Of a stretch of DNA of 64,000 nt, positions 1 through 64,000 are shown in pieces. Source of the DNA: Tortispora ganteri (taxonomy: Eukaryota); contig PPNB01000013.1 of assembly GCA_003707115.1 (NCBI GenBank), positions 62,001 through 126,000 of the forward strand, written 5' to 3'. Under the pieces are notes generated by a model. That model worked only from the letters and a program-made list of their open reading frames with translations, was not told the origin of the DNA and did no database searches. Every line of letters begins with the position of its first letter. Positions within the stretch are counted from its first letter, which is position 1. The translations under genes and the position numbers were made by a program.

Positions 1-396
1 GTCAGATAGTCAAAGGTAGGGAATCGGTGGATTTGCGCGTGGTCAATTGAATCAAAAGGTTTGAGTTACAATATTGTCATAACAACAGTGGCCATAACAA
101 CGGCCCACCAAATTGATTTAGCTTTTTAAATGGAACAAGTCCCCTAACCCTTGAATTAAAAAACCGTTGTAAAGCTTAAGTGAATATCATTAACAACAAT
201 GTGAGGGAATATGTGATTCATATTTTGATTGATTTGACGTAAACAATCCGGTTTAGGGGCGCAAGATAATGTCATTAAAGTTTTCAAGTTGCAATATTGT
301 TTTTAACCTGAGGACGAAATGGTACAATATAGCTTGACTAAATCAACAACATTGTATCATCAGCTACTCTTAAGCTATATTGTTTAAGCAGAAAGT

Positions 397-403
397 CTTG
401 GCA
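397..403 (-). promoter_or_regulatory. Putative Rim101/PacC site (TGCCAAG) upstream of the ZIP transporter
   Basis: CTTGGCA on the + strand about 130 bp upstream of the ATG. ZrfC/Zrt1-type genes are known PacC/Rim101 targets. A single 7-mer could be chance. Confidence 0.4.
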
Positions 404-531
404 ACTATATTTCAGCGTATAGGAAGCAGCCTAACAAGCAGATTGTTCTGACTACCGAATACCTTGCTGGATGGCTATTACAAGATATATATAATGATCA
501 TGAAGTGAAAATTTTTACCGTAAATTCGACA

Positions 532-2223
532 ATGCTCTCTTTTCTCTTGCTAGCTTCGACAATACTGGCGAATAGCATTACAAATTGCGAGTTCAGCGAT
601 ATCGCCTTGTACTGCACTGATGATGCTGGCACTGTGGGCACTATCTCACCCGCGCCTACTGCCACGCCGACTGAATTGTACTCACAATGTCACCTTCACG
701 GCGTTACCACCTTCTGTAGGGGTGCCAGCTCGGAGGAAGTCGCCTTCTTTCCTACTGCTACTCCCACTGTAACCGTAGAGGAGCATAATCATGATCACGA
801 CCATGACCATGACCATGACCATGACCATGAAGAAGAGGAAGAACATGATCACGACCATGACCATGACCATGAACATGAAGAAGAGGAAGAACATGATCAC
901 GACCATGACCATGACCATGAACATGAAGAAGAGGAAGAACATGATCACGACCATGACCATGACCATGAACATGAAGAAGAGGAAGAACATGATCACGACC
1001 ATGACCATGACCATGAGGAACACGACCATGATCACGATCACGGTCATGACCATGGCGGCGAGTCGGCAGAGATCACCAGCTGCACAATGTCTAGCTCGAC
1101 GCAGTATTGCGTTGACGGTAGCGGTGTAACTGGCTATGTGTACCCGGCGCCTACGGACCCGGCGGTTGCTCCTTCTAGCTACGGCGACTGCCACGCGCAC
1201 GATGCTGACTACTTCTGCATCGCAGAAGACGGAAGCGAAGTGCAGTTCATTACTGATGAGTCCCAACCACCTTCTGACGGCTGCCATTTCCATGCAGGTG
1301 TAGAACACTGTCCTGGCAGGGAGAATACATGCGAGGCAGTTCAACGTGATTACAATATCGGCCTCAGAATTGGCCTGATATTTGTTATGCTTGCTGTCGC
1401 TTCTATCGGTGTGTATTTGCCTATGATCACAAGGAAAATGTTCAACCTTGTATTAACTGGATATGTTTTCACGGGAATCACTCAGTTTGGTATCGGTGTT
1501 ATTCTTGCAACGGCAACAATTCATCTTTACACACACGGAACCTTGACTTTCAGCAATGAATGTATAGGAACCTTAGATTACGAAGCCACTGCTTCGGCCA
1601 TTGTGCTTGCCGGATTCACCCTTACATTTCTCATAGATTTCTGCATCCACAAGTACATCCAGTATCAGCAAGCCAAAAAGGCTGCCAACAAGCCTGCTGA
1701 TGCTACCCCTGTGGATACTGAGAAAGGTTTACTGCCGCCCGAGGTTGACCATATAAGCGTGTTCTTACTGGAAGCTGGTATCATCTTCCATTCGATCATC
1801 CTTGGTGTTACATGCGTTGTTGCGTCCGATTCGTACTTCGGCACACTGTTTGTGGTTATTGTGTTCCATCAATTATTTGAAGCTTTGGCACTGGGTTCGC
1901 GTATTGCTGCCCTAGATACAATCAACCCACTCCAAAAAGGTCTCCTAGGCCTTGCGTTCGCGTTAACCACGCCTGTCGGTATGGCTATCGGCACTGGATG
2001 CCTCAACACCTTCAATGGCAACGACAAGGCGACATTGATCGCTATGGGCACGCTAGATTGTTTGTCTGCTGGAATTTTGATTTATACTGCAATAGTGGAG
2101 ATGTTTGTGCCAACGTGGATCACTGGCTATCTTACCTGTGCTCCTCGTATGAAGGTATTATTCGCGCTCGCCTGCTTGTTTATCGGAATGATCCTCATGG
2201 GAGTTCTCGGCAAATGGGCCTGA
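532..2223 (+). CDS. ZIP-family zinc transporter with long extracellular Cys/His N-terminal domain (ZrfC / Candida Zrt1-like)
   Basis: First ATG at 532 (the ORF-track start at 505 is GTG). Signal peptide, CHxH...C motifs (CHLHGVTTFC, CHAHDADYFC, CHFHAGVEHC), then a multi-TM ZIP core with LEAGIIFHSIILG and FHQLFEALALG, ending LGKWA. Confidence 0.93.
   Translation: MLSFLLLASTILANSITNCEFSDIALYCTDDAGTVGTISPAPTATPTELYSQCHLHGVTTFCRGASSEEVAFFPTATPTVTVEEHNHDHDHDHDHDHDHEEEEEHDHDHDHDHEHEEEEEHDHDHDHDHEHEEEEEHDHDHDHDHEHEEEEEHDHDHDHDHEEHDHDHDHGHDHGGESAEITSCTMSSSTQYCVDGSGVTGYVYPAPTDPAVAPSSYGDCHAHDADYFCIAEDGSEVQFITDESQPPSDGCHFHAGVEHCPGRENTCEAVQRDYNIGLRIGLIFVMLAVASIGVYLPMITRKMFNLVLTGYVFTGITQFGIGVILATATIHLYTHGTLTFSNECIGTLDYEATASAIVLAGFTLTFLIDFCIHKYIQYQQAKKAANKPADATPVDTEKGLLPPEVDHISVFLLEAGIIFHSIILGVTCVVASDSYFGTLFVVIVFHQLFEALALGSRIAALDTINPLQKGLLGLAFALTTPVGMAIGTGCLNTFNGNDKATLIAMGTLDCLSAGILIYTAIVEMFVPTWITGYLTCAPRMKVLFALACLFIGMILMGVLGKWA
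784..1053 (+). repeat. Coding minisatellite: (HD)n tract plus 48-bp unit encoding EEEEEHDHDHDHDHEH
   Basis: Three nucleotide-identical 48-bp copies at 829-876, 877-924 and 925-972, plus a partial fourth, flanked by (GACCAT)n runs. Confidence 0.95.
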
Positions 2224-2279
2224 ATAAAAGTGTATAGCAATATGATCTTATATAGATTCATTCAATGTATCGTAAAATG

Positions 2280-2978
2280 TCACATAATCATTTCTTCAGT
2301 CTGCAAGCCACAGGAGGAGCATTTCACATGCCTAGTGTTCCCCTCTGTGCGCTCGGTAACCCATTCATGGACATGTTTTGCCTGTCTACGGCTCCACGTC
2401 GATGTACGTGTGCGCGCCTTCATCTTTATGATTTTATCGGTAAATTTTTTCTCCTTGCGTTTCTTCTTCAGCTTCTCGCGCCTCTCGTACTCAGCATCCA
2501 GACCCTCCGGCCCATTCCATTTCTTGAACGCGTACTCCTCTACCTGGTACCGTAGATAGAGAAGCATATCACTGTAGGTGCTTTTGTGAGGATTCGGTTT
2601 GATTATATGATTGAAAAGTGCTGTGTCGCGCAGCTCTGGTTCCGTCAGTAGGTAGTCCTGGTGGCATTCAGTTTTTGTGAGTAGTGAGTACTTTTCCGGT
2701 TTCTCCTTCTTGCAAGTACGGCACACCCGACATTTGAACTCCTTGTAGAACACTACATCGATCTCTGGGGAGTCACACTCAAAACAGCGCGGGACGTTAG
2801 AGTTGTCAATAGAGAGCGGCGGTAGTGTCGAAGTTACGTATTTCGACGATACCTGTTGATCCGGCTCCAACACAGGGGCAGGCTCGTCAATAAACCCGCC
2901 CTTCGTGTCTTTCATAGACGCCAAATCATACTCGATGTAGTTGGATAAATAATCATGTTTCCCTGAGGTGCTGGTCAT
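2280..2978 (-). CDS. RAD14: Nucleotide excision repair protein, XPA homologue
   Basis: YIEYD..MKDTKGGF, C4 zinc finger (CFEC...CRTC), YSLLTKTEC..DYLLT, KPNPH..TYSDMLLYLR.QVE, C-terminal HVHEW...C..CG. Confidence 0.93.
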   Translation of the reverse strand: MTSTSGKHDYLSNYIEYDLASMKDTKGGFIDEPAPVLEPDQQVSSKYVTSTLPPLSIDNSNVPRCFECDSPEIDVVFYKEFKCRVCRTCKKEKPEKYSLLTKTECHQDYLLTEPELRDTALFNHIIKPNPHKSTYSDMLLYLRYQVEEYAFKKWNGPEGLDAEYERREKLKKKRKEKKFTDKIIKMKARTRTSTWSRRQAKHVHEWVTERTEGNTRHVKCSSCGLQTEEMIM

Positions 2979-3209
2979 GGTTAAGTTGTTCGACGCCGCC
3001 AGTCGGCCTTGATGAGCAATCGGTTATTATATCGTCGACGTCTCTGATTGGCTGAAATCTTTTCACCACCATACCACTACACCACCAGTCCAACATTTCA
3101 GGTAATTGCCTCTTTCACACAACCTTTTCTTACCCGGAACAAAGAACGTTTCCGGTACAGCATTACTTCCCACTGACAATTTCTGCATATATTTTCAATT
3201 CTGTTAGTG

Positions 3210-4688
3210 ATGAGGCAAGTCAAGGAGGTCTCTCCGCCTATTGAAGACGCCGCACAGCAGGCCCATGGAATTACTGATATCGTTTTACCCAGTTCTACCT
3301 TGCTAGATCGGGGCAGACCTGCAGCTCCCAGCAGAATAACTAGTAACAGTCTAATACGTAGACTGCCACCCAAGAAAACACATGCCAAAGTGAAGAAGAC
3401 TTCTTCTCAGCCGAAAACGCGCCCGGCGTTTGTTGTCAAATTGTGGTCAATGGTTAATGATCCGGAGAACTCTAAATACATGCATTGGACCGACGACGGA
3501 ACAGCGTTCATTGTTACCGGGCGCGAACAGTTTGAAAAATGCGTTTTACCGAAATACTTTAAGCATTCTAATTTCTCTTCTTTTGTGCGACAGCTAAACA
3601 TGTACGGGTGGCACAAGGTGCAGGACGTCACATCCGGCTCACTTCAAGCGGCAGATGATACCTGGCAGTTCAAATCCCCGAACTTCATTAGAGATAAGGA
3701 AGATCTGTTGGACAATATTGTGCGTAACAGAGCGTCTAAAGACGACGAGGAAGAAGAATTAGATATTCATGCTGTACTCGACGAACTGGAATATATCAAA
3801 GATGTGCAATCTTACATATCGAACGATCTGCAGACACTCAAGCAAGAGAATGCACAACTATGGCGTGAAACGTACCAGTTTCGCGAACAATATAGAGCGC
3901 ATGCTGAAACACTTGACAAGATTTTGCGGTTTCTTGCTTCGGTGTATGGAAATTCAGGCAAAATATTGGGCGACTCTGCATCTCCCACTGTTCCTGGATC
4001 GAACCGTGGACGTCTACTTATTACTGGTCCTGTGGACAACAAACTTTCTAATGCAGGGGCATCTCCATCGTCTCTATCTGCGGTCGATGATTTCCTCTCG
4101 TCACGAGACTCTTTGAGTGGCGCTACCAATACCAACAGTAGTGCCACACCGCAGTCTCCATCTGCCGTTATTAAGTCAGGCTTACAGAGCGATATTCCGA
4201 GCACTGTTATTGGTGAACCAGTAACTGACGTTAATATTCCTGATGATTCTGATATTTTGATGAATGCTAATACCAACAGCCACTTGCCTATACTTCCGGG
4301 TAGCGGCTCAACGGTGCCCGACATTGCAGACGGCTTTGATGCTTCCAAATTAGGAATTTCGCCGCCGAACCCGGAAACACTGGAATCAGGCGTGTCGGAT
4401 GCTGAGAAGATTTTGAAGAATCTGGAGAACGGATTGGCCTTGCAGGAAGATTCTATTCAAAATATTCAACAATGGCTCGGGGGCCGCTTGAACCCCGACA
4501 AGCAGATTCCAGAGGCTATGTCTGATTTTGATGTACAAGACTATCTGAATGACTCGCCATTCTTAAATATAGACGACGATCTGCAGCCGTTAACGGCGGA
4601 TGATACTGAGAAAGGGGCAGAGGAGACCACGCTATTAGACGACGCGTCCGCGCCTTTGCAGAAAAAAAGAAAGACCCGTGGCTCATAA
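3210..4688 (+). CDS. HSF1: Heat shock transcription factor
   Basis: HSF DNA-binding domain (PAFVVKLWSMV...LPKYFKHSNFSSFVRQLNMYGWHKV) followed by a coiled-coil trimerisation region ending LDKILRFLASVY. ATG at 3210. Confidence 0.9.
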   Translation: MRQVKEVSPPIEDAAQQAHGITDIVLPSSTLLDRGRPAAPSRITSNSLIRRLPPKKTHAKVKKTSSQPKTRPAFVVKLWSMVNDPENSKYMHWTDDGTAFIVTGREQFEKCVLPKYFKHSNFSSFVRQLNMYGWHKVQDVTSGSLQAADDTWQFKSPNFIRDKEDLLDNIVRNRASKDDEEEELDIHAVLDELEYIKDVQSYISNDLQTLKQENAQLWRETYQFREQYRAHAETLDKILRFLASVYGNSGKILGDSASPTVPGSNRGRLLITGPVDNKLSNAGASPSSLSAVDDFLSSRDSLSGATNTNSSATPQSPSAVIKSGLQSDIPSTVIGEPVTDVNIPDDSDILMNANTNSHLPILPGSGSTVPDIADGFDASKLGISPPNPETLESGVSDAEKILKNLENGLALQEDSIQNIQQWLGGRLNPDKQIPEAMSDFDVQDYLNDSPFLNIDDDLQPLTADDTEKGAEETTLLDDASAPLQKKRKTRGS

Positions 4689-4808
4689 TGGACGCTTTCG
4701 CGCCAATTTTAACTAATTTTGCTGTATATTGGATTATGTATGATTTCTTTTGTAACGAATGGAATTTTTTTTTTCATTTTTATAATTTTTCTAGGGCGTA
4801 GAAAATAA

Positions 4809-5849
4809 ATGCCTACAAGTGTAGAAACTTCACATGCGACAGTACACGTGACAATGACGGATATGGGGCTGCAATGTCCGGACTTGCTGCTATGTGGGGA
4901 CGCTGATCTGCACCGATTTTTTGATTCTGCGTCAAGCTGTCGTATGAGCGTATGTGATTTGCTGTTTTCATCTGTTGAAGATCTTGAGGGGATATTGCAG
5001 CTACCTCGGACGGAGATCGACAGGTGCTCGCGCTTACTTCGGGAACATCTTCTTGACCGTTGCACGGAAGGGTATGCGTCACAAACTTTTACAACGGGTT
5101 CTAGCAAGTTTGACGAGTTGCTTGGTGGCGGTATAAGGACTGGAGGGATCACTGAGATTGTAGGCGAAAGCGCTACAGGTAAGTCGCATTTCCTGATGCA
5201 ATTGATGGCATGGGCGCAAGCGCCCATAGAACTACATGGTCTCGATAAGGACGTGGTATTTATATGCACAGAAAGCGCGCTACCTTCTTCACGGCTGAAA
5301 GACATATGTGAGCGTGCGGGCACGTGGTGCAGTCCTGAAAGAGTATACTTTGTTCCATGCGAGTCACTTAAGGACCAGGAATGGACTATTATGCATTTAC
5401 TACCTAAATTGTTACGCGAAAAAGACATAGGACTGATTGCTATCGATTCTATAGCTGCACAATTCCGTGAACTCAAACTAGACGAAGATTCCAGAACGAC
5501 AGTGCTTGACATGGCCAGCCAGCTGAACAGTGTTGCGTCTGCCTATAATGTTGCGGTCGTTGTTGCCAACCAGGTGTCAGATCTCATGGACCAAGAGAAG
5601 CCATCCAGTCCGCTTTCTATAAGATATCAATCCCGCTGGTTCTCCGGGTGGGATTGGTTTAAGGATCGCAACCCCAAAGTACCGTCGCTGGGGTTTCTGT
5701 GGACAGGCTCCATCACACAAAGGATATGTCTGAAAAGATCACAGACGGAAACTGGCGATGCTCGGACCGCAGAGATTGTGTTCTCGCCATTTGCGGAAAG
5801 ATTACTGCAGGAATTCGAGATCTGCGACAAGGGAATCGTTGCTACATGA
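4809..5849 (+). CDS. RAD57: Rad51 paralogue (Rad57/XRCC3-like)
   Basis: LLGGGI.TGGITEIVGESATGKS (Walker A), LIAIDSIAA (Walker B), AVVVANQV, KVPSLG.LW. The true start may be the downstream ATG at 4854 (MTD...). Confidence 0.85.
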   Translation: MPTSVETSHATVHVTMTDMGLQCPDLLLCGDADLHRFFDSASSCRMSVCDLLFSSVEDLEGILQLPRTEIDRCSRLLREHLLDRCTEGYASQTFTTGSSKFDELLGGGIRTGGITEIVGESATGKSHFLMQLMAWAQAPIELHGLDKDVVFICTESALPSSRLKDICERAGTWCSPERVYFVPCESLKDQEWTIMHLLPKLLREKDIGLIAIDSIAAQFRELKLDEDSRTTVLDMASQLNSVASAYNVAVVVANQVSDLMDQEKPSSPLSIRYQSRWFSGWDWFKDRNPKVPSLGFLWTGSITQRICLKRSQTETGDARTAEIVFSPFAERLLQEFEICDKGIVAT

Positions 5850-6882
5850 TAATGCAGTCTTTCTTCTTTGAGGCCTTATTCTTATGTTTTGGTTTAGATT
5901 TGAGCTCTGCTCGTGCGGGATGCGCTGGATGTGCTGGATGTGCGTGTCTGGATGCGCGATCGTACCGTTGTTGCGTCTGCGATGCGAGGTTACTGTCTTC
6001 TTCGAGCTGGAGTTGTCTGGCGTAGTCCTCGTCACTGAGGTCAGTAGCCGGGATCGGGCAATCGTCATGACTCTCTTCGCACTGGAACTCCTGCGGCAGG
6101 AGCGTGCCTGAGAAGAACGAGTTGTTTTCGCCTTTTATGTCGGAGATAGACTCCCAGACTACATACTTGTGGTTTTTGTAGCCATAGTCGGTGACGAGCA
6201 TGAGGATCTGCTCGGACTGGTATGTTTTGTATATAGTGGAAAAGTGATTGTTGCGGAAGAGTACAGCGAGGGAGCCCGGTTGAAGCAAATTCTGTATAAA
6301 AGAGAGTCCGGCGTCTGTGAATTGGTCGTTTGTGCGAGTGAGGAATTGCTGTATAATTTCGGCGTTGGACTTATGTTCGTTATCTGCAGCCGCATCGGCG
6401 GCGTTTATAACATACTCAGTGGCGGCGTCATAGGATTTTAGCGAAAACAATAAATCACAAGGATCTTCCTGTTCCGGAATCCAGCCATGAATTATGTCTA
6501 TATCAAAGGCGGAGAAAAGATTTAAACTGGGTCCAGGTTCAAAAGTGCCATCGAACCGCGGATTGACATCGAGTCCTGCATAAAGCTTGGGGAGCAGTTC
6601 CAATAAACCATCATCTATACTATAACCATCTGGTGGATTCGATACAAGGGAATCAGCAAGTGTTTCGAGAATATCAGCGAGTTTGACGGTTGCGCGGTTC
6701 TGCATGAGCCGCCACAGATGTTCATGTTTGTGGGTGCGGGCGTCAGAGAGCAATAATGTGTTTACTAGTGCGATTAATGGACATGGTCCATTCTGATCTT
6801 GCAGTAGTATAGGTACATCGACTACCGCATCATTCCTTTCATCTTTGAATACGATCGATTTAACGTAGAAAGTCACAGACAT
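5842..6882 (-). CDS. MINDY-family K48 deubiquitinase (MIY1-like) with MIU motif and C-terminal CaaX
   Basis: Q..NGPCPLIALVN catalytic Cys motif, HGW, FRNNHFSTIY, LVTD.GY, DEDYARQLQLEED (MIU), polybasic tail ending CIIM. Confidence 0.9.
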   Translation of the reverse strand: MSVTFYVKSIVFKDERNDAVVDVPILLQDQNGPCPLIALVNTLLLSDARTHKHEHLWRLMQNRATVKLADILETLADSLVSNPPDGYSIDDGLLELLPKLYAGLDVNPRFDGTFEPGPSLNLFSAFDIDIIHGWIPEQEDPCDLLFSLKSYDAATEYVINAADAAADNEHKSNAEIIQQFLTRTNDQFTDAGLSFIQNLLQPGSLAVLFRNNHFSTIYKTYQSEQILMLVTDYGYKNHKYVVWESISDIKGENNSFFSGTLLPQEFQCEESHDDCPIPATDLSDEDYARQLQLEEDSNLASQTQQRYDRASRHAHPAHPAHPARAELKSKPKHKNKASKKKDCIIM

Positions 6883-7051
6883 AGGGTAATTGGCTAGTTA
6901 AAACGTTCAAGTTGCTTCGTGTTACTTATAAGGGGAAAGAGGGATGTAACACGTGCATTTTTGACTTGACACATACAACTACACCAACAACATAAACCCC
7001 CAGCCACAATCTTGTCAAAAATTCTGTAATTTCTAAAACTTACAAGATTAT

Positions 7052-7717
7052 ATGAACATTTCAAGGATTACAAAAAGACGACGAGCGCGGTCGGTCGTTT
7101 TATCACCAGACGAAGTGAATAGCGACTCAGAAACTTACACCAAGCAAGAATGGCCTAACGGTCAAACTCAATTTCAACCACCTTTCTACAATGTACTTCC
7201 GCAAAATCTACCTCAGACGCAGAGTTTGACTAGTTTACTTAGCTACTACAATACTGACCAGAACGATATCCCTAATGGTGATCAACTCGCTCGTGAATCC
7301 GACATCACTGTGGGCGGCGGCGCCGTACCACCAGAAACTGAGTTCCGCGGGTTCGCACTCTATGCGGGATCAACTATTGCGCTGGTCGTATACATAATTT
7401 GGGCACTCGCTCCTAAATCATTTCTACATTATTTGCATATATACTACTATCCCTCGCGCTGGTGGGCACTTGTCATACCAAGCTTCTTGTTGGTCCTACT
7501 GCTCTATATAGTTGTGGGCATGGTCCTCTACAACACCGAGGTGCTCACCGCCCCACTCAACGATTTTAGAACTATCGTTGATGACTGCGCAGTCGTCACC
7601 AGAGACGCAAAATTCATATCTACCAACGCCGACGGCGTCTGGGACCTGCCCCTGGATCTTGTTAACAAAGTCCTCTACCCTTCGCCAGAGTCTCCGGCCC
7701 CATCAAACATAACATGA
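7052..7717 (+). CDS. GPI19: GPI-GlcNAc transferase subunit PIG-P
   Basis: E.RGFALY, YIIWA, IYYYPSRWWALVIP, two TM segments, GVWDLP...VNKVLY. Confidence 0.88.
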   Translation: MNISRITKRRRARSVVLSPDEVNSDSETYTKQEWPNGQTQFQPPFYNVLPQNLPQTQSLTSLLSYYNTDQNDIPNGDQLARESDITVGGGAVPPETEFRGFALYAGSTIALVVYIIWALAPKSFLHYLHIYYYPSRWWALVIPSFLLVLLLYIVVGMVLYNTEVLTAPLNDFRTIVDDCAVVTRDAKFISTNADGVWDLPLDLVNKVLYPSPESPAPSNIT

Positions 7718-7736
7718 ACACAGTTCTTAGAGGCTC

Positions 7737-9212
7737 CTAACTTGGCATGTACACTAGCGCTATACTGTCTTTGCAGCAAATAACTAGCGCTGGGTGTGAA
7801 TGCAAATTACCCCACGAAACCGCACATATTTCGTTACCTGTATCGACCACCGCTGATGGCTTGCCGTGGGTAACTGACTCTAATGACCACACTTTCACCG
7901 TCCCGTCCTTGCATCCTGCCACAACTTCGATGTCCATAGGTGATAACGCCAAAGACATCACTGAAGATCGTCCTGCAATCTCAAGCACAGATCCAGGAAT
8001 GCGAAGATCATGTATGCATATTGTACCATTATCAAACCCAGTCACCACTGTACGCAGTGTGTCGGAATACACCATAGATGTTAACTTGCCAGAAGTCACA
8101 GACTTGTGTATATTCAAGCTCTGCTTTCCTGTGTGGAAATCGTATGTCATAAGAGACCCTGTTCTAGTTGCCACTAAAATTTTAGAATCTTCAGAACTCA
8201 TAAAACTCACTGCGTACGACGCGTCTCTGCTGTCGGACATTATAGTCGTATAAGGCTTGTACAAGGGTTCGTAATGCTCAGAGTCTAATCCTTCAATTTC
8301 ATCATTGTTTTTTACTAGCTCCCACATCTGCACAATACCAGACTCACATGTCGCTGCGATGTAGGTGCCGTCAGATGTCACGCTAACAGACACTACAGCG
8401 TCCGGTGCCTGTAAAGAAGCCAGTTCTCTCACCGACCATTCGCCCCAAATCTTTATTGTAGAGTCCAAAGAACCGGAAAAAAGCCAAGGTTTAGTTAAAC
8501 ACGATATTAAAGACGTGATCAGCTTTGTGTGTCCTCTGTGGGTAACAATTGGTTCTAAGGGTTCAGTCGCAGACCATTCAGAGACTGGGTCGGTGATCGT
8601 GTTGCTCAAGGACCAGCGGTGTATCAAATGATCTTTTGATGCTGTGGCCACAGTGTCAAGTAAACAAAACGCAGCTGCAGTAACCGCATCAAGATGACCT
8701 ACAAGAGAAGCGCGCTTAGACCAGTCAGACGGTGTGGCGTTCGTGACTGCACCAAATTCTGCCGCATCAGTTTCAGGTTGCTCAATATCTGCAGCTGACG
8801 TACCGTCTATTTGCGGTTGTGCCACAGAAGAAGAGTCCAGTCGTGGAATATCCATGTCAAGGATGTTCGATACTTCATCTAGACATTTGTGAAGGTACTC
8901 GCGTGCAGATATAGCAGGTTTAGCAACAGATGCGCAGTCATATGTTGACGCCGCATCGTCTCCAGATATCGGGGAAGGCAGCGAGTCAATGCCTTCAAGA
9001 CGTGTATCACCGAGCGCCTTCTGGAGCATTTTTACGCGCTTTTCGTACGATGTGAGAAGAAGTGTTTTAGAGTGGAGATCGTTCTCTAAGGCAACAATGT
9101 GACGCCGCATTTCGGCACGTTCTATGCCCCATTCAATTCTCTCGCGTTCTCCCTTCTGCCACTCCGTCTGAAGGTATCGCATTACGCCCGGCAGGGTATA
9201 TTGTGAGTCCAT
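7737..9212 (-). CDS. FAR8: Striatin-family WD40 protein (STRIPAK subunit)
   Basis: YTLPGVMRYLQTEW...ERERIEW.IERAEMR striatin N-terminal coiled coil followed by WD40 repeats. ATG at 9212. Confidence 0.88.
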   Translation of the reverse strand: MDSQYTLPGVMRYLQTEWQKGERERIEWGIERAEMRRHIVALENDLHSKTLLLTSYEKRVKMLQKALGDTRLEGIDSLPSPISGDDAASTYDCASVAKPAISAREYLHKCLDEVSNILDMDIPRLDSSSVAQPQIDGTSAADIEQPETDAAEFGAVTNATPSDWSKRASLVGHLDAVTAAAFCLLDTVATASKDHLIHRWSLSNTITDPVSEWSATEPLEPIVTHRGHTKLITSLISCLTKPWLFSGSLDSTIKIWGEWSVRELASLQAPDAVVSVSVTSDGTYIAATCESGIVQMWELVKNNDEIEGLDSEHYEPLYKPYTTIMSDSRDASYAVSFMSSEDSKILVATRTGSLMTYDFHTGKQSLNIHKSVTSGKLTSMVYSDTLRTVVTGFDNGTICIHDLRIPGSVLEIAGRSSVMSLALSPMDIEVVAGCKDGTVKVWSLESVTHGKPSAVVDTGNEICAVSWGNLHSHPALVICCKDSIALVYMPS

Positions 9213-10226
9213 TGTTGCTTGTATAAGATACAAAAGGTTGCATTAATATCAAATTCAAAGGCCTGTTATAGTTGGTGTACGGTTGCTATGCAATTCAATT
9301 ACTCTCAAACTTTAAACACGGTTGATCGTCTTTTCTTGCTTATTATTATTTACAGTTTCACTGCAACTGCCATTCAGTAACTGAACTATGCATAAGTCAG
9401 TTGATATAAGCACGGATTGTCATATTGTAATTAGATATATTCTTTAGTAGCCTTAAATGCTCACTGAAATGTAAAATCGATGTAAAGATCATGCAATAGT
9501 TTTGATCGTTAGTGAAGATTCAATTGCGATAGTTAAAGCATGGATAACAGAAATCAATATGCAAGTAACTGCAATTTGAGATCCTTCTTCAGCATTATGT
9601 AACGTTACTTGAGCACTATTCACTTTATCATACATTTGCAAAAAGCTGCCGTTCTATAGACAGTCAGCTGTAATCTCTTCTGCGAATCGATGACCATTAT
9701 AGGTAACAGCAAATGCAATTCCAAGGCAGTTCAGGTCACATCAATTAGTTTGTAGTTAGCGTAAGCCAAAAATAGAAAAACCATTTTGCTTTAAAGTGCA
9801 ATTTCAAGCAAGAATAGCATGTTAAAGTAGAGTGTATGTTCTAAATTAGTGAGGCAAGGTTATACAGATACAAAACATTTTCGATATTGAACGATCAAGT
9901 TAGGCAGATCGCTACAGTAAGGAATTGAGGCGACGCTCCTATCTTGTAGTTTCACCAACGTAGTGTCGCAAAACAACAGATTTAAACAGACTATTCAATA
10001 TAATATAGCAATACTGTGAAAATATATGCATTAAAATCTCATATAAAACGCGTTGGTGTATACCGGGTTTGGAATTGAATTAGTCTTAAGAAAGAGCTGC
10101 GAAAAAAGCTCAGAAATGTTGGCATAGCAACTACAATTGAAAACTGCATTGAAACCACACTTACCAAGGTCTCGAAGGATTTAGGCTCTTGTAGAACATT
10201 GAAATTTACTGAATCGAACAGAAAGA

Positions 10227-10817
10227 ATGGCGGATGCATTGAAGATATTATCGAACCCTGCTTTGTCAAATATGGCTATTATGTTGCTGGTGACGCAATA
10301 TTCTAAGCGGCTTCCCTGGGACGACCCAAACACTGTGTTCTATGCACGCTGCTGCTACCTCGCATCGGTGGCCCTTGTGATGTGTGTATACCTCTACACT
10401 CGTATGCTTATAAGCAAGAAGAAAGATCTTACGACGCTGAAATACGTGCAACCTGCTAATGTTGCTGCGGGTCAGGAAGAGCAGTTGATTACTACCACTG
10501 TTATGCAGTACGATCTTGAACAAATTTCTTCTGCTATCAAGGGAGTATTTACCGGCCTTGCGATGATGGGTTTCATGCACCTCTACATGAAGTACACAAA
10601 TCCGCTTATTATCCAAAGTATTTTGCCACTTAAAAGTGCTTTAGAGCACAATGAAGTCAAACTTCATGTTTTTGGCAAACCTGCTTCTGGCGATCTTAAA
10701 CGCCCCTTCAAAGCCGCATCTCTCTTTAGCGGCCTGGGAGGTGGTGAGCCACTCACCGACAAGAAGGCCATCTCTGAGGCTGAAACAAAGGGCACTGGTG
10801 GTGTCAAATCTGATTAG
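10227..10817 (+). CDS. PHO88: Pho88/Snd3 ER membrane protein
   Basis: KKDLTTLKYV.P, TTTV..YD, MMGFMHLYMKYTNPL, GKPA.GDLKRPFK, GG.K.D C-terminus. Confidence 0.93.
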   Translation: MADALKILSNPALSNMAIMLLVTQYSKRLPWDDPNTVFYARCCYLASVALVMCVYLYTRMLISKKKDLTTLKYVQPANVAAGQEEQLITTTVMQYDLEQISSAIKGVFTGLAMMGFMHLYMKYTNPLIIQSILPLKSALEHNEVKLHVFGKPASGDLKRPFKAASLFSGLGGGEPLTDKKAISEAETKGTGGVKSD

Positions 10818-11035
10818 CCAATCTTGCTGATAAATAGAGTGTGAATTTCCTTTTTTTTTCTGTTCATTAAGAAAAATAATAATTGATCTGTTACACTAAA
10901 TTGCGTGTTTGTATGCTGGATGGAACGTGTATAGCTGCTCTTTCCCGTAGAAAATGGCTTTTGCCCGCCAATCTTATTACCTACTCCCATTGATTTGACC
11001 TTACCCATTCCTTCTTCACCACTCTACTTACTGCA

Positions 11036-11554
11036 ATGCCCGCTTACCATTCTACATTCCTTGCAGAATCGGTGCCGAATGTCGGAAATATGGCACTATT
11101 GCCATTACGTACGAAATTCCGCGGTCCTGCATATACCACAGACCAGTACGACATCGTTGACGAAACGCTTGACTTGTTCCGAGCCAACGCCCTCTTTCGG
11201 AACTTTGAAATCAAAGGGCCTGCAGACAGAACTCTTATATACGGGATATTGTTCGTATCCGATTGTTTGAATGTCATTAAACCGAATGTTACTGACCGCG
11301 AGGCACAGCGACTGCTTTCTAATGTCGCTTTAGATCACTTCTCTATTCCTGGAGAACCTGGTTTCCCGCTTAACTCCATGTACAGCCCTCCTCAAGACCG
11401 CACCGAGGCAGAAACGCTCCAGCAATATATCCAGCAATTCCGCCAGGAGATCGCCACTCGTCTAGTTCAGCGTCTTTACGATGGTGACGGAGCTCTCCCG
11501 AACAAATATTGGCTGGCGTTCTCAAAGCACCGCTTCATGAACAAAAAGCTATAA
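11036..11554 (+). CDS. ARC18: Arp2/3 complex 21 kDa subunit (ARPC3)
   Basis: MPAYHSTF, LLPLRTKFRGPA, FRAN..FRNFEIKGPADRTLIYGILF, K.WLAFSK.RFMNK.L. Confidence 0.95.
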   Translation: MPAYHSTFLAESVPNVGNMALLPLRTKFRGPAYTTDQYDIVDETLDLFRANALFRNFEIKGPADRTLIYGILFVSDCLNVIKPNVTDREAQRLLSNVALDHFSIPGEPGFPLNSMYSPPQDRTEAETLQQYIQQFRQEIATRLVQRLYDGDGALPNKYWLAFSKHRFMNKKL

Positions 11555-11721
11555 CGTTATAACTACAACTAAATGCTAGGCAATTGGAAACAATTAAACT
11601 CAATGAAAAGTCTTTCTATAAATTGGTTTGCGCTGAACCAAATAAATTAATGATATTCATAGTCTGGTCGATTTATAATTATTTCATACCAGACAACAAG
11701 TCGTAATCTCCTCAGATGTTT

Positions 11722-12735
11722 CTAGGTCTGTAGTTCCAGTCCCTTTTTGATTGCACCTATAACGGCACTTGTTTGTATCTTTTCGTTACCGCCGCCGCTT
11801 AAACGATACTCTATCTGTGCCATTTCGTCGAGCATTACAATTCGTGCTGCAGGAGTGAGTTCGAGTCCTTCGATAATATCTGCTAGACCCGTGAGCAGAT
11901 CTTGCAACGCTAAGCCGTGAAGCGCCTTGGCTTTCATGACCTCCTCATACGCCTCAAACCAGTCTTTGCTCATTATAAGTTCCAGAATACCTTCGAGATC
12001 TTGTGGTCGCGGCGCCCCGACACATGAATAAACCATGTCCGTAGTTATTGGTTCGAGTTCGTCTTTTGACGCGGCACAGGCCTGGAGCACGTTCAGTGCA
12101 CGCCGCATATCACCCTTCGATAACCCAACAAGCGCATCAATAGCGCCATTATCTATGGAAAGTGATTCACTTTGTACGACTTTCTGTACCTGCGCGAGTA
12201 CGGCGGCTTCTGATAGTGGAGAGAATCTGAATCGCGTGCATCGCGATAAGATAGCAGGTGTGAGTTTGTGGTTGTAGTTGGCAAGAATACAAAACCGCGT
12301 ATTGCTTGTATACTTTTCCATTATACGGCGCAACGCATTCTGTGCAGCTTGTGTCATGGCGTCTGCTTCGTCGAGAATGACTAGTTTCATCTTGTTCTTA
12401 GAGAACATCTGTTTAGTACTTGCAAACAGCTTTATTTGTTCACGGACAACATCAATTCCGCGGTCATCAGACGCATTCAATTCAAGAACACTACCCTTAT
12501 ACGATCTACCATAAATTTCTCGCGCAATAGCATGAATTGTTGATGTCTTACCAGTTCCAGGAGGACCGTAGAACAACATGTGTGGCAACCGGTCTGCTGC
12601 CAAAAATTTCTTCACTGTTGCCACAATAGACTCTTGACCTGAAATATCGTCCAGCGAATTCGGTCGGTATTTTTCGACCCATGGCAAATTATCGCGTCCT
12701 GTTGATTCATTAGCTGTTTCTTTACCTTTACTCAT
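11722..12735 (-). CDS. RFC3: Replication factor C small subunit (yeast Rfc3 type)
   Basis: LPWVEKYRP, LPHMLFYGPPGTGKTST, LELNASDDRGIDVVREQIK, ILDEADAMT.AAQNALRR, SRCTRFRF.PL. Confidence 0.9.
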   Translation of the reverse strand: MSKGKETANESTGRDNLPWVEKYRPNSLDDISGQESIVATVKKFLAADRLPHMLFYGPPGTGKTSTIHAIAREIYGRSYKGSVLELNASDDRGIDVVREQIKLFASTKQMFSKNKMKLVILDEADAMTQAAQNALRRIMEKYTSNTRFCILANYNHKLTPAILSRCTRFRFSPLSEAAVLAQVQKVVQSESLSIDNGAIDALVGLSKGDMRRALNVLQACAASKDELEPITTDMVYSCVGAPRPQDLEGILELIMSKDWFEAYEEVMKAKALHGLALQDLLTGLADIIEGLELTPAARIVMLDEMAQIEYRLSGGGNEKIQTSAVIGAIKKGLELQT

Positions 12736-12748
12736 TTGTCTATTTCTA

Positions 12749-12754
12749 ACGCGT
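12749..12754. promoter_or_regulatory. Putative MCB (ACGCGT) G1/S element upstream of RFC3
   Basis: ACGCGT 14 bp upstream of the RFC3 ATG, with a near-match CCGCGT at 12799-12804. Typical of replication genes. Confidence 0.4.
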
Positions 12755-13030
12755 CTTTGATCGGTTGTTAGGAACTTTTAGAACCACACCCGATGCAACC
12801 GCGTCGCCTTCTTTACCACGCCATTATATCCTTATGATTAAAAAAATTGCAACACATTGATTATTATATATTCAGATATTTAAATATTTAGAGATAATAA
12901 AAAGATAGTCATTTATTATCAGTTTAGAAATAGTTATAATGACATAAATATAACAAAAAGCTGATAATGACAGAACTCTATTTTGTGGTCCACCAGAACT
13001 CTATTTTCGACAAAATCTTTCTGCCTTATA

Positions 13031-14089
13031 ATGTCTGCTGTCCCAGGTTTAGCGACCGATGCCGTCCTTAAGAAATCTGACGATGTCGATCCAAATGCAG
13101 TAATAGTATCAGGACTTGATCATACACATCCTAATCCCTCAGCAAAAGAAATCATCGATGGAATGAGGTACATGGGATTCCAAGCTTCTTCAGTCGCCCA
13201 GGCTTGCGATATCATAAACGATATGAGATCATGGCGTGGCGAAAAGGACGGAGTAGAGACTAAATGTACTATATTCCTCGGTTATACTTCAAATTTGATC
13301 TCGTCTGGTCTCAGATCAACACTTAAGTTCCTCGTCAAACACAACCTCGTGTCCGCAATAGTAACTACTGCTGGCGGTATTGAAGAGGATTTCATCAAAT
13401 GTCTTGGCCCCACATACATGGGCGACTTTGCACTACCAGGTAAAGAATTACGCGAAAAGGGAATGAACCGTATTGGCAACCTGCTCGTCCCGAACGATAA
13501 CTACTGTCACTTCGAGGAGTGGATCGTGCCCATTCTTGACAAAATGCTCGAAGAACAGGAATCCAACGGTGTCTCTTGGACACCCTCTACATTGATAGAA
13601 CGTCTTGGAAATGAGATCGACAATGAAGACTCTGTCTACTACTGGGCTGCTAAAAACAAGATTCCGGTTTTCTGTCCTGCAATTACTGACGGATCTCTAG
13701 GCGACATGCTTTTCTTCCATACCTTCAAAGCCTCGCCCTTGCAGCTGAAAATCGATATCGTTGCCGATATCCGCAGAATTAATTCAATGTCAATGGCAGC
13801 TGATGCAGCAGGAATGATTATTCTCGGTGGGGGCGTCGTCAAACATCACATAGCTAACGCCTGTCTTATGCGAAACGGCGCAGATTTTGCCGTATACATC
13901 AACACTGGCCAAGAATTCGACGGTTCAGATGCAGGCGCCCGGCCAGACGAGGCAGTCTCTTGGGGCAAAATAAAAGCAGACGCAAAAAGTGTTAAAGTCT
14001 ATGCAGAGGCTACAGTCGTCTTCCCGCTTATAGTCTCCGCGACTTTCGGCTCCGGTGATGATAAATCTATATATAAAAACACATTATAA
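13031..14089 (+). CDS. DYS1: Deoxyhypusine synthase
   Basis: [64 protein letters not shown] at 13031. Confidence 0.96.
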
Positions 14090-14142
14090 TACAATATCAC
14101 AGTTTCCGGTCCTAGAAACGAAAATCGTGAGCACACAAATGT

Positions 14143-16953
14143 TCAGCAACCTCGTTCATTGCTCTCACGGCTTTTCACCGTAGAATTATCATAGAAAATC
14201 GGTTTATGAGTAGCAGTAACCGCAGGTTCATGGAAGACTCCTGCTTTGGGTCCTTGTTTCTCATTAAAATACGCACCATGTACATTAGCTTGCTTGTTGT
14301 TCTCGTTGTCAGAGTCTGGCTCAGGATTAAGAAGCGCTTGTACAGACGATTTGTGCTTAACATGAACAGCATTAGAAATGGAACCCCGCGATGTACTTGA
14401 ATCAACAAAAACGCCCAACCGTGGCCCAGAAGTTGCAGTAATAATGTCTGAAGATGTAGTAGTACTAATATTATCGTCACCAGATGTGCTCCTGGATAGT
14501 CGCATATTGGCTTCCTCAACAATAACATCCCAGCCATTCTCTTTTCCATGTTTCACAAAATAGTTCTTGGCCATCGTAGAGGTCTTGCTCTCAAGTTTTT
14601 CTGCAACCAACTTCCAATTAGATCCATGCTCCGCTAGAAGAATAGGAAACATCTTAATATCATGCACGTTCCAGTAACTGGACGTAGCTCCTTTTCTTGA
14701 CTGTTTTCCATATTTCTCTTGTTGGTATGTTCCTTCCCAAGTGTCATTAGTCGTCGCAAGATCTGAAGTTCTAATCGCATGTGCAGAGAACCCATCATGC
14801 AAGTCGGTTAACGCACTAATAGCGTCCTGCTCTTTGCTCTTAAGCTCTTCTACATTAGAGGCAATATCATTCGGTAGCGTTTCGTCTCCTATGGAATCTT
14901 CCGACTTGATAGCAATGGAGCTTCGGTCTTCGCTCGGTTCAGGTTCCGCAGATTTTGATTTTTTAACTTTCGTCTTCTTTGGCCCAGAGCGTTTCAGTTT
15001 GGCAGCCAAAAGAGCTTTGTAGTCTGTTTCCTTCTTGGTACGGTAATAATGTAGTACACAGTCGTGAAAGCTATAACGGTCACCAAGTTCTTTAGCAATT
15101 TTCCCAAACTGTTTTGGGTTATTCAAGTAAGCATCAATATAAAGCTTATGATCATCAGGAGTAAAGTTATCTTCAGCGTCGGTCGCTAGCCGCTTAACCA
15201 TTGCTGCTTTGTCCAATACCTTGTTGTTAACGTCGATATAAGACATAAAGCGTTCCTTCTTGTGTTTATCTAGTATCATATCAGGTATTTTAGCAGCCGT
15301 GCGCATAGCACGTACTAGTGGATCAAGAGCAGTTTCTGCTTCTAATGAAGCCAACACTTCGAGAAATTCAGCTTCGCTTCTAACAGAGTCAGAAACCGGA
15401 CCACCACGTCGGCCACGCCTGCCACCACTGGGCGAAGACCCACTGTAAGGATCCCCATCTTTTTCATCTTCAGTTAAAGAAGCAGACACAATCGTTTTCT
15501 TGAATTTAGAGTCCAAATCATCACATGACTGTAACCATGCTGTTCGTAACTCCAAGTATTCTTTCTGCAGATCACGGCCGAGTTGCTCGACTCGTTTGTG
15601 TTCTTCTTCAATTGAGTTGTAGACCACATGTTCAAGATTATGAAGCTTTATATCGTTAAAAAAACTCTTAATGTTTGGTAAGTCTTGAATAGAGACGATT
15701 CCATTGACATTAAAATACTTTTCAGACGCCGCGACGACTTGCGGCGCATTGCTATTGTCGTTCTTCTGCTGATCAATATTTTCAGAGTCAGATATATCGG
15801 TAGAAGCTTCACTCATACGTCGCGATCGGTTTATAGAGAGAGCAGGTGGCGATGAGATATGATCGGGCTGTTCTTCAACTGGATCGATTTGTGGGGAATA
15901 TTCAGAATCATTTCCTGGAGAAGAATATTCAGCAGGCTTTTTTGGTGAATTTGTGCTGAATAAAGGATTATTAGTATGATTCTCATTCTCAGCTGCCACA
16001 GGTGAAGGCGATGACGCAAGTTTGACACGTTTAGGTTGATTATCATATTCTGTAGAATCATCTCTTTGGTGTGAGAACATTGTAGAATTTGCTGAACGTG
16101 TATCAGTTTCCAGTAAAGACATATCAGCAGTTTCAGGAGACATTTGAAATGATGAGGCAGGGTTTTGCGGGACGTCTGAGCTGTCGTTCTGCGAAACGAG
16201 TAAGGGCGGCGAACTGGGAGGTGGAGAATAATTAGCGTCGAGTTGATTGGCATCTTTAGCTTCTGAGCTGTGTATTTGAGGCGGAGGAGATGAATAGGGC
16301 GAAGGTGTTGGACTGTCAGCATGACCTCTACGAACCACCACGGACTCGGAGTTGTGATCAGTGAAGCGAGGCTGAGGATCGTGAAAAGTGTTTACCGACG
16401 ATGAATTAGGTGGGGAGGGACGAGACGAAAATGAAGAAGTGGAAGAAGAAGAGTTAGTTAAATTAGCTGAGCGAGATGGAGACCGCGATCGCGACCTTCG
16501 CCGTGAAGGAGGGCCAGGATACTGGCGATCTGAAGGAGTTCGTCTGCGGTAGGGAGGTGGAGGATGGTAGTCTCTTCTTTCCCATGAAGGTCGGGATCTG
16601 TGGTCGTCAATGTACTGCCTCCGCGAGTAAGGCCGTGAATCTCTATGATAAGAAGCTGATTCTGGTCTGTCTCGGGACCAAGAGGGTCTTCTGTGATCGC
16701 CGCGATAAGGGTGATGATCGATAGGTCTTGACGGACCGTGGAAAGACCTCGAATGGCGGTGCGGATCAGGACGTTGATGCGATCTAGCGTCAGAAATGGG
16801 TCTATGGTCCGGTCGCTGGTCGTTCCTGGTCTCCCAGGGCGCCTCATGTCGTCTTGACATGAAGGGCTGAGTGAAAAGTGGTGAACTTGAAGATGAAGGG
16901 GATAGGTGCAAGGTTTGTTGTGGGTAAAGTACTAGTAGACTAATAGTTCCCAT
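14143..16953 (-). CDS. SNT1: Set3C/NCoR-like SANT-domain protein
   Basis: DSVRSEAEF..VLA.L, SANT1 (FT...H.LY...Y...PKQFGKIA...CVLHYY.TKK), SANT2 (SSYW......FP.LL..HGSNW..VA.KL..KT..M.KNYF). Alternative start at 16860. Confidence 0.82.
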   Translation of the reverse strand: MGTISLLVLYPQQTLHLSPSSSSSPLFTQPFMSRRHEAPWETRNDQRPDHRPISDARSHQRPDPHRHSRSFHGPSRPIDHHPYRGDHRRPSWSRDRPESASYHRDSRPYSRRQYIDDHRSRPSWERRDYHPPPPYRRRTPSDRQYPGPPSRRRSRSRSPSRSANLTNSSSSTSSFSSRPSPPNSSSVNTFHDPQPRFTDHNSESVVVRRGHADSPTPSPYSSPPPQIHSSEAKDANQLDANYSPPPSSPPLLVSQNDSSDVPQNPASSFQMSPETADMSLLETDTRSANSTMFSHQRDDSTEYDNQPKRVKLASSPSPVAAENENHTNNPLFSTNSPKKPAEYSSPGNDSEYSPQIDPVEEQPDHISSPPALSINRSRRMSEASTDISDSENIDQQKNDNSNAPQVVAASEKYFNVNGIVSIQDLPNIKSFFNDIKLHNLEHVVYNSIEEEHKRVEQLGRDLQKEYLELRTAWLQSCDDLDSKFKKTIVSASLTEDEKDGDPYSGSSPSGGRRGRRGGPVSDSVRSEAEFLEVLASLEAETALDPLVRAMRTAAKIPDMILDKHKKERFMSYIDVNNKVLDKAAMVKRLATDAEDNFTPDDHKLYIDAYLNNPKQFGKIAKELGDRYSFHDCVLHYYRTKKETDYKALLAAKLKRSGPKKTKVKKSKSAEPEPSEDRSSIAIKSEDSIGDETLPNDIASNVEELKSKEQDAISALTDLHDGFSAHAIRTSDLATTNDTWEGTYQQEKYGKQSRKGATSSYWNVHDIKMFPILLAEHGSNWKLVAEKLESKTSTMAKNYFVKHGKENGWDVIVEEANMRLSRSTSGDDNISTTTSSDIITATSGPRLGVFVDSSTSRGSISNAVHVKHKSSVQALLNPEPDSDNENNKQANVHGAYFNEKQGPKAGVFHEPAVTATHKPIFYDNSTVKSRESNERGC

Positions 16954-17170
16954 AGTTACGGTAACAAAAATCTGTTTGACTACATGTTTGATGCTAAAAG
17001 ATGATTTATAAAAATAAAGACTTTAGTCTGCGAATAAAAAAAGTATCCAAAATGCAAAGTATCTAAGCGTAAGATATGTGAAGCGAAAGGGGGTCATTAG
17101 CTGTGCTGAATGCTGATATGAACGTAAGAGGGGGGTGTGACAGCATGCAATTTTATTGAGGCAAGGGCCA

Positions 17171-18124
17171 TTAGCATTGGATGACATCGGCAACAAGGAA
17201 TTGAATAGGGATACATTCAGATCCAATGTCCTGATCGTAAAGATTATAGAAGCTTCCAGATCGGCACTTGTAGAAAACGGAATTGCTGCCGAGGGTGAGA
17301 GTTCCGTTGGTTTGGATTGACCAGCCCTTGGCATAGATGCAGCCTGCTTGAGGAGGACCATCAAATTGGAACTGACGGTTAGCGACAATGCTTCCAATAC
17401 GTCCATGTGAGTCGGTAAGGATACCGTCCTCAAGGGTCATAGCAAGAACACCTTCACCGTCGCAAGTGTACAGTCCGTCACCGAACGAGCGGCTTGGGGA
17501 GTCAGGAGCAGAAGTGGCCTGGACTTGGCCATCCTCAATTTGCGAAACTACCTTAGCGAGGGTAGTAGGAGCTTGGATCTGGCCGTCACCGATTTGTGAA
17601 ACAACGGGAATGCCAGTAGGAGCTTGGATTTGCCCATCGCCGATTTGCGAAACAACGGGAACGCCAGTGGGTGCTTGGATTTGCCCATCACCGATTTGCG
17701 AAACAACGGCGACTCCAGTAGGAGCTTGGATTTGTCCATCGTCGATTTGCGAAACTACAGGTACAGTATCTTTGCAGTTAACGCTTTCAGTGACAACGAC
17801 AGTGACGGCAGGAGCAGTGACTGTAACGACGTCACAAGTTGGAGCCTGGATTTGACCATCCCCTATTTGTGAAACAACAGCGACGGTTGTAGTCGGGGCT
17901 TGGACTTGGCCATCATCAATTTGAGAGACGGCACGCTTTTCAACGGCGGGGGTAGCAATCTCTCTGGTGTAAATACCGAAAGTGACAGTGTAGTCAGTAA
18001 CAGCACCAGCAGGCGCAGAATCGGTTGGTGTTAATGTAGTCCAAGCGGAAACGTCGGTACCTGGAACGTAGGCTCCAAGGACAGTAGATGCAAGAAGCGA
18101 AATAGCAGCGAGAGAGAGACTCAT
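17171..18124 (-). CDS. PIR-family cell wall protein
   Basis: Signal peptide, Kex2 site VEKR, seven SQI(G/D/E)DGQ(I/V)QA repeats, C-terminal four-Cys domain with [18 protein letters not shown]. Confidence 0.95.
17516..17932 (-). repeat. PIR internal repeats (7 copies; central ones with a 51-bp period)
   Basis: Recurring [14 protein letters not shown] units visible in both DNA and translation. Confidence 0.9.
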
Positions 18125-20147
18125 GATGTTTTCCTAATTGAGAGACAAATCTTTTTGCTTAAAGTCCTTTCTAAGGGGTTAAGCTTTCTATTTTCAGTAA
18201 ATAGCTCTATTCTTAAGAATGAAGGGATGAAATATGCAAACCCTGCATATTTATATATAAGAGAGGTATTACTTCGTCTGCCAGCCTGTTGACCGCAGCT
18301 TCAGCCCGCTATACCGCATTCTGCAAGTAGGCTGAACTTGCATAAACTTTAATCTTATTAAGACTTGGCAAAAGCTTATTTAAGTTTGTGACTTCACAGG
18401 ACCATTTCAACAGTCACATAGAGTACAAATCCTATATTCTGCCACTGCAATGAAATAGAGGATTAGATAAAAGAACAACAAAACAATAAAAGAGGATATT
18501 AATACGTCAATTGTGGACGTGTGACTTGCATTGCGCAGAACTGCCGCCTGAGATGTGCGTGTGGTGTGAGGAAGCCTTGAAACTTTAAATTTAGATACAC
18601 GGCTTAATATGCCATTATTATAGGCCTTGGCGCGCTTGCATTTTGCTTAAAATCACAATCGCAGAGAAAAAAGCTGATTCCTTAGTTAGTTACGACTTTG
18701 CAATTCGTTGATACATGCATACCGGAACTAGCGTAGGATGTGTGAAAATAATATGTCGTCTTCAACTGGTTATGAAGCGCTTTTCCCCGAGAGTTGAGAA
18801 TCATAATGCAGTAGGGTTTGCCCACATCCACAGTCTGATACGAATTCAAAATTCCTAACTGGACCAAAATGCTATTATGTAATGCTCAAACATGGCAAAT
18901 GAGTCCAGTTCTGAATATACAAGCAGGTATCACGACTGTTCTGTTCTCCGGATATTCGGTACCTGAAAACTAAGTTAAAACGAAACTTTGGTTGGCCAAG
19001 AAGGCTGTCGTGGCTTGCCCTATTTAGCAGTAATTGATTTTAAGGTTCATTAACGGGCTTGCCGGAAGGCAAGCCAATTCCTTATTGCGGAAACTATTTG
19101 TTTCATGTAAGAGAAATTCAGTGAAGTAAATGTGTTCAGATTCAGGTACATGAACGGTTTATCCTCTTAGAGTGTGCCTTTTACGTGATAAGGCCAGTAT
19201 ATCAAGAATTTGAATGTTAAGTGGAGCAATTGCGAGAATCATACGTATAAAAGCAACATTCAGATGGAATAAAGTCACGTTTACCTTTTCTGGCCAAATA
19301 TTATATTATAGGTGAAACCCCACAACGTGGCCTCCGGAACCACGGTATGAAACCTGCATGGGAGACCAAGAACTCTGTTATGACGTAGTTAATAAGAATT
19401 AGCTTTGCAGGGTCTGCAGAGATTTAGTCAGAGCGAAAATCACATCATTATGAAAACGTAAACGCACATTGAAAAGGGTACCTAATGGCTTATCAAACTC
19501 TATATGATAAGGTAAGCTATGGATCTGTGGCGGAATGAAGTTTTGAGTGCGATTACCGCAATTAATAGAGTAACTGCCTGTTTTCTACAGGTAGCGGAAA
19601 ATCTGAAGGAGCGAAGCGGTAAAGTAAATTTATCCTTATTATTCCCCGCGCGGGTTTGCGTTATTTTATGCATGGAACTTTCGAAAAGGTTAGTTTGACG
19701 GCTAACTAGAAATAACCTATTATTGTGGATATTATGGCTATTATCTTTGCAAGTAAATTTGAGGCAGTACGCATCGTCATAATGATTACCCGTATTCTGA
19801 GCTAATTGATAGCACGAAACCGTTGCTTAATATGCTTGCAACTAGTGCTAATTGATGAGATTTGTAATACTAAAGCAGCTAGAACTGCCATTGGATAATC
19901 ATAAACTTAGTAAATACTATATGATCGCCAGTTGAGGTAACATATAGCATACTTAGTAAAATCAAAAAAGTTGACATAATTGAGTGTTTACATGGTGAAG
20001 TTGAGTAAGGACGCAGTGGCTGTGAGCCGGGTAACTTGTCTCTAAACATCTACTATTCTGCGCAAGAGTTAGAATGACATGTAATTGCACCATAAATAAC
20101 CTGTACATTTTGAGAAGCTGATCTACAGAGACAAATGTGCGATAATA

Positions 20148-21698
20148 ATGTCGAATAGACCTAATTTCGTTGTTGTTTCTGGTGGATCAGCGTGTAATTC
20201 CCTGGTGCCAGTGTTTTCTACTGTAGCCGATACTGTCACATATATTTTACCTATTTCGGACAACGGCGGATCAACATCTGAGATTCTGCGGGTTATTGGC
20301 GGTCCAGGGATTGGTGATATTCGTTCAAGACTGACAAGACTGATTCCAGATTCGGCTGCTGAAACCCGTGCGCTTATGTCGTACAGACTGCCTGATGATC
20401 CACAACTAGCTAAACTGGAATGGCTGGATATCATTGATGGTGTTCATCCTCTGTGGACTGCATTTGATTCTGCCCGGCGTGAGCTTTTGCGAGCATTTTT
20501 TATTCATGTGAACGTCGAGATTGGTAAGCGAACTCGGCCTGCGCGCCAGTTCCGTTTCCAGTACGCATCAATAGGCAATCTCTTTTTGACCGCTGCGCGA
20601 CTATTCAGTGGATCACTCGCATCCGCTATAGAACTTTTCTCAAGAGTATGTTGTATTCCTGAAAATCATCGTGTTTTATCATGTTTGAATACAAACTTCC
20701 CGCACCACATTTCTGCGCTCTTGACCAATGGCCAAATCATCACTGGACAATCCCAAATCAGTCACCCTTCTGTTGAAGATGATCATGTCACTGGCGAAGA
20801 GCCCATAATGGCTACTACGCGTGTAGCAACACCTGCACTGCATTCACCTGCACTTATCCCGGACAGAGAAATTGCTTACAATTTCCACCATGATCTCTCA
20901 GCGCGTATGGAGCATGTCAACGTCTCGTCCAGATCCCACAGCATCACACCGGCAACAGAAAGAGACTTTGATGACGATGAAGATGACGAAGACGCACATC
21001 CTCCTTTTACACATCCTTCGCTCAGACAGTCACAACTGCACTATTCCAAGGCCGGCATTATGCCACTCTCCAACCCCATCAGCCGAGTCTACTATATCAA
21101 CCCTTACGGTCAGGAGATCACACCCAAACTGTCGCAGCTTGCTTCAACCGCTATTAAATCCGCTGACACCCTTGTTTATGCTATAGGCTCACTCTATACG
21201 TCGATTCTGCCTGTTGTCATTCTGGATGGATTTTCGGAAGCCATAAGAAATTCGTCAATCAAGCAAAAGGTTTTGCTTATTAACGGCGAGCTCGACAGGG
21301 AGACTGGCAGCGTGTTTGACTGCTTTATGTATGTCAAGGCGATCATTAAGGGTTGCATATATAGTTCTGATGAGTTTAATGCCACATTAGCGCATGCTTC
21401 ATCTGCGAAAGAAGAAAAACCAGGGGTACTGCTGCCTCTACTTGAAATGCCAGATGAATCTGATGAAACGAAAAGGACGCTCAAGCTGGACAATGCAATT
21501 GAGAACATTGACTGGACGACATATGTGACTGACGTGGTCTTTATTGCGCACCCTGCTGCTATACCGCCAAACACAAAATTGCTAGAAGGACGTGGATTAA
21601 GAGTACACGCTGTAAAAGGCCGGAAAAGTAGATCTGGAGCTCAATACTATGAACCAAATGAGCTCACTGATCTGCTCAGAATAATAACCGAAACTTAA
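20148..21698 (+). CDS. CofD/YvcK-like (UPF0052) protein, YNL011C-type
   Basis: VVVSGGSA.N, ILPISDNGGSTSEILRVIGGP.IGDIRSRL, SIGNLFL, GQSQISHP, YAIGSL.TSILP, LLING.LDRET. Confidence 0.85.
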   Translation: MSNRPNFVVVSGGSACNSLVPVFSTVADTVTYILPISDNGGSTSEILRVIGGPGIGDIRSRLTRLIPDSAAETRALMSYRLPDDPQLAKLEWLDIIDGVHPLWTAFDSARRELLRAFFIHVNVEIGKRTRPARQFRFQYASIGNLFLTAARLFSGSLASAIELFSRVCCIPENHRVLSCLNTNFPHHISALLTNGQIITGQSQISHPSVEDDHVTGEEPIMATTRVATPALHSPALIPDREIAYNFHHDLSARMEHVNVSSRSHSITPATERDFDDDEDDEDAHPPFTHPSLRQSQLHYSKAGIMPLSNPISRVYYINPYGQEITPKLSQLASTAIKSADTLVYAIGSLYTSILPVVILDGFSEAIRNSSIKQKVLLINGELDRETGSVFDCFMYVKAIIKGCIYSSDEFNATLAHASSAKEEKPGVLLPLLEMPDESDETKRTLKLDNAIENIDWTTYVTDVVFIAHPAAIPPNTKLLEGRGLRVHAVKGRKSRSGAQYYEPNELTDLLRIITET

Positions 21699-22694
21699 AA
21701 ATTTTTAATATGTGTGATATTTATTTAGGCAAGCGTTGAATTTACATTAATTTAGGCTTAACCTACAGTTATACATACAAGATCTAGGTTGAACGGCCTT
21801 ACAGTGTTTGTTCCTTGAACGTGAATCAGAATTTCAAGTGTTTTAGTCGAGTCAAGCTTCAGGGTATAAAAGGTTGCCATCTATTTTTAGAGCAATATCA
21901 GTAGATCCTCATTGACGGTTTGGATAACAGAATAGTTAGACAGAATTGTGTCCCATAAGATACCGGTAATTGTTTATAAAGATGTACACTGACAGGCATT
22001 ATTGAGTACAGCATATGAAGTGAAAACAATAGGGGCCGTGCTTGATGTAATGCTAGAAGCAACACCAGAATAGCTTGAAATACAAAAGAAGAAGTAACCG
22101 ATTCAAAGTTAGAAATGGTAAATAGTTTAGAGAGGTATTGAGATGATTTTAGATCATTCGGGCTTATGCACGTAGGTACCTGTGAGGGAGTATATTCAAA
22201 ATCAGACCAACATCTAGTCTTCGCAATTTCAATTATAATCAGTAAAAGTGATTACTGACTTTTATAAACTGGTTGTACCCTTTCTAGGAAGTAATATAGG
22301 ACATTAAAGCGAAAATGCAGTATAGATAGTGCAATTGTAAGTAACTAAAAATAAGGTTCATTTTATAGTTGACAGTTATAACGGTTTTATCTATATACAC
22401 CACAATATAACCACGACCTAATTTAAATAGTTCATATTAAGCATACTATTTCTAAGTACTATTAGCTATAACGATACATTTAAATGTTTGTGTGTGGACA
22501 AGGGTCGTTTGTAGTTATCACTTCATGCGCCTTATATGTGACACCCACCAAAACTTAATCATACATGAACCAATCACAGCCCATTGGGTTATTGCTGTTT
22601 CGGCTTCATTTGACTCCAAAAAGACCTTGCCTTATCGATCACTAATTGCCATTGACAATCAACAACTTAACTTGCGAATACATTTCACTTGATT

Positions 22695-24350
22695 ATGTCG
22701 GAAACATTAGAAGATCATGAAGATTTTGTTTTCTTAAACCCCACTGACAGCGAAATTGAGGAGATAAAGGAACTACGCTTTGAGCGTATGGTCATCTCAC
22801 CAAGCTTCTGCGAGCAGAAGGAAGAAGAACAGTACTTTGATGTGACCGATATAAAGCCATTACCTGATCTTAGCAATCATATCAATGCTATTGCACGAAG
22901 AAGAACACCTTCGAAACTTAAAGACATGTACAAGTACTATCGCCCTGGTATTGCCAATCTCGCCGCCGGATTCCCGCATCCAGAATTGATCCCGTTCTCG
23001 TCAATTGGAGGCAAAGTCGTTAATGCAACTGATCCTTGGCGTTCCAGAGGCGAAAAATTTACATTTATAAATACTAGAGAAGAACAGGATCCGTTGTCCA
23101 ACAGCCTCGACATCGCCAACTTCATGGAGTACACCAATACTGCCGGTCTACCAGGGCTCCTTCAATGGTGCAGCAAACTCAATGACCGTGTACACAAACC
23201 TGCGTTTAAGGATATTGACGTTATCATGACTAATGGTTCTTCCGATGGTCTAACCAAAGCCTACGGGATCCTTCTCTCTGAAGGTGATACCGTAATCACT
23301 GATGCCTTCACGTTTACGAATGGGTTCAAAGCTCTAGAACAATTTGGGTGCAAAGCATGTCCTATTGTTGCAGATAGCGAGGGAATGTCTCCGGACAGCT
23401 TGGAAGAAACCTTGCGAACATGGAAACCCGAGGTAAATGGCAAGCGTCCGCACGTCATGTATCTAATCCCTGTGGCACAGAACCCCACAGGTACTACTAT
23501 GTCAGTTGAGAGAAAGCAGGAGATATATAATATTGCCAGCAAGTTTGATCTTATAATTATTGAAGATGACCCTTACTTTTTCATCCAGTTCAATCGTCCC
23601 AGGGTGAATTCTTTCTTCGACTCCTTGATCCCCTCTTTTCTGAATATAGACACCGACGGCCGAGTAATTAGACTCGACACGTTTTCAAAAATGATTGGGC
23701 CTGGTTCAAGACTCGGTTGGATTACTGCTAGATCTAATTTCATTGAATATATTTTAGGTGCAACTGAAGGATCTACCCAATTTCCTTCCGGTCTTACTCA
23801 GGCCGTGATCTTGAACCTTGTGACAAACGTCTACGGTGAAAATGGCTGGGAAACTTGGCTAAAGCATGTTAGGGACGAATACTGTAGACGTGTATGGACT
23901 CTCACGCAGATTCTAGTTCAACACGGTGAAAAGCACGTCAGGCTGCCCACGGGAGCCGAGGTGCAGATCATACGAGCATTCACAAAGAAAACCCTCGAAA
24001 CGTCTAAGGACCGACAATATCTCCAGCCGTACTATGAAGATGCCTTAGCTGAGTTTATGGTTCCGGAAGGAGGCATGTTCCTGTGGATGCGTTTGAACAC
24101 GGATCTCCTTCAGGACAAATCGACGGACACTAAAGCGATAATGAGCGAATTCTGGGCAAAGCTTGCTACGAAAGCAAACATTCTTGTAGTTCCTGGTGAT
24201 GTATTTATCCCTGAATATGTGTCAGGAATTAATGACTATTGCTATATGCGACTGTGTTTTGGGGCCTGTTCTAAAGAAACATTGCAACGTGCTGCGATTA
24301 AACTGGTGCGTTTCATTGAGAAGTTCTTTGGTTGCACAGATCTTGAGTGA
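22695..24350 (+). CDS. PLP-dependent class I aminotransferase (Aro8/Aro9/2-aminoadipate transaminase-like)
   Basis: NLAAGFP, YLIPVAQNPTG, IIIEDDPYFF, DTFSK..GPG.RLGW (PLP lysine), P.GGMFLW. ATG at 22695. Confidence 0.88.
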   Translation: MSETLEDHEDFVFLNPTDSEIEEIKELRFERMVISPSFCEQKEEEQYFDVTDIKPLPDLSNHINAIARRRTPSKLKDMYKYYRPGIANLAAGFPHPELIPFSSIGGKVVNATDPWRSRGEKFTFINTREEQDPLSNSLDIANFMEYTNTAGLPGLLQWCSKLNDRVHKPAFKDIDVIMTNGSSDGLTKAYGILLSEGDTVITDAFTFTNGFKALEQFGCKACPIVADSEGMSPDSLEETLRTWKPEVNGKRPHVMYLIPVAQNPTGTTMSVERKQEIYNIASKFDLIIIEDDPYFFIQFNRPRVNSFFDSLIPSFLNIDTDGRVIRLDTFSKMIGPGSRLGWITARSNFIEYILGATEGSTQFPSGLTQAVILNLVTNVYGENGWETWLKHVRDEYCRRVWTLTQILVQHGEKHVRLPTGAEVQIIRAFTKKTLETSKDRQYLQPYYEDALAEFMVPEGGMFLWMRLNTDLLQDKSTDTKAIMSEFWAKLATKANILVVPGDVFIPEYVSGINDYCYMRLCFGACSKETLQRAAIKLVRFIEKFFGCTDLE

Positions 24351-24388
24351 TCTGTGATTTTCAATCGTAAATTTCGATTTGATTGAAT

Positions 24389-24438
24389 TTTTTATTTTTT
24401 ATTTTTTATTTTTATTTTTATTTTTATCTTTATTTTAA
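24389..24438. repeat. (TTTTTA)n low-complexity tract
   Basis: Run of T4-6A units between the aminotransferase stop and the next ORF. Confidence 0.8.
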
Positions 24439-24534
24439 TAAATTTGGAACTAATTTTCCTGATTTTGAGTGCACTTTTTTATCCCTAAATCGCCGCTCTA
24501 CATCTTCACCCATTCATTTAACCCACATCCACTT

Positions 24535-25047
24535 ATGTCATTCCGGATCCGGATCCGTCAGGCGCAAAATGAGCGTAGACCTAATCAGGATAATCTAATA
24601 GCAGGTCCAGCATTACAGGAACGCGTACATCAAGTTCCGTGGCTAGAATTCGTTAATAGAATGATGATAATGGCAGCTCCGCGGGTGTCTGGCATCATAC
24701 GATCAATAATTGTTTCAGCTTTAATATTTCTACTATTTTCCTTCTACAAGGATGATTCTAATAATCCTATTCTTAACAGCACAGAAAGTTATGAGATGTC
24801 ACTGCGGCTTGCTCCAGAATTTGGATTGCTCAAAGATCTATACCAACGATGTATACTGATGCTGGTGAACTTCGTATCGCATAGCGTCTTACGCAGCCTT
24901 TTTGCTTCAATGGCATATGGTATTATAACTACAATGCTACATTACTTTTCACAAATTCGCAGTCTGTTCGTCATATCAAGCATCGTCTACAGTCTGCTTG
25001 GCCTTGTAGCCACATTCTACATGGTACTCGTTTCGGCCTTCGGCTGA
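24535..25047 (+). CDS. Hypothetical small membrane protein (about 170 aa, 3-4 hydrophobic segments)
   Basis: ATG at 24535 in an otherwise gene-sized gap. Hydrophobic helices are present; no family recognised. Confidence 0.55.
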   Translation: MSFRIRIRQAQNERRPNQDNLIAGPALQERVHQVPWLEFVNRMMIMAAPRVSGIIRSIIVSALIFLLFSFYKDDSNNPILNSTESYEMSLRLAPEFGLLKDLYQRCILMLVNFVSHSVLRSLFASMAYGIITTMLHYFSQIRSLFVISSIVYSLLGLVATFYMVLVSAFG

Positions 25048-25181
25048 CATGTTCGCCACTCGCATCCCCTTTTTTTTAATGAATGACACGATTTTCTACA
25101 ATATTTATATTTGAGACGCATATTACTTTTATAATTCGAACTCGTACATATTGCTAAACATTTCGCTTGGCAAAAGGTTCT

Positions 25182-25958
25182 TTAGAAACCGACGCAGATG
25201 CTAAGTCCAAGGAGGGCAGTAGCAACGGCAGCACCAACAAGACCGACAAAAGAAGGTACAGCAACGGTGTTTCCGGCGCTCTTGCTTCCGGAGTCAGCAG
25301 GGACAGTAGTAGAGCTGTCTTCGGAGGTAGTAGAAGTCGCTCTGGTAGAGGAAGTGGTGTCAGGGCCAGTTCCGGCATCACCGCTTTCTGTGGGGAGAGC
25401 AGTGAGCGAATAGGTCTGTGTTCCATAAGAGAACTCACCTTCAGTGGCGTTGAAGCACATGTTGGTACCTTCGTTGGAAGCAATCCAGTCTTCGAGAGAG
25501 ACGAAGGTGATATCAGCACAGGCATAGAAGGTCTCGTTATCAGATCCTTCAAGGGACTTGTACTCAATCTGTAAGGTAGCAGGATCGCCAACCTGGATCG
25601 ATGAGGTCTGATCGGGCATCTGAACGCACAAATGACCCTCACCGATCTCGGTGATGTTACCGCGAATAGCATCGAAGTCCGCAATGTTTGTGGGATCATC
25701 GCTGTAAGAGATACGGACAGCTACGTCCCATCCCTCTTCCTGTGCAACAAGGGCGATATATCCCTGGTCAATAGGAAAAGGGGTACGCTCACCAACACCA
25801 GAAGCAGATCCGCAAGGAGCAATGTTGTCCTGGTCATCATTCCATGGTCTGTCTGGCGGCCACATGAAAGCGACGGGGCCCATAGTCTGAGCGTATCCAG
25901 AACCGTGTTGTGCAAGCGCAACTCCAGCAAGAGCTAAAGCAGTAGTAATAGATTGCAT
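25182..25958 (-). CDS. GPI-anchored Bim1/X325-like (copper-acquisition-domain) surface protein
   Basis: Signal peptide, MGPVAFMWPPDR.W, APCG, RTPFP, GHLC, G..ATLQIEY, FYACADITFV, S/T-rich stalk, omega-like KSAG plus hydrophobic tail. Confidence 0.75.
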   Translation of the reverse strand: MQSITTALALAGVALAQHGSGYAQTMGPVAFMWPPDRPWNDDQDNIAPCGSASGVGERTPFPIDQGYIALVAQEEGWDVAVRISYSDDPTNIADFDAIRGNITEIGEGHLCVQMPDQTSSIQVGDPATLQIEYKSLEGSDNETFYACADITFVSLEDWIASNEGTNMCFNATEGEFSYGTQTYSLTALPTESGDAGTGPDTTSSTRATSTTSEDSSTTVPADSGSKSAGNTVAVPSFVGLVGAAVATALLGLSICVGF

Positions 25959-26499
25959 ACTTTTTGGTCTATTTGGTGCGATTTTTTTCTTTACTCAATT
26001 GTTAATGAGAAAAAAAGAAATTTGTAATGCCGAGGCGGACGACGCCGAATATTTATATATTCTTCGAGACCTTGGCATCATTCGACCTTTTTCTACCGTA
26101 TTCCGGAGACACTCGAAAGCTTATAGACTGAACTTACATACTTCTACGATAATTTCCGACCATGTACTATACTTCTATTGGATGTAACAATAACCTAATT
26201 CCATATTGGCCAATCACATATTTGCGGCTACATGTGAATCTAAATTATCTGATTAATCAATCAGATAATTTTACACATGTAACCTTAATTACCCACCTCA
26301 AAAAATTTTCTCGCGCGCGTTTGTTGATTTTTGGCATGCGGCTTTTCCGGTTTGTACAAACTCATTACTACAGTAGTAATGCATTTTCAATGCATTTGCA
26401 ACAATAAATGTTTGCCTAAATCGTCCCATAGCATCGATTTAAAAAGATTTTCTGCATCATCTAAATCACAACTATTACCCTAACCTGATCTTTTCATTA

Positions 26500-26508
26500 T
26501 AGCCGCCG
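26500..26508 (+). promoter_or_regulatory. URS1-like (Ume6) element TAGCCGCCG
   Basis: Exact URS1 core about 225 bp upstream of the ATG at 26731, embedded in the palindrome ATAGCCG-C-CGGCTAT. Confidence 0.45.
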
Positions 26509-26730
26509 GCTATTTTGATTGGTTTTTGGGAAACTTTATTGTCCGTCACAATTTACCCCGGAGTCTCGAGAATATGCATATACAATACTAATTCAGCATT
26601 AAGCTGAACGCACTCAAAACCCAAAATTAAGTGCTTTTTAAAAGAGTATACTGTCATTTGAGTGTCTATTACTCATAAGGTTTCGCGCAAACAGTTTCTT
26701 CTCGAAAAAATAGCGCCTGAAGTGACCCTC

Positions 26731-27954
26731 ATGTTTCAAGGACAAAGTCTTCCAGGAGAGGAGACAATACCCCGGTTACGTCACAGCAGCACCAGCATAA
26801 TTGATACCAATACCTTTGACACCGAACACATCAGCTTGCGTATATCAACTGCTGACGCGCCTACCTCTCCATTATCATTACAGTCAATTTCAGATCGTGC
26901 TATCAGCACTGCAAGATACACTCCAACAAGCCTGCCACCAAGTCCTATATCACTTGATTCCTTTGAATTTCCATATGTGCATATTCCTGAGAGCCCCAAT
27001 GTGCCATTCCAAACCGTAGCTGGAAATGCTGATGCAGTACCTAAACCAATACCCAGCTCCATACAAGTCGGGCTTCGGTACCCTTGCACTCCGCCCGAGG
27101 AAGCAAGAGGTTCGATTATCGAACAATTTTCTGATAATGAGCAGGAAAACATCCGTCAATTATACCAACATTCAGAAAATACGATAGATAACCAAGTGCA
27201 TAATCTTTCAGATAACCAGCACCTCGAAATCTCACGGAGTAGCATAGTCTTGCCGTTAATACCTTCCTATCGAGTCCCCGCGGTGTCTGTGCATGAAAGT
27301 GATGAAGATTCATCATATGAGTATCTTAATACAGATATTAGTCTGCATGAGGACAGTTCAACTCATGCAAATGATGTTGTTTCAAATGTTGATTTCCTGA
27401 GAAATATGTATAAAAGGAGCAACTTTGAAAGAGCATTAAGGCTCTTAAAGGTTTTGCGGATTAGTCCCAGAGATGCAAATAGTCAAGCTTCCGTTTATGT
27501 TGATGATAAGGAAATTGATATCCAAGAAGCTCAAGATGTTGTTAATAAATTAATGGATGAGATTGACAATGATCTTCAGTTTGAAGCATCTATAAACACC
27601 CTTGAGGATCAACATCGTAGCCAGAAGGTACCCAAAGTTGTAAACAGGTTGAGCTCAGATTCAAGAAGCATTTGTACAACTACATCCGCTCAATTGGTCG
27701 AAGTGGAATCAAGAAAAAGTGAAACATATGCCAGTTCACATATAGGTGTGGAAAATACTCACTGTTTGGACAGCTGCACAATACTGGACAGTTTTGCAGG
27801 ATCTTTTGAGCCTGCATCTGAACCTGACGATGATATACTAGCAGAACAGAGATTGTATCAGGAATTCTTCGACAGTTTGCTAGATTTGAATGCAAGTCAA
27901 AGACTGTTCGAAACCCAACCTTCAGATTTTGCCCATAATTATCATTGTGAATAA
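26731..27954 (+). CDS. Hypothetical acidic Ser/Pro-rich protein (about 407 aa)
   Basis: Long ORF, first ATG at 26731 (26662 is GTG). No recognised domain. Confidence 0.7.
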   Translation: MFQGQSLPGEETIPRLRHSSTSIIDTNTFDTEHISLRISTADAPTSPLSLQSISDRAISTARYTPTSLPPSPISLDSFEFPYVHIPESPNVPFQTVAGNADAVPKPIPSSIQVGLRYPCTPPEEARGSIIEQFSDNEQENIRQLYQHSENTIDNQVHNLSDNQHLEISRSSIVLPLIPSYRVPAVSVHESDEDSSYEYLNTDISLHEDSSTHANDVVSNVDFLRNMYKRSNFERALRLLKVLRISPRDANSQASVYVDDKEIDIQEAQDVVNKLMDEIDNDLQFEASINTLEDQHRSQKVPKVVNRLSSDSRSICTTTSAQLVEVESRKSETYASSHIGVENTHCLDSCTILDSFAGSFEPASEPDDDILAEQRLYQEFFDSLLDLNASQRLFETQPSDFAHNYHCE

Positions 27955-28032
27955 CAGTAGAGAGGAAAACAGTTTTGAGTAATAGTAAACGTGATAACTT
28001 TATACTCGACCAAATTATATGTAATGAAATAG

Positions 28033-30207
28033 TTAGTCTTGATTAACAATGTGAGAAAGGGGCGATATCGTTTCAAGAATTTGAGCCAAAATATGTTGGA
28101 CACGACTCTTTAAGGCTTTCGAAGTAGATTCAACAGACCAATCCTCAAATTTGATTATGGCATCGGTCTCATCAACGCTAACTTTAATACCAACAGTTGC
28201 TTCAGCTATTTTCGCCTTTGCACGAGGCTTCGGCTGACCTGATTCAAAAACGGCTTCAACATTGTCGAACTGTTGAGAAAGCATAGCGGTAAGTCTGTCA
28301 ATGCGCTCTATCAGCGAGTGTGAGCCATGTAATCCAGAATCGTGTTTATGTGATTTTGCAGTAACCTTTAAAGACGCTGGAGAAGTTCCAACGCTCATTA
28401 AAACAGCAAGAACAGAGTCAGCTATTGTATCATTCAACACATTACCGGCCCATTCTATAACTGCCAGAGTATAGCTTTCTTGCGGGTGAGTCCACACAGT
28501 TATACCATCCATTACTTCCAGTCCTTCGATCACAGTGTCAGATTCTTCCTGTTTTACATGAACCACAGAACCGAACATTTGCTGGAGGTGATATTCAATA
28601 AGACTCGGTGTACCATAAACTCGAATACGTTGCCGTTCAATAATCTGGCTGTATGTGATACCAGTAGTAGCTCTAAGGTCAGAGGGATCCATAACTTGAA
28701 TGCGGAAATCACGTTGTACAGCAATCGCGGAGACTATATCATCCTTTTTAGGCGGGGTTTCAGCTAAAACACCAACAACTTTTGCTGGTTTAGGCGCTTT
28801 GAAAGGAATTTGGACGATTTCACAGTCACGTGGATTATATATTTTTATCTCCTGTTCAGTTCCTTTTAAGGAGTTATACTTTGAGAGAAGTGCAGACTTG
28901 AGGCGACCCATAGGGCTGGACTCCCCATGCACAAGAATAATATGTTTCGGTTTCACAAGGTCTATAAATTCGCTGTTGTGTTTGTAGTCGACGTGCGCAG
29001 CAAAAGATATTTCCTCTACCAAACAGCGTCTAGGGATCAGGACAGAAGAGTCTCGCATTGAAGGAATTTGCAAGGGCTCAGAAACAATGTCTTTCGCTAG
29101 CGTGCCTTCTACAGAGTAACCAGTAATAATGACAGCGTTTCTATTATCAGGTGCCCAACGTTCAAGCAATTCTCGTGAGGTGCCACTCTGTAGCATACCC
29201 GGGCTGGCGATCATTACGCAGGGTCCGGCGTCAAAGAAAGAATCAAGCGACCGCAAACTCTTTATATATTGAAAATGAAAAGGATTAGACTGTGCATCTC
29301 TGAATTGTTTTCTTATTGATTCGTTCATCATGCTGGTGTAAGTCTGGTAGACTGTAAGAGCTTTCTTGGCCAAGTTTGAGGCGAAATAAACTGGAGTGTT
29401 TTGAATACTTTTGTGCGCCTTCCAGTAGTCATTTACAACCAACAAAAGTTCCTGAGCACGACCAAGAGCAAAAGTTGGCAATAAAACTCGTCCTCCACGG
29501 TCAATAACAGAGGATATAATAGACATTAGTTGTGCTTCTTTTTCGCGGCGGGGCAAATGAACGGCTGTACCAAATGTGGACTCACAGATCAGTACATCAG
29601 GAGATTCTGGTGGCACTTCTGCAGCAGACAGATGACGATCTTCTTCACGAGAATAGTCACCTGTAAACAGAAGTTTCAAGCCGCCGAGTTCGATGAAGTA
29701 CATTGCTGCACCGAGCACATGACCGGCATGGTATGCAGTGAACCGAACGCCATCAACGTCTATAGTTGAGTGATAGTCAATTGGTTCAATTCTGTCAAAA
29801 CTCTGCTGTAGATCGTTATCTGTGAACAGCACTGGTGCTGCGTTAGATGAACGCGGCGTGATAGAGCTGACACGGACAAAGTCTGAGAGCAACCAACGAT
29901 AGATAGCTTTTGTTGGATGAGTCATAAAGACACGACCTTTGAATGCTGTATGTTGCATTACATAAGGTAAAGAAGCTGCATGATCCAGGTGAAAGTGGCT
30001 AATAAGTAATATATCGATAGTGGACATATCGAATTCGTCATAAAATGGTAAACATGCTAGACCAGTATAAGCTGGGTGTACACCAGCATCTAACATGATC
30101 GTTTTGCCATTATACTTAATAATATGACAACTACGTCCAACTTCATTTCCACCTCCTAAAGCAATAAATTCCAGAACATCTCCATCTGAAGTTTCAACTA
30201 CTGTCAT
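28033..30207 (-). CDS. YSH1: mRNA 3'-end endonuclease CPSF73
   Basis: LGGGNEVGRSC, SHFHLDH metallo-beta-lactamase motif, AGHVLGAAM, FTGDYSREEDRHL, beta-CASP, SFAAHVD, LVHGE. Confidence 0.96.
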   Translation of the reverse strand: MTVVETSDGDVLEFIALGGGNEVGRSCHIIKYNGKTIMLDAGVHPAYTGLACLPFYDEFDMSTIDILLISHFHLDHAASLPYVMQHTAFKGRVFMTHPTKAIYRWLLSDFVRVSSITPRSSNAAPVLFTDNDLQQSFDRIEPIDYHSTIDVDGVRFTAYHAGHVLGAAMYFIELGGLKLLFTGDYSREEDRHLSAAEVPPESPDVLICESTFGTAVHLPRREKEAQLMSIISSVIDRGGRVLLPTFALGRAQELLLVVNDYWKAHKSIQNTPVYFASNLAKKALTVYQTYTSMMNESIRKQFRDAQSNPFHFQYIKSLRSLDSFFDAGPCVMIASPGMLQSGTSRELLERWAPDNRNAVIITGYSVEGTLAKDIVSEPLQIPSMRDSSVLIPRRCLVEEISFAAHVDYKHNSEFIDLVKPKHIILVHGESSPMGRLKSALLSKYNSLKGTEQEIKIYNPRDCEIVQIPFKAPKPAKVVGVLAETPPKKDDIVSAIAVQRDFRIQVMDPSDLRATTGITYSQIIERQRIRVYGTPSLIEYHLQQMFGSVVHVKQEESDTVIEGLEVMDGITVWTHPQESYTLAVIEWAGNVLNDTIADSVLAVLMSVGTSPASLKVTAKSHKHDSGLHGSHSLIERIDRLTAMLSQQFDNVEAVFESGQPKPRAKAKIAEATVGIKVSVDETDAIIKFEDWSVESTSKALKSRVQHILAQILETISPLSHIVNQD

Positions 30208-30405
30208 TGTTAATGTCTGAAGTCAGATAGAACAGTTAGTTCAATAAGGAAAGATATAGGTATGATAATTACATAAAGTTCAGTACAAATTTTACTCATC
30301 CACTATTTCCCATCTCCATAAGATCTTTTGATGTTGTTTTAGACAGCGCTCGACTTTACTATTAAAAAAAAACTAATCTAGAAATAATTTACTGTACGTA
30401 TCGAT

Positions 30406-31914
30406 ATGAATATACATACAGTAATTTTGTGTGGTCCTGGGCACAGACTCGAACCTATAACTGCGCGCGGCGACTCTGGAGTATCGAAATGTCTTCTACC
30501 AGTAGCCGTTGAACCAATGCTAATGCGCGTAATACGCTGGCTAAAAGAAGCAGATATTTCTTCAGTGACACTTGCAGTTGATTCAGCTGATTATGCCGAT
30601 GTTGAAGACTATGCTGAAACTACAGGTATAAAGAGCATGTTTCATTGCTTTAGCATGTTCCAGACCGAAGCATCAAATGTAGGCGACGTTATAGTTGACA
30701 GCCTTGCTGGTGCAGACCATTCAGCAGATCTTATGGTTTTACCATGTGATTTTATTACCGATGTACGTGCTGTTGATCTCATCGATAGGTTCATTAGACG
30801 ATCTATCGACACTATGGCACTTACTGTCTGGTATGAGAGCAAGTTTGCAGCTGTGTCACCTTTTATACCCGTGCACAAAGAGATCGTTGACGCACGCTCA
30901 GAGAATTCGCGGCAAATTTTGCTAGATGTGCAGAAAAATCCTTTAGACCCTGTTGTCTCTCCCAAAGCTATTGAACTTCCAATGACTCTTTTGTGGAAGT
31001 ACGCTGATCCCTGCATTTCTACCCGACTGCGTCACGGCTGTATTGCTCTAATAGCGCGATCTGCACTTTCTGTCGGCGATACTGAGCTGCCATCTCCCAA
31101 TAGTTCGTATGATTTACAGAGCCGTACGCCCTCTGTTGTCGACTTACGGTTCAAAGTAAGCAATGGTGGTCAATTGTCTGCCATTATGCCCTCGTTTTAC
31201 GGTTATGAGGCTACCGGTAAACCCAGTATCCCGATGTCAACGTGGCGCAATCACAGCTGGAACGCCATTCTACGGTCACTAGCAAGAAATGCCTGGAAAT
31301 CAGAACTACCAGGTTATCAAGTAGACATGTACGTGGTGCCGTCTACCAATACTTTCATACGCGTGAACTCTATTGCTTCATATCTAGAGGCTACAAGACA
31401 TTTGCTACGCATCAAGGCCAGTACATTGGCCACTACTGTCAATTCTGTACCTTCTGCTGGCAGTTCCACCGGTTCCTCTCAGGCACCTAGTCACACAGGT
31501 GTCAGTACCGATTCTATTGCTGACCCAAGTGTCATTATAGAAGAGAAGACAACGCTAAAGAGATCAATGATTTCGTCTAATGTATCTATTGGCAAGAAGT
31601 GTCGGCTCATTGGATGCATAGTATTACAGGGCGCAACAATTGAAGATGGATGTCACTTGGAATCATGTGTAATAGGACCTATGGCTACAATTGGACAAAA
31701 ATCGCGACTCACTTCCTGCACAATAGAAGGTGGGTTCAATATTGCTCCCGGAACGGAAGCCAAGAATATGACCATGCAAAAGTTTACGAATGCGATGCTT
31801 GACTACCATTCTGAATCATCGTCAGATGACGATGACGACGAGAACGAATCGGAATGGGAAGTTTCTGAGGGCGAAGATCTGGACGATGATGATGGCCTGT
31901 TTGATAGATCCTGA
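30406..31914 (+). CDS. GCD1: Translation initiation factor eIF2B gamma subunit
   Basis: VILCGPG, KCLLPVA..PM nucleotidyltransferase-like N-terminus, VLPCDFITD, C-terminal hexapeptide (LbH) repeats, acidic tail ending DDGLFDR. Confidence 0.85.
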   Translation: MNIHTVILCGPGHRLEPITARGDSGVSKCLLPVAVEPMLMRVIRWLKEADISSVTLAVDSADYADVEDYAETTGIKSMFHCFSMFQTEASNVGDVIVDSLAGADHSADLMVLPCDFITDVRAVDLIDRFIRRSIDTMALTVWYESKFAAVSPFIPVHKEIVDARSENSRQILLDVQKNPLDPVVSPKAIELPMTLLWKYADPCISTRLRHGCIALIARSALSVGDTELPSPNSSYDLQSRTPSVVDLRFKVSNGGQLSAIMPSFYGYEATGKPSIPMSTWRNHSWNAILRSLARNAWKSELPGYQVDMYVVPSTNTFIRVNSIASYLEATRHLLRIKASTLATTVNSVPSAGSSTGSSQAPSHTGVSTDSIADPSVIIEEKTTLKRSMISSNVSIGKKCRLIGCIVLQGATIEDGCHLESCVIGPMATIGQKSRLTSCTIEGGFNIAPGTEAKNMTMQKFTNAMLDYHSESSSDDDDDENESEWEVSEGEDLDDDDGLFDRS

Positions 31915-32006
31915 AAAGCGACTTTTCTACAGTGCTATTTATTATATTATGACTATTTTACGTTATCTATCCTTATTTCACTATTCGTTATTGTGACCGT
32001 GTTGGT

Positions 32007-34067
32007 TTACTCGTAGTTTCCTCTGTTAACGATATTCTGCTGGATCTGCGAAGATTGCTGTTGGTTCACGTTCGGAGAGCCATTCTGCTGGCGGGGTATA
32101 TTCATAGAGTAATTCATGCCCATAGGAGAGTTTACGCTGTTCATATTTATGGGGTTATTTCCCATGTTAGATATGCTGTTGCCCATAGTTGAACTGGTCA
32201 ATGATTGAGCGTACTGTCCGGCTCGCAATTTCGCCTGCATTTCTTCTGACAGTTGCGGGGAAATACGGCTTTGCGCACTTTGCTGCTGTCGCTGTTGTTG
32301 CTGCAAACGCAAAAGCATCTGCTCTTGTGGAGTCATGTTTGCAATTTGCTGCTGCATCTGCTGCATGGAGTGTTGTGTAGGTGTGACCTGCCGTGGTTGT
32401 GCTGATTGTTGTCTTTGTTGTTGTTGTTGCTGTTGCTGTTGCTGTTGTTGCTGTTGTATTTGGAGTTGCATTTGAGGGCTCTGCATATCGTTCATTCGCA
32501 TCTGCTGCATACGCTGCTGAGCAGACACAGATCGGTTTTGGCTTGCGGGCTTTCCGCCAATAGGGATAGCGGGGTTTATAGGCGGCGACTGCATAGATAG
32601 GCCATTTTGTGCCTGTTTTCTGCGTTCCATTTGAGCCTGTTGAAGCGCTCTGGTATGAGCCTGTTGAGCCCTAAGAAGCTGTTGCTGTTGCTGTTGAGGT
32701 GAGAGGCTAGCTGTTTGTTGCAACATTTGAATTTGTTGAGGAGTCAAGTTTCCTTGAGAATTGACAGGAGAGGAACGCGCTTGCGGGGACGAGCGTGCTT
32801 GTGCAGCAAGACGTTCACGGTCCATAAATTGTTGTTGCTGCTGCTGTTGTTGCTGCTGTTGTTGCTGCTGTTGCTGTTGTCGTTGTTGCTGTTGCTGTTG
32901 CTGTTGCTGTCGTTGCTGTTGTTGCTGCTGTTGTCGTTGCTGCTGCGGCGGCTGTTGTTGTTGTTGCTGTTGCTGCTGCTGCTGCTGCTGTTGCTGCTTC
33001 TGTAGTTGCAGCTGAGGCGTTTGCAGCTGCGGCTGCTGTTGTGATTGTTGCTGCTGAGAAGAAACAACACGATTGGCAATGGGTGCAGGAGAGTTAATCA
33101 TTGCAGCCTGAGCTGTGTTCCGCGATACTGGAATCTTTGTTTGTTTTGGCGGGTGAGATTTGCGGAATGCCTCTACAAAATTGAGCAGCCAGAACTGAGA
33201 TGAGCGCGCTGGAGGAGCTTCATCGAGCATAAGCATAGTTTCGAGTTCAGCAGAGTCGTGGTGCGCAATGTCCTGGTAGAGAGGACGATGTAATGGTCCA
33301 GTTTCTGCAGGAACTGGCATATGCTCAGTATGAGGCAAAATATTTAAGAATTGAGGATCGAACAAGTCAATATCTGGCACGGAGCAGTCAACGTTGCGAT
33401 ACATAAGAGTGAGAAACTCTGCCTCCATAGTGAGAGAGATCTGGTCTGTAAAACGAAACCCAGCTGTGTCTGCATAGAAAAACATATCGTGCCATAATGA
33501 CACTGGGAATGGACGGAGTATTGATCTGTACTTTTTAGGTCCTTTAGGTTGCGGTGATGTGTCTGATTGTTTGGAGTCGTTTGCAGGGAAATGATTGTCA
33601 ATTTTAGATTTTACAGTGTCAGCTTTAGTGTGGTCAATGATTTCGAGAATAATGGAGCCCTCGTAAAAGCGCAGACCGCAGTCTCGGAATACTTCGACAG
33701 CAGCAGGTGGGATGAGACCCCTAAGCGTGCACGATAAGAACTCTTTGATTAAAGGGCTATTCTTTGGAATAACGTAATCGCTGTCGCCAAACCGATATTG
33801 TGTTGAATAAATGTGAAATACAAGACTCGGTGCAGCCGAAGAGTATTTACTCAGTAATTCTTCAGCAGTTTCGGCAAATTTGTAGTGTCGAAGTGGCCTA
33901 GTAGGCCTTGAAGGCTTTGATTGCTGCTGTTGTTGTTGATTTGACCCTTTGTGGTCGCTTTTCAGGCGCTTTTTCGACGGCTCATCAGACTCGTCATCAG
34001 AATCTTTTACAATTCGTCGTCGAAGACCTGAATTACTCAGAACGGATGGACTAGAAATACCCGCCAT
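32007..34067 (-). CDS. SPT20: SAGA subunit Spt20 with polyQ C-terminus
   Basis: LL.KY....PSL.FHIY...YRF, FL.....G.IP....EVFRD....FYEG.IILEI.DH, Y..ILRP...SLW.D, then Q-rich tail. Confidence 0.85.
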   Translation of the reverse strand: MAGISSPSVLSNSGLRRRIVKDSDDESDEPSKKRLKSDHKGSNQQQQQQSKPSRPTRPLRHYKFAETAEELLSKYSSAAPSLVFHIYSTQYRFGDSDYVIPKNSPLIKEFLSCTLRGLIPPAAVEVFRDCGLRFYEGSIILEIIDHTKADTVKSKIDNHFPANDSKQSDTSPQPKGPKKYRSILRPFPVSLWHDMFFYADTAGFRFTDQISLTMEAEFLTLMYRNVDCSVPDIDLFDPQFLNILPHTEHMPVPAETGPLHRPLYQDIAHHDSAELETMLMLDEAPPARSSQFWLLNFVEAFRKSHPPKQTKIPVSRNTAQAAMINSPAPIANRVVSSQQQQSQQQPQLQTPQLQLQKQQQQQQQQQQQQQQQPPQQQRQQQQQQQRQQQQQQQQQRQQQQQQQQQQQQQQQQQFMDRERLAAQARSSPQARSSPVNSQGNLTPQQIQMLQQTASLSPQQQQQQLLRAQQAHTRALQQAQMERRKQAQNGLSMQSPPINPAIPIGGKPASQNRSVSAQQRMQQMRMNDMQSPQMQLQIQQQQQQQQQQQQQQRQQSAQPRQVTPTQHSMQQMQQQIANMTPQEQMLLRLQQQQRQQQSAQSRISPQLSEEMQAKLRAGQYAQSLTSSTMGNSISNMGNNPINMNSVNSPMGMNYSMNIPRQQNGSPNVNQQQSSQIQQNIVNRGNYE
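32829..32998 (-). repeat. Mixed CAG/CAA polyglutamine tract in SPT20
   Basis: (TGC/TGT)n on the + strand. A second shorter tract lies at about 32406-32456. Confidence 0.9.
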
Positions 34068-34875
34068 CTAATTATGAAGTATACAAGGATACTAGGTGTG
34101 TGTGTATAATAGGGTCGACGACTGACTTTGACCCTCTTCTTCCCCGATTGTCTATGGCATAGCAACGTACAACAGCTCCTCAATACTGACCCTCTTTCTT
34201 TGATTAATACACGGAAATTGCTTGTCTTTTAATTAGAATAAAAGTCTAATAATTCTGCTTAAATGTTTTGCAACAACTAATGCGTTACTGCGGGATGTGG
34301 TTATACTGCGTGTTAACTGATTGTTAATGCCGAGCTTGTCGACCTACCTCTCGTGATCCCCATCACCTTACTAGAAGATTTCTATTGCTGTCAAAACTTA
34401 ATCATTCTTAAAGGAAAAGTTCCGATTTTCTTTAAAGTCTGTAAATATAACTAAAGTAGCCGAAATCCCGTACAAACGAGCCTTTCTATGCAAACAACCA
34501 CCAATTCCTCGGTGAAAACTTTACTACAATGTTACCCTAACCTTACTTTAAATTATCTGATGGTTCTTTAGAGGCTTGTGCCGTGATCTTTATTCTACAT
34601 ACTTTTCTATAATACATTTGCATAGCAAGCAGCTAGATATTATTTTACTAAATTATGTTATTTTGCCCGATCTGACCTCCAGTTCGTGGTGAAACCTTTC
34701 AGCGGATAAGTTTCCCTACCGAAAAAACTATGATTAAAAATAAGGTGAACCAATAGCAGCGCCTATATGGATAAGGTTAGATCTCTTGCCCGATCTTTCC
34801 CCCATTTTCTTTATAAGCTCATAGCCTATCCCCTCTCCTCCGTTTTTTTCACTAAAGGCGACTTATCGTGCAAAG

Positions 34876-36603
34876 ATGAAGCTAAATATCCTTGCTTTTG
34901 CCGCGGCAATGGCAAATGCTGCACCTATTGGTGAGGAAACATTTTTTAAAGGTGATCCTCGTGACGTCAATACGGCGGCAATCCTTGCCCGCAAACTGAT
35001 CCACTACAATGCCATATCCACTGTTTCAACTATCCAGCAGGAAGGTGAATTCAAGAACTACCCTCTTGGACTCATGGAGTACTATGCTGACTGTTCATTA
35101 AATGGTGAACCTACTTATCTTTTAATCGAAATAAGTTCCGTATACCGCCAATGGGCCGCGGGTTCTCCTATTGCAATGGAAGTACACACTGGTCGTCTTT
35201 CTGGTAGAAAAGGCTTAGAATCACAAGGCCTTGCAGCTGCACCGCGCGTGTCCCTTCAAGGAAATTTCAGCCTTTTAGATACAGATTCTTACTCGGATGA
35301 AGAAATGTTCGCTCTAGAAACCTGCTTTTTACGTCACCACCCTGATGCTGTGGCTTGGCTCCCTGGCAAGTCCATTTCTCACTCTGCGAAATGGGCTAAG
35401 TTCGATGTCGAACGCGTATACTGGATTGGCGGTTTTGGCAACGTCGCTTATATTGGCGATATTGATGTCGAACTATACAAGAATGTTTCTATTGATGTTA
35501 TTCAACATCCGCATGGTCCTCATGGAGAAGAGGTCTTTGGAGCTAACGCAATGCAAGTTCCACTTGAGCCGGAACACGGTGCCGAGTTTAAGAAGTATCA
35601 TCCTGGTATGACTTACCATGACGTTGACGAAGTACATGGTGCTGAATTCCAGAAGAACCATCCTGGAATGAAGTATCACGAGTTCGACGAAGAACACGGT
35701 GCTGAGTTTAAGAAGAACCATCCTGGAATGAAGTACCACGAGTTCAACGAAGAACACGGCGCTGAGTTTAAGAAGAACCATCCTGGAATGAAGTATCACG
35801 AGTTCGACGAAGAACATGGTGCTGAGTTCAAGAAGAACCATCCTGGAATGAAGTATCACGAAGTCGATGAAGAACACGGCGCTGAATTCAAGAAGAACCA
35901 TCCTGGAATGAAATACCACAAATCAGAGGACCAACATGGCGCTGAATTCAAGAAGCATCATCCTGGAATGAAGTATCACAAATCAGAGGACCAACATGGC
36001 GCTGAGTTCAAGAAGCATCATCCTGGAATGAAGTATCATGATTTCGACGAAGAACACGGTGCTGAGTTCAAGAAGAACCATCCTGGAATGAAGTATCACC
36101 AGTTCGACGAAGAACATGGTGCTGAGTTCAAGAAGAACCATCCTGGAATGAAGTATCACGAGTTCGACGAAGAACACGGCGCTGAATTCAAGAAGAACCA
36201 TCCTGGAATGAAGTATCACGAGTTCGACGAAGAACACGGCGCTGAATTCAAGAAGAACCATCCTGGAATGAAATACCACGAAGTCGACGAAGAACATGGT
36301 GCTGAGTTCAAGAAGAACCATCCTGGAATGAAGTATCACGAGTTCGACGAAGAACACGGCGCTGAATTCAAGAAGAACCATCCTGGAATGAAATACCACG
36401 AAGTCGACGAAGAACATGGTGCTGAGTTCAAGAAGAACCATCCTGGAATGAAGTATCATCAAGGAGGACTTGGACACAAGCTCATGAAGATACTCAAAGG
36501 AGAGAAGTGCAACCGTAAAGCTAAGCTTTATCAGGCTGAAGAAAGCGAGAGTATTCTTGCCCCGTTTTACTCTTTTGTGAACGGGCTTGTTGGCTACTTT
36601 TAA
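34876..36603 (+). CDS. Signal-peptide CREG-like (pyridoxamine 5'-phosphate oxidase-like split barrel) protein with 15 x 20-aa His-rich C-terminal repeats
   Basis: Signal peptide; AAILARKL, P.GLMEYYADC...GEPT.L, PRVSL.G, CFLRHHPDA..WLPG, VYWIGGFG..AYIG.I match the fungal CREG-like family; then the repeat array and a short hydrophobic tail. Confidence 0.85.
   Translation: MKLNILAFAAAMANAAPIGEETFFKGDPRDVNTAAILARKLIHYNAISTVSTIQQEGEFKNYPLGLMEYYADCSLNGEPTYLLIEISSVYRQWAAGSPIAMEVHTGRLSGRKGLESQGLAAAPRVSLQGNFSLLDTDSYSDEEMFALETCFLRHHPDAVAWLPGKSISHSAKWAKFDVERVYWIGGFGNVAYIGDIDVELYKNVSIDVIQHPHGPHGEEVFGANAMQVPLEPEHGAEFKKYHPGMTYHDVDEVHGAEFQKNHPGMKYHEFDEEHGAEFKKNHPGMKYHEFNEEHGAEFKKNHPGMKYHEFDEEHGAEFKKNHPGMKYHEVDEEHGAEFKKNHPGMKYHKSEDQHGAEFKKHHPGMKYHKSEDQHGAEFKKHHPGMKYHDFDEEHGAEFKKNHPGMKYHQFDEEHGAEFKKNHPGMKYHEFDEEHGAEFKKNHPGMKYHEFDEEHGAEFKKNHPGMKYHEVDEEHGAEFKKNHPGMKYHEFDEEHGAEFKKNHPGMKYHEVDEEHGAEFKKNHPGMKYHQGGLGHKLMKILKGEKCNRKAKLYQAEESESILAPFYSFVNGLVGYF
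35572..36459 (+). repeat. Coding tandem array, 60-bp unit, about 15 copies (consensus EEHGAEFKKNHPGMKYHEFD)
   Basis: Exact 60-bp periodicity with no indels. 36241-36300 is identical to 36361-36420, and 36121-36180 is identical to 36301-36360. Confidence 0.97.
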
Positions 36604-36690
36604 ATTGTTTACAAGACGCGCGACAATATTTGCGCGACAATATTCAGCAAAATAGTACTACATGGATAACGTACATGCACATATGAGTCA

Positions 36691-36692
<2 letters not shown>

Positions 36693-36727
<35 letters not shown>
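36693..36727. repeat. (AT)17 microsatellite
   Basis: Perfect dinucleotide run between two convergent gene ends. Confidence 0.95.
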
Positions 36728-36730
<3 letters not shown>

Positions 36731-36774
36731 GTTTATAAAGGAACTACCTGTACCGATGTGTAAACAGTAATGCA

Positions 36775-36975
36775 TTATTTATCTTTTGGATCTTTCACGT
36801 CTTTGTCAAGCGTACGACTTATACTTGCGAACATTGCACACTGCAGAGCGCCGTATCGGCCCATGTACTCGGATTGAGCCTTTGTAACAGAAAGCAAATT
36901 CTCTAGATCATCGGTTTTGGCATTCAAAGTAGCTAATTGGGCGTTAATGTGAGAAACTAAACGCGATTTCGACAT
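36775..36975 (-). CDS. HSK3: DASH/Dam1 complex subunit Hsk3 (66 aa)
   Basis: From ATG 36975: KSRLVSHINAQLATLNAKTDDLENLLSVTKAQSEYMGRYGALQCAMF, matching the Hsk3 pattern (QLA.L.....D.ENLL..T..Q.EYM...G). Confidence 0.75.
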   Translation of the reverse strand: MSKSRLVSHINAQLATLNAKTDDLENLLSVTKAQSEYMGRYGALQCAMFASISRTLDKDVKDPKDK

Positions 36976-37090
36976 CCCGTGTTGCGTGAGGTGCAATCGG
37001 AAGGTAAGGTTGACAGGTAAAGGGAGGGTCAACCTTGTGGAAGGTGTTAGTGCAAAGAACGAACCAGAGGCGAATGGCAAGCGAAATGGT

Positions 37091-37543
37091 CTATAATCGG
37101 GAAATTATCCATTGAATGGCATCGAATTTGTCTCCGTACACAACAGCGCCAGATTGCCAATCAACAGTGAGGGGGCGTTTTAAGCGGTCCGGGGACAGCT
37201 TGATCAGCGAGGCGGTCGACTGAACGTCTGCGGTAGGCGAATCAACAAGTTGTGCCAAAATTGCCTGGATAACTTGTTTTGATTCAGCACTGTCTTCACT
37301 TGCAGTTGCAGAAGTCTTTGGCAACGCGCTGAATCCGGCGTCAGGTAGACCCAGTGGGGGACTGGCAATGAATTTGACGAGTGTGTCAAGTTGATCAGCA
37401 GTAGGCGTAGAAGTAAGGACTTCGAGATCAAATTTCTCCAGTTTATTCTTTTGAAGATATTCTAAAACATTCACAGATTTAGGCACAGAAGCAGAGTGAA
37501 ATAGCGTCAATGTGGGTTTGTATTTTGCCCATCCTCGGAACAT
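37091..37543 (-). CDS. FMP46: Mitochondrial thioredoxin-like protein (DUF1687)
   Basis: MFR N-terminus, TLFH......S, FDLEV....PT.DQL, RPLTVDW..G. Confidence 0.78.
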   Translation of the reverse strand: MFRGWAKYKPTLTLFHSASVPKSVNVLEYLQKNKLEKFDLEVLTSTPTADQLDTLVKFIASPPLGLPDAGFSALPKTSATASEDSAESKQVIQAILAQLVDSPTADVQSTASLIKLSPDRLKRPLTVDWQSGAVVYGDKFDAIQWIISRL

Positions 37544-37755
37544 GACGGATGTTGAATGTTAAAAAGTGTACAAAAGTTGGTCTACAGGGGGGCAATATAT
37601 AGTAGCGGGATCATAATTGATCGTAAACTAGGAGCTTTCGAAAGAAAAAAAACAAATGTATAAAAAAATTACACATTCGAAAAAGCTGAGTCTCCTATTA
37701 TAAGGCTTTTTATTGGTTTAGGATAAATGAGTTCATGAAAAAGAAAGCTGAATGT

Positions 37756-38092
37756 TTAAGCAGTAGTATTGACATTCATGCGACGCTTACCACCAACCAT
37801 GTTGACAGCTGACTGGAAGCGACGGTTGTACAGTACGCGCTTGTAAGCACGTCCTTTAGGCTTCTTGGGCTTCTCTTGTTTGTCGACTTTAGGGGTCTGA
37901 GATTTGACCTTTCCTGCACGAGTAAGCGATCCGTGAACTTTTGCCTAGTCAATGTTAGTATTCTTGTTTCGGCTTTTCCGGTGACAAAAAAAGATATGGA
38001 AATTACTCTCAACGCAAAATACTATTAATACAATGGCATTCATAGCGTTAAATAGCTTCTTTTGCCAATATCTACATGATGTTACTTACCAT
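37756..38092 (-). CDS. RPS30: 40S ribosomal protein S30 (63 aa), spliced: exon 1 38090-38092 (ATG), intron 37945-38089, exon 2 37756-37944
   Basis: Exon 2 translates as [43 protein letters not shown]...; the intron is ATG|GTAAGT...TACTAAC-ATTGAC-TAG|GCA. Not in the ORF track. Confidence 0.96.
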
Positions 38093-38223
38093 TGTGTGTG
38101 ATTATAGATCGCAAGTGTTGCGTGTTGCGTGGATATAGCCCTCTCCTGGTAACCGCAATCCTCGCCGCCGTGACTGCGAAATACCGCTAGGGCTGTGACT
38201 CCCACATAGCAACATTCACTTTT

Positions 38224-38237
38224 TTACCCTTAACCCT
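38224..38237. promoter_or_regulatory. Telobox/Tbf1/HomolE-like element TTACCCTTAACCCT in the RPS30 promoter
   Basis: About 130 bp upstream of the RPS30 ATG. An identical 14-mer occurs in reverse orientation at 58921-58934, and HomolD-like CGTGACTG is at 38169-38176. Confidence 0.5.
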
Positions 38238-41200
38238 TATGTTATGATCCACCAATCTACTGTCAAACCTATTTATGCTTAATGTAACAACTCTCCGTAT
38301 CTTGCTTTTTGACCCCTGGATGGCAGCAAATACACTAGTTTCCATCTATCTATAACTGGACCTAACATTCAATCTCAATTACGGTATCACTACACATAAT
38401 GTCTTTCTTTATGAAAATTGAAAATACCGCTGCAGCGTTAGCATTGCCTTATAACTGATTCAATTCTCACTAACCAGTTTGACGTGGCCACCGCTAGAAC
38501 TCCCTGAATATACAGGCACCTACCATAATCTGATACCTCTCAGCTAAACTACCTTCTTCATAATACGAGTGAAATTGGCACGCTAATTCGCAGGATCTAA
38601 AATGTCCGCATTCCCTTTATACCTTACAAGCTCTAACTTTAGCCGCGTTTTAGGCCACTATTGGGTGTCTGTCAATATAAGATTACTTTACCCGCACAAC
38701 ACTAATAGACTTAACTCCAATCCGCCAACTATTGATCGTCAACGATGATCCGACCTAACCGCTGTCGTTTATCATCTCGAAAGTTTCCGTGGGTATGCTA
38801 ATGAAAATGTCGCAGCATATTTTCCTATTTTATAAAAAGGTTTTACATATAACAATCGGTACTGGTGGTTGAATGCTCTTAAATCTTGTTAGTCTTATCT
38901 CTCTTTTCTAAGATCTACATCTGGAATAAACCGCGCTGTTTAGAACTTCCTCCTACGGTAACTATTATCTGGACCAATACCTAGCTTTCTTCGCTTACTT
39001 CTTCTTTTTCATTTACTTAATTGAACTTTACAGGTAATTGCAGTTTGAATTTCGAAAATTCACTCTCAAACTGTAATGAGGACAAAACTAACTATAATCA
39101 TGTTTATTAGCCCCATCCTGCTTCTATGTTCCGATGTTGCTTCAAGGAGAAGATGTCCAGCGAAACTTTCCCATTTTAAACTCCTACTGAAGCTTGTCGT
39201 TTATCATACAACTAACTTTACAAGCCTTTGATAGCTTCTGCCATGCTTATACTTAAATTAAGCATAAATACAAACGTCATAGTGCTACCCTGCAGAATAA
39301 AGGATTTGCTAACGCATCCAATGCCAAGCAATATAAGGTACGGCCTGCTCCTTTATTATCTTAGTGCAGCTTGATCATACCCTTGGAGAATAACACTTTT
39401 TGAGCGGTTATACCAGTCAAGCTCGTTTTATCACAAAAACTCACCTAATTATGCGGTATTTTTAAGTCGATCGACTTCTTGCTAGTAGGGGTCTGGTTTG
39501 CCGATTAACTTCATTGATGCAACTTGGCAGTTTGATTTGTTGCTGCTAAACTGGTATTACGAATGGCAATACGTCTCATTGGCTATCACTAAAGAATAAC
39601 CCACCACACCACGGTCCGGTGAAACTTTATGGCCGGATCTCAGCTTAAAGAACAAGCTATTAATTTATGATTATCGCTTGAAAATCATAAAAACATAGTT
39701 TGCTGACTGTCTTGCCTAGATAATATTTTATTTAGGTTTATCGGGGGAAGATGATACAATCCGATATCCAGTTATTAGCGTCAACAGTAGTTGGAAGCTA
39801 TATCTATGAGCAAGTGCACGGGCAAACTCACGGTATCTTAGGGACTTGTTCATAAAGTCGAGGATAGGTCGCAATTATATTACTAGTAATTGCTCTGTGT
39901 ACTGTTGAGAACCATACGCATGTCGTTTAGGGGTGGACTCCCGAATGCCGGAAAGCACGTTACACAAAGTAAGCGACTTGCTTACGTGTTAAAGTTTCAT
40001 ATAAAGTGTAACTTTAATATGTAAGATTGTGCATGATGCACTGCTGGTACTGTTTTTAATGATCAGTTTTTTCAGACTATATGCACCTCGCAAGCACCCT
40101 GCATCTCGATTTTACTTATTACGGCACACTCGATCGTTAAAATCATATTGACTGTTGGCTTATCAAATTTTCATAAGATACTGATATAATCATCTTATGA
40201 TTTTTTAGTTAATGCTGGAAGAATTTGAGAGAGATGAATTACTATTAAGGTTGGAGATATTGGTCCTGGTGATGTTTCCTTGGCACATGATGTTTTAAAG
40301 TGCCGATCGCGGTTTAGCGGGTTTGTATCTGTGTAATGCAATATAGATACAAGTACAGCCTAGCATTGGTCGATTTACGCAGCAGACAGAACAAGAAATT
40401 GCGAATTTGGCTCGGTATACGGCAGCCCCAGTCAGGCGGGGATTGCTTGTCGCTCTCCCCTAATTGGCACCTAGCTAATTGATATATTGATCGACGATGA
40501 TCAATTGGCGCTTGAAGCACTGCGACTAAAAACCGTATAACGTTACGATGATTGAGCCAACATCTGAGGTAGAACAAACACCGATCATGTCTTTCTGTCG
40601 TTCGTTGGTTTAAGTGCCGAAGAATTCGGAAGGAAAATCTCGAAGATTGTCATCTGCATTTCGACATCTCTTAGGCCAGTTAATTGGTTGTGGTCAAATA
40701 ACTTTGTTCTACCGGCAATCGCCCACCTTGGAGTTTCCGCCTTCTATCAGTGGGAAATTGGAGATCGGTCGGAGCTCGCTAATGCCTTAACCAATGCGCC
40801 CATACTGTGAAATGAGTTATAATTCAGTATTTTCCATTCATTAAAAATGATACGTGAAAAATGTGGATCTCCGGAAAAGAAGCGGTTCTCTGCGCATTTA
40901 ATATCTTCATATTACAGAAAGTGGGATCGCTATACCCCCACCATGCCATGCATTATATGCCTATATTTGGAATTAAGCTTCCAGATGAAAGGAACTCTCC
41001 TATAAAGTTGCCACTTATTTGCCCGATTCGCAATATTAAGTTTGGATCCTCCGGTTGCTCGTTCCCGTTAGCTCTAAACGTTAATAAGTATCAATTATCC
41101 GCGCATGTGGCTTCTAATTTTAACTCCTTTTATTTTCTCTACTTATATATATCGGATTGTAATACAATTCGCTTTATCCTCAGGTATTCACGTTGTTCAT

Positions 41201-41555
41201 CTGGCATTTGTTGCTTTTCGTTGCTTTTTGTTCGGTTTCGCAGTTTTGGAACTAGCTTTTGTTTAGCGCGCTTCCCGAGATCACTAATCTGTGAAAGTAG
41301 GTCTTTACTCTATCGCTTTAATAAGCGCCTTCTTTACTATTCAAACCAACATCTTTCGGCTACGTTCTCGTGAACAGTGTGCCATCAAATTTTATTAACT
41401 TACGTTCGCACCCTTTTGTTGCGTTCCTCATATATTGACCTGCTTCTTATTCCTCGAAGGTCGCAAAAAGTCTACTTGGTTTCTCCTTCGCTTTCTCGCC
41501 ATATAGCCACATATTTACACCTGCGTCGTTCAGGTGAGATTACGTTTTTGGTATA

Positions 41556-42698
41556 ATGGTCATGGTTAATAAAGAGACTCCTCTAGGTAACCCTCCACAG
41601 TCCTACCAAGTGGTATTGCCGCCCATTTCGTCCATAATAGACCCGTCGTCCAGTTATTCGAACTCGCCTAAAGCACTGCCGTTTTCTTCGGGTAGTCCAT
41701 ACCCGGCTTCGGTGGGCTCACAATCATCATACACAACCCCTTTCAGAACAACCTATAGTGCTCATGACTCTGCATCATCTTCATTGGCTTCTAGCAGAGT
41801 CACGAGTCCTAATCCTACACCTAATATTGAGTCCGCTTATGAAGATCATCAGCATGGGCATTTGCCGCAAGCACCTATACCTTGTCCCCCATCCGCACAG
41901 CGCAATGTACAAGTGCAACAGACATACATACCGCCTGAATACGAACTTGCTGCTGATGCTCTGAACAGTCTCAAATCTTCATCTGTTGACCATTCCTACC
42001 AGTCCTCTATACATTCAGTTACCCCTCCATCCGGCAGCAGCTACTTTCCTTCAACCCAAACTGCCGTCTCTTCTATAAAACTCCCTCCAATGGAACCTCC
42101 CTGCAATGCGAATGCGATGCTTCCACAAATACGTGTCGCAAATCCGTCATACTCGACGTCCGCTATGTCATACCCCATAACTGGCCCATACTATGCCGGA
42201 AGCGTTCCTCCCGGTCCTGTTCCGAATGCTCATCAGCAACCTCATAGCATTGGAATGATACAGGGCCCTTCAGCACCCAGACGATATAGTGCAGATCCTC
42301 AGTGCTATCCTGATATGACGGCTGTGCCGGCGAGGTATGCGCAGCTACATACGCCACACAATGCGATGCATCAAGGTGTCGCCACACCGGTTCAGATGAA
42401 GCTACCTATAGATGTAGAGTCTCACACGGTTAGCGATGGCTATGATGCTCAGCAGAGCCGCCCACAGAGCCCTGATGCTAATGGTTCGGGTCATTATGTC
42501 TGTTCGATATGCAACCGAGGTTTTTCGCGTCCAAGTTCACTCAAGATCCACATACACTCGCATACAGGAGAAAAGCCATTTATGTGCCCTGAACCTGGAT
42601 GCAATAAATCATTTTCTGTGCGTTCCAATATGCGCAGACATCAAAAAGGATGCCACCCTAAGTCTTCTTCAAACCTTTCTACGCCTAAGGATGATTAA
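41556..42698 (+). CDS. Two-finger C2H2 transcription factor, MtfA/Loz1/Nrg1-related
   Basis: C-terminal YVCSICNRGFSRPSSLKIHIHSHTGEKPFMCPEPGCNKSFSVRSNMRRHQKGCH; N-terminal LPPISSI motif; about 3.4 kb of upstream intergenic sequence. Confidence 0.88.
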   Translation: MVMVNKETPLGNPPQSYQVVLPPISSIIDPSSSYSNSPKALPFSSGSPYPASVGSQSSYTTPFRTTYSAHDSASSSLASSRVTSPNPTPNIESAYEDHQHGHLPQAPIPCPPSAQRNVQVQQTYIPPEYELAADALNSLKSSSVDHSYQSSIHSVTPPSGSSYFPSTQTAVSSIKLPPMEPPCNANAMLPQIRVANPSYSTSAMSYPITGPYYAGSVPPGPVPNAHQQPHSIGMIQGPSAPRRYSADPQCYPDMTAVPARYAQLHTPHNAMHQGVATPVQMKLPIDVESHTVSDGYDAQQSRPQSPDANGSGHYVCSICNRGFSRPSSLKIHIHSHTGEKPFMCPEPGCNKSFSVRSNMRRHQKGCHPKSSSNLSTPKDD

Positions 42699-43048
42699 AA
42701 ATATGCCTCGGGTCGGTACCTTTTACGCATATATAGCCGACAATCGCCGCGCAAGTTAGCGAAACTAAAAATAGTGATTACTATCTAGTGTGGGAATACA
42801 AAAGGAGAAATGAATGAGAAAAAAAACATATTGGTGACATTATCTTTCTATTCTCTGATTATGATTTTCTTGGATCGAGAGGCCTTGAGGCTATCGAGCA
42901 AGTCTTGTCATTGGTATGTTTATCTGTACATTATATAATAATTAAATCGTAAGTATATATTTTTATACAGGCAAACACGGTCGACTGCTTTATTTTTTGA
43001 CAGATAAATGGCATAGAAATGAGTAATGTATCAATTTGCCGGATATAT

Positions 43049-44245
43049 TCAAAGCTCATCCCAGCCGAATATCAATTGCTGGGCTCTGCGAGACAGCCAC
43101 GGAAGCCAACGGTCATTCTTCGAGTTGTTATCAACCACAGAGACAGACAAAGGTGTTCTATGTAAATCTTTGCTCTTGAATATCGCGCCTGAGCGTTTTG
43201 CCTGTACTCTGCGCAAACTTGGTTTCTGATCCGAGCCTGTGTTAATACGCCCAGGAGAGAGACGATGACGAGGGTCACTGAACCGAGATCTCTGAGTGCT
43301 GTTTACGTTCCCGACAAGGAGTGATTGAGCAGGTGGTGTTTTGAGGGCATTGTTTGGGGTGCTAATGTCCGAAGATAAGGTAAGCGCTGAGTTGCGAGTC
43401 TCATAGGATTTCAGTTCTGTCATTTCGGGCTGACTTGTGCGCAGAGATGATGAAGAAGATGCACTGTCCGGTCCCGGTACACAGCCTATACGGAACCCTC
43501 CAATTTTTGCGCCATTTTCTGTAAGTGCTTTTGACACAGAAGCTGGGTCTGCGTAAGTGATGTGAACGGCGCGGTCGGCTTCGAGACGATGGTGCACGAC
43601 GGAACCGTATTGGCTGAAATGGTCGATTATTTGCGGGATAAGATAGCTGGGGAATCCAAAGATGACTATTGTGTCAGATGAGACGGACGGAGTTTCGCCG
43701 CCATTGACTACAGTCGAGATACTTTTTTGGTCATCTGTGTTCACATAGGGAAAAGAGCGGGCAGCTGTAGGGAAGTTAGTGGCAGCTGCAGATTTAGGGG
43801 CCGAGGACCGGACAGTCTGAATATTTGACATTGAGGTGCTAGACGGGATTGAAGGTGAGTCAGAGTACGCGGTGAGAGGATTAACGAGAGATCTAAGATC
43901 GTTCATGCTTTGAGTTGGGGGTAGGTCTCCGCGAACGTTAGTTCTGCCGTTGGAGACGCTGGATGGCATGGGCGTACCAAAAGATGAACCACCAAATTGC
44001 GATCGTCTAGATGATACCGAAAGGTTTGCAAGATCATCGGAGTCTTGCTCGGTGAACTTTGATTTTAGACGAGAGCTGGAGAGCTGTTTCATGCTTTGCG
44101 ATGGAGTAAGGCGAGACCGCGTCGACGAGCCAGCAGAACTCATTCCGCTACGAGTTTTCGGTGATGGTAAAGGCGACTGTACCCATGACGGTCGGTTGAC
44201 AGACCGTTTAAGTGTAGGTGTGCCGTTTGTTGCGGGTGTTGACAT
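43049..44245 (-). CDS. NUP53: Nucleoporin Nup53/Nup59/Nup35 type
   Basis: ATG at 44245; disordered N-terminus with LPPTQS, RRM-like IVIFGFP....IIDHFSQYG...ITY.....KAL.ENG.....IGCVP, C-terminal amphipathic helix ending LIFGWDEL. Confidence 0.82.
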   Translation of the reverse strand: MSTPATNGTPTLKRSVNRPSWVQSPLPSPKTRSGMSSAGSSTRSRLTPSQSMKQLSSSRLKSKFTEQDSDDLANLSVSSRRSQFGGSSFGTPMPSSVSNGRTNVRGDLPPTQSMNDLRSLVNPLTAYSDSPSIPSSTSMSNIQTVRSSAPKSAAATNFPTAARSFPYVNTDDQKSISTVVNGGETPSVSSDTIVIFGFPSYLIPQIIDHFSQYGSVVHHRLEADRAVHITYADPASVSKALTENGAKIGGFRIGCVPGPDSASSSSSLRTSQPEMTELKSYETRNSALTLSSDISTPNNALKTPPAQSLLVGNVNSTQRSRFSDPRHRLSPGRINTGSDQKPSLRRVQAKRSGAIFKSKDLHRTPLSVSVVDNNSKNDRWLPWLSRRAQQLIFGWDEL

Positions 44246-44575
44246 TGATGGTGCAGGTAGAGAAAAACAACAAGGGGAGGGGGGGATGAGTTGGGTTAGG
44301 TGGGCAAAAAAGAGGTATCGAGACAGGCCGCTGTCAAGGAATAGCGAAATCCTAGAAGGCTTGTAAAATAAGAAGAAGAAGAAAATAAACAATATAAATT
44401 AAGAAAATAAGAAATTAAGGAAATAAGAAAATAAGAAATAAGAAAATTGTCATTAATCGTATCAGATTTTAGAATCGGTGGGGGGGGTCAAATCTCTAAA
44501 ACAAAAGAGAGATGACTGACGCAGTTGATTGGAAACGCAAAAGTCAATGAAAGTGAAAGTAAATGACAATTAGGC

Positions 44576-45208
44576 TTATGACACCAGATCTTTAGCAATA
44601 GCGTATAAGCGATCTATTTTTTGATCGTTTAAATCAAACATTTTCATACTCGCATTGACGAGTATATCGAGGTACTCTGGACTGACTAAAGGCACTGTTC
44701 TGTTATTGACAGTACCACCAATTGGCACTTCCATACGCAACGACCCCGTTCTAATCGCCACCGCCATTTGATTAGGGCCGATCCCACTTTCACGCATTCC
44801 TGCATCAAGTGCTTTGATTACAAGCATTCTCGACCATTCAGCACCGTTGCATTGAACGTGTAGAATTACTGGCTCAAATTTGAACCACACTGTAGGCTCT
44901 ATTGGCGCATTTGTAAATTGTTCATTGCCAAATACTTCCTTGTACAACGAGAACCCATCTAGCAACTCAGATTTATCATGACATACGTATTTCCAAGTAC
45001 CTGTGTGCTTTAATCCTCCAAAAACAGTAACACGACCTGAACAAGACGAAGTAGTAAACATGTTAGGGTGCTGGTTGATCAGTTCCATTGTAGGAATGAG
45101 TTTAGAGTCAATAGATCCTTTTGGAGATTTATCTGCGTCTTGACTTTTCCAAGCTTCAAGTGAACTCTTCTTTTTCTGTCTGAACCGCGCTTCATGGTTA
45201 CTCGGCAT
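44576..45208 (-). CDS. TYW3: tRNA wybutosine-synthesising methyltransferase
   Basis: DKSPKGSID, IN.HP...TTSSCSGR, KFEP.ILHV.C, AG.RESG. Confidence 0.92.
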   Translation of the reverse strand: MPSNHEARFRQKKKSSLEAWKSQDADKSPKGSIDSKLIPTMELINQHPNMFTTSSCSGRVTVFGGLKHTGTWKYVCHDKSELLDGFSLYKEVFGNEQFTNAPIEPTVWFKFEPVILHVQCNGAEWSRMLVIKALDAGMRESGIGPNQMAVAIRTGSLRMEVPIGGTVNNRTVPLVSPEYLDILVNASMKMFDLNDQKIDRLYAIAKDLVS

Positions 45209-45348
45209 TCCACTAATAGAGGTTGTCGAAAGTCAGCTTTGCAGGGTGAAGTACATACACCACCAAAATATATATATATATTCATGTATTGTATAAATTA
45301 ATAACGTCTATGCACAAAAATCAGCAAACAGCGGTCAGTTGACATTGT

Positions 45349-47631
45349 CTAGCGACTACGTGAACTTCCACCGCTGACACTATCATTAGATTCATTAGAG
45401 TTGCTCATGCTTGCACTCGCAGATCCTGTAATGCTTCGAATGGGAACTTCGCATTTCGTACTAGCAGCACTACCTGGAGTCGCATACTCCTGGGGCTTAC
45501 CATGAGGTCGAAGACTTTCTGGCATAACGTCATGGGCTGGCGCAGTTGGTACACGCTGTGGACGTCCTGGAGGGCTTTCATAGTACATCTCCTTTCTTGC
45601 CATACGAGGGTCGCCGTACTCCTCCGCGCCGTACGCAGAAGGCATCATAGATTGTGGTCTATATCCGTGACCCGAGGACGGCAGAGAGATCATCGATCCG
45701 CGGCTAGAAAGCGTCCCGGAAGACATGAATGAGGACTGCCGAATATCCGGTGCGCTTCTCTGACCAATGCGATTCAAACTGTCCACTTCGTGAAATCGGT
45801 CAGAAGCCATACCTATTAATGGATCATTTATAACCTGAAAAAGCATATCACGCTTAGATCTGTTTGAAGGGGGAGGCGATACAACATCATGGTATCCTCG
45901 GCTCATTCGGCTGTCGGGTCGACCATCGGTATCAATGCCACGATAAGCTAACCGCGAAGGCCCACTGGCTCTTCGATTTCTTTGCGCAGTAAATGTCATC
46001 ATATCTATCTCGCCATCGGGTGGAATAGCAGCAGTCGCTACAGACAGTCTGCTTGAACTTCGATACCTGGGATCGTATCCTCCACCAGGACCGTAATCGC
46101 CGTACTGCTGTGCCATCATTGGTCCATTAAAAGAGTTCTGACGTCTGTAGTAACCTTCGGGCATTGGTGATTGTGATGGAGGTGCTTGGTAACTCATTTG
46201 CGTAACAGGACGGTGAGACATCCCGTATCCATTCTCCGGTGGTATTTGCTGCCTGCCAGAATCATGCAGGTTGTAGTTGTAGCTCATAGACCTTGCCGGA
46301 GGAGGTCCATAAGAGCGGCTAGGAATATCCCTATAATATTGCTGAGGTGCGTTACGCGGATATCCATAACCGTAATCTACCGGATAATCCATACCTTGTG
46401 GTATGCGAGATAATCGCGGATCATCGTACTGTCGACGCCTGCTATATCCTGGCATAGGACCTTGCTGCGGTGCATACTGCTGTGGACCTTGACGCATCCT
46501 AGGCGTTGCATAAGGAGGAATATCTACCTGGTTCGGAGGAATAGCCTCGGCAGCATCAGTAACTGGAGGAGCCTTTCCGTTATTCATTCCGGGTCGGTTT
46601 GTTTCTGGCAATGATTCGGCGTACTGGACGTATGGCGCAAACTCGTCAAAAGAACCGTTGTCTTTGACTTTTTCTGGTGAAGCAGCTGACTTTCTGGTAG
46701 GTGGAGAAGGCGGCTGTTGTTCTTCAGCCGTTTGTTCCAAGTTCTGTGGTTGATCTTTGTTTGGGTGTCCGTCCACTGAAGCCTGAATGTCTGTGCGTAG
46801 ATTTCGCTTATCAGACGCGATGGAAGAATAGTATAGAGGCACGGAAGCTGGTGCCTTGTACGCAAATTCGTGATCGGAAGGAAGGTTGTTGAGTGTAGGG
46901 GGATTGGCAGGCAAATCATGATGCTTAGAGGGAGATTGAGAATGCGCGAAATTCGGATTTAAGGGGTCTGGAGGGAGAGTAGACTTATGCAGAGGGGAAG
47001 TGTCTGGCTGATACGGTGTGTAATCAGAATGCCGATACTGTACGTTTTCATCAGCAGACGCAATAGGTTTCGATAAAGGGAATGAGTTACCAGTATTGGG
47101 GTTTCGAATGTTTCTATCAGACGAAGGCGAATCCGCAAGAGGACTAGATGAAGGCAGACGAGCTATTTGTTGATCTAAGGACCCTGAAGACGTAAGTGCC
47201 GGGGTTGGAGCATTGGCATTGACAACGGCAGCAACGGGAATGGCAGACGAAGATGGATAACTATTCGGCACTTGCGGAAAATGCAATTGATTAACAGGAG
47301 ACGCAGATTTTGTAGGTGGTGAAGGGGATTGTATGGGGTTGGATGCGTGCGGAGCAGCAGGAAGAGGACTGGCGGATCCGACGGGGCGTCTTTGGAGGGG
47401 AGTACGCGAAGGAGAAGGGGAGGCAGTAGCTGAACGCGAAGAAGAAGTGCTGGTATAGGAAGCGGATTTTTCAGGAGGTGGAGGAGGCGGCAATTCGCGG
47501 TTTCGAGCAGAACCGGCTGAAGCTGTAGAAAGGTCCTTTGGAGGAGGAGCGGGAGATCGCTGGTAGTGCGAATAGTTTGACTTGGTTGAATCAGGGGAAG
47601 AATGTTTCTTGAAGCGCAAGAGAGATTTCAT
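45349..47631 (-). CDS. Hypothetical Pro/Ser-rich disordered protein (about 760 aa)
   Basis: 2.3-kb uninterrupted ORF with ATG at 47631. Polyproline and many SP and RxxS motifs; no recognisable folded domain. Confidence 0.75.
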   Translation of the reverse strand: MKSLLRFKKHSSPDSTKSNYSHYQRSPAPPPKDLSTASAGSARNRELPPPPPPEKSASYTSTSSSRSATASPSPSRTPLQRRPVGSASPLPAAPHASNPIQSPSPPTKSASPVNQLHFPQVPNSYPSSSAIPVAAVVNANAPTPALTSSGSLDQQIARLPSSSPLADSPSSDRNIRNPNTGNSFPLSKPIASADENVQYRHSDYTPYQPDTSPLHKSTLPPDPLNPNFAHSQSPSKHHDLPANPPTLNNLPSDHEFAYKAPASVPLYYSSIASDKRNLRTDIQASVDGHPNKDQPQNLEQTAEEQQPPSPPTRKSAASPEKVKDNGSFDEFAPYVQYAESLPETNRPGMNNGKAPPVTDAAEAIPPNQVDIPPYATPRMRQGPQQYAPQQGPMPGYSRRRQYDDPRLSRIPQGMDYPVDYGYGYPRNAPQQYYRDIPSRSYGPPPARSMSYNYNLHDSGRQQIPPENGYGMSHRPVTQMSYQAPPSQSPMPEGYYRRQNSFNGPMMAQQYGDYGPGGGYDPRYRSSSRLSVATAAIPPDGEIDMMTFTAQRNRRASGPSRLAYRGIDTDGRPDSRMSRGYHDVVSPPPSNRSKRDMLFQVINDPLIGMASDRFHEVDSLNRIGQRSAPDIRQSSFMSSGTLSSRGSMISLPSSGHGYRPQSMMPSAYGAEEYGDPRMARKEMYYESPPGRPQRVPTAPAHDVMPESLRPHGKPQEYATPGSAASTKCEVPIRSITGSASASMSNSNESNDSVSGGSSRSR

Positions 47632-49500
47632 GGTTTTCAATGATAAGCAGGGTATAAATCCAAGGAAAATAAGATGATTAGTAAATTAATAACGTGATTA
47701 GTTATTGTTCGAAGCAATGATGGAACGACAATAACGAAAGACGAAGAATGCAGTGGATAAGAGATTGAATGTTGAACAAGAATTTTGACCTAACAAAAAG
47801 GTTAAACAAAGAGCGAAGATAAAGAATGAAACAAATATACGCAAAATCAAAATCGATTCAAAATAATTAAAGGCCGAAAGAGAAGGGGGGGAAACTACTT
47901 TAAGAAAAACAGCTAAATCTTCTATTGAAATGCAAGCGGCGAGAATAAAGGAAGCGATTGAAAAATAGAAGTTATTGAAATGAGTCCGTTTAAGTGAATA
48001 CTTTCAACGGTATCTCCCTTTTGCAGTATTAAAAGAAAAGTAGGTTAAAATTTCAGACAGAAGCTGAACGCGAATTCGATGTTTGATTTTGGTATAATTT
48101 AGTGGATTGGCGAGACTGTCAATATGGTAGATTTTAGCCCTGTTTTTTCCTTGCTCATTTGGCGGTTCTATAACTTTAATACGTTTACAGTTATTGTTAC
48201 CGTGCAACTAGTGTTTTCATTGGCTGATTTGTAGTTTCAGACCCTGGACCTGGGGAATATTCTATTTTTCTGCTATATTAAATCATATGTTAATTTGCGG
48301 CAAGTACGCCGCGAATATTTGTACTACATTTTGTATAGTTTACGTACTGATAATACACTAGATTATACAACTAGTTTTATAAACTACACTTTCGCAAAAA
48401 TCGTGCCCAGGAACAATTTTGTCGTTCTAGACTAAGCCTCATTTACGTTTACGAGTTAGAAAGTCAATTAAAGTTTGTAATTAGAACTCTTTTTTTGATC
48501 GTTCTTCTTGCTCTTAACATATTGCAAGCTTTACATTCGTCCCTACATTCCGCAGAACGCGTTAAAATCTATTATTTTTAATGCCTTAATATGTTCGCAA
48601 TTCGTTTAAATATGCTTTATGAAAATCTACACAGAAACAATGACGTTTTTGGCTGCTAAATGATATCTATTCATACCGTCTCTTTTGGGCGGTTAATCGT
48701 CGAATTGACTGACCATGCGACGGATAGACGGCCCCGCCCTACTCTTAATCCTGCTACCGCCATGCAATCTCACATTTCTTCCTGCGCTCTTTGGATATAG
48801 TCATTTCGAAGTATTTTAAAGTTTTTTAGCGATTTGGTAATTATCTCGTTTCTCTGAATATGACCACAAGTATCACACAGGCTAAAGCGCTCGGCCCGCC
48901 ACATAATTTGTACATGATCGGCATTTCCAACCCTAATACAGCTGCTACATTCAGCTGACTGACGATCACATCCGATAATGTCTAAATATATATGTCAATT
49001 CTTATTAAAGTAACATTGTTCAATTAAATATTATAATATAAATATCGTGGCTATTTCAGCGCACAGAATTAGTGTTTGTCTTGAAATAAAAGTAATAGTA
49101 AATATCTTGCGTGTGACCAGTATAGTCAAAGACGACGATTAGACAGAGACACAAGCAAATTAAAGCAACAATGCTGCTTAGACCAGCAATTACTGTGGCT
49201 CAACATTTATCTATCTCGGCGTTCGACTCCTTGTCTCTCTCAATGCAATTAAACTCCCATAAGCTAGCCAACTAACATGTTGTATAAACAAAAACAAAAA
49301 GAATTAATAACAACAAATAGCTGATCAACAAGTTAAAATTTGAACAGTTCAACACATGAATCAAATAAAAAACCAGAAAAAAAATCATAAAATAGCTCAC
49401 AAAAATAGCTAACAAACAAATCATCAACTGAATATGTGCAAACACAAGCGGATAAACGTCTACCACAATGGAACAACCTGTCATGCATTCATGTTAGCAC

Positions 49501-52281
49501 TTACAATGACATAGTCAACCAATCCCATTGGTTTGTCGCTCCAGAACGGTCCGATTTGTTACCGCTAGCTTTCTGCCCAAGCGTGTCATTGCCCGAAACA
49601 GAAGAAGTGGCAACTGCTTTTCGTTGCTGCAACGCAATCTGTTGCTGTAATGCGTATATTTGTCTTCTTTGCTGCATCTGTTGCTGCATATGTTGCTGCA
49701 TAGATTTGTTCGATCCATTCACACCACCGCGAATGCCACCGTTTGTGCCATCCGGGCCACTACTCAGTCGCGCTGTGCGTAACTGACTGCTTCCAGGAGA
49801 GAGCTGTGACCCACCGGTGTGGATTCCTTGACCATACGGTCTACTACCACCGGCTTGTGATCCAACCATCATGTTGTTATGCACAGGGACAACTCCTGAA
49901 ATGTTTTGTGGCTTAGGAATAATAGGAATAGTACTTCCACCTGGACTAGACATAGAGCCACCAAATCCTGGACTGGGCCCAATAAGATCAGGAGGTGTAG
50001 TGTTGGCACTGCTTCCATCTTGGCTAATAAGCCATGGTGGACTTTCAGAAGAAATAGACTGTGGTTTACCATCAGATCCATTTGGCGATAAACCAGCAGA
50101 TGAACTCTTCCTTGAATTTGATCCACCGGTTTTCCTTCCTGAACGACTGTTACCAGAACCATTCGTGCCAGAATTGCCATTAGCACGGTTGCGCTTCTTA
50201 ATTACGTCAGTCTTTAAGGACAGAGGTCGCACAACTCCATGTAGCTTTAAAAACAATCCACAAGCGTTACATAAAGGTTCCCCTTCAGCGTTCCTTCGCC
50301 ATAACGGTGTGGTCTTAGTACGACAATTGGTACAAGATATCGGAGCGCCATTGGAATCTTTCAATTGTGCATTGGAAGCAATATCGCTACCTCTGGAGTT
50401 ATTCTTAGAACCATCCATATTAACAGTCGAAGCACTCGAACCCCTGGCAGAACCCCTGCCGTCGGCAGTTTTTGGCTCAGATGTAGATTGTCTTCGACCG
50501 CCATGGTTTTCTGATGTTGTAGATGAAAGACTAACTGAGGAAGATGTTCTGGCGGTTTTTGGTTTTCTCACAGCAGCTTGGTCTAGTCGACTTAAGCCGC
50601 TGGATCTCTCCGGAGCATTTATAGATGGTTCGCCGTACGATATAGTCCGTGCCAATGCTGCCATGCTTTTGCTGCCAGATCTTGAAAGGGAGGCGCTCGT
50701 TCCAAGCCCGGATGCAGCAGAGTGACGATGCTGAATCCCTGGTTTAGACGACAAGGAGTTGGTGCGGATTAAAAAGGAGTCATTCTGGTCAAACGCAGAA
50801 GTCAAATCTTGACTAATAGTAACGTCTTCGTCTTTTATTTCCTTCTTTTGGTTTGACATACCAAATCCTGGTCTACCAAATCCAGCAGGTAGAGAAGAAC
50901 CAAAATCAACTGCTAACTGATCCGATAAAACAAAGTCGTTTCTATCGTCAAAACTTGTTGGGAACATTCCAGACAATCTCTGTTTCTTCTCCTTACTAGG
51001 CCGGCTGGAAAAATCTTGAGGTATATTCTGATAGGATATTTGAGCTGGATCAATATGTTGAACAACAGGCTCACTGGATATCGATACAGCAGAGTTTTTG
51101 CGGCTGAAAGCTGAAGGGTCGTTGAAATCAAAAGAAACCGAAGCAGCACCAATAGATGAACTAGAGTTCTTAGGTTGTATCATGGAGCCATCATTTGACA
51201 TATCATTAAACAGGAAATTTCCTTGGCTTTGTCTGAAAGCAGAATAAAAAGACTGGTCTGGCGACATGAGTTGAGGAGTAGTAGCTTGTGATTCAAAGAC
51301 TGAACCAGAAAATAATCCTGCTACTTGATGAGGAGATTGGGCCACATTAGGGCTTCCTCCTCGTTGACTGCCATGAATTTGAGAAGAAAGAACAGACTTT
51401 CGCGGAACATCGAAATAAATCGAATCGTTTAGATCTGCACCGGCGAAAGGAGTAGAAACGGCTGAATTTTGCAATGAGGAAGAAGGAGAGAAGAAGTTAT
51501 TAACGGATTCAGAAATTGGGGCGGCAGAAGAAAAAGAATGCGGAGCACCTGATATCGGGGAATTGGCGGAAGACGGAAGAAACACTGAAGAGTTTCGAGT
51601 TACAGAAGCAGATAATCCAGAAGGATCAGGGGCGTCCACAGCAAACGGATCAAGCGTGAATTCAAAACCCGTATTACCAGAGTCATTCATTTCGATATCA
51701 TTAAAATTGTTCAGCGTTGAAACTTTGGACTGTTTCGGATCGAAAGACTGAGAAAGCCCTGTGAGAGTAGACGAATATTGCGACGCCGGGGGTGCATTTA
51801 TGTCATATTCTGGAATATTAGAAAGAGCACCAAAAAAGCTGCTAGAAGCACGAAGATCGACTTCAGATAGGTTTGCATCGGCATGAGCTGACGGAGAAAA
51901 CGGTGCAGGGCGTTTCCTATTAGGAGAGGAGACATTCGGAGACCCATGGCTTTGCTGATGTTGTCTAGTATCGAGACACTGATTATTATTATCATTAAGT
52001 GAGTTATTGTGGCCGGTAACACTGTGAACGTTGGTTGTGTTGCGTGGCGAAGTAGTTTTCCTATGGTCAGGGCGTTGAATAAATTCACCAAAGGGTGAAA
52101 ATGGAAGGCCAGACGGGGAGCCCACTATGGAGCTTGGAGTGTAAGTGAGATCATCTATCAGTACTGATTCCGGGTCTGACACTGTAGTTGCTGTAGATAG
52201 AGTTCCGAGAGATTGAGGAGAAGCTCTTGAGGAAGCTTTCCCACCGGCGGAGTTGTTGCGGCCCACAGAGATAGACATCAT
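49501..52281 (-). CDS. GAT1: Nitrogen-regulatory GATA factor (AreA/Gat1 type)
   Basis: [59 protein letters not shown], and the AreA-type C-terminus WDWLTMSL. Confidence 0.88.
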
Positions 52282-54822
52282 TCGAAGAAATAAAGAAGAC
52301 GGGCCGGTAGTTTAAAAGTAGCAAAAAATAGCAAAGGTTTCTAAGATTATTTCGAGAACAGTGAGTTTGTAAAAGAGACTCTAAAATCGAGACGAGGGGG
52401 CAGCTGAGTGTTTGTATGTTGCGCAGCAGTGCCGGTAAAGCTTCAACTATGGGTATGTGACAAAAAATAATAAAACGGGCAGCGTCTAGATTCAGTAATC
52501 TTTCTGAACGAAATTAGTGTTTAACGATCAAGATTTGCAGTCGCTAGTCCAAGTCTGTGAATACAACAAGCAGAGACGGCAAAATACACAGCGAGTGCGG
52601 TAAAGTGATACGGAGCGCTGACAACGAGACTGGAGTCGGGTGACCAGTCAAAAGAAATTTAAGTAACTATTTGAAACAATAGATAAAGATAAATAGAATT
52701 GATTGACGTGAATACGCGTCGACTAATTTGTCTCTGGAGAGGAGGGGAGCGAAACAGCACCGAAAATGCAGAGGATGGCGACGGCGAGTGATTCTATCAG
52801 ACAGTCGTCAACTCAAAGAAATAGTCGAAACGGAAGTTTTTTCGCGCGGCAAAATGTGAGTATGCGAGGGTATATAACTGTTATAAGTAATATGGGTGCT
52901 TGCGCAGGGTACAGAGCGTAAACTAGCAAATCTAGAACAGTAAATGAAGTGAGAATGCAAGGTCAAGTTAACGGTAAGCCTGGTTGGTTAGTGTAGGCCG
53001 GAAAATAGGTAAGGCAAATAGGGTAAAGCTTGGTACAGAGTTTTGGTTGCCTGGAAGAGTTTATATTGAAAGATTAGGGTAAGAGTATTAAGAGTCGAAA
53101 TATGATTATAGTTCTGAGAAGCCTTACATTATACGTCCTCTATTGGTCAGAAAAGCCGAGATAATTATACCGGGAAATCTAATTGTAAATTATAGGTGCA
53201 AGTGTTTAGTATATGCAAAGCTTTAATTGGCTGTAAAGGTTCAATAAAGTTGCACAAAAGCTTGGTAAATTTATAGAATTTATAGTATTCGATTCTTAAT
53301 GGTTAGCGACAGTCAGCCTTACCGAAATGCATGAGCATATGTGGGAAAGTCCTAAAGGAAGAAAGAAAGGGGGAAGAATCCCGGAACACGGCATCGATCG
53401 CACCGTACGCGGAGAAACCAGGCAGAATCAATTTGGAATAGATGCGGAGTCCAACTTGGATAAAAGCGGTTGTGGCGGCAGATAGATCGATTTTCTCTAA
53501 TTTGATAAACCGAGTGTTTTTTAGTGCGGCGTTGACACAGATCAGCATGAGCAATTGACAGCAAAAAATTTAATTACGGGATGGATGAAAGTCTCCAATT
53601 TTAAGGTCAAATGTTAATGAGAAGTAGCCGGCTACGAAATTAGAAGTGTGAAATTAACGACGGAGAAGCCTTTGAGTATTTCAATATGATTCTGTGCCAA
53701 AGGTAGATATTATATACTCTCTTAGAAATGGTTCTGGACCGATAAATCAAGCAATTTTCTAAAAGGAATATTGCCGGCCTTCTCTAGAGTTCTTTGCGGC
53801 ATGTATAATAGCCTCCGAAATTTTGACAGGAGGTTGAAGGAGAAGTAAGTCAGCAATGAAATCGAAGAATGAACTCTAAATCAAAGTTTTTAACGCGAAA
53901 GACCGGCTGTTCGGACACGCATACCTGGCACAATAAGCATAGATTTTGAGGAAAGATGTAATTTAAGTAACTTTATTGGTTTAATGAAAAGTAAATTTTG
54001 CGTTAGCACTAAGTTTCTATGTGGATTTTTTACTGATTTAGTAACGCGAAGAGCGATAAATCTGCCAAAAGTCCGTGCGATCGATGTATTTGAACAAATA
54101 TTTACGGTCTACCAACTTTATGGAGTTTACAGTTGTTTGCTACTGAAATCTGCAGTATTTTCGATTTAATTTGCACCACAATATATAAATATGTACATTG
54201 TCTCACGACCGCTCGTCAACTAGTTGCGCAGCTTTTATTTTGAAAACTTAATAATTGTTTGGGTTCTAGACCTAACTAGTATTGCTTTCACCTATTACTT
54301 TTCAAATTATTAATACCATGAATACAAAAATTAAACGATTGATTCATAATCGTAGATAGAATTCCTCAAGTATATTTTAGATTTGTATAGTCTTCCCAGT
54401 CCAATCTACAGCTAGGTGCTGGCTGACTTTGATATTGATCTTCGGTTAAGAGTGCGATCCTTGCTGAGATCTCCTGCATTCATACTCTTAGCAAGAAGTT
54501 TAATTGTCTTCCTAGTACATATTTGAAGGTTCATAATGAAGAATCACTCGGCCTCTCGGCAATTCCTATTGCCTCCCTTGGCGATGACCATTGCTCGATC
54601 AGTCCGTATCTTCAGATCCATGTATGCTAGGGTACAGATATACTACTACGCTTTTAATTGGCCCGTATCGAACTAATTTAATGCTCATCGAGTGGCGTTG
54701 AATAACTATATTTAGTTGGTAAAGAACTACGTTTGTGACATTTTTGTAAAATAGCATCTATTTAAGCTTAAACAAAATTCTACTTTCACAATTCTGCTAC
54801 TCTGTCGTTAGTCCAACTAAGA

Positions 54823-54910
54823 GACTCCGTGGCCAAGCTGGCTAAGGCGTAAGACTGTTAGTACTCTAACTGTCATCTTAAGATCGTGAGTTCGATCCTC
54901 ACCGGGGTCG
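54823..54910 (+). tRNA. tRNA-Asn(GTT) with 14-nt intron (54861-54874)
   Basis: Acceptor GACTCCG/CGGGGTC, A box TGGCCAAGCTGG, anticodon stem TAAGA/TCTTA with CT-GTT-A, T loop GTTCGATCC. Confidence 0.95.
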
Positions 54911-54911
54911 G

Positions 54912-54920
54912 TTTTTTTTT
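54912..54920 (+). terminator. RNA polymerase III oligo-T terminator
   Basis: T9 run immediately after the tRNA 3' end. Confidence 0.85.
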
Positions 54921-55363
54921 ATAATGTCATTTTGATCAATTTTGCAGATATTTTAAATAAATAACAATTTAAAGCTGTTTTGAAATGCTAATACGGTCTA
55001 TATGACTATATTTATCGTATAAAACCAATTACTACTGCAACTATTGCCTACCTTACTTGGGAATACCCAATGGAGAAATTAAACAATATCATTGAGCGGT
55101 ATCTAACTTTATCCTTAGTAAATATCAATTTATTTTCCGACTTTAGATCGCTTTGTAACCATTATTAAATAGCTGTAGCGTGAAATAAACCTCCTTTGAT
55201 ATCAGCCGTTGTTTTTGTTCTTCAAGTTAGCTGCTGGTGGTAGTATACGCAACCCCTGAGAAACGTTATTGCGAACTCTAAAATTAGAGTTTAACAGTCA
55301 AAACGTACACACTCTATTCTTGTGCATATATAATTCATCTTCTATCTAGAAGAGAGGCACATC

Positions 55364-56614
55364 ATGCACTTTTCCATTGTCACAGATCACGTATCCAATA
55401 GGTACAATATCCTTGAAGAAGTAGGGGATGGGTCATTTGGTGCAGTGTACTTGGCCGAGAGCAAACGGGATCTGAGCATTGTAGCTGTCAAATCAATCAA
55501 AAAGGCATTCTCTTCTGCTTCAGACGGTGTGCGACTAAGAGAAGTCAACGCCTTGAAACATTTAGATAGTAATCCATTCATAGTGCAAGTATACGAAGTT
55601 GTGTATGATGCATCTACTCGATTGATTCATATTTCAATGGAGTATATGCCATCTAATCTATACCAGCTTATGCAAGCGCGACAGGGAGTCTATCTGGATC
55701 CTGCCTCTGTGAGACAGCTTATATCACAAATACTAGCCGGCCTAGTACATATTCATTCCAGTGGCTGGTTCCATCGAGACATCAAACCTGAAAATATTCT
55801 AGTCTCTTCTCGAGGCGAAAATGCTCTTTCATACTCTGTAAAGATTGCTGATTTTGGCCTCTCTCGCCAATTATGCTCCTCTCCTCCTTACACTAACTAT
55901 GTATCCACCAGATGGTATAGAGCCCCTGAAATGCTGCTCCAATGTCCCTACTATTCAGCGCCGTCAGATATGTGGGCTCTAGGCGCCGTCGCAATGGAGC
56001 TTGCAACTTTGCGGCCTCTTGTCCCTGGTGCAAATATGCTAGACCAATTACTTAAAGTATTTCGCTTACTAGGCTGTCCTGACCCTGAAAAAATGAAATC
56101 TCCTACTACCGGCGGTTCCTGGGCTCAAGCGTCAGTGCTAGCGGCTAAAATCGGAATCAATTTTCCAGTGACACCAGGAATTCGATTAGAATCGCTTATC
56201 CCTGCCCCTTCACAGACGCCAAACTTCTCTAGCTTCTGTGCTGCATTATTGTGCTGGAACCCACATGTGCGTCTAACAGCTCAACAAGCGCTGCAGCACC
56301 CATACATTCAGGAAGCCAAAGATGTTACTGGCTCTGTTGTCAGCAATGCTAACCTACTTAAACAGGTTCCCACAAATAGCAAAGTGCTAAATTCGCCAAA
56401 TGTTGTGTCTAGCGTTGTCAGCAATGCTGTTTATAACGACTCCGAGGATGCTATCACGAAACACATAAAGAGTCCGTTACAACCAAAAGAACAGATTGCT
56501 CAACTTGGAAACAACAAAAACGTTACCAAGAACGAGTCCTTTGATATAGGCAGAATAAATAGGTCTATACGTACCTTCCCATTCAGCTTTCGAAGATCAT
56601 ATAAAGATGCTTAG
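55364..56614 (+). CDS. IME2: Ime2/MAK-family protein kinase
   Basis: GDGSFG.V, LREV, FHRDIKPENIL, KIADFGL, PYTNYVSTRWYRAPE (TxY). Confidence 0.85.
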   Translation: MHFSIVTDHVSNRYNILEEVGDGSFGAVYLAESKRDLSIVAVKSIKKAFSSASDGVRLREVNALKHLDSNPFIVQVYEVVYDASTRLIHISMEYMPSNLYQLMQARQGVYLDPASVRQLISQILAGLVHIHSSGWFHRDIKPENILVSSRGENALSYSVKIADFGLSRQLCSSPPYTNYVSTRWYRAPEMLLQCPYYSAPSDMWALGAVAMELATLRPLVPGANMLDQLLKVFRLLGCPDPEKMKSPTTGGSWAQASVLAAKIGINFPVTPGIRLESLIPAPSQTPNFSSFCAALLCWNPHVRLTAQQALQHPYIQEAKDVTGSVVSNANLLKQVPTNSKVLNSPNVVSSVVSNAVYNDSEDAITKHIKSPLQPKEQIAQLGNNKNVTKNESFDIGRINRSIRTFPFSFRRSYKDA

Positions 56615-56730
56615 TCCTAAGCCGAAACGCAAAATTGAGCTTTATAACATTGATAAGCTGCTTTCTTATCAAAAGCGCCAATAAAACTAAAATTGCATTA
56701 GTAATATGTACGTTGCACATGTTGTAAGTT

Positions 56731-57876
56731 CTAGATAGAAACATTACTAGATATTCTTTCGGATGTATTTGTCGAGCTTGTGGACTGTGTGCTGATTGAC
56801 TCTATTCCCTGTTCTGTTAAGCCTAAGTCTTCTGATGAGAGGCCCGGAAGAACTGTATATTGGTAGTAGTGGGCATCATAGATACGCTGAGCTGCAGGCG
56901 GAATATTAGAAACAACAATGCCGTCTGCACCATAGTCTAGGAAGACGAGCCTTTCCAAGACAGTGAGCTCAAGAGTTTCGTTTGGGGAGGGGCGAGACTC
57001 GCAAGATGCTAAGTATTTCTGTAACGCTGCATCAGACTGTTCGTAAGTGGGCAGAGTCGGTGCAATAATATGATCGTGTTCAAAAGGCAGATGCATCGAT
57101 ATAGAGAAGCTTAACTTCATGTTAGAGCAGCGGCGTGCAAACTGAAGACGTGTTGTCTCTGAGTCAATGAACGCTGTGAGGTATAGAGAGTCAGTGCAAC
57201 TGATTAAGACAGTGTCCTTTGCCATTTTAAGAGATAGTACGGTACTCAGAAGAATAGACCATCCAGGAGTGTCTATACACGTTGGAACAAAAATGAGGCG
57301 TTGCGTTGTTAGCCATATAGACCCTTTGTTTGCAGCAGATCGTTGCATAGGCTTTTTAGATCTTGCAGCGTATATGTACTTGTATTTGCACAGACAACGT
57401 TCTTCTGGAAGAAATATAGGATCTTCTGCTCCATAGACATCTGGTAGCGGAAAGAACACTGACGGATGCACGTGAAAGCATGGGTTGTTCTGTTGAAAAG
57501 TGGCAGATGACACCCATGATGATCGATTAGAGATGGAAGTGGATGAAAGAGATTCTAGACAATTATCAGGCAGTTCAAACTGTGAACTGCCTGTTTCTGT
57601 TTGTGCTTCTGGCGATATTCCTACACAATCTAGCGTGCTGGACGGCTCGGTGGAATAAGGGGGCGGGCTAGTGGCGGGTTGTTGTGAGCGCAAGGATCGG
57701 ACTGATTGCGATACAGTCGAAAATAATAAAGACAAGTCTGAAAACAAGTACTTTTTGCCTAAGACATCAGAGTTATTTGATTGGTCGAGCACTGACGGGT
57801 TACGGGCTGCAGCACTCGGTCTGTCAAGGAGGTAAATGGTCGGGACAAGCCTCGGAAGATTGCTTAGAGTTTTCAT
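56731..57876 (-). CDS. Hypothetical protein with GRAM/PH-like segment and PY motifs
   Basis: KGSIWLTTQRLIFVP resembles the GRAM/PH-GRAM core; PPPY and LPTY motifs are present. Confidence 0.6.
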   Translation of the reverse strand: MKTLSNLPRLVPTIYLLDRPSAAARNPSVLDQSNNSDVLGKKYLFSDLSLLFSTVSQSVRSLRSQQPATSPPPYSTEPSSTLDCVGISPEAQTETGSSQFELPDNCLESLSSTSISNRSSWVSSATFQQNNPCFHVHPSVFFPLPDVYGAEDPIFLPEERCLCKYKYIYAARSKKPMQRSAANKGSIWLTTQRLIFVPTCIDTPGWSILLSTVLSLKMAKDTVLISCTDSLYLTAFIDSETTRLQFARRCSNMKLSFSISMHLPFEHDHIIAPTLPTYEQSDAALQKYLASCESRPSPNETLELTVLERLVFLDYGADGIVVSNIPPAAQRIYDAHYYQYTVLPGLSSEDLGLTEQGIESISTQSTSSTNTSERISSNVSI

Positions 57877-58219
57877 TAAGAGTAAGAGTGACGTGGGGCT
57901 AGATATGCAGGAATCTAAAAGAAATCACCAAACATAAAGTAGCAAAATACAAAATGTAGAGGGACAGCAGGCATATTACAGGGATATGTTTTAGGGTGTA
58001 TTGCGAAAACGATTAAGATGCAATTTGTTGAATAAGTAGAGTGTATAAGGTTTGACAGGTCAATAAGGTTTGGTAGTAGCATTATGTCAAAAATAGCATA
58101 TAGTGAGGCAAAAGGGAAAACGCCGTTATTTATTTAGTGCATTGGGGAACACCAGGAAAAACTTTTCTCCTTTTTTCTTTTAAGAAGTGACAACACCTGC
58201 AACATTAGAAAAATACATA

Positions 58220-58590
58220 ATGGTAAGTAATTGTATATAGTTACATTTCTAGGTATCGATGCTAACTATGAATAGTCTCAAGAAGAACTTGCTGCTACTG
58301 CCGTTGAACAAACTGCTCCTGAACAGGTCAAAAAGCCAACCTTTTTGACCAGACTTCTGAGCAAACTAGGGGTTAAAAAGAGCGACGGAGAGACCTCAAG
58401 TTTCTGGAAAAAATTTCAGGATTGGAAGTCAAAGAGATCTGAGTCGACTGCTCCTGCTGCTGCTACTGCCTCTGCCTCTGCTACCGCTGCTGCTCCTGAC
58501 TCTGATGCTGCACCCTCTGGTGCCACTGCTGCCACAGATGCCCCTGCTGAGACGACTAAGTCTGCTGAGCAACAAAAAGAGGCTAACTAA
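58220..58590 (+). CDS. Spliced 105-aa Ala-rich orphan protein: exon 1 58220-58222 (ATG), intron 58223-58275, exon 2 58276-58590
   Basis: ATG|GTAAGT...TGCTAAC-TATGAA-TAG|TCT CAA GAA joins in frame to the 58345-58590 ORF. Strong GCT/ACT codon bias. Confidence 0.82.
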
Positions 58591-59433
58591 CCAGCTAACC
58601 TATTGTCCTGTTAGCCCACAGAGCATTACCTAGTCTATCTCTAGCATTATGCCCTACACTTTGCTATAGTAAATAATATGTGTGTATTTCTGGTTTGACC
58701 CCTTGTAGCATGAACAGGAATTTGCAGTACTCGTCCCCTTTTTAGTCCTGCTTGTTCGCGCACTCCATCTACTTGGAGTTTATGGTACTACTATCTATGA
58801 ATTATTTATAGCTCATGCACATCGGTCCTAGCAGTCCCTGAAACTTTGGCTCCTTTTGGGCGACGCGGCCTGTCACGCCAAAAGAGAGGGGTGACCCCAG
58901 CGTGGCTCCAGTTGTAAAATAGGGTTAAGGGTAAACTACTAATAAGTCCATTTTCTCGGGTATAATTTCCTTTCATTACTTCATCCTGCTGTACCTGCAC
59001 ACACATCAGTAAATCCTTTCCGACCCTCTCTGCAGCCTTGAAATTAGGTTTTCTAGGTCAGCATCTGCAATTGCGTTTTTCGTTGCCTTGCAGCTATTTT
59101 AAACATTCCTGCAATACGTGTTTGCTAACTTATTGCAACCTCTTTGTAACCTTTGGCACACGCAAAGCACTCAACAGGACCCTCTCCTCCCATCTTCCCG
59201 CCTATCGCGCCCAACTTGTCTTTTACCTAACACTTGACCTCACTCCCCCCTTTCCCCCGGCTCCTGCGTTTATTTGTGCTTTATTTGCTTAGTATCCTGA
59301 AATTCTTCAGGAAAAAGGTCTTGAATTCACTTTATTTGTTTAATCTCCCCTTCTCAGCTCTCTAGTCTAACTACTGCAAAAACTTGCATCCTCCTGCAGA
59401 CTATATAACCCTATTGGCACCAGCTCAAACAAC

Positions 59434-60982
59434 ATGTCTGTTGCAGCTCCTATCCCTGACTCCATTTAGTAAGTATCACTCTTTGTTTTTTTTTTATTAC
59501 TTCTTCTCTTCTGGCTTTTTAGGCTGTTCTATATTTTGTTTTTTCCTTTGTTGACTTATACTAACCTGTCCTAGTAACCTCAGAATCGGCGGTAAATACC
59601 GAGTCCAACGCAAAATCGGCTCCGGTTCCTTCGGAGAAATCTACTTGGGCGTCAACATAATTTCAGGTGAAGAGGTCGCTATCAAGTTAGAATCGGTTAG
59701 AGCCCGTCATCCACAACTTGAATATGAAGCTCGGGTTTACAAAGCTTTGTCTGGTGGCGTCGGTGTCCCTTTTGTGAGACACTACGGCACCGAACGCGAC
59801 TATAATACTCTCGTAATAGACCTTTTGGGCCCTTCCTTAGAAGACTTATTCAACTTCTGTCAGCGTAAATTCTCTTTGAAAACTGTTCTTCTTCTTGCTG
59901 ACCAGCTTCTTTCCAGAATTGAATACATACATGCAAAGTCTTTCATTCACCGTGACATCAAGCCAGATAATTTTCTCATGGGTATTGGTAGACGCGGAAA
60001 TCAGGTTAATATCATAGATTTCGGCCTTGCGAAGCGCTACAGAGATGCGAAGACACATTTTCACATTCCTTACAGAGAAAACAAAAACCTTACCGGAACT
60101 GCTAGGTACGCTTCTATCAATACACATCTTGGCATTGAACAATCCAGGCGTGATGACCTTGAGTCTTTAGGCTATGTTTTACTCTATTTCTGTCGAGGTT
60201 CCCTACCTTGGCAAGGTTTGCGTGCAGCCTCTAAAAAGCTAAAGTATGACCGTATTATGGAAAGAAAAATGGTCACTCCTTCCGAAGTCTTATGTCGAGG
60301 CTTCCCTCCTGAGTTTACTATTTACCTCAATTACACAAGATCGCTACGCTTTGATGACCGGCCCGATTACTCTTACCTCAGAAAGCTATTCCGCAGTTTA
60401 TTCATTCGTGATGGTTTCCAATATGACTATGTTTTTGACTGGACTCTCTACAAACAACAGAACCACCCGCCTGCAGACTCCGCAGTAACGACTGCTGAAG
60501 GAGGCAGTAAAATGGCCATAACGGATAGTCAGACATTACATCAACAAGAACAATTACAGCAGGAACAACGAGAGCAGCAACTGAGGGAACAGCAACAACG
60601 CCTCCAGCAACAGAAACAGCAACAGTTGCATCAGCAACAACAGCTACAGCAGCAACAATTAGAACTAGAACAACATGAACGGCTGATGCAACAAGGTCAA
60701 CAGGATCTGTCTGGCCAGCCCGATAGTGGTAAAGAACCGGCTTTATTTTACTTGATCGAGGACGCTCCTCGCTATTCAGTAGACTTGATTCAAGTAGCAA
60801 AAGAACGGAGAATGGAACACGAGTATCAAAAAATGTTAGCGCGTGGAGTGCGTGAGTTTGATCGAACTCACAAATGGACCCAAACCAGCGACTACAAATG
60901 GATTCCGCCAGAATTGCCGCCAGAACTAAAGGATTACAAGGGACCACGAGGAGAAGCACCACCACAACCACCCAGTCACTGA
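59434..60982 (+). CDS. HRR25: Casein kinase I (480 aa), spliced: exon 1 59434-59468, intron 59469-59574, exon 2 59575-60982
   Basis: Splicing gives [84 protein letters not shown]. Intron GTAAGT...TACTAAC-CTGTCC-TAG. Confidence 0.93.
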
Positions 60983-61440
60983 AGTGTTTAGTTCTACTGA
61001 TAATGAAATTCACTGCAGCAAATGAGCAGCTAGTTGTTAGCATTTGTGTTTCAGTTGTGTTTCATTCAGGTCTCTATTTCACTCTCCGAGCAGAAAAGAA
61101 CCCGACTACTCTATGTGCTTTATATCATGTTTGTTTTAAACAACATGACCACTGTTTTCTGTAAACGTCTTATGACATTGAGCAGGGCGTAGTTTCTAAT
61201 TGGTCAAGAAATACGCACTGGAGCTATTTAAAACTTATTGACTTCATGTTTCCTATCTGGAGCAACGGGATGACTATTGATTTCCAAGGCCAAGCTTATA
61301 CTGTTTCCTTATTCTCAGACTTATAGCGCCGTATTAGGGGAAGAAAAAAGACCAGATATTAAAGAAATGAAATTACAAACACTGTGATAAATATCATTTA
61401 AGTTGCATGTAACTGAGTAATGTATAGGAGCGGAACGAAA

Positions 61441-62130
61441 TCACCAGTCAGAATCTGAATCATTGTCATTGTCATTTAATGCAACAGGCTGAGTGAATTG
61501 CAGGTCGTCTTGAATGTCATTGTCATTCATTTGAATAAATTTAGCAGATTTCAGTTTGTTGACAACTGTATTAATAGTGATAGGTTTCATTTGCGGGCCA
61601 AGGTAATTGGCAACAATGTCGCCGTTCTGGTAGAAGATCAACGTAGGCGTGTTAGATATAGGATAATTTTCGACGGCGCGATCGGCTATAATATCCATAA
61701 ATTTGATATGAGGGTATTTTTCTGCGATTTGTGTCAGGACTTCGGCGAGTTTTTTGCTGTCGATGGCGGAGCTTGACAGATGAACTACTACAGGGTCGAC
61801 TTTGCTGGCTTCAGTTACCTCTTGGTTCCATTCGGGTCGACTAAGCGGTAATACGGAACCGAATTTTCTCGAATATTCACGCTGAAGCTCATGCATGCGT
61901 TTACGCCGGTACTCAGCCATAGCTGAATCATCCTCAGTTAGAGCGTCCAGGGCATCTTCATCGCCCCATGCCCGATCGACCGGATGCATAGCGTCTGCTG
62001 TTTCTGCGGCAAAATCTGCTGCCTGTTGTAAGATTTCTTCCTCAGTAGGAGCCTTCTCAGGGATAATTCCATGTTTTCTGAGAATGTCATTCCATTCGGT
62101 GTCCTCGTTTGGATCTACTTCGACTTGCAT
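61441..62130 (-). CDS. PLP2: Phosducin-like protein
   Basis: DPNEDTEWNDILRKHGIIPE, EYRRKR..E, FGSV......W..EVTEAS, VENYP..N.PT. Confidence 0.9.
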   Translation of the reverse strand: MQVEVDPNEDTEWNDILRKHGIIPEKAPTEEEILQQAADFAAETADAMHPVDRAWGDEDALDALTEDDSAMAEYRRKRMHELQREYSRKFGSVLPLSRPEWNQEVTEASKVDPVVVHLSSSAIDSKKLAEVLTQIAEKYPHIKFMDIIADRAVENYPISNTPTLIFYQNGDIVANYLGPQMKPITINTVVNKLKSAKFIQMNDNDIQDDLQFTQPVALNDNDNDSDSDW

Positions 62131-62267
62131 TCTGGCATGTGGGTCTTTTCGAACTGGTTGTCAAATGGAAAGTGTTTTGTGGTGGTATTTCCAAAGGTAA
62201 AAAAATTCTTAAGCCTGCAAAGGCAAAGGTCAAACAAGATGCAATAGCACAAACAATTTTCCGAATA

Positions 62268-62930
62268 TTACAACATAAAATCCTCAATGATCTTATTGAC
62301 AATATTCGACGGAGATTTTACGCCGTCGGTCTCCTTTATGAGTCTGGAAACGGCCAGAGTGCTCTTGGTATCATCTCCCTTCACCCACACCATGCCATTG
62401 CGGCCTATACCTGTTTCAAAGACAATCGATTTCGCTAGCTGAGCCAACAATGAGTCGTTTCCAATTAGTTCATGCGCATGCGAAAGACTAACATCAAATA
62501 CATATCCGTCATTTAAAACGCCCAGGTCATCTTCATCGCACGTCAGTTCTGGTTCCACATCAGGATCAGCTTTGACTACACGGGCACAAACAACGTCTCC
62601 AGCTTCTAATTCTGGTTTGTTCTTACGGTGAGCATTCTGAAATGCAAGAGCAGGTAATATAGCCATATATGGCGCTCCAATATTCACCTTATATGTCTCA
62701 ACTAATCTCAAATCTATCACGCCAACAACTACATCACCTTGACGCGGTTCGTATCTCTTGCCAGGTGGTACTACAGCTGCACCCACAATATTTTTTCGCT
62801 GAAATTGTTGCACATGTCCAGATCTTGTCGCATACGCTGTGTTCGAGGCATAATTAATCGCAATTCCCGGCCCGATACGGACATTCTCGCTCATTCTCAT
62901 GATCTCATCTCCTGGATATGTGAATGTCAT
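62268..62930 (-). CDS. RRP40: Exosome cap subunit (S1/KH)
   Basis: PGD, IGPG, KRY.P..GD.V.G, Y.V.IG....A.LP.LAF.NA.RKNKP.L..GD.V.ARV, EPEL.C, G.NG.VWV. Confidence 0.9.
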   Translation of the reverse strand: MTFTYPGDEIMRMSENVRIGPGIAINYASNTAYATRSGHVQQFQRKNIVGAAVVPPGKRYEPRQGDVVVGVIDLRLVETYKVNIGAPYMAILPALAFQNAHRKNKPELEAGDVVCARVVKADPDVEPELTCDEDDLGVLNDGYVFDVSLSHAHELIGNDSLLAQLAKSIVFETGIGRNGMVWVKGDDTKSTLAVSRLIKETDGVKSPSNIVNKIIEDFML

Positions 62931-63024
62931 GTCGAAATTTGGGTTCTACAAACCGTGTAGTATACATTACATATACAGAGCCCACAACAACACCGAGTAT
63001 AAAAATATTAGAATTCATTATTTA

Positions 63025-64000
63025 TCACTCAAACACTTCGCATACTAGTTGCGTAAGCATCTCATCTTCACCACGCGCTACCAACTTCACGGAAACACCC
63101 CGTGCCGCAGAGTGCACAAATCGTGCAACGACTGCAATACTTCCCCCTTCTAACGTCCGCGCAAATCCCTTCAGCGTATGTGAAGCAGGCTCCGTAACAT
63201 GATCAGTGCCTCCAATCGCCTGGATAGATAACAACTTCAACAGCGCTTGCACTCCTTCCTCTATAGTTGGCACATCAAGTGCATACGTAGCACTCGCCTC
63301 GTTGCCTAGCTCGTCCCAGGTGTGGTCAAAGTTTCCATTAAATGCAGGAATCAAATAGTCGCCGATTGACAGCTCAAAGTTTTCGATTTCATACTGGTCC
63401 AAGAACCCTTCTCCAACTTCGCCCGTAGACGGATCGATCTCTTTCGACTCGAACTTCAAGACGGTCTCGAACGACATAAACAGATCCTCCGGTCGCTCAA
63501 ACGCAACGTAAATAGTGCCCTCCGAGTTCGGCTTTAGTTCAGGCAAAGCAACAACAAATTCTTCATTCAGGTCTTCACTAGGCGTCACCATGGCTGTCAC
63601 ATCCGCGAGAACTGTGTCCGGAAGCGTGTTGCTGACATCATATTGCAACACAATGTGCTTTTCAAATATATGCTTGTATCCAGTAACAACATATTCGGTT
63701 TCTCGTTCGGTAAGTTCAACTGCAGAAGACGTATGCAAAACCTTTCCAAGCTCGCGAATTTCTTCAATAGCCGCAAGTTTTTCAGTTATTGCACTAGCAG
63801 TTTCTTGTTCTTTCTCGGCCGCTGATGTAATTTGAGTAACGTCTTCGTCAACAGATTTGGTAGCTTTTTGCATCGCTTGCAACATCTCAGCATTCTCTTG
63901 CTCCTTGGTAAACGTCGGAACAACAGAAAAGTCAAACGGTTTCTCAAAATTGTTAGCAGTGACATATCGAACCAGCTCTTGCTCCAACGCACTTAAACTA
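63025..64000 (-). CDS. SEC21: Coatomer gamma subunit, C-terminal part (5' end lies outside the window)
   Basis: PFD.S.VP, ELTE.ETEYVV...KHIF..HIVLQY.V.NTL, LKF.SKEIDP.TGE..EG..D.Y.IE: gamma-COP appendage domain. Confidence 0.9.
   Translation of the reverse strand, partial: SLSALEQELVRYVTANNFEKPFDFSVVPTFTKEQENAEMLQAMQKATKSVDEDVTQITSAAEKEQETASAITEKLAAIEEIRELGKVLHTSSAVELTERETEYVVTGYKHIFEKHIVLQYDVSNTLPDTVLADVTAMVTPSEDLNEEFVVALPELKPNSEGTIYVAFERPEDLFMSFETVLKFESKEIDPSTGEVGEGFLDQYEIENFELSIGDYLIPAFNGNFDHTWDELGNEASATYALDVPTIEEGVQALLKLLSIQAIGGTDHVTEPASHTLKGFARTLEGGSIAVVARFVHSAARGVSVKLVARGEDEMLTQLVCEVFE

What the first reader, a model, noticed from the sequence alone, without database searches (positions are those of the whole stretch)
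34876..36603. CREG/split-barrel domain fused to 15 KK-punctuated His-rich peptide repeats: candidate fused peptide-precursor or metal/haem-binding polymer system
Seen: signal peptide, an approximately 190-aa CREG-like domain, a short linker (HPHGPHG...MQVPLE), 15 in-register 20-aa units (EEHGAEFKKNHPGMKYHEFD; each consensus unit has 3 His, 1 Met, 1 Tyr, and 14 of 15 contain KK), then a hydrophobic tail. Known: the fungal CREG-like proteins I know are short single-domain proteins; animal CREG1 is lysosomal; the split-barrel fold includes HugZ/HutZ haem-utilisation proteins; Kex2-processed repeat proteins (KEPs) and fused enzyme-precursor RiPPs (borosins, BURP-domain precursors) exist. Inference, three alternatives: (a) cleavage at KK releases about 14 near-identical peptides (NHPGMKYHEFDEEHGAEF) with His at position 2, or ATCUN-like KNH if cut between the lysines, possibly modified by the fused domain; (b) the intact array is a multivalent Cu/Zn/haem sponge feeding the barrel; (c) it is a pH-switched vacuolar polymer, since net charge per unit is about -2 at neutral pH and about +1 with His protonated. 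KK is a poorer Kex2 site than KR, so (a) is unproven.
Basis: partly seen in the sequence, partly recalled or inferred. Interest (0 to 1): 0.85.

Follow-up and report, generated by a model that had tools for sequence, protein, structure and literature searches.

The report
Yeast CREG protein with histidine-repeat tail
A budding yeast close to Tortispora encodes a secreted CREG-type barrel protein whose tail has grown into fifteen nearly identical histidine-rich 20-residue units, an extreme case of an unstudied yeast protein family that probably binds metal ions.

Summary
Window 34876-36603 (+) is one 575-aa ORF: hydrophobic leader, CREG beta-barrel (PF13883, E 1.3e-33), a His/Pro linker, 15 in-register 20-aa units (14 of 15 with KK) and a C-terminal helix.

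The organism is a close relative of Tortispora caseinolytica, whose orthologue is annotated as two fragments. This 20-aa unit was found only in Tortispora.

The architecture is not unique. Of 143 non-redundant CREG-domain hits, 34 have tails of 80 aa or more, and 25 of those 34 have at least 5% His. They span many budding-yeast lineages, all named hypothetical, and I found no paper on them.

Within the array the core HGAEFKKNHPGMKYH is under strong purifying selection (pN/pS 0.037). KK lies in the middle of that core. Regular dibasic spacing is not shared by the other yeasts' repeats. This argues against a KK-cleaved peptide precursor.

My best reading (about 0.4) is an intact, multivalent, pH-titratable His-based metal-binding array tethered to the barrel. 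Nothing was tested biochemically. I class it as a new variant of a known kind, of moderate interest.

The parts
34876..36603 (+). Complete coding sequence, 575 aa plus stop codon, with no intron needed
34876..34920 (+). N-terminal hydrophobic leader (residues 1-15, MKLNILAFAAAMANA), read as a signal peptide with Ala at -3 and -1
   Evidence: Direct reading. AF2 helix 3-13. Leaders are present in homologues. No signal-peptide predictor was run.
34966..35481 (+). CREG split beta-barrel domain (residues 31-202), with sequons at N130 and N203 and family-invariant R124, G129, H155, G185, G186
   Evidence: Pfam PF13883 E 1.3e-33. AF2 pLDDT mostly above 90. Foldseek hits to 1XHN, 6M0A and 5BNC. Invariant columns.
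35482..35568 (+). His/Pro-containing linker (residues 203-231, includes HPHGPHGEE). Comparable His/Pro segments directly follow the barrel in Lipomycetales homologues.
   Evidence: pLDDT below 50
35569..36468 (+). Array of 15 in-register 60-bp / 20-aa units. The core HGAEFKKNHPGMKYH is nearly invariant and the junction residues vary. Each unit is predicted as a 10-residue helix plus a loop.
36469..36549 (+). Basic post-array segment (residues 532-558, LGHKLMKILKGEKCNRKAKLYQAEESE) with the only Cys of the tail
   Evidence: The T. caseinolytica fragment P0009 matches residues 485-575 at 80% identity, a stretch that includes this segment.
36550..36600 (+). C-terminal helix (residues 559-575, SILAPFYSFVNGLVGYF), the counterpart of a short Ser-then-aromatic/hydrophobic helix motif that ends many family members
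   Evidence: AF2 helix 562-574, pLDDT about 57-60. Helix 237-249 in the short homologue P0019, pLDDT about 71. C-termini compared by eye.

Best explanation
The gene encodes a secretory-pathway CREG-family split-barrel protein of a Tortispora-like budding yeast. In this family the barrel is followed by a fast-evolving, His-rich, highly charged tail that often ends in a short helix. In Tortispora that tail has been expanded by tandem duplication into about 15 copies of one 20-residue unit. Each unit keeps three His, one Met and one Tyr fixed. I propose that the array works intact, not cut up. It would act as a multivalent string of low-affinity His-based (His/Met/carboxylate) sites that capture or buffer transition-metal ions, with Zn2+ and Cu most likely. 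This would happen at the cell surface or in an acidic secretory or vacuolar compartment, next to the barrel domain. Because the ligands are His, binding and net charge would switch off as pH falls through about 6.6, so uptake and release would be pH-gated. Shown: the anatomy, the family membership, the selection pattern, and the family-wide His and charge enrichment. Inferred: metal binding, localisation, and any hand-over to the barrel.
For: (1) Selection is on the peptide, not only on composition. Among the 15 units the core codons 3-17 have pS 0.506 and pN 0.018 (ratio 0.037), against a ratio of 0.49 at the junction codons. All 45 His positions are kept. The two full units in the T. caseinolytica fragment P0009 keep the same core, varying only at unit position 10.
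(2) His-rich tails recur. 34 of 143 non-redundant CREG hits have tails of 80 aa or more. 25 of those 34 have at least 5% His and 15 of 34 at least 8%. Median His is 7.3% in tails against 3.5% in their own barrels. In the pooled tails K is enriched 2.2x, H 2.0x and E 1.7x. The repeat sequences themselves differ between lineages, so what recurs is the His and charge composition.
(3) The Kockiozyma repeat unit (P0015) independently combines His, Met, Tyr and acidic residues.
(4) The computed array charge goes from -16 at pH 7.5 to +26 at pH 5.5.
(5) The CREG family is tied to metal homeostasis elsewhere. CREG1 is more than 10-fold up in iron-limited Bigelowiella, and its abundance is anticorrelated with iron in Tara Oceans data (PMC7883536, passages). 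Diatom pTF.CREG1 is proximal to phytotransferrin (PMC7972479, passages).
(6) The nearest solved folds include haem-binding split barrels.
(7) From recalled general knowledge: His/Met-type sites are typical of extracytoplasmic copper-handling proteins, and His-rich repeats are typical of known Zn- and haem-binding proteins.
Against: No metal-binding test of any kind was possible. No metal-responsive promoter motif was found with recalled yeast consensus sequences. There is no neighbouring transporter or reductase; the flanking genes are housekeeping. Met is not enriched family-wide (1.17x), so a copper-specific reading rests on a minority of lineages. 9 of the 34 long tails have less than 5% His. 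Lys, Glu and Gln are enriched about as much as His, which also fits a generic disordered polyampholyte. The pN/pS comparison among units of one array is not made of independent lineages, because block duplication carries synonymous differences along. The AF2 confidence for the array is low (pLDDT 40-70).
Confidence: 0.4

Rival explanations
1. The tail is a pH-switched or purely physical polymer. It would be a disordered polyampholyte that tethers or spaces the barrel from the C-terminal helix, or sticks to the anionic cell wall when His is protonated, with no specific metal role.
For: Charge reversal near pH 6.6. Low AF2 confidence and a helix-loop beads-on-a-string prediction. Tails differ completely in sequence and length between lineages, and differ in length between Ogataea polymorpha strains (338 against 490 aa). 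K, E and Q are enriched about as much as H. The tail lies between two conserved elements, the barrel and the C-terminal helix.
Against: A mere spacer would not keep 15 residues of every unit invariant while synonymous sites vary (pN/pS 0.037). It would also not keep the same core in the sister species. His enrichment recurs with otherwise unrelated repeat sequences.
Confidence: 0.22
2. The array is a haem-binding array working with a haem-binding or haem-degrading barrel, a haemophore-like protein. His, Tyr and Met of each unit would serve as axial ligands, and the barrel would act like HugZ or HOZ.
For: The top Foldseek hits are haem-bound HOZ1 (6m0a, E 6e-10), MSMEG_6519 and a Populus haem-binding protein, level with human CREG. 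The family profile hits PA4388, CREG and HOZ1 in the PDB. PF13883 covers both CREG1 and the HugZ-type subfamily (PMC7883536, PMC13715372, passages). His, Met and Tyr are all invariant in the unit.
Against: The DRI/DUF2470 haem-binding domain of HugZ and HOZ proteins is absent here and in 23 of 23 homologues scanned. Pfam places the domain in the CREG family. Human and diatom CREG bind no FMN and have no known enzymatic activity (PMC7972479, PMC11602992, passages). Conservation of an axial His was not tested.
Confidence: 0.12
3. The protein is a peptide precursor, a KEP-like protein or a fused enzyme-precursor RiPP. Cleavage at KK by Kex2 or a yapsin would release about 14 peptides of 18-20 residues, possibly modified by the barrel.
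For: It formally meets the KEP screen: a signal peptide, internal repeats, and a dibasic pair in 14 of 15 units. KK is listed as a minor KEX2 site (PMC6339444, passages). KK is kept in both units of the T. caseinolytica fragment. There is a weak Pfam resemblance to the TRH precursor (26.3 bits, below the 27.8 cut-off).
Against: KK lies in the centre of the most constrained stretch, while the variable residues would fall in the middle of the released peptide. KK is inside the predicted helix (low confidence). No X-Ala or X-Pro STE13 signature follows it. The repeats of the Lipomyces, Myxozyma and P0018 homologues lack regular dibasic pairs. A conserved C-terminal helix follows the array. From recall, Kex2 strongly prefers Arg at P1. 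The KEP survey covered T. caseinolytica and reported 1 KEP. The word HGAEF has 0 occurrences in the two supplementary files held as text. That orthologue is split into two gene models, which could also hide it from the survey.
Confidence: 0.12
4. The array is an assembly artefact or non-functional repeat expansion: the array or its length is not real, or the gene is decaying.
For: No public contig bridges the array. Units 10 and 13, and units 12 and 14, are identical at the DNA level, so a short-read assembly could misjudge the copy number.
Against: The frame is open through 900 bp with 0% indels. A relative's contigs enter the array from both sides, and that relative also holds array-derived words at raised depth. 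The T. caseinolytica fragment P0009 carries two full units with the same core. There is strong purifying selection.
Confidence: 0.03

Closest known systems
Animal CREG1 (human CREG, PDB 1XHN)
   Same: Same Pfam family, PF13883. Same split-barrel fold: Foldseek E 1.5e-09, TM 0.77 normalised by the target. The yeast family profile aligns the shared RHP-D/E...W...H...W segment. Both have a secretory leader and N-glycosylation sequons.
   Different: CREG1 is a single-domain protein of about 220 aa (PMC11602992, passages). It has no His-rich tail and no C-terminal helix. Sequence identity in the structural alignment is only 17-18%.
Algal CREG1 (diatom pTF.CREG1; Bigelowiella natans CREG1)
   Same: CREG subfamily of PF13883 without DUF2470, with a signal peptide. 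It is linked to metal (iron) homeostasis (PMC7972479 and PMC7883536, passages).
   Different: It is 234 aa with no repeat array. The iron regulation is shown for algae, not for any yeast. Recombinant pTF.CREG1 showed no flavin reductase activity.
Uncharacterised budding-yeast CREG proteins with long tails (e.g. Komagataella phaffii PAS_chr1-1_0441, Ogataea polymorpha OGAPODRAFT_77281, Geotrichum candidum, Lipomyces, Dipodascopsis, Cyberlindnera, Wickerhamomyces, Lachancea nothofagi)
   Same: Leader, CREG barrel and a His-rich charged tail, often with internal repeats and a terminal helix motif. These are true family members at 24-49% identity to the query.
   Different: Their repeat units are unrelated in sequence and far less regular. 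Best self-identity is 0.53 at period 49 in Ogataea and 0.32 or less elsewhere, against 0.73 at period 20 here. The 20-aa unit itself occurs only in Tortispora.
HugZ / HOZ1 / MSMEG_6519 haem-binding split-barrel proteins
   Same: The fold: these are the top Foldseek hits, 6m0a at E 6e-10. There are also profile hits.
   Different: They carry the DRI/DUF2470 haem-binding domain (PMC11602992, passages), which is absent here.
KEX2-processed repeat proteins (KEPs)
   Same: A signal peptide, tandem near-identical units, and a dibasic pair in each unit (PMC6339444, passages).
   Different: There is a large conserved folded domain in front and a conserved helix behind. The dibasic pair is KK and is central to the conserved core. 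There is no STE13 signature.
Histidine-rich metal- or haem-binding repeat proteins (vertebrate histidine-rich glycoprotein, Plasmodium HRP2, prion octarepeats, the tail of the fungal zincophore Pra1)
   Same: Tandem short units with fixed His in a secreted protein. This is a working analogy only, recalled and not tested.
   Different: No sequence relationship was detected. No Pra1/Aspf2-type domain is present, and there is no adjacent zinc transporter gene.

Membership tests
CREG family (Pfam PF13883, CREG subfamily) | Match to the family profile above the curated cut-off | tested here: met
   116.8 bits against a cut-off of 27, E 1.3e-33, residues 31-202, profile positions 3-166 of 167
CREG family (Pfam PF13883, CREG subfamily) | Split beta-barrel fold like 1XHN | tested here: met
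   AF2 barrel pLDDT mostly above 90. Foldseek hit to 1xhn_A: E 1.5e-09, TM 0.77 by target, rmsd 3.4.
CREG family (Pfam PF13883, CREG subfamily) | No DUF2470/DRI domain (this separates CREG1 from the HugZ-type subfamily) | tested here: met
   No such Pfam hit at E up to 1, and none in 23 of 23 homologues scanned
CREG family (Pfam PF13883, CREG subfamily) | Single-domain secreted glycoprotein | tested here: not met
   The leader and 2 sequons are present, but 373 of the 575 residues lie beyond the Pfam domain as a repeat tail. The architecture therefore departs from described CREGs.
CREG family (Pfam PF13883, CREG subfamily) | FMN pocket occluded, with no flavin binding | not tested
   Only the loop 105-122 with lower pLDDT was noted. 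No pocket analysis was possible.
KEX2-processed repeat proteins (KEPs) | Signal peptide | tested here: met
   Read directly; no predictor was run
KEX2-processed repeat proteins (KEPs) | Internal near-identical repeats | tested here: met
KEX2-processed repeat proteins (KEPs) | KEX2 sites between the repeated peptides | tested here: inconclusive
   KK is present in 14 of 15 units, and KK is only a minor site (PMC6339444). It lies in the centre of the constrained core rather than at a variable boundary.
KEX2-processed repeat proteins (KEPs) | Actual proteolytic release of peptides | not testable with these tools
   This needs peptidomics or a Western blot
HugZ/HOZ haem-binding split-barrel family | DRI/DUF2470 domain and an axial His | tested here: not met
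   The DRI domain is absent. The axial His was not examined.
HMG-box proteins | A genuine three-helix HMG box | tested here: inconclusive
   The whole protein scores 51.3 bits against a cut-off of 25.4, but this is summed over repeats. The 300-aa array scores 60.4 bits in 9 stretches. Two 80-aa pieces score 24.3 and 28.7 bits. Several unrelated families (a C2H2 finger half, Ccdc124, TRH, rubredoxin) hit the same units. The protein has a secretory leader. I reject membership and treat the hit as a periodicity artefact.
GPI-anchored fungal wall proteins | C-terminal uncharged hydrophobic GPI signal after a small-residue omega site and a spacer | tested here: not met
   The equivalent terminal segments of the homologues carry Arg, Lys, Asp or Glu (for example in P0012, P0015, P0010, P0011, P0129), so the element is an amphipathic helix. 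There is no Ser/Thr-rich stalk (S+T is 1.7% of the tail). No GPI predictor was run.
Pra1/Aspf2-type fungal zincophores | Pra1-type metalloprotease-like domain, and a divergently paired zinc transporter gene | tested here: not met
   No such Pfam domain. The neighbours are Spt20, a DUF1687 protein, CPSF73 and similar.

The most novel reading that the evidence does not exclude
Budding-yeast CREG proteins form an undescribed family of secreted or vacuolar metal- or haem-capturing proteins. In them a fast-evolving His-rich antenna gathers ions and a conserved CREG barrel receives or senses them. The Tortispora 15-unit array is the most developed antenna. If so, genetically tractable yeasts (Komagataella, Ogataea) would give the first handle on the molecular function of the CREG family, which is strongly iron-regulated in marine algae but has no known biochemical activity in any organism.
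Probability: 0.25. Interest if true: 0.75.

Novelty: new variant of a known kind. Interest (0 to 1): 0.5.

Why it matters
CREG is conserved from animals to algae and fungi. It is secreted or lysosomal, and it is among the proteins that respond most strongly to iron limitation in marine phytoplankton. Yet it has no known ligand or activity (PMC7883536, PMC7972479, PMC11602992, passages).

The finding shows that many budding yeasts attach His-rich, charged, often repetitive tails to this barrel. In Tortispora one 20-residue unit has been amplified about 15 times under strong peptide-level constraint. This gives a concrete, testable hypothesis (metal handling) in organisms where knock-outs and protein production are routine.

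It also corrects existing annotation. The T. caseinolytica orthologue is split into two partial models, and the family is labelled pyridoxamine 5'-phosphate oxidase-domain protein or hypothetical. If the tail proves inert, the finding is just one more low-complexity expansion.

Tried and rejected
- Whole genome: none is held for this window, so paralogues, KEX2 or yapsin genes and metal regulons could not be surveyed.
- Expression: no RNA holder was listed for the locus, so nothing can be said about expression.
- Copy number: contigs of X1 and X2 and of the relative X3 all break in the array and none bridges it. X1 and X2 are the same organism with identical figures, so they may be one data set or the source itself. 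Short array-derived pieces have raised depth (up to 1375 against about 120 in the flanks of X3), but the tool warns that this is not a copy number.
- Pfam hits on the repeats: HMG_box, TRH, zf-C2H2_7th_ZNF462, Ccdc124, rubredoxin and PBDC1 were judged periodicity or composition artefacts.
- PDB sequence search: the single-sequence search gave only a 20-residue-period repeat of an IgA1 protease (E 0.0019), an artefact.
- phmmer hits P0016, P0106 and P0117 match the array only through periodic repeats and lack a CREG domain.
- ESM Atlas on the tail: no usable hit.
- Earlier findings of this scan: nothing relevant.
- Promoter scan: recalled consensus motifs for Zap1, Aft1, Mac1, GATA iron repressors, Rim101 and others gave no convincing site.
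- Literature: searches found no paper on a fungal CREG-domain protein or on the locus tags searched. One search was poorly targeted because CREG was not required. Two apparent leads were false. In PMC5997321 the hit is the surname Cregeen. In PMC10112684 CreG is a primer name for LtCre1, described there with a zinc-finger domain. Supplements are searched only per paper, so mentions in omics tables may exist unseen.
- C-terminal helix: AF2 of a short homologue, run to test whether the helix docks on the barrel, gave only moderate pLDDT of about 71. This is not decisive.
Full report
**1. Observation**

Window 34876..36603 (+) is one uninterrupted ORF of 575 aa. Tandem Repeats Finder reports an array at 35572-36458 with period 60, 14.8 copies, 88% matches, no indels and score 1268.

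At protein level the word HGAEF recurs 15 times, always exactly 20 residues apart. This gives 15 in-register units from 35569 to 36468. 14 of 15 carry KK, and the consensus is EEHGAEFKKNHPGMKYHEFD.

Pfam places residues 31-202 in CREG_beta-barrel (PF13883, E 1.3e-33, 116.8 bits against a cut-off of 27). The N-terminus (MKLNILAFAAAMANA) reads as a signal peptide. There are two N-glycosylation sequons (N130, N203) and three Cys.

The two antisense ORFs inside the array are by-products of the repeat.

**2. Organism and orthologue**

The closest protein is a partial 193-aa model of Tortispora caseinolytica (P0003, 91-92% identity over the barrel). A separate 91-aa model from the same species (P0009, CANCADRAFT_97688) matches residues 485-575 at 80% identity. 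It contains two full units with the same core, plus the same basic segment and terminal helix. For both models the look-ups list a longest contig of 3,113,199 bases, which suggests one contig. So the orthologue exists in T. caseinolytica but is annotated as two fragments.

Contigs from a related organism (coded X3) run from the promoter into the first unit, and from the last unit out through the 3' end. Between them lie only short, high-depth pieces. Contigs from the window's own organism (X1 and X2, with identical figures) also break in the array. The copy number of 15 is therefore not independently verified. Units 10 and 13, and units 12 and 14, are identical in DNA, so misassembly of the count is possible.

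**3. Is the unit found elsewhere?**

phmmer with the whole protein against 1.84 billion representatives gave 312 hits at E up to 0.001. The only hit that shares the unit is the T. caseinolytica fragment. Three other hits to the array region (P0016, P0106, P0117) are unrelated periodic proteins. A word-indexed search of the tail against shorter proteins found only P0009, 1 hit among the 8000 candidates scored. The near-length search found only a Dipodascopsis protein, through its barrel (1 hit among 2196 candidates). The 20-aa unit is thus restricted to Tortispora in these collections.

**4. The architecture is not unique**

Among the stored hits I dropped 28 redundant cluster members (P0155-P0182). 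That left 143 with a CREG domain complete at its C-terminal end, and 34 of these have tails of 80 aa or more. In those 34 tails:
- 25 have at least 5% His and 15 have at least 8%.
- Median His is 7.3% in the tails against 3.5% in their own barrels.
- Pooled enrichment relative to the barrels is K 2.2x, H 2.0x, Q 1.8x, E 1.7x, P 1.4x and Met only 1.17x.

Named members come from Lipomyces, Myxozyma, Kockiozyma, Dipodascopsis, Geotrichum candidum, Komagataella phaffii (PAS_chr1-1_0441), Ogataea polymorpha, Cyberlindnera fabianii, Wickerhamomyces ciferrii and Lachancea nothofagi. All are labelled hypothetical or pyridoxamine 5'-phosphate oxidase-domain protein.

23 of 23 scanned carry PF13883 above the cut-off. 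Only one has a second family above its cut-off in the tail (SHOCT in Cyberlindnera).

Many tails hold their own repeats of unrelated sequence. The Kockiozyma unit again combines His, Met, Tyr and acidic residues. An unnamed yeast protein (P0034) repeats a KNHP-G/D motif four times. Ogataea strains differ in length, 338 against 490 aa.

The Tortispora tail is the most regular. Its self-identity is 0.73 at period 20, against 0.53 at period 49 in Ogataea and 0.32 or less elsewhere.

By eye, at least 16 of the 65 homologues with 30 residues or more beyond the barrel end in a short Ser-then-aromatic/hydrophobic helix like the one here. Similar segments occur inside some longer tails. I did not test this motif formally. 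Because the homologous segments carry charged residues, I read the hydrophobic tail as an amphipathic helix and not as a GPI signal.

**5. Selection**

Across the 15 units every His, Gly, Ala, Glu, Phe, Pro, Met and Tyr of the core HGAEFKKNHPGMKYH is invariant, while their codons vary. Pairwise Nei-Gojobori counts for core codons 3-17 give pS 0.506 and pN 0.018 (ratio 0.037). For the five junction codons they give pS 0.489 and pN 0.241 (ratio 0.49).

The units are not independent lineages, because blocks were duplicated. Even so, the contrast between core and junction, and the identical core in the sister species, show constraint on the peptide itself. The constrained block spans the KK. The variable residues lie 8 to 12 positions away from it.

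**6. Structure**

AF2 with an 83-sequence alignment gives a confident barrel (pLDDT mostly above 90). Each unit is modelled as a 10-residue helix (unit positions 1-10, which include KK) followed by a loop (HPGMKYHEFD), at pLDDT 40-70. A terminal helix at 562-574 has pLDDT of about 57-60.

Foldseek places the barrel level with haem-bound Arabidopsis HOZ1 (6m0a, E 6e-10), human CREG (1xhn, TM 0.77 by target), PA4388 and MSMEG_6519. The family profile hits the same set in the PDB (7 sequences at E up to 0.001).

In a short homologue (P0019) the terminal helix reaches a pLDDT of about 71. Whether it docks on the barrel is open.

**7. Context**

The neighbouring genes are Spt20, a DUF1687 protein, CPSF73/Ysh1, an eIF2B-like protein, a C2H2 factor, Nup53 and TYW3. 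There is no transporter, reductase, protease or modifying enzyme, so no cluster supports a RiPP or uptake system. Recalled metal-responsive promoter motifs were not found.

**8. Mechanism**

The peptide-precursor idea meets the formal KEP screen of signal peptide, repeats and dibasic sites, with KK listed as a minor KEX2 site (PMC6339444, passages). Several points argue against it:
- KK is placed at the centre of the constrained core.
- No STE13-type dipeptide follows it.
- Several homologues' repeats have no regular dibasic spacing.
- A conserved element follows the array.
- A 190-aa conserved folded domain precedes it.
- From recall, Kex2 strongly prefers Arg at P1.

I put this reading at about 0.12.

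The feature that recurs across lineages is His together with charge. This points to a function of the intact tail that depends on His chemistry, meaning metal coordination, pH titration or both. The array's computed net charge goes from -16 at pH 7.5 to +26 at pH 5.5.

The CREG family is independently tied to iron homeostasis in algae (PMC7883536 and PMC7972479, passages), and its fold relatives bind haem (PMC11602992 and PMC13715372, passages).

I therefore favour a multivalent, pH-gated metal-binding array beside the barrel (0.4). The rivals are a purely physical pH switch or tether (0.22) and a haem-specific role (0.12). All functional steps are inferred; none is shown.

**9. Novelty and verdict**

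The barrel is a clear CREG-family member. The tail kind (His-rich and repetitive) is widespread in yeast databases, but I found no publication on it (searches; supplements not searched globally). The specific 15 x 20-aa array is peculiar to Tortispora.

I class it as a new variant of a known kind, with interest 0.5. It is a solid and unusual architecture, and it offers a tractable route to CREG function.

Noticed in passing
window 34663-34673 and 34786-34796: The 11-mer TTGCCCGATCT occurs twice, exactly, 123 bp apart, in the promoter of the CREG gene. These are the only exact copies in the 64-kb window. One 1-mismatch copy lies at 6051-6061; about 1 match at up to 1 mismatch is expected by chance in the whole window. 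Each copy lies near a GGATAAG-G/T-TT word (34703, 34768). It may be a transcription-factor site.
   Followed up: partly
window 36618-36644 and 36693-36727: Directly after the stop codon, a 14-bp word (GCGCGACAATATTT) is tandemly duplicated. An (AT)17 microsatellite follows.
   Followed up: no
window 38030-40860: A stretch of about 2.8 kb has no ORF of 120 aa or more on either strand, only short stop-to-stop frames. It lies between a short ORF at 37756-37944 (-), which reads like ribosomal protein S30 (my reading, not tested), and the next genes.
   Followed up: no
window 32007-34067 (-): The upstream neighbour is an Spt20 homologue (PF12090, E 4.8e-37) with very long poly-Gln tracts, including runs of about 20 Q.
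   Followed up: partly
T. caseinolytica proteins P0003 and P0009: The public annotation of T. caseinolytica splits the orthologue into a partial 193-aa barrel model without the leader and a 91-aa C-terminal model. The array between them is not annotated.
   Followed up: partly
Ogataea polymorpha cluster (P0035, P0157, P0158, P0159): Strain forms of 490 aa and 338 aa fall in one 90% cluster. This suggests repeat copy-number polymorphism in the tail within a species.
   Followed up: no
P0007 (Lipomyces oligophaga), C-terminal ~130 residues: After four clean His/Pro/Asp repeats the model turns into an odd Met/Leu/Thr-rich sequence. This looks like a frame error in the gene model, and it inflates the Met content of that tail.
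   Followed up: no
P0063 and P0115 (unnamed or yeast homologues): These members also carry a His/Lys-rich stretch at the N-terminus, directly after the leader, in addition to the His-rich segment after the barrel.
   Followed up: no
window 35473-35901 (-) and 35983-36459 (-): Two antisense ORFs of 142 and 158 aa lie inside the array. They are repetitive themselves and are most simply by-products of a repeat that lacks stop codons in that frame.
   Followed up: no
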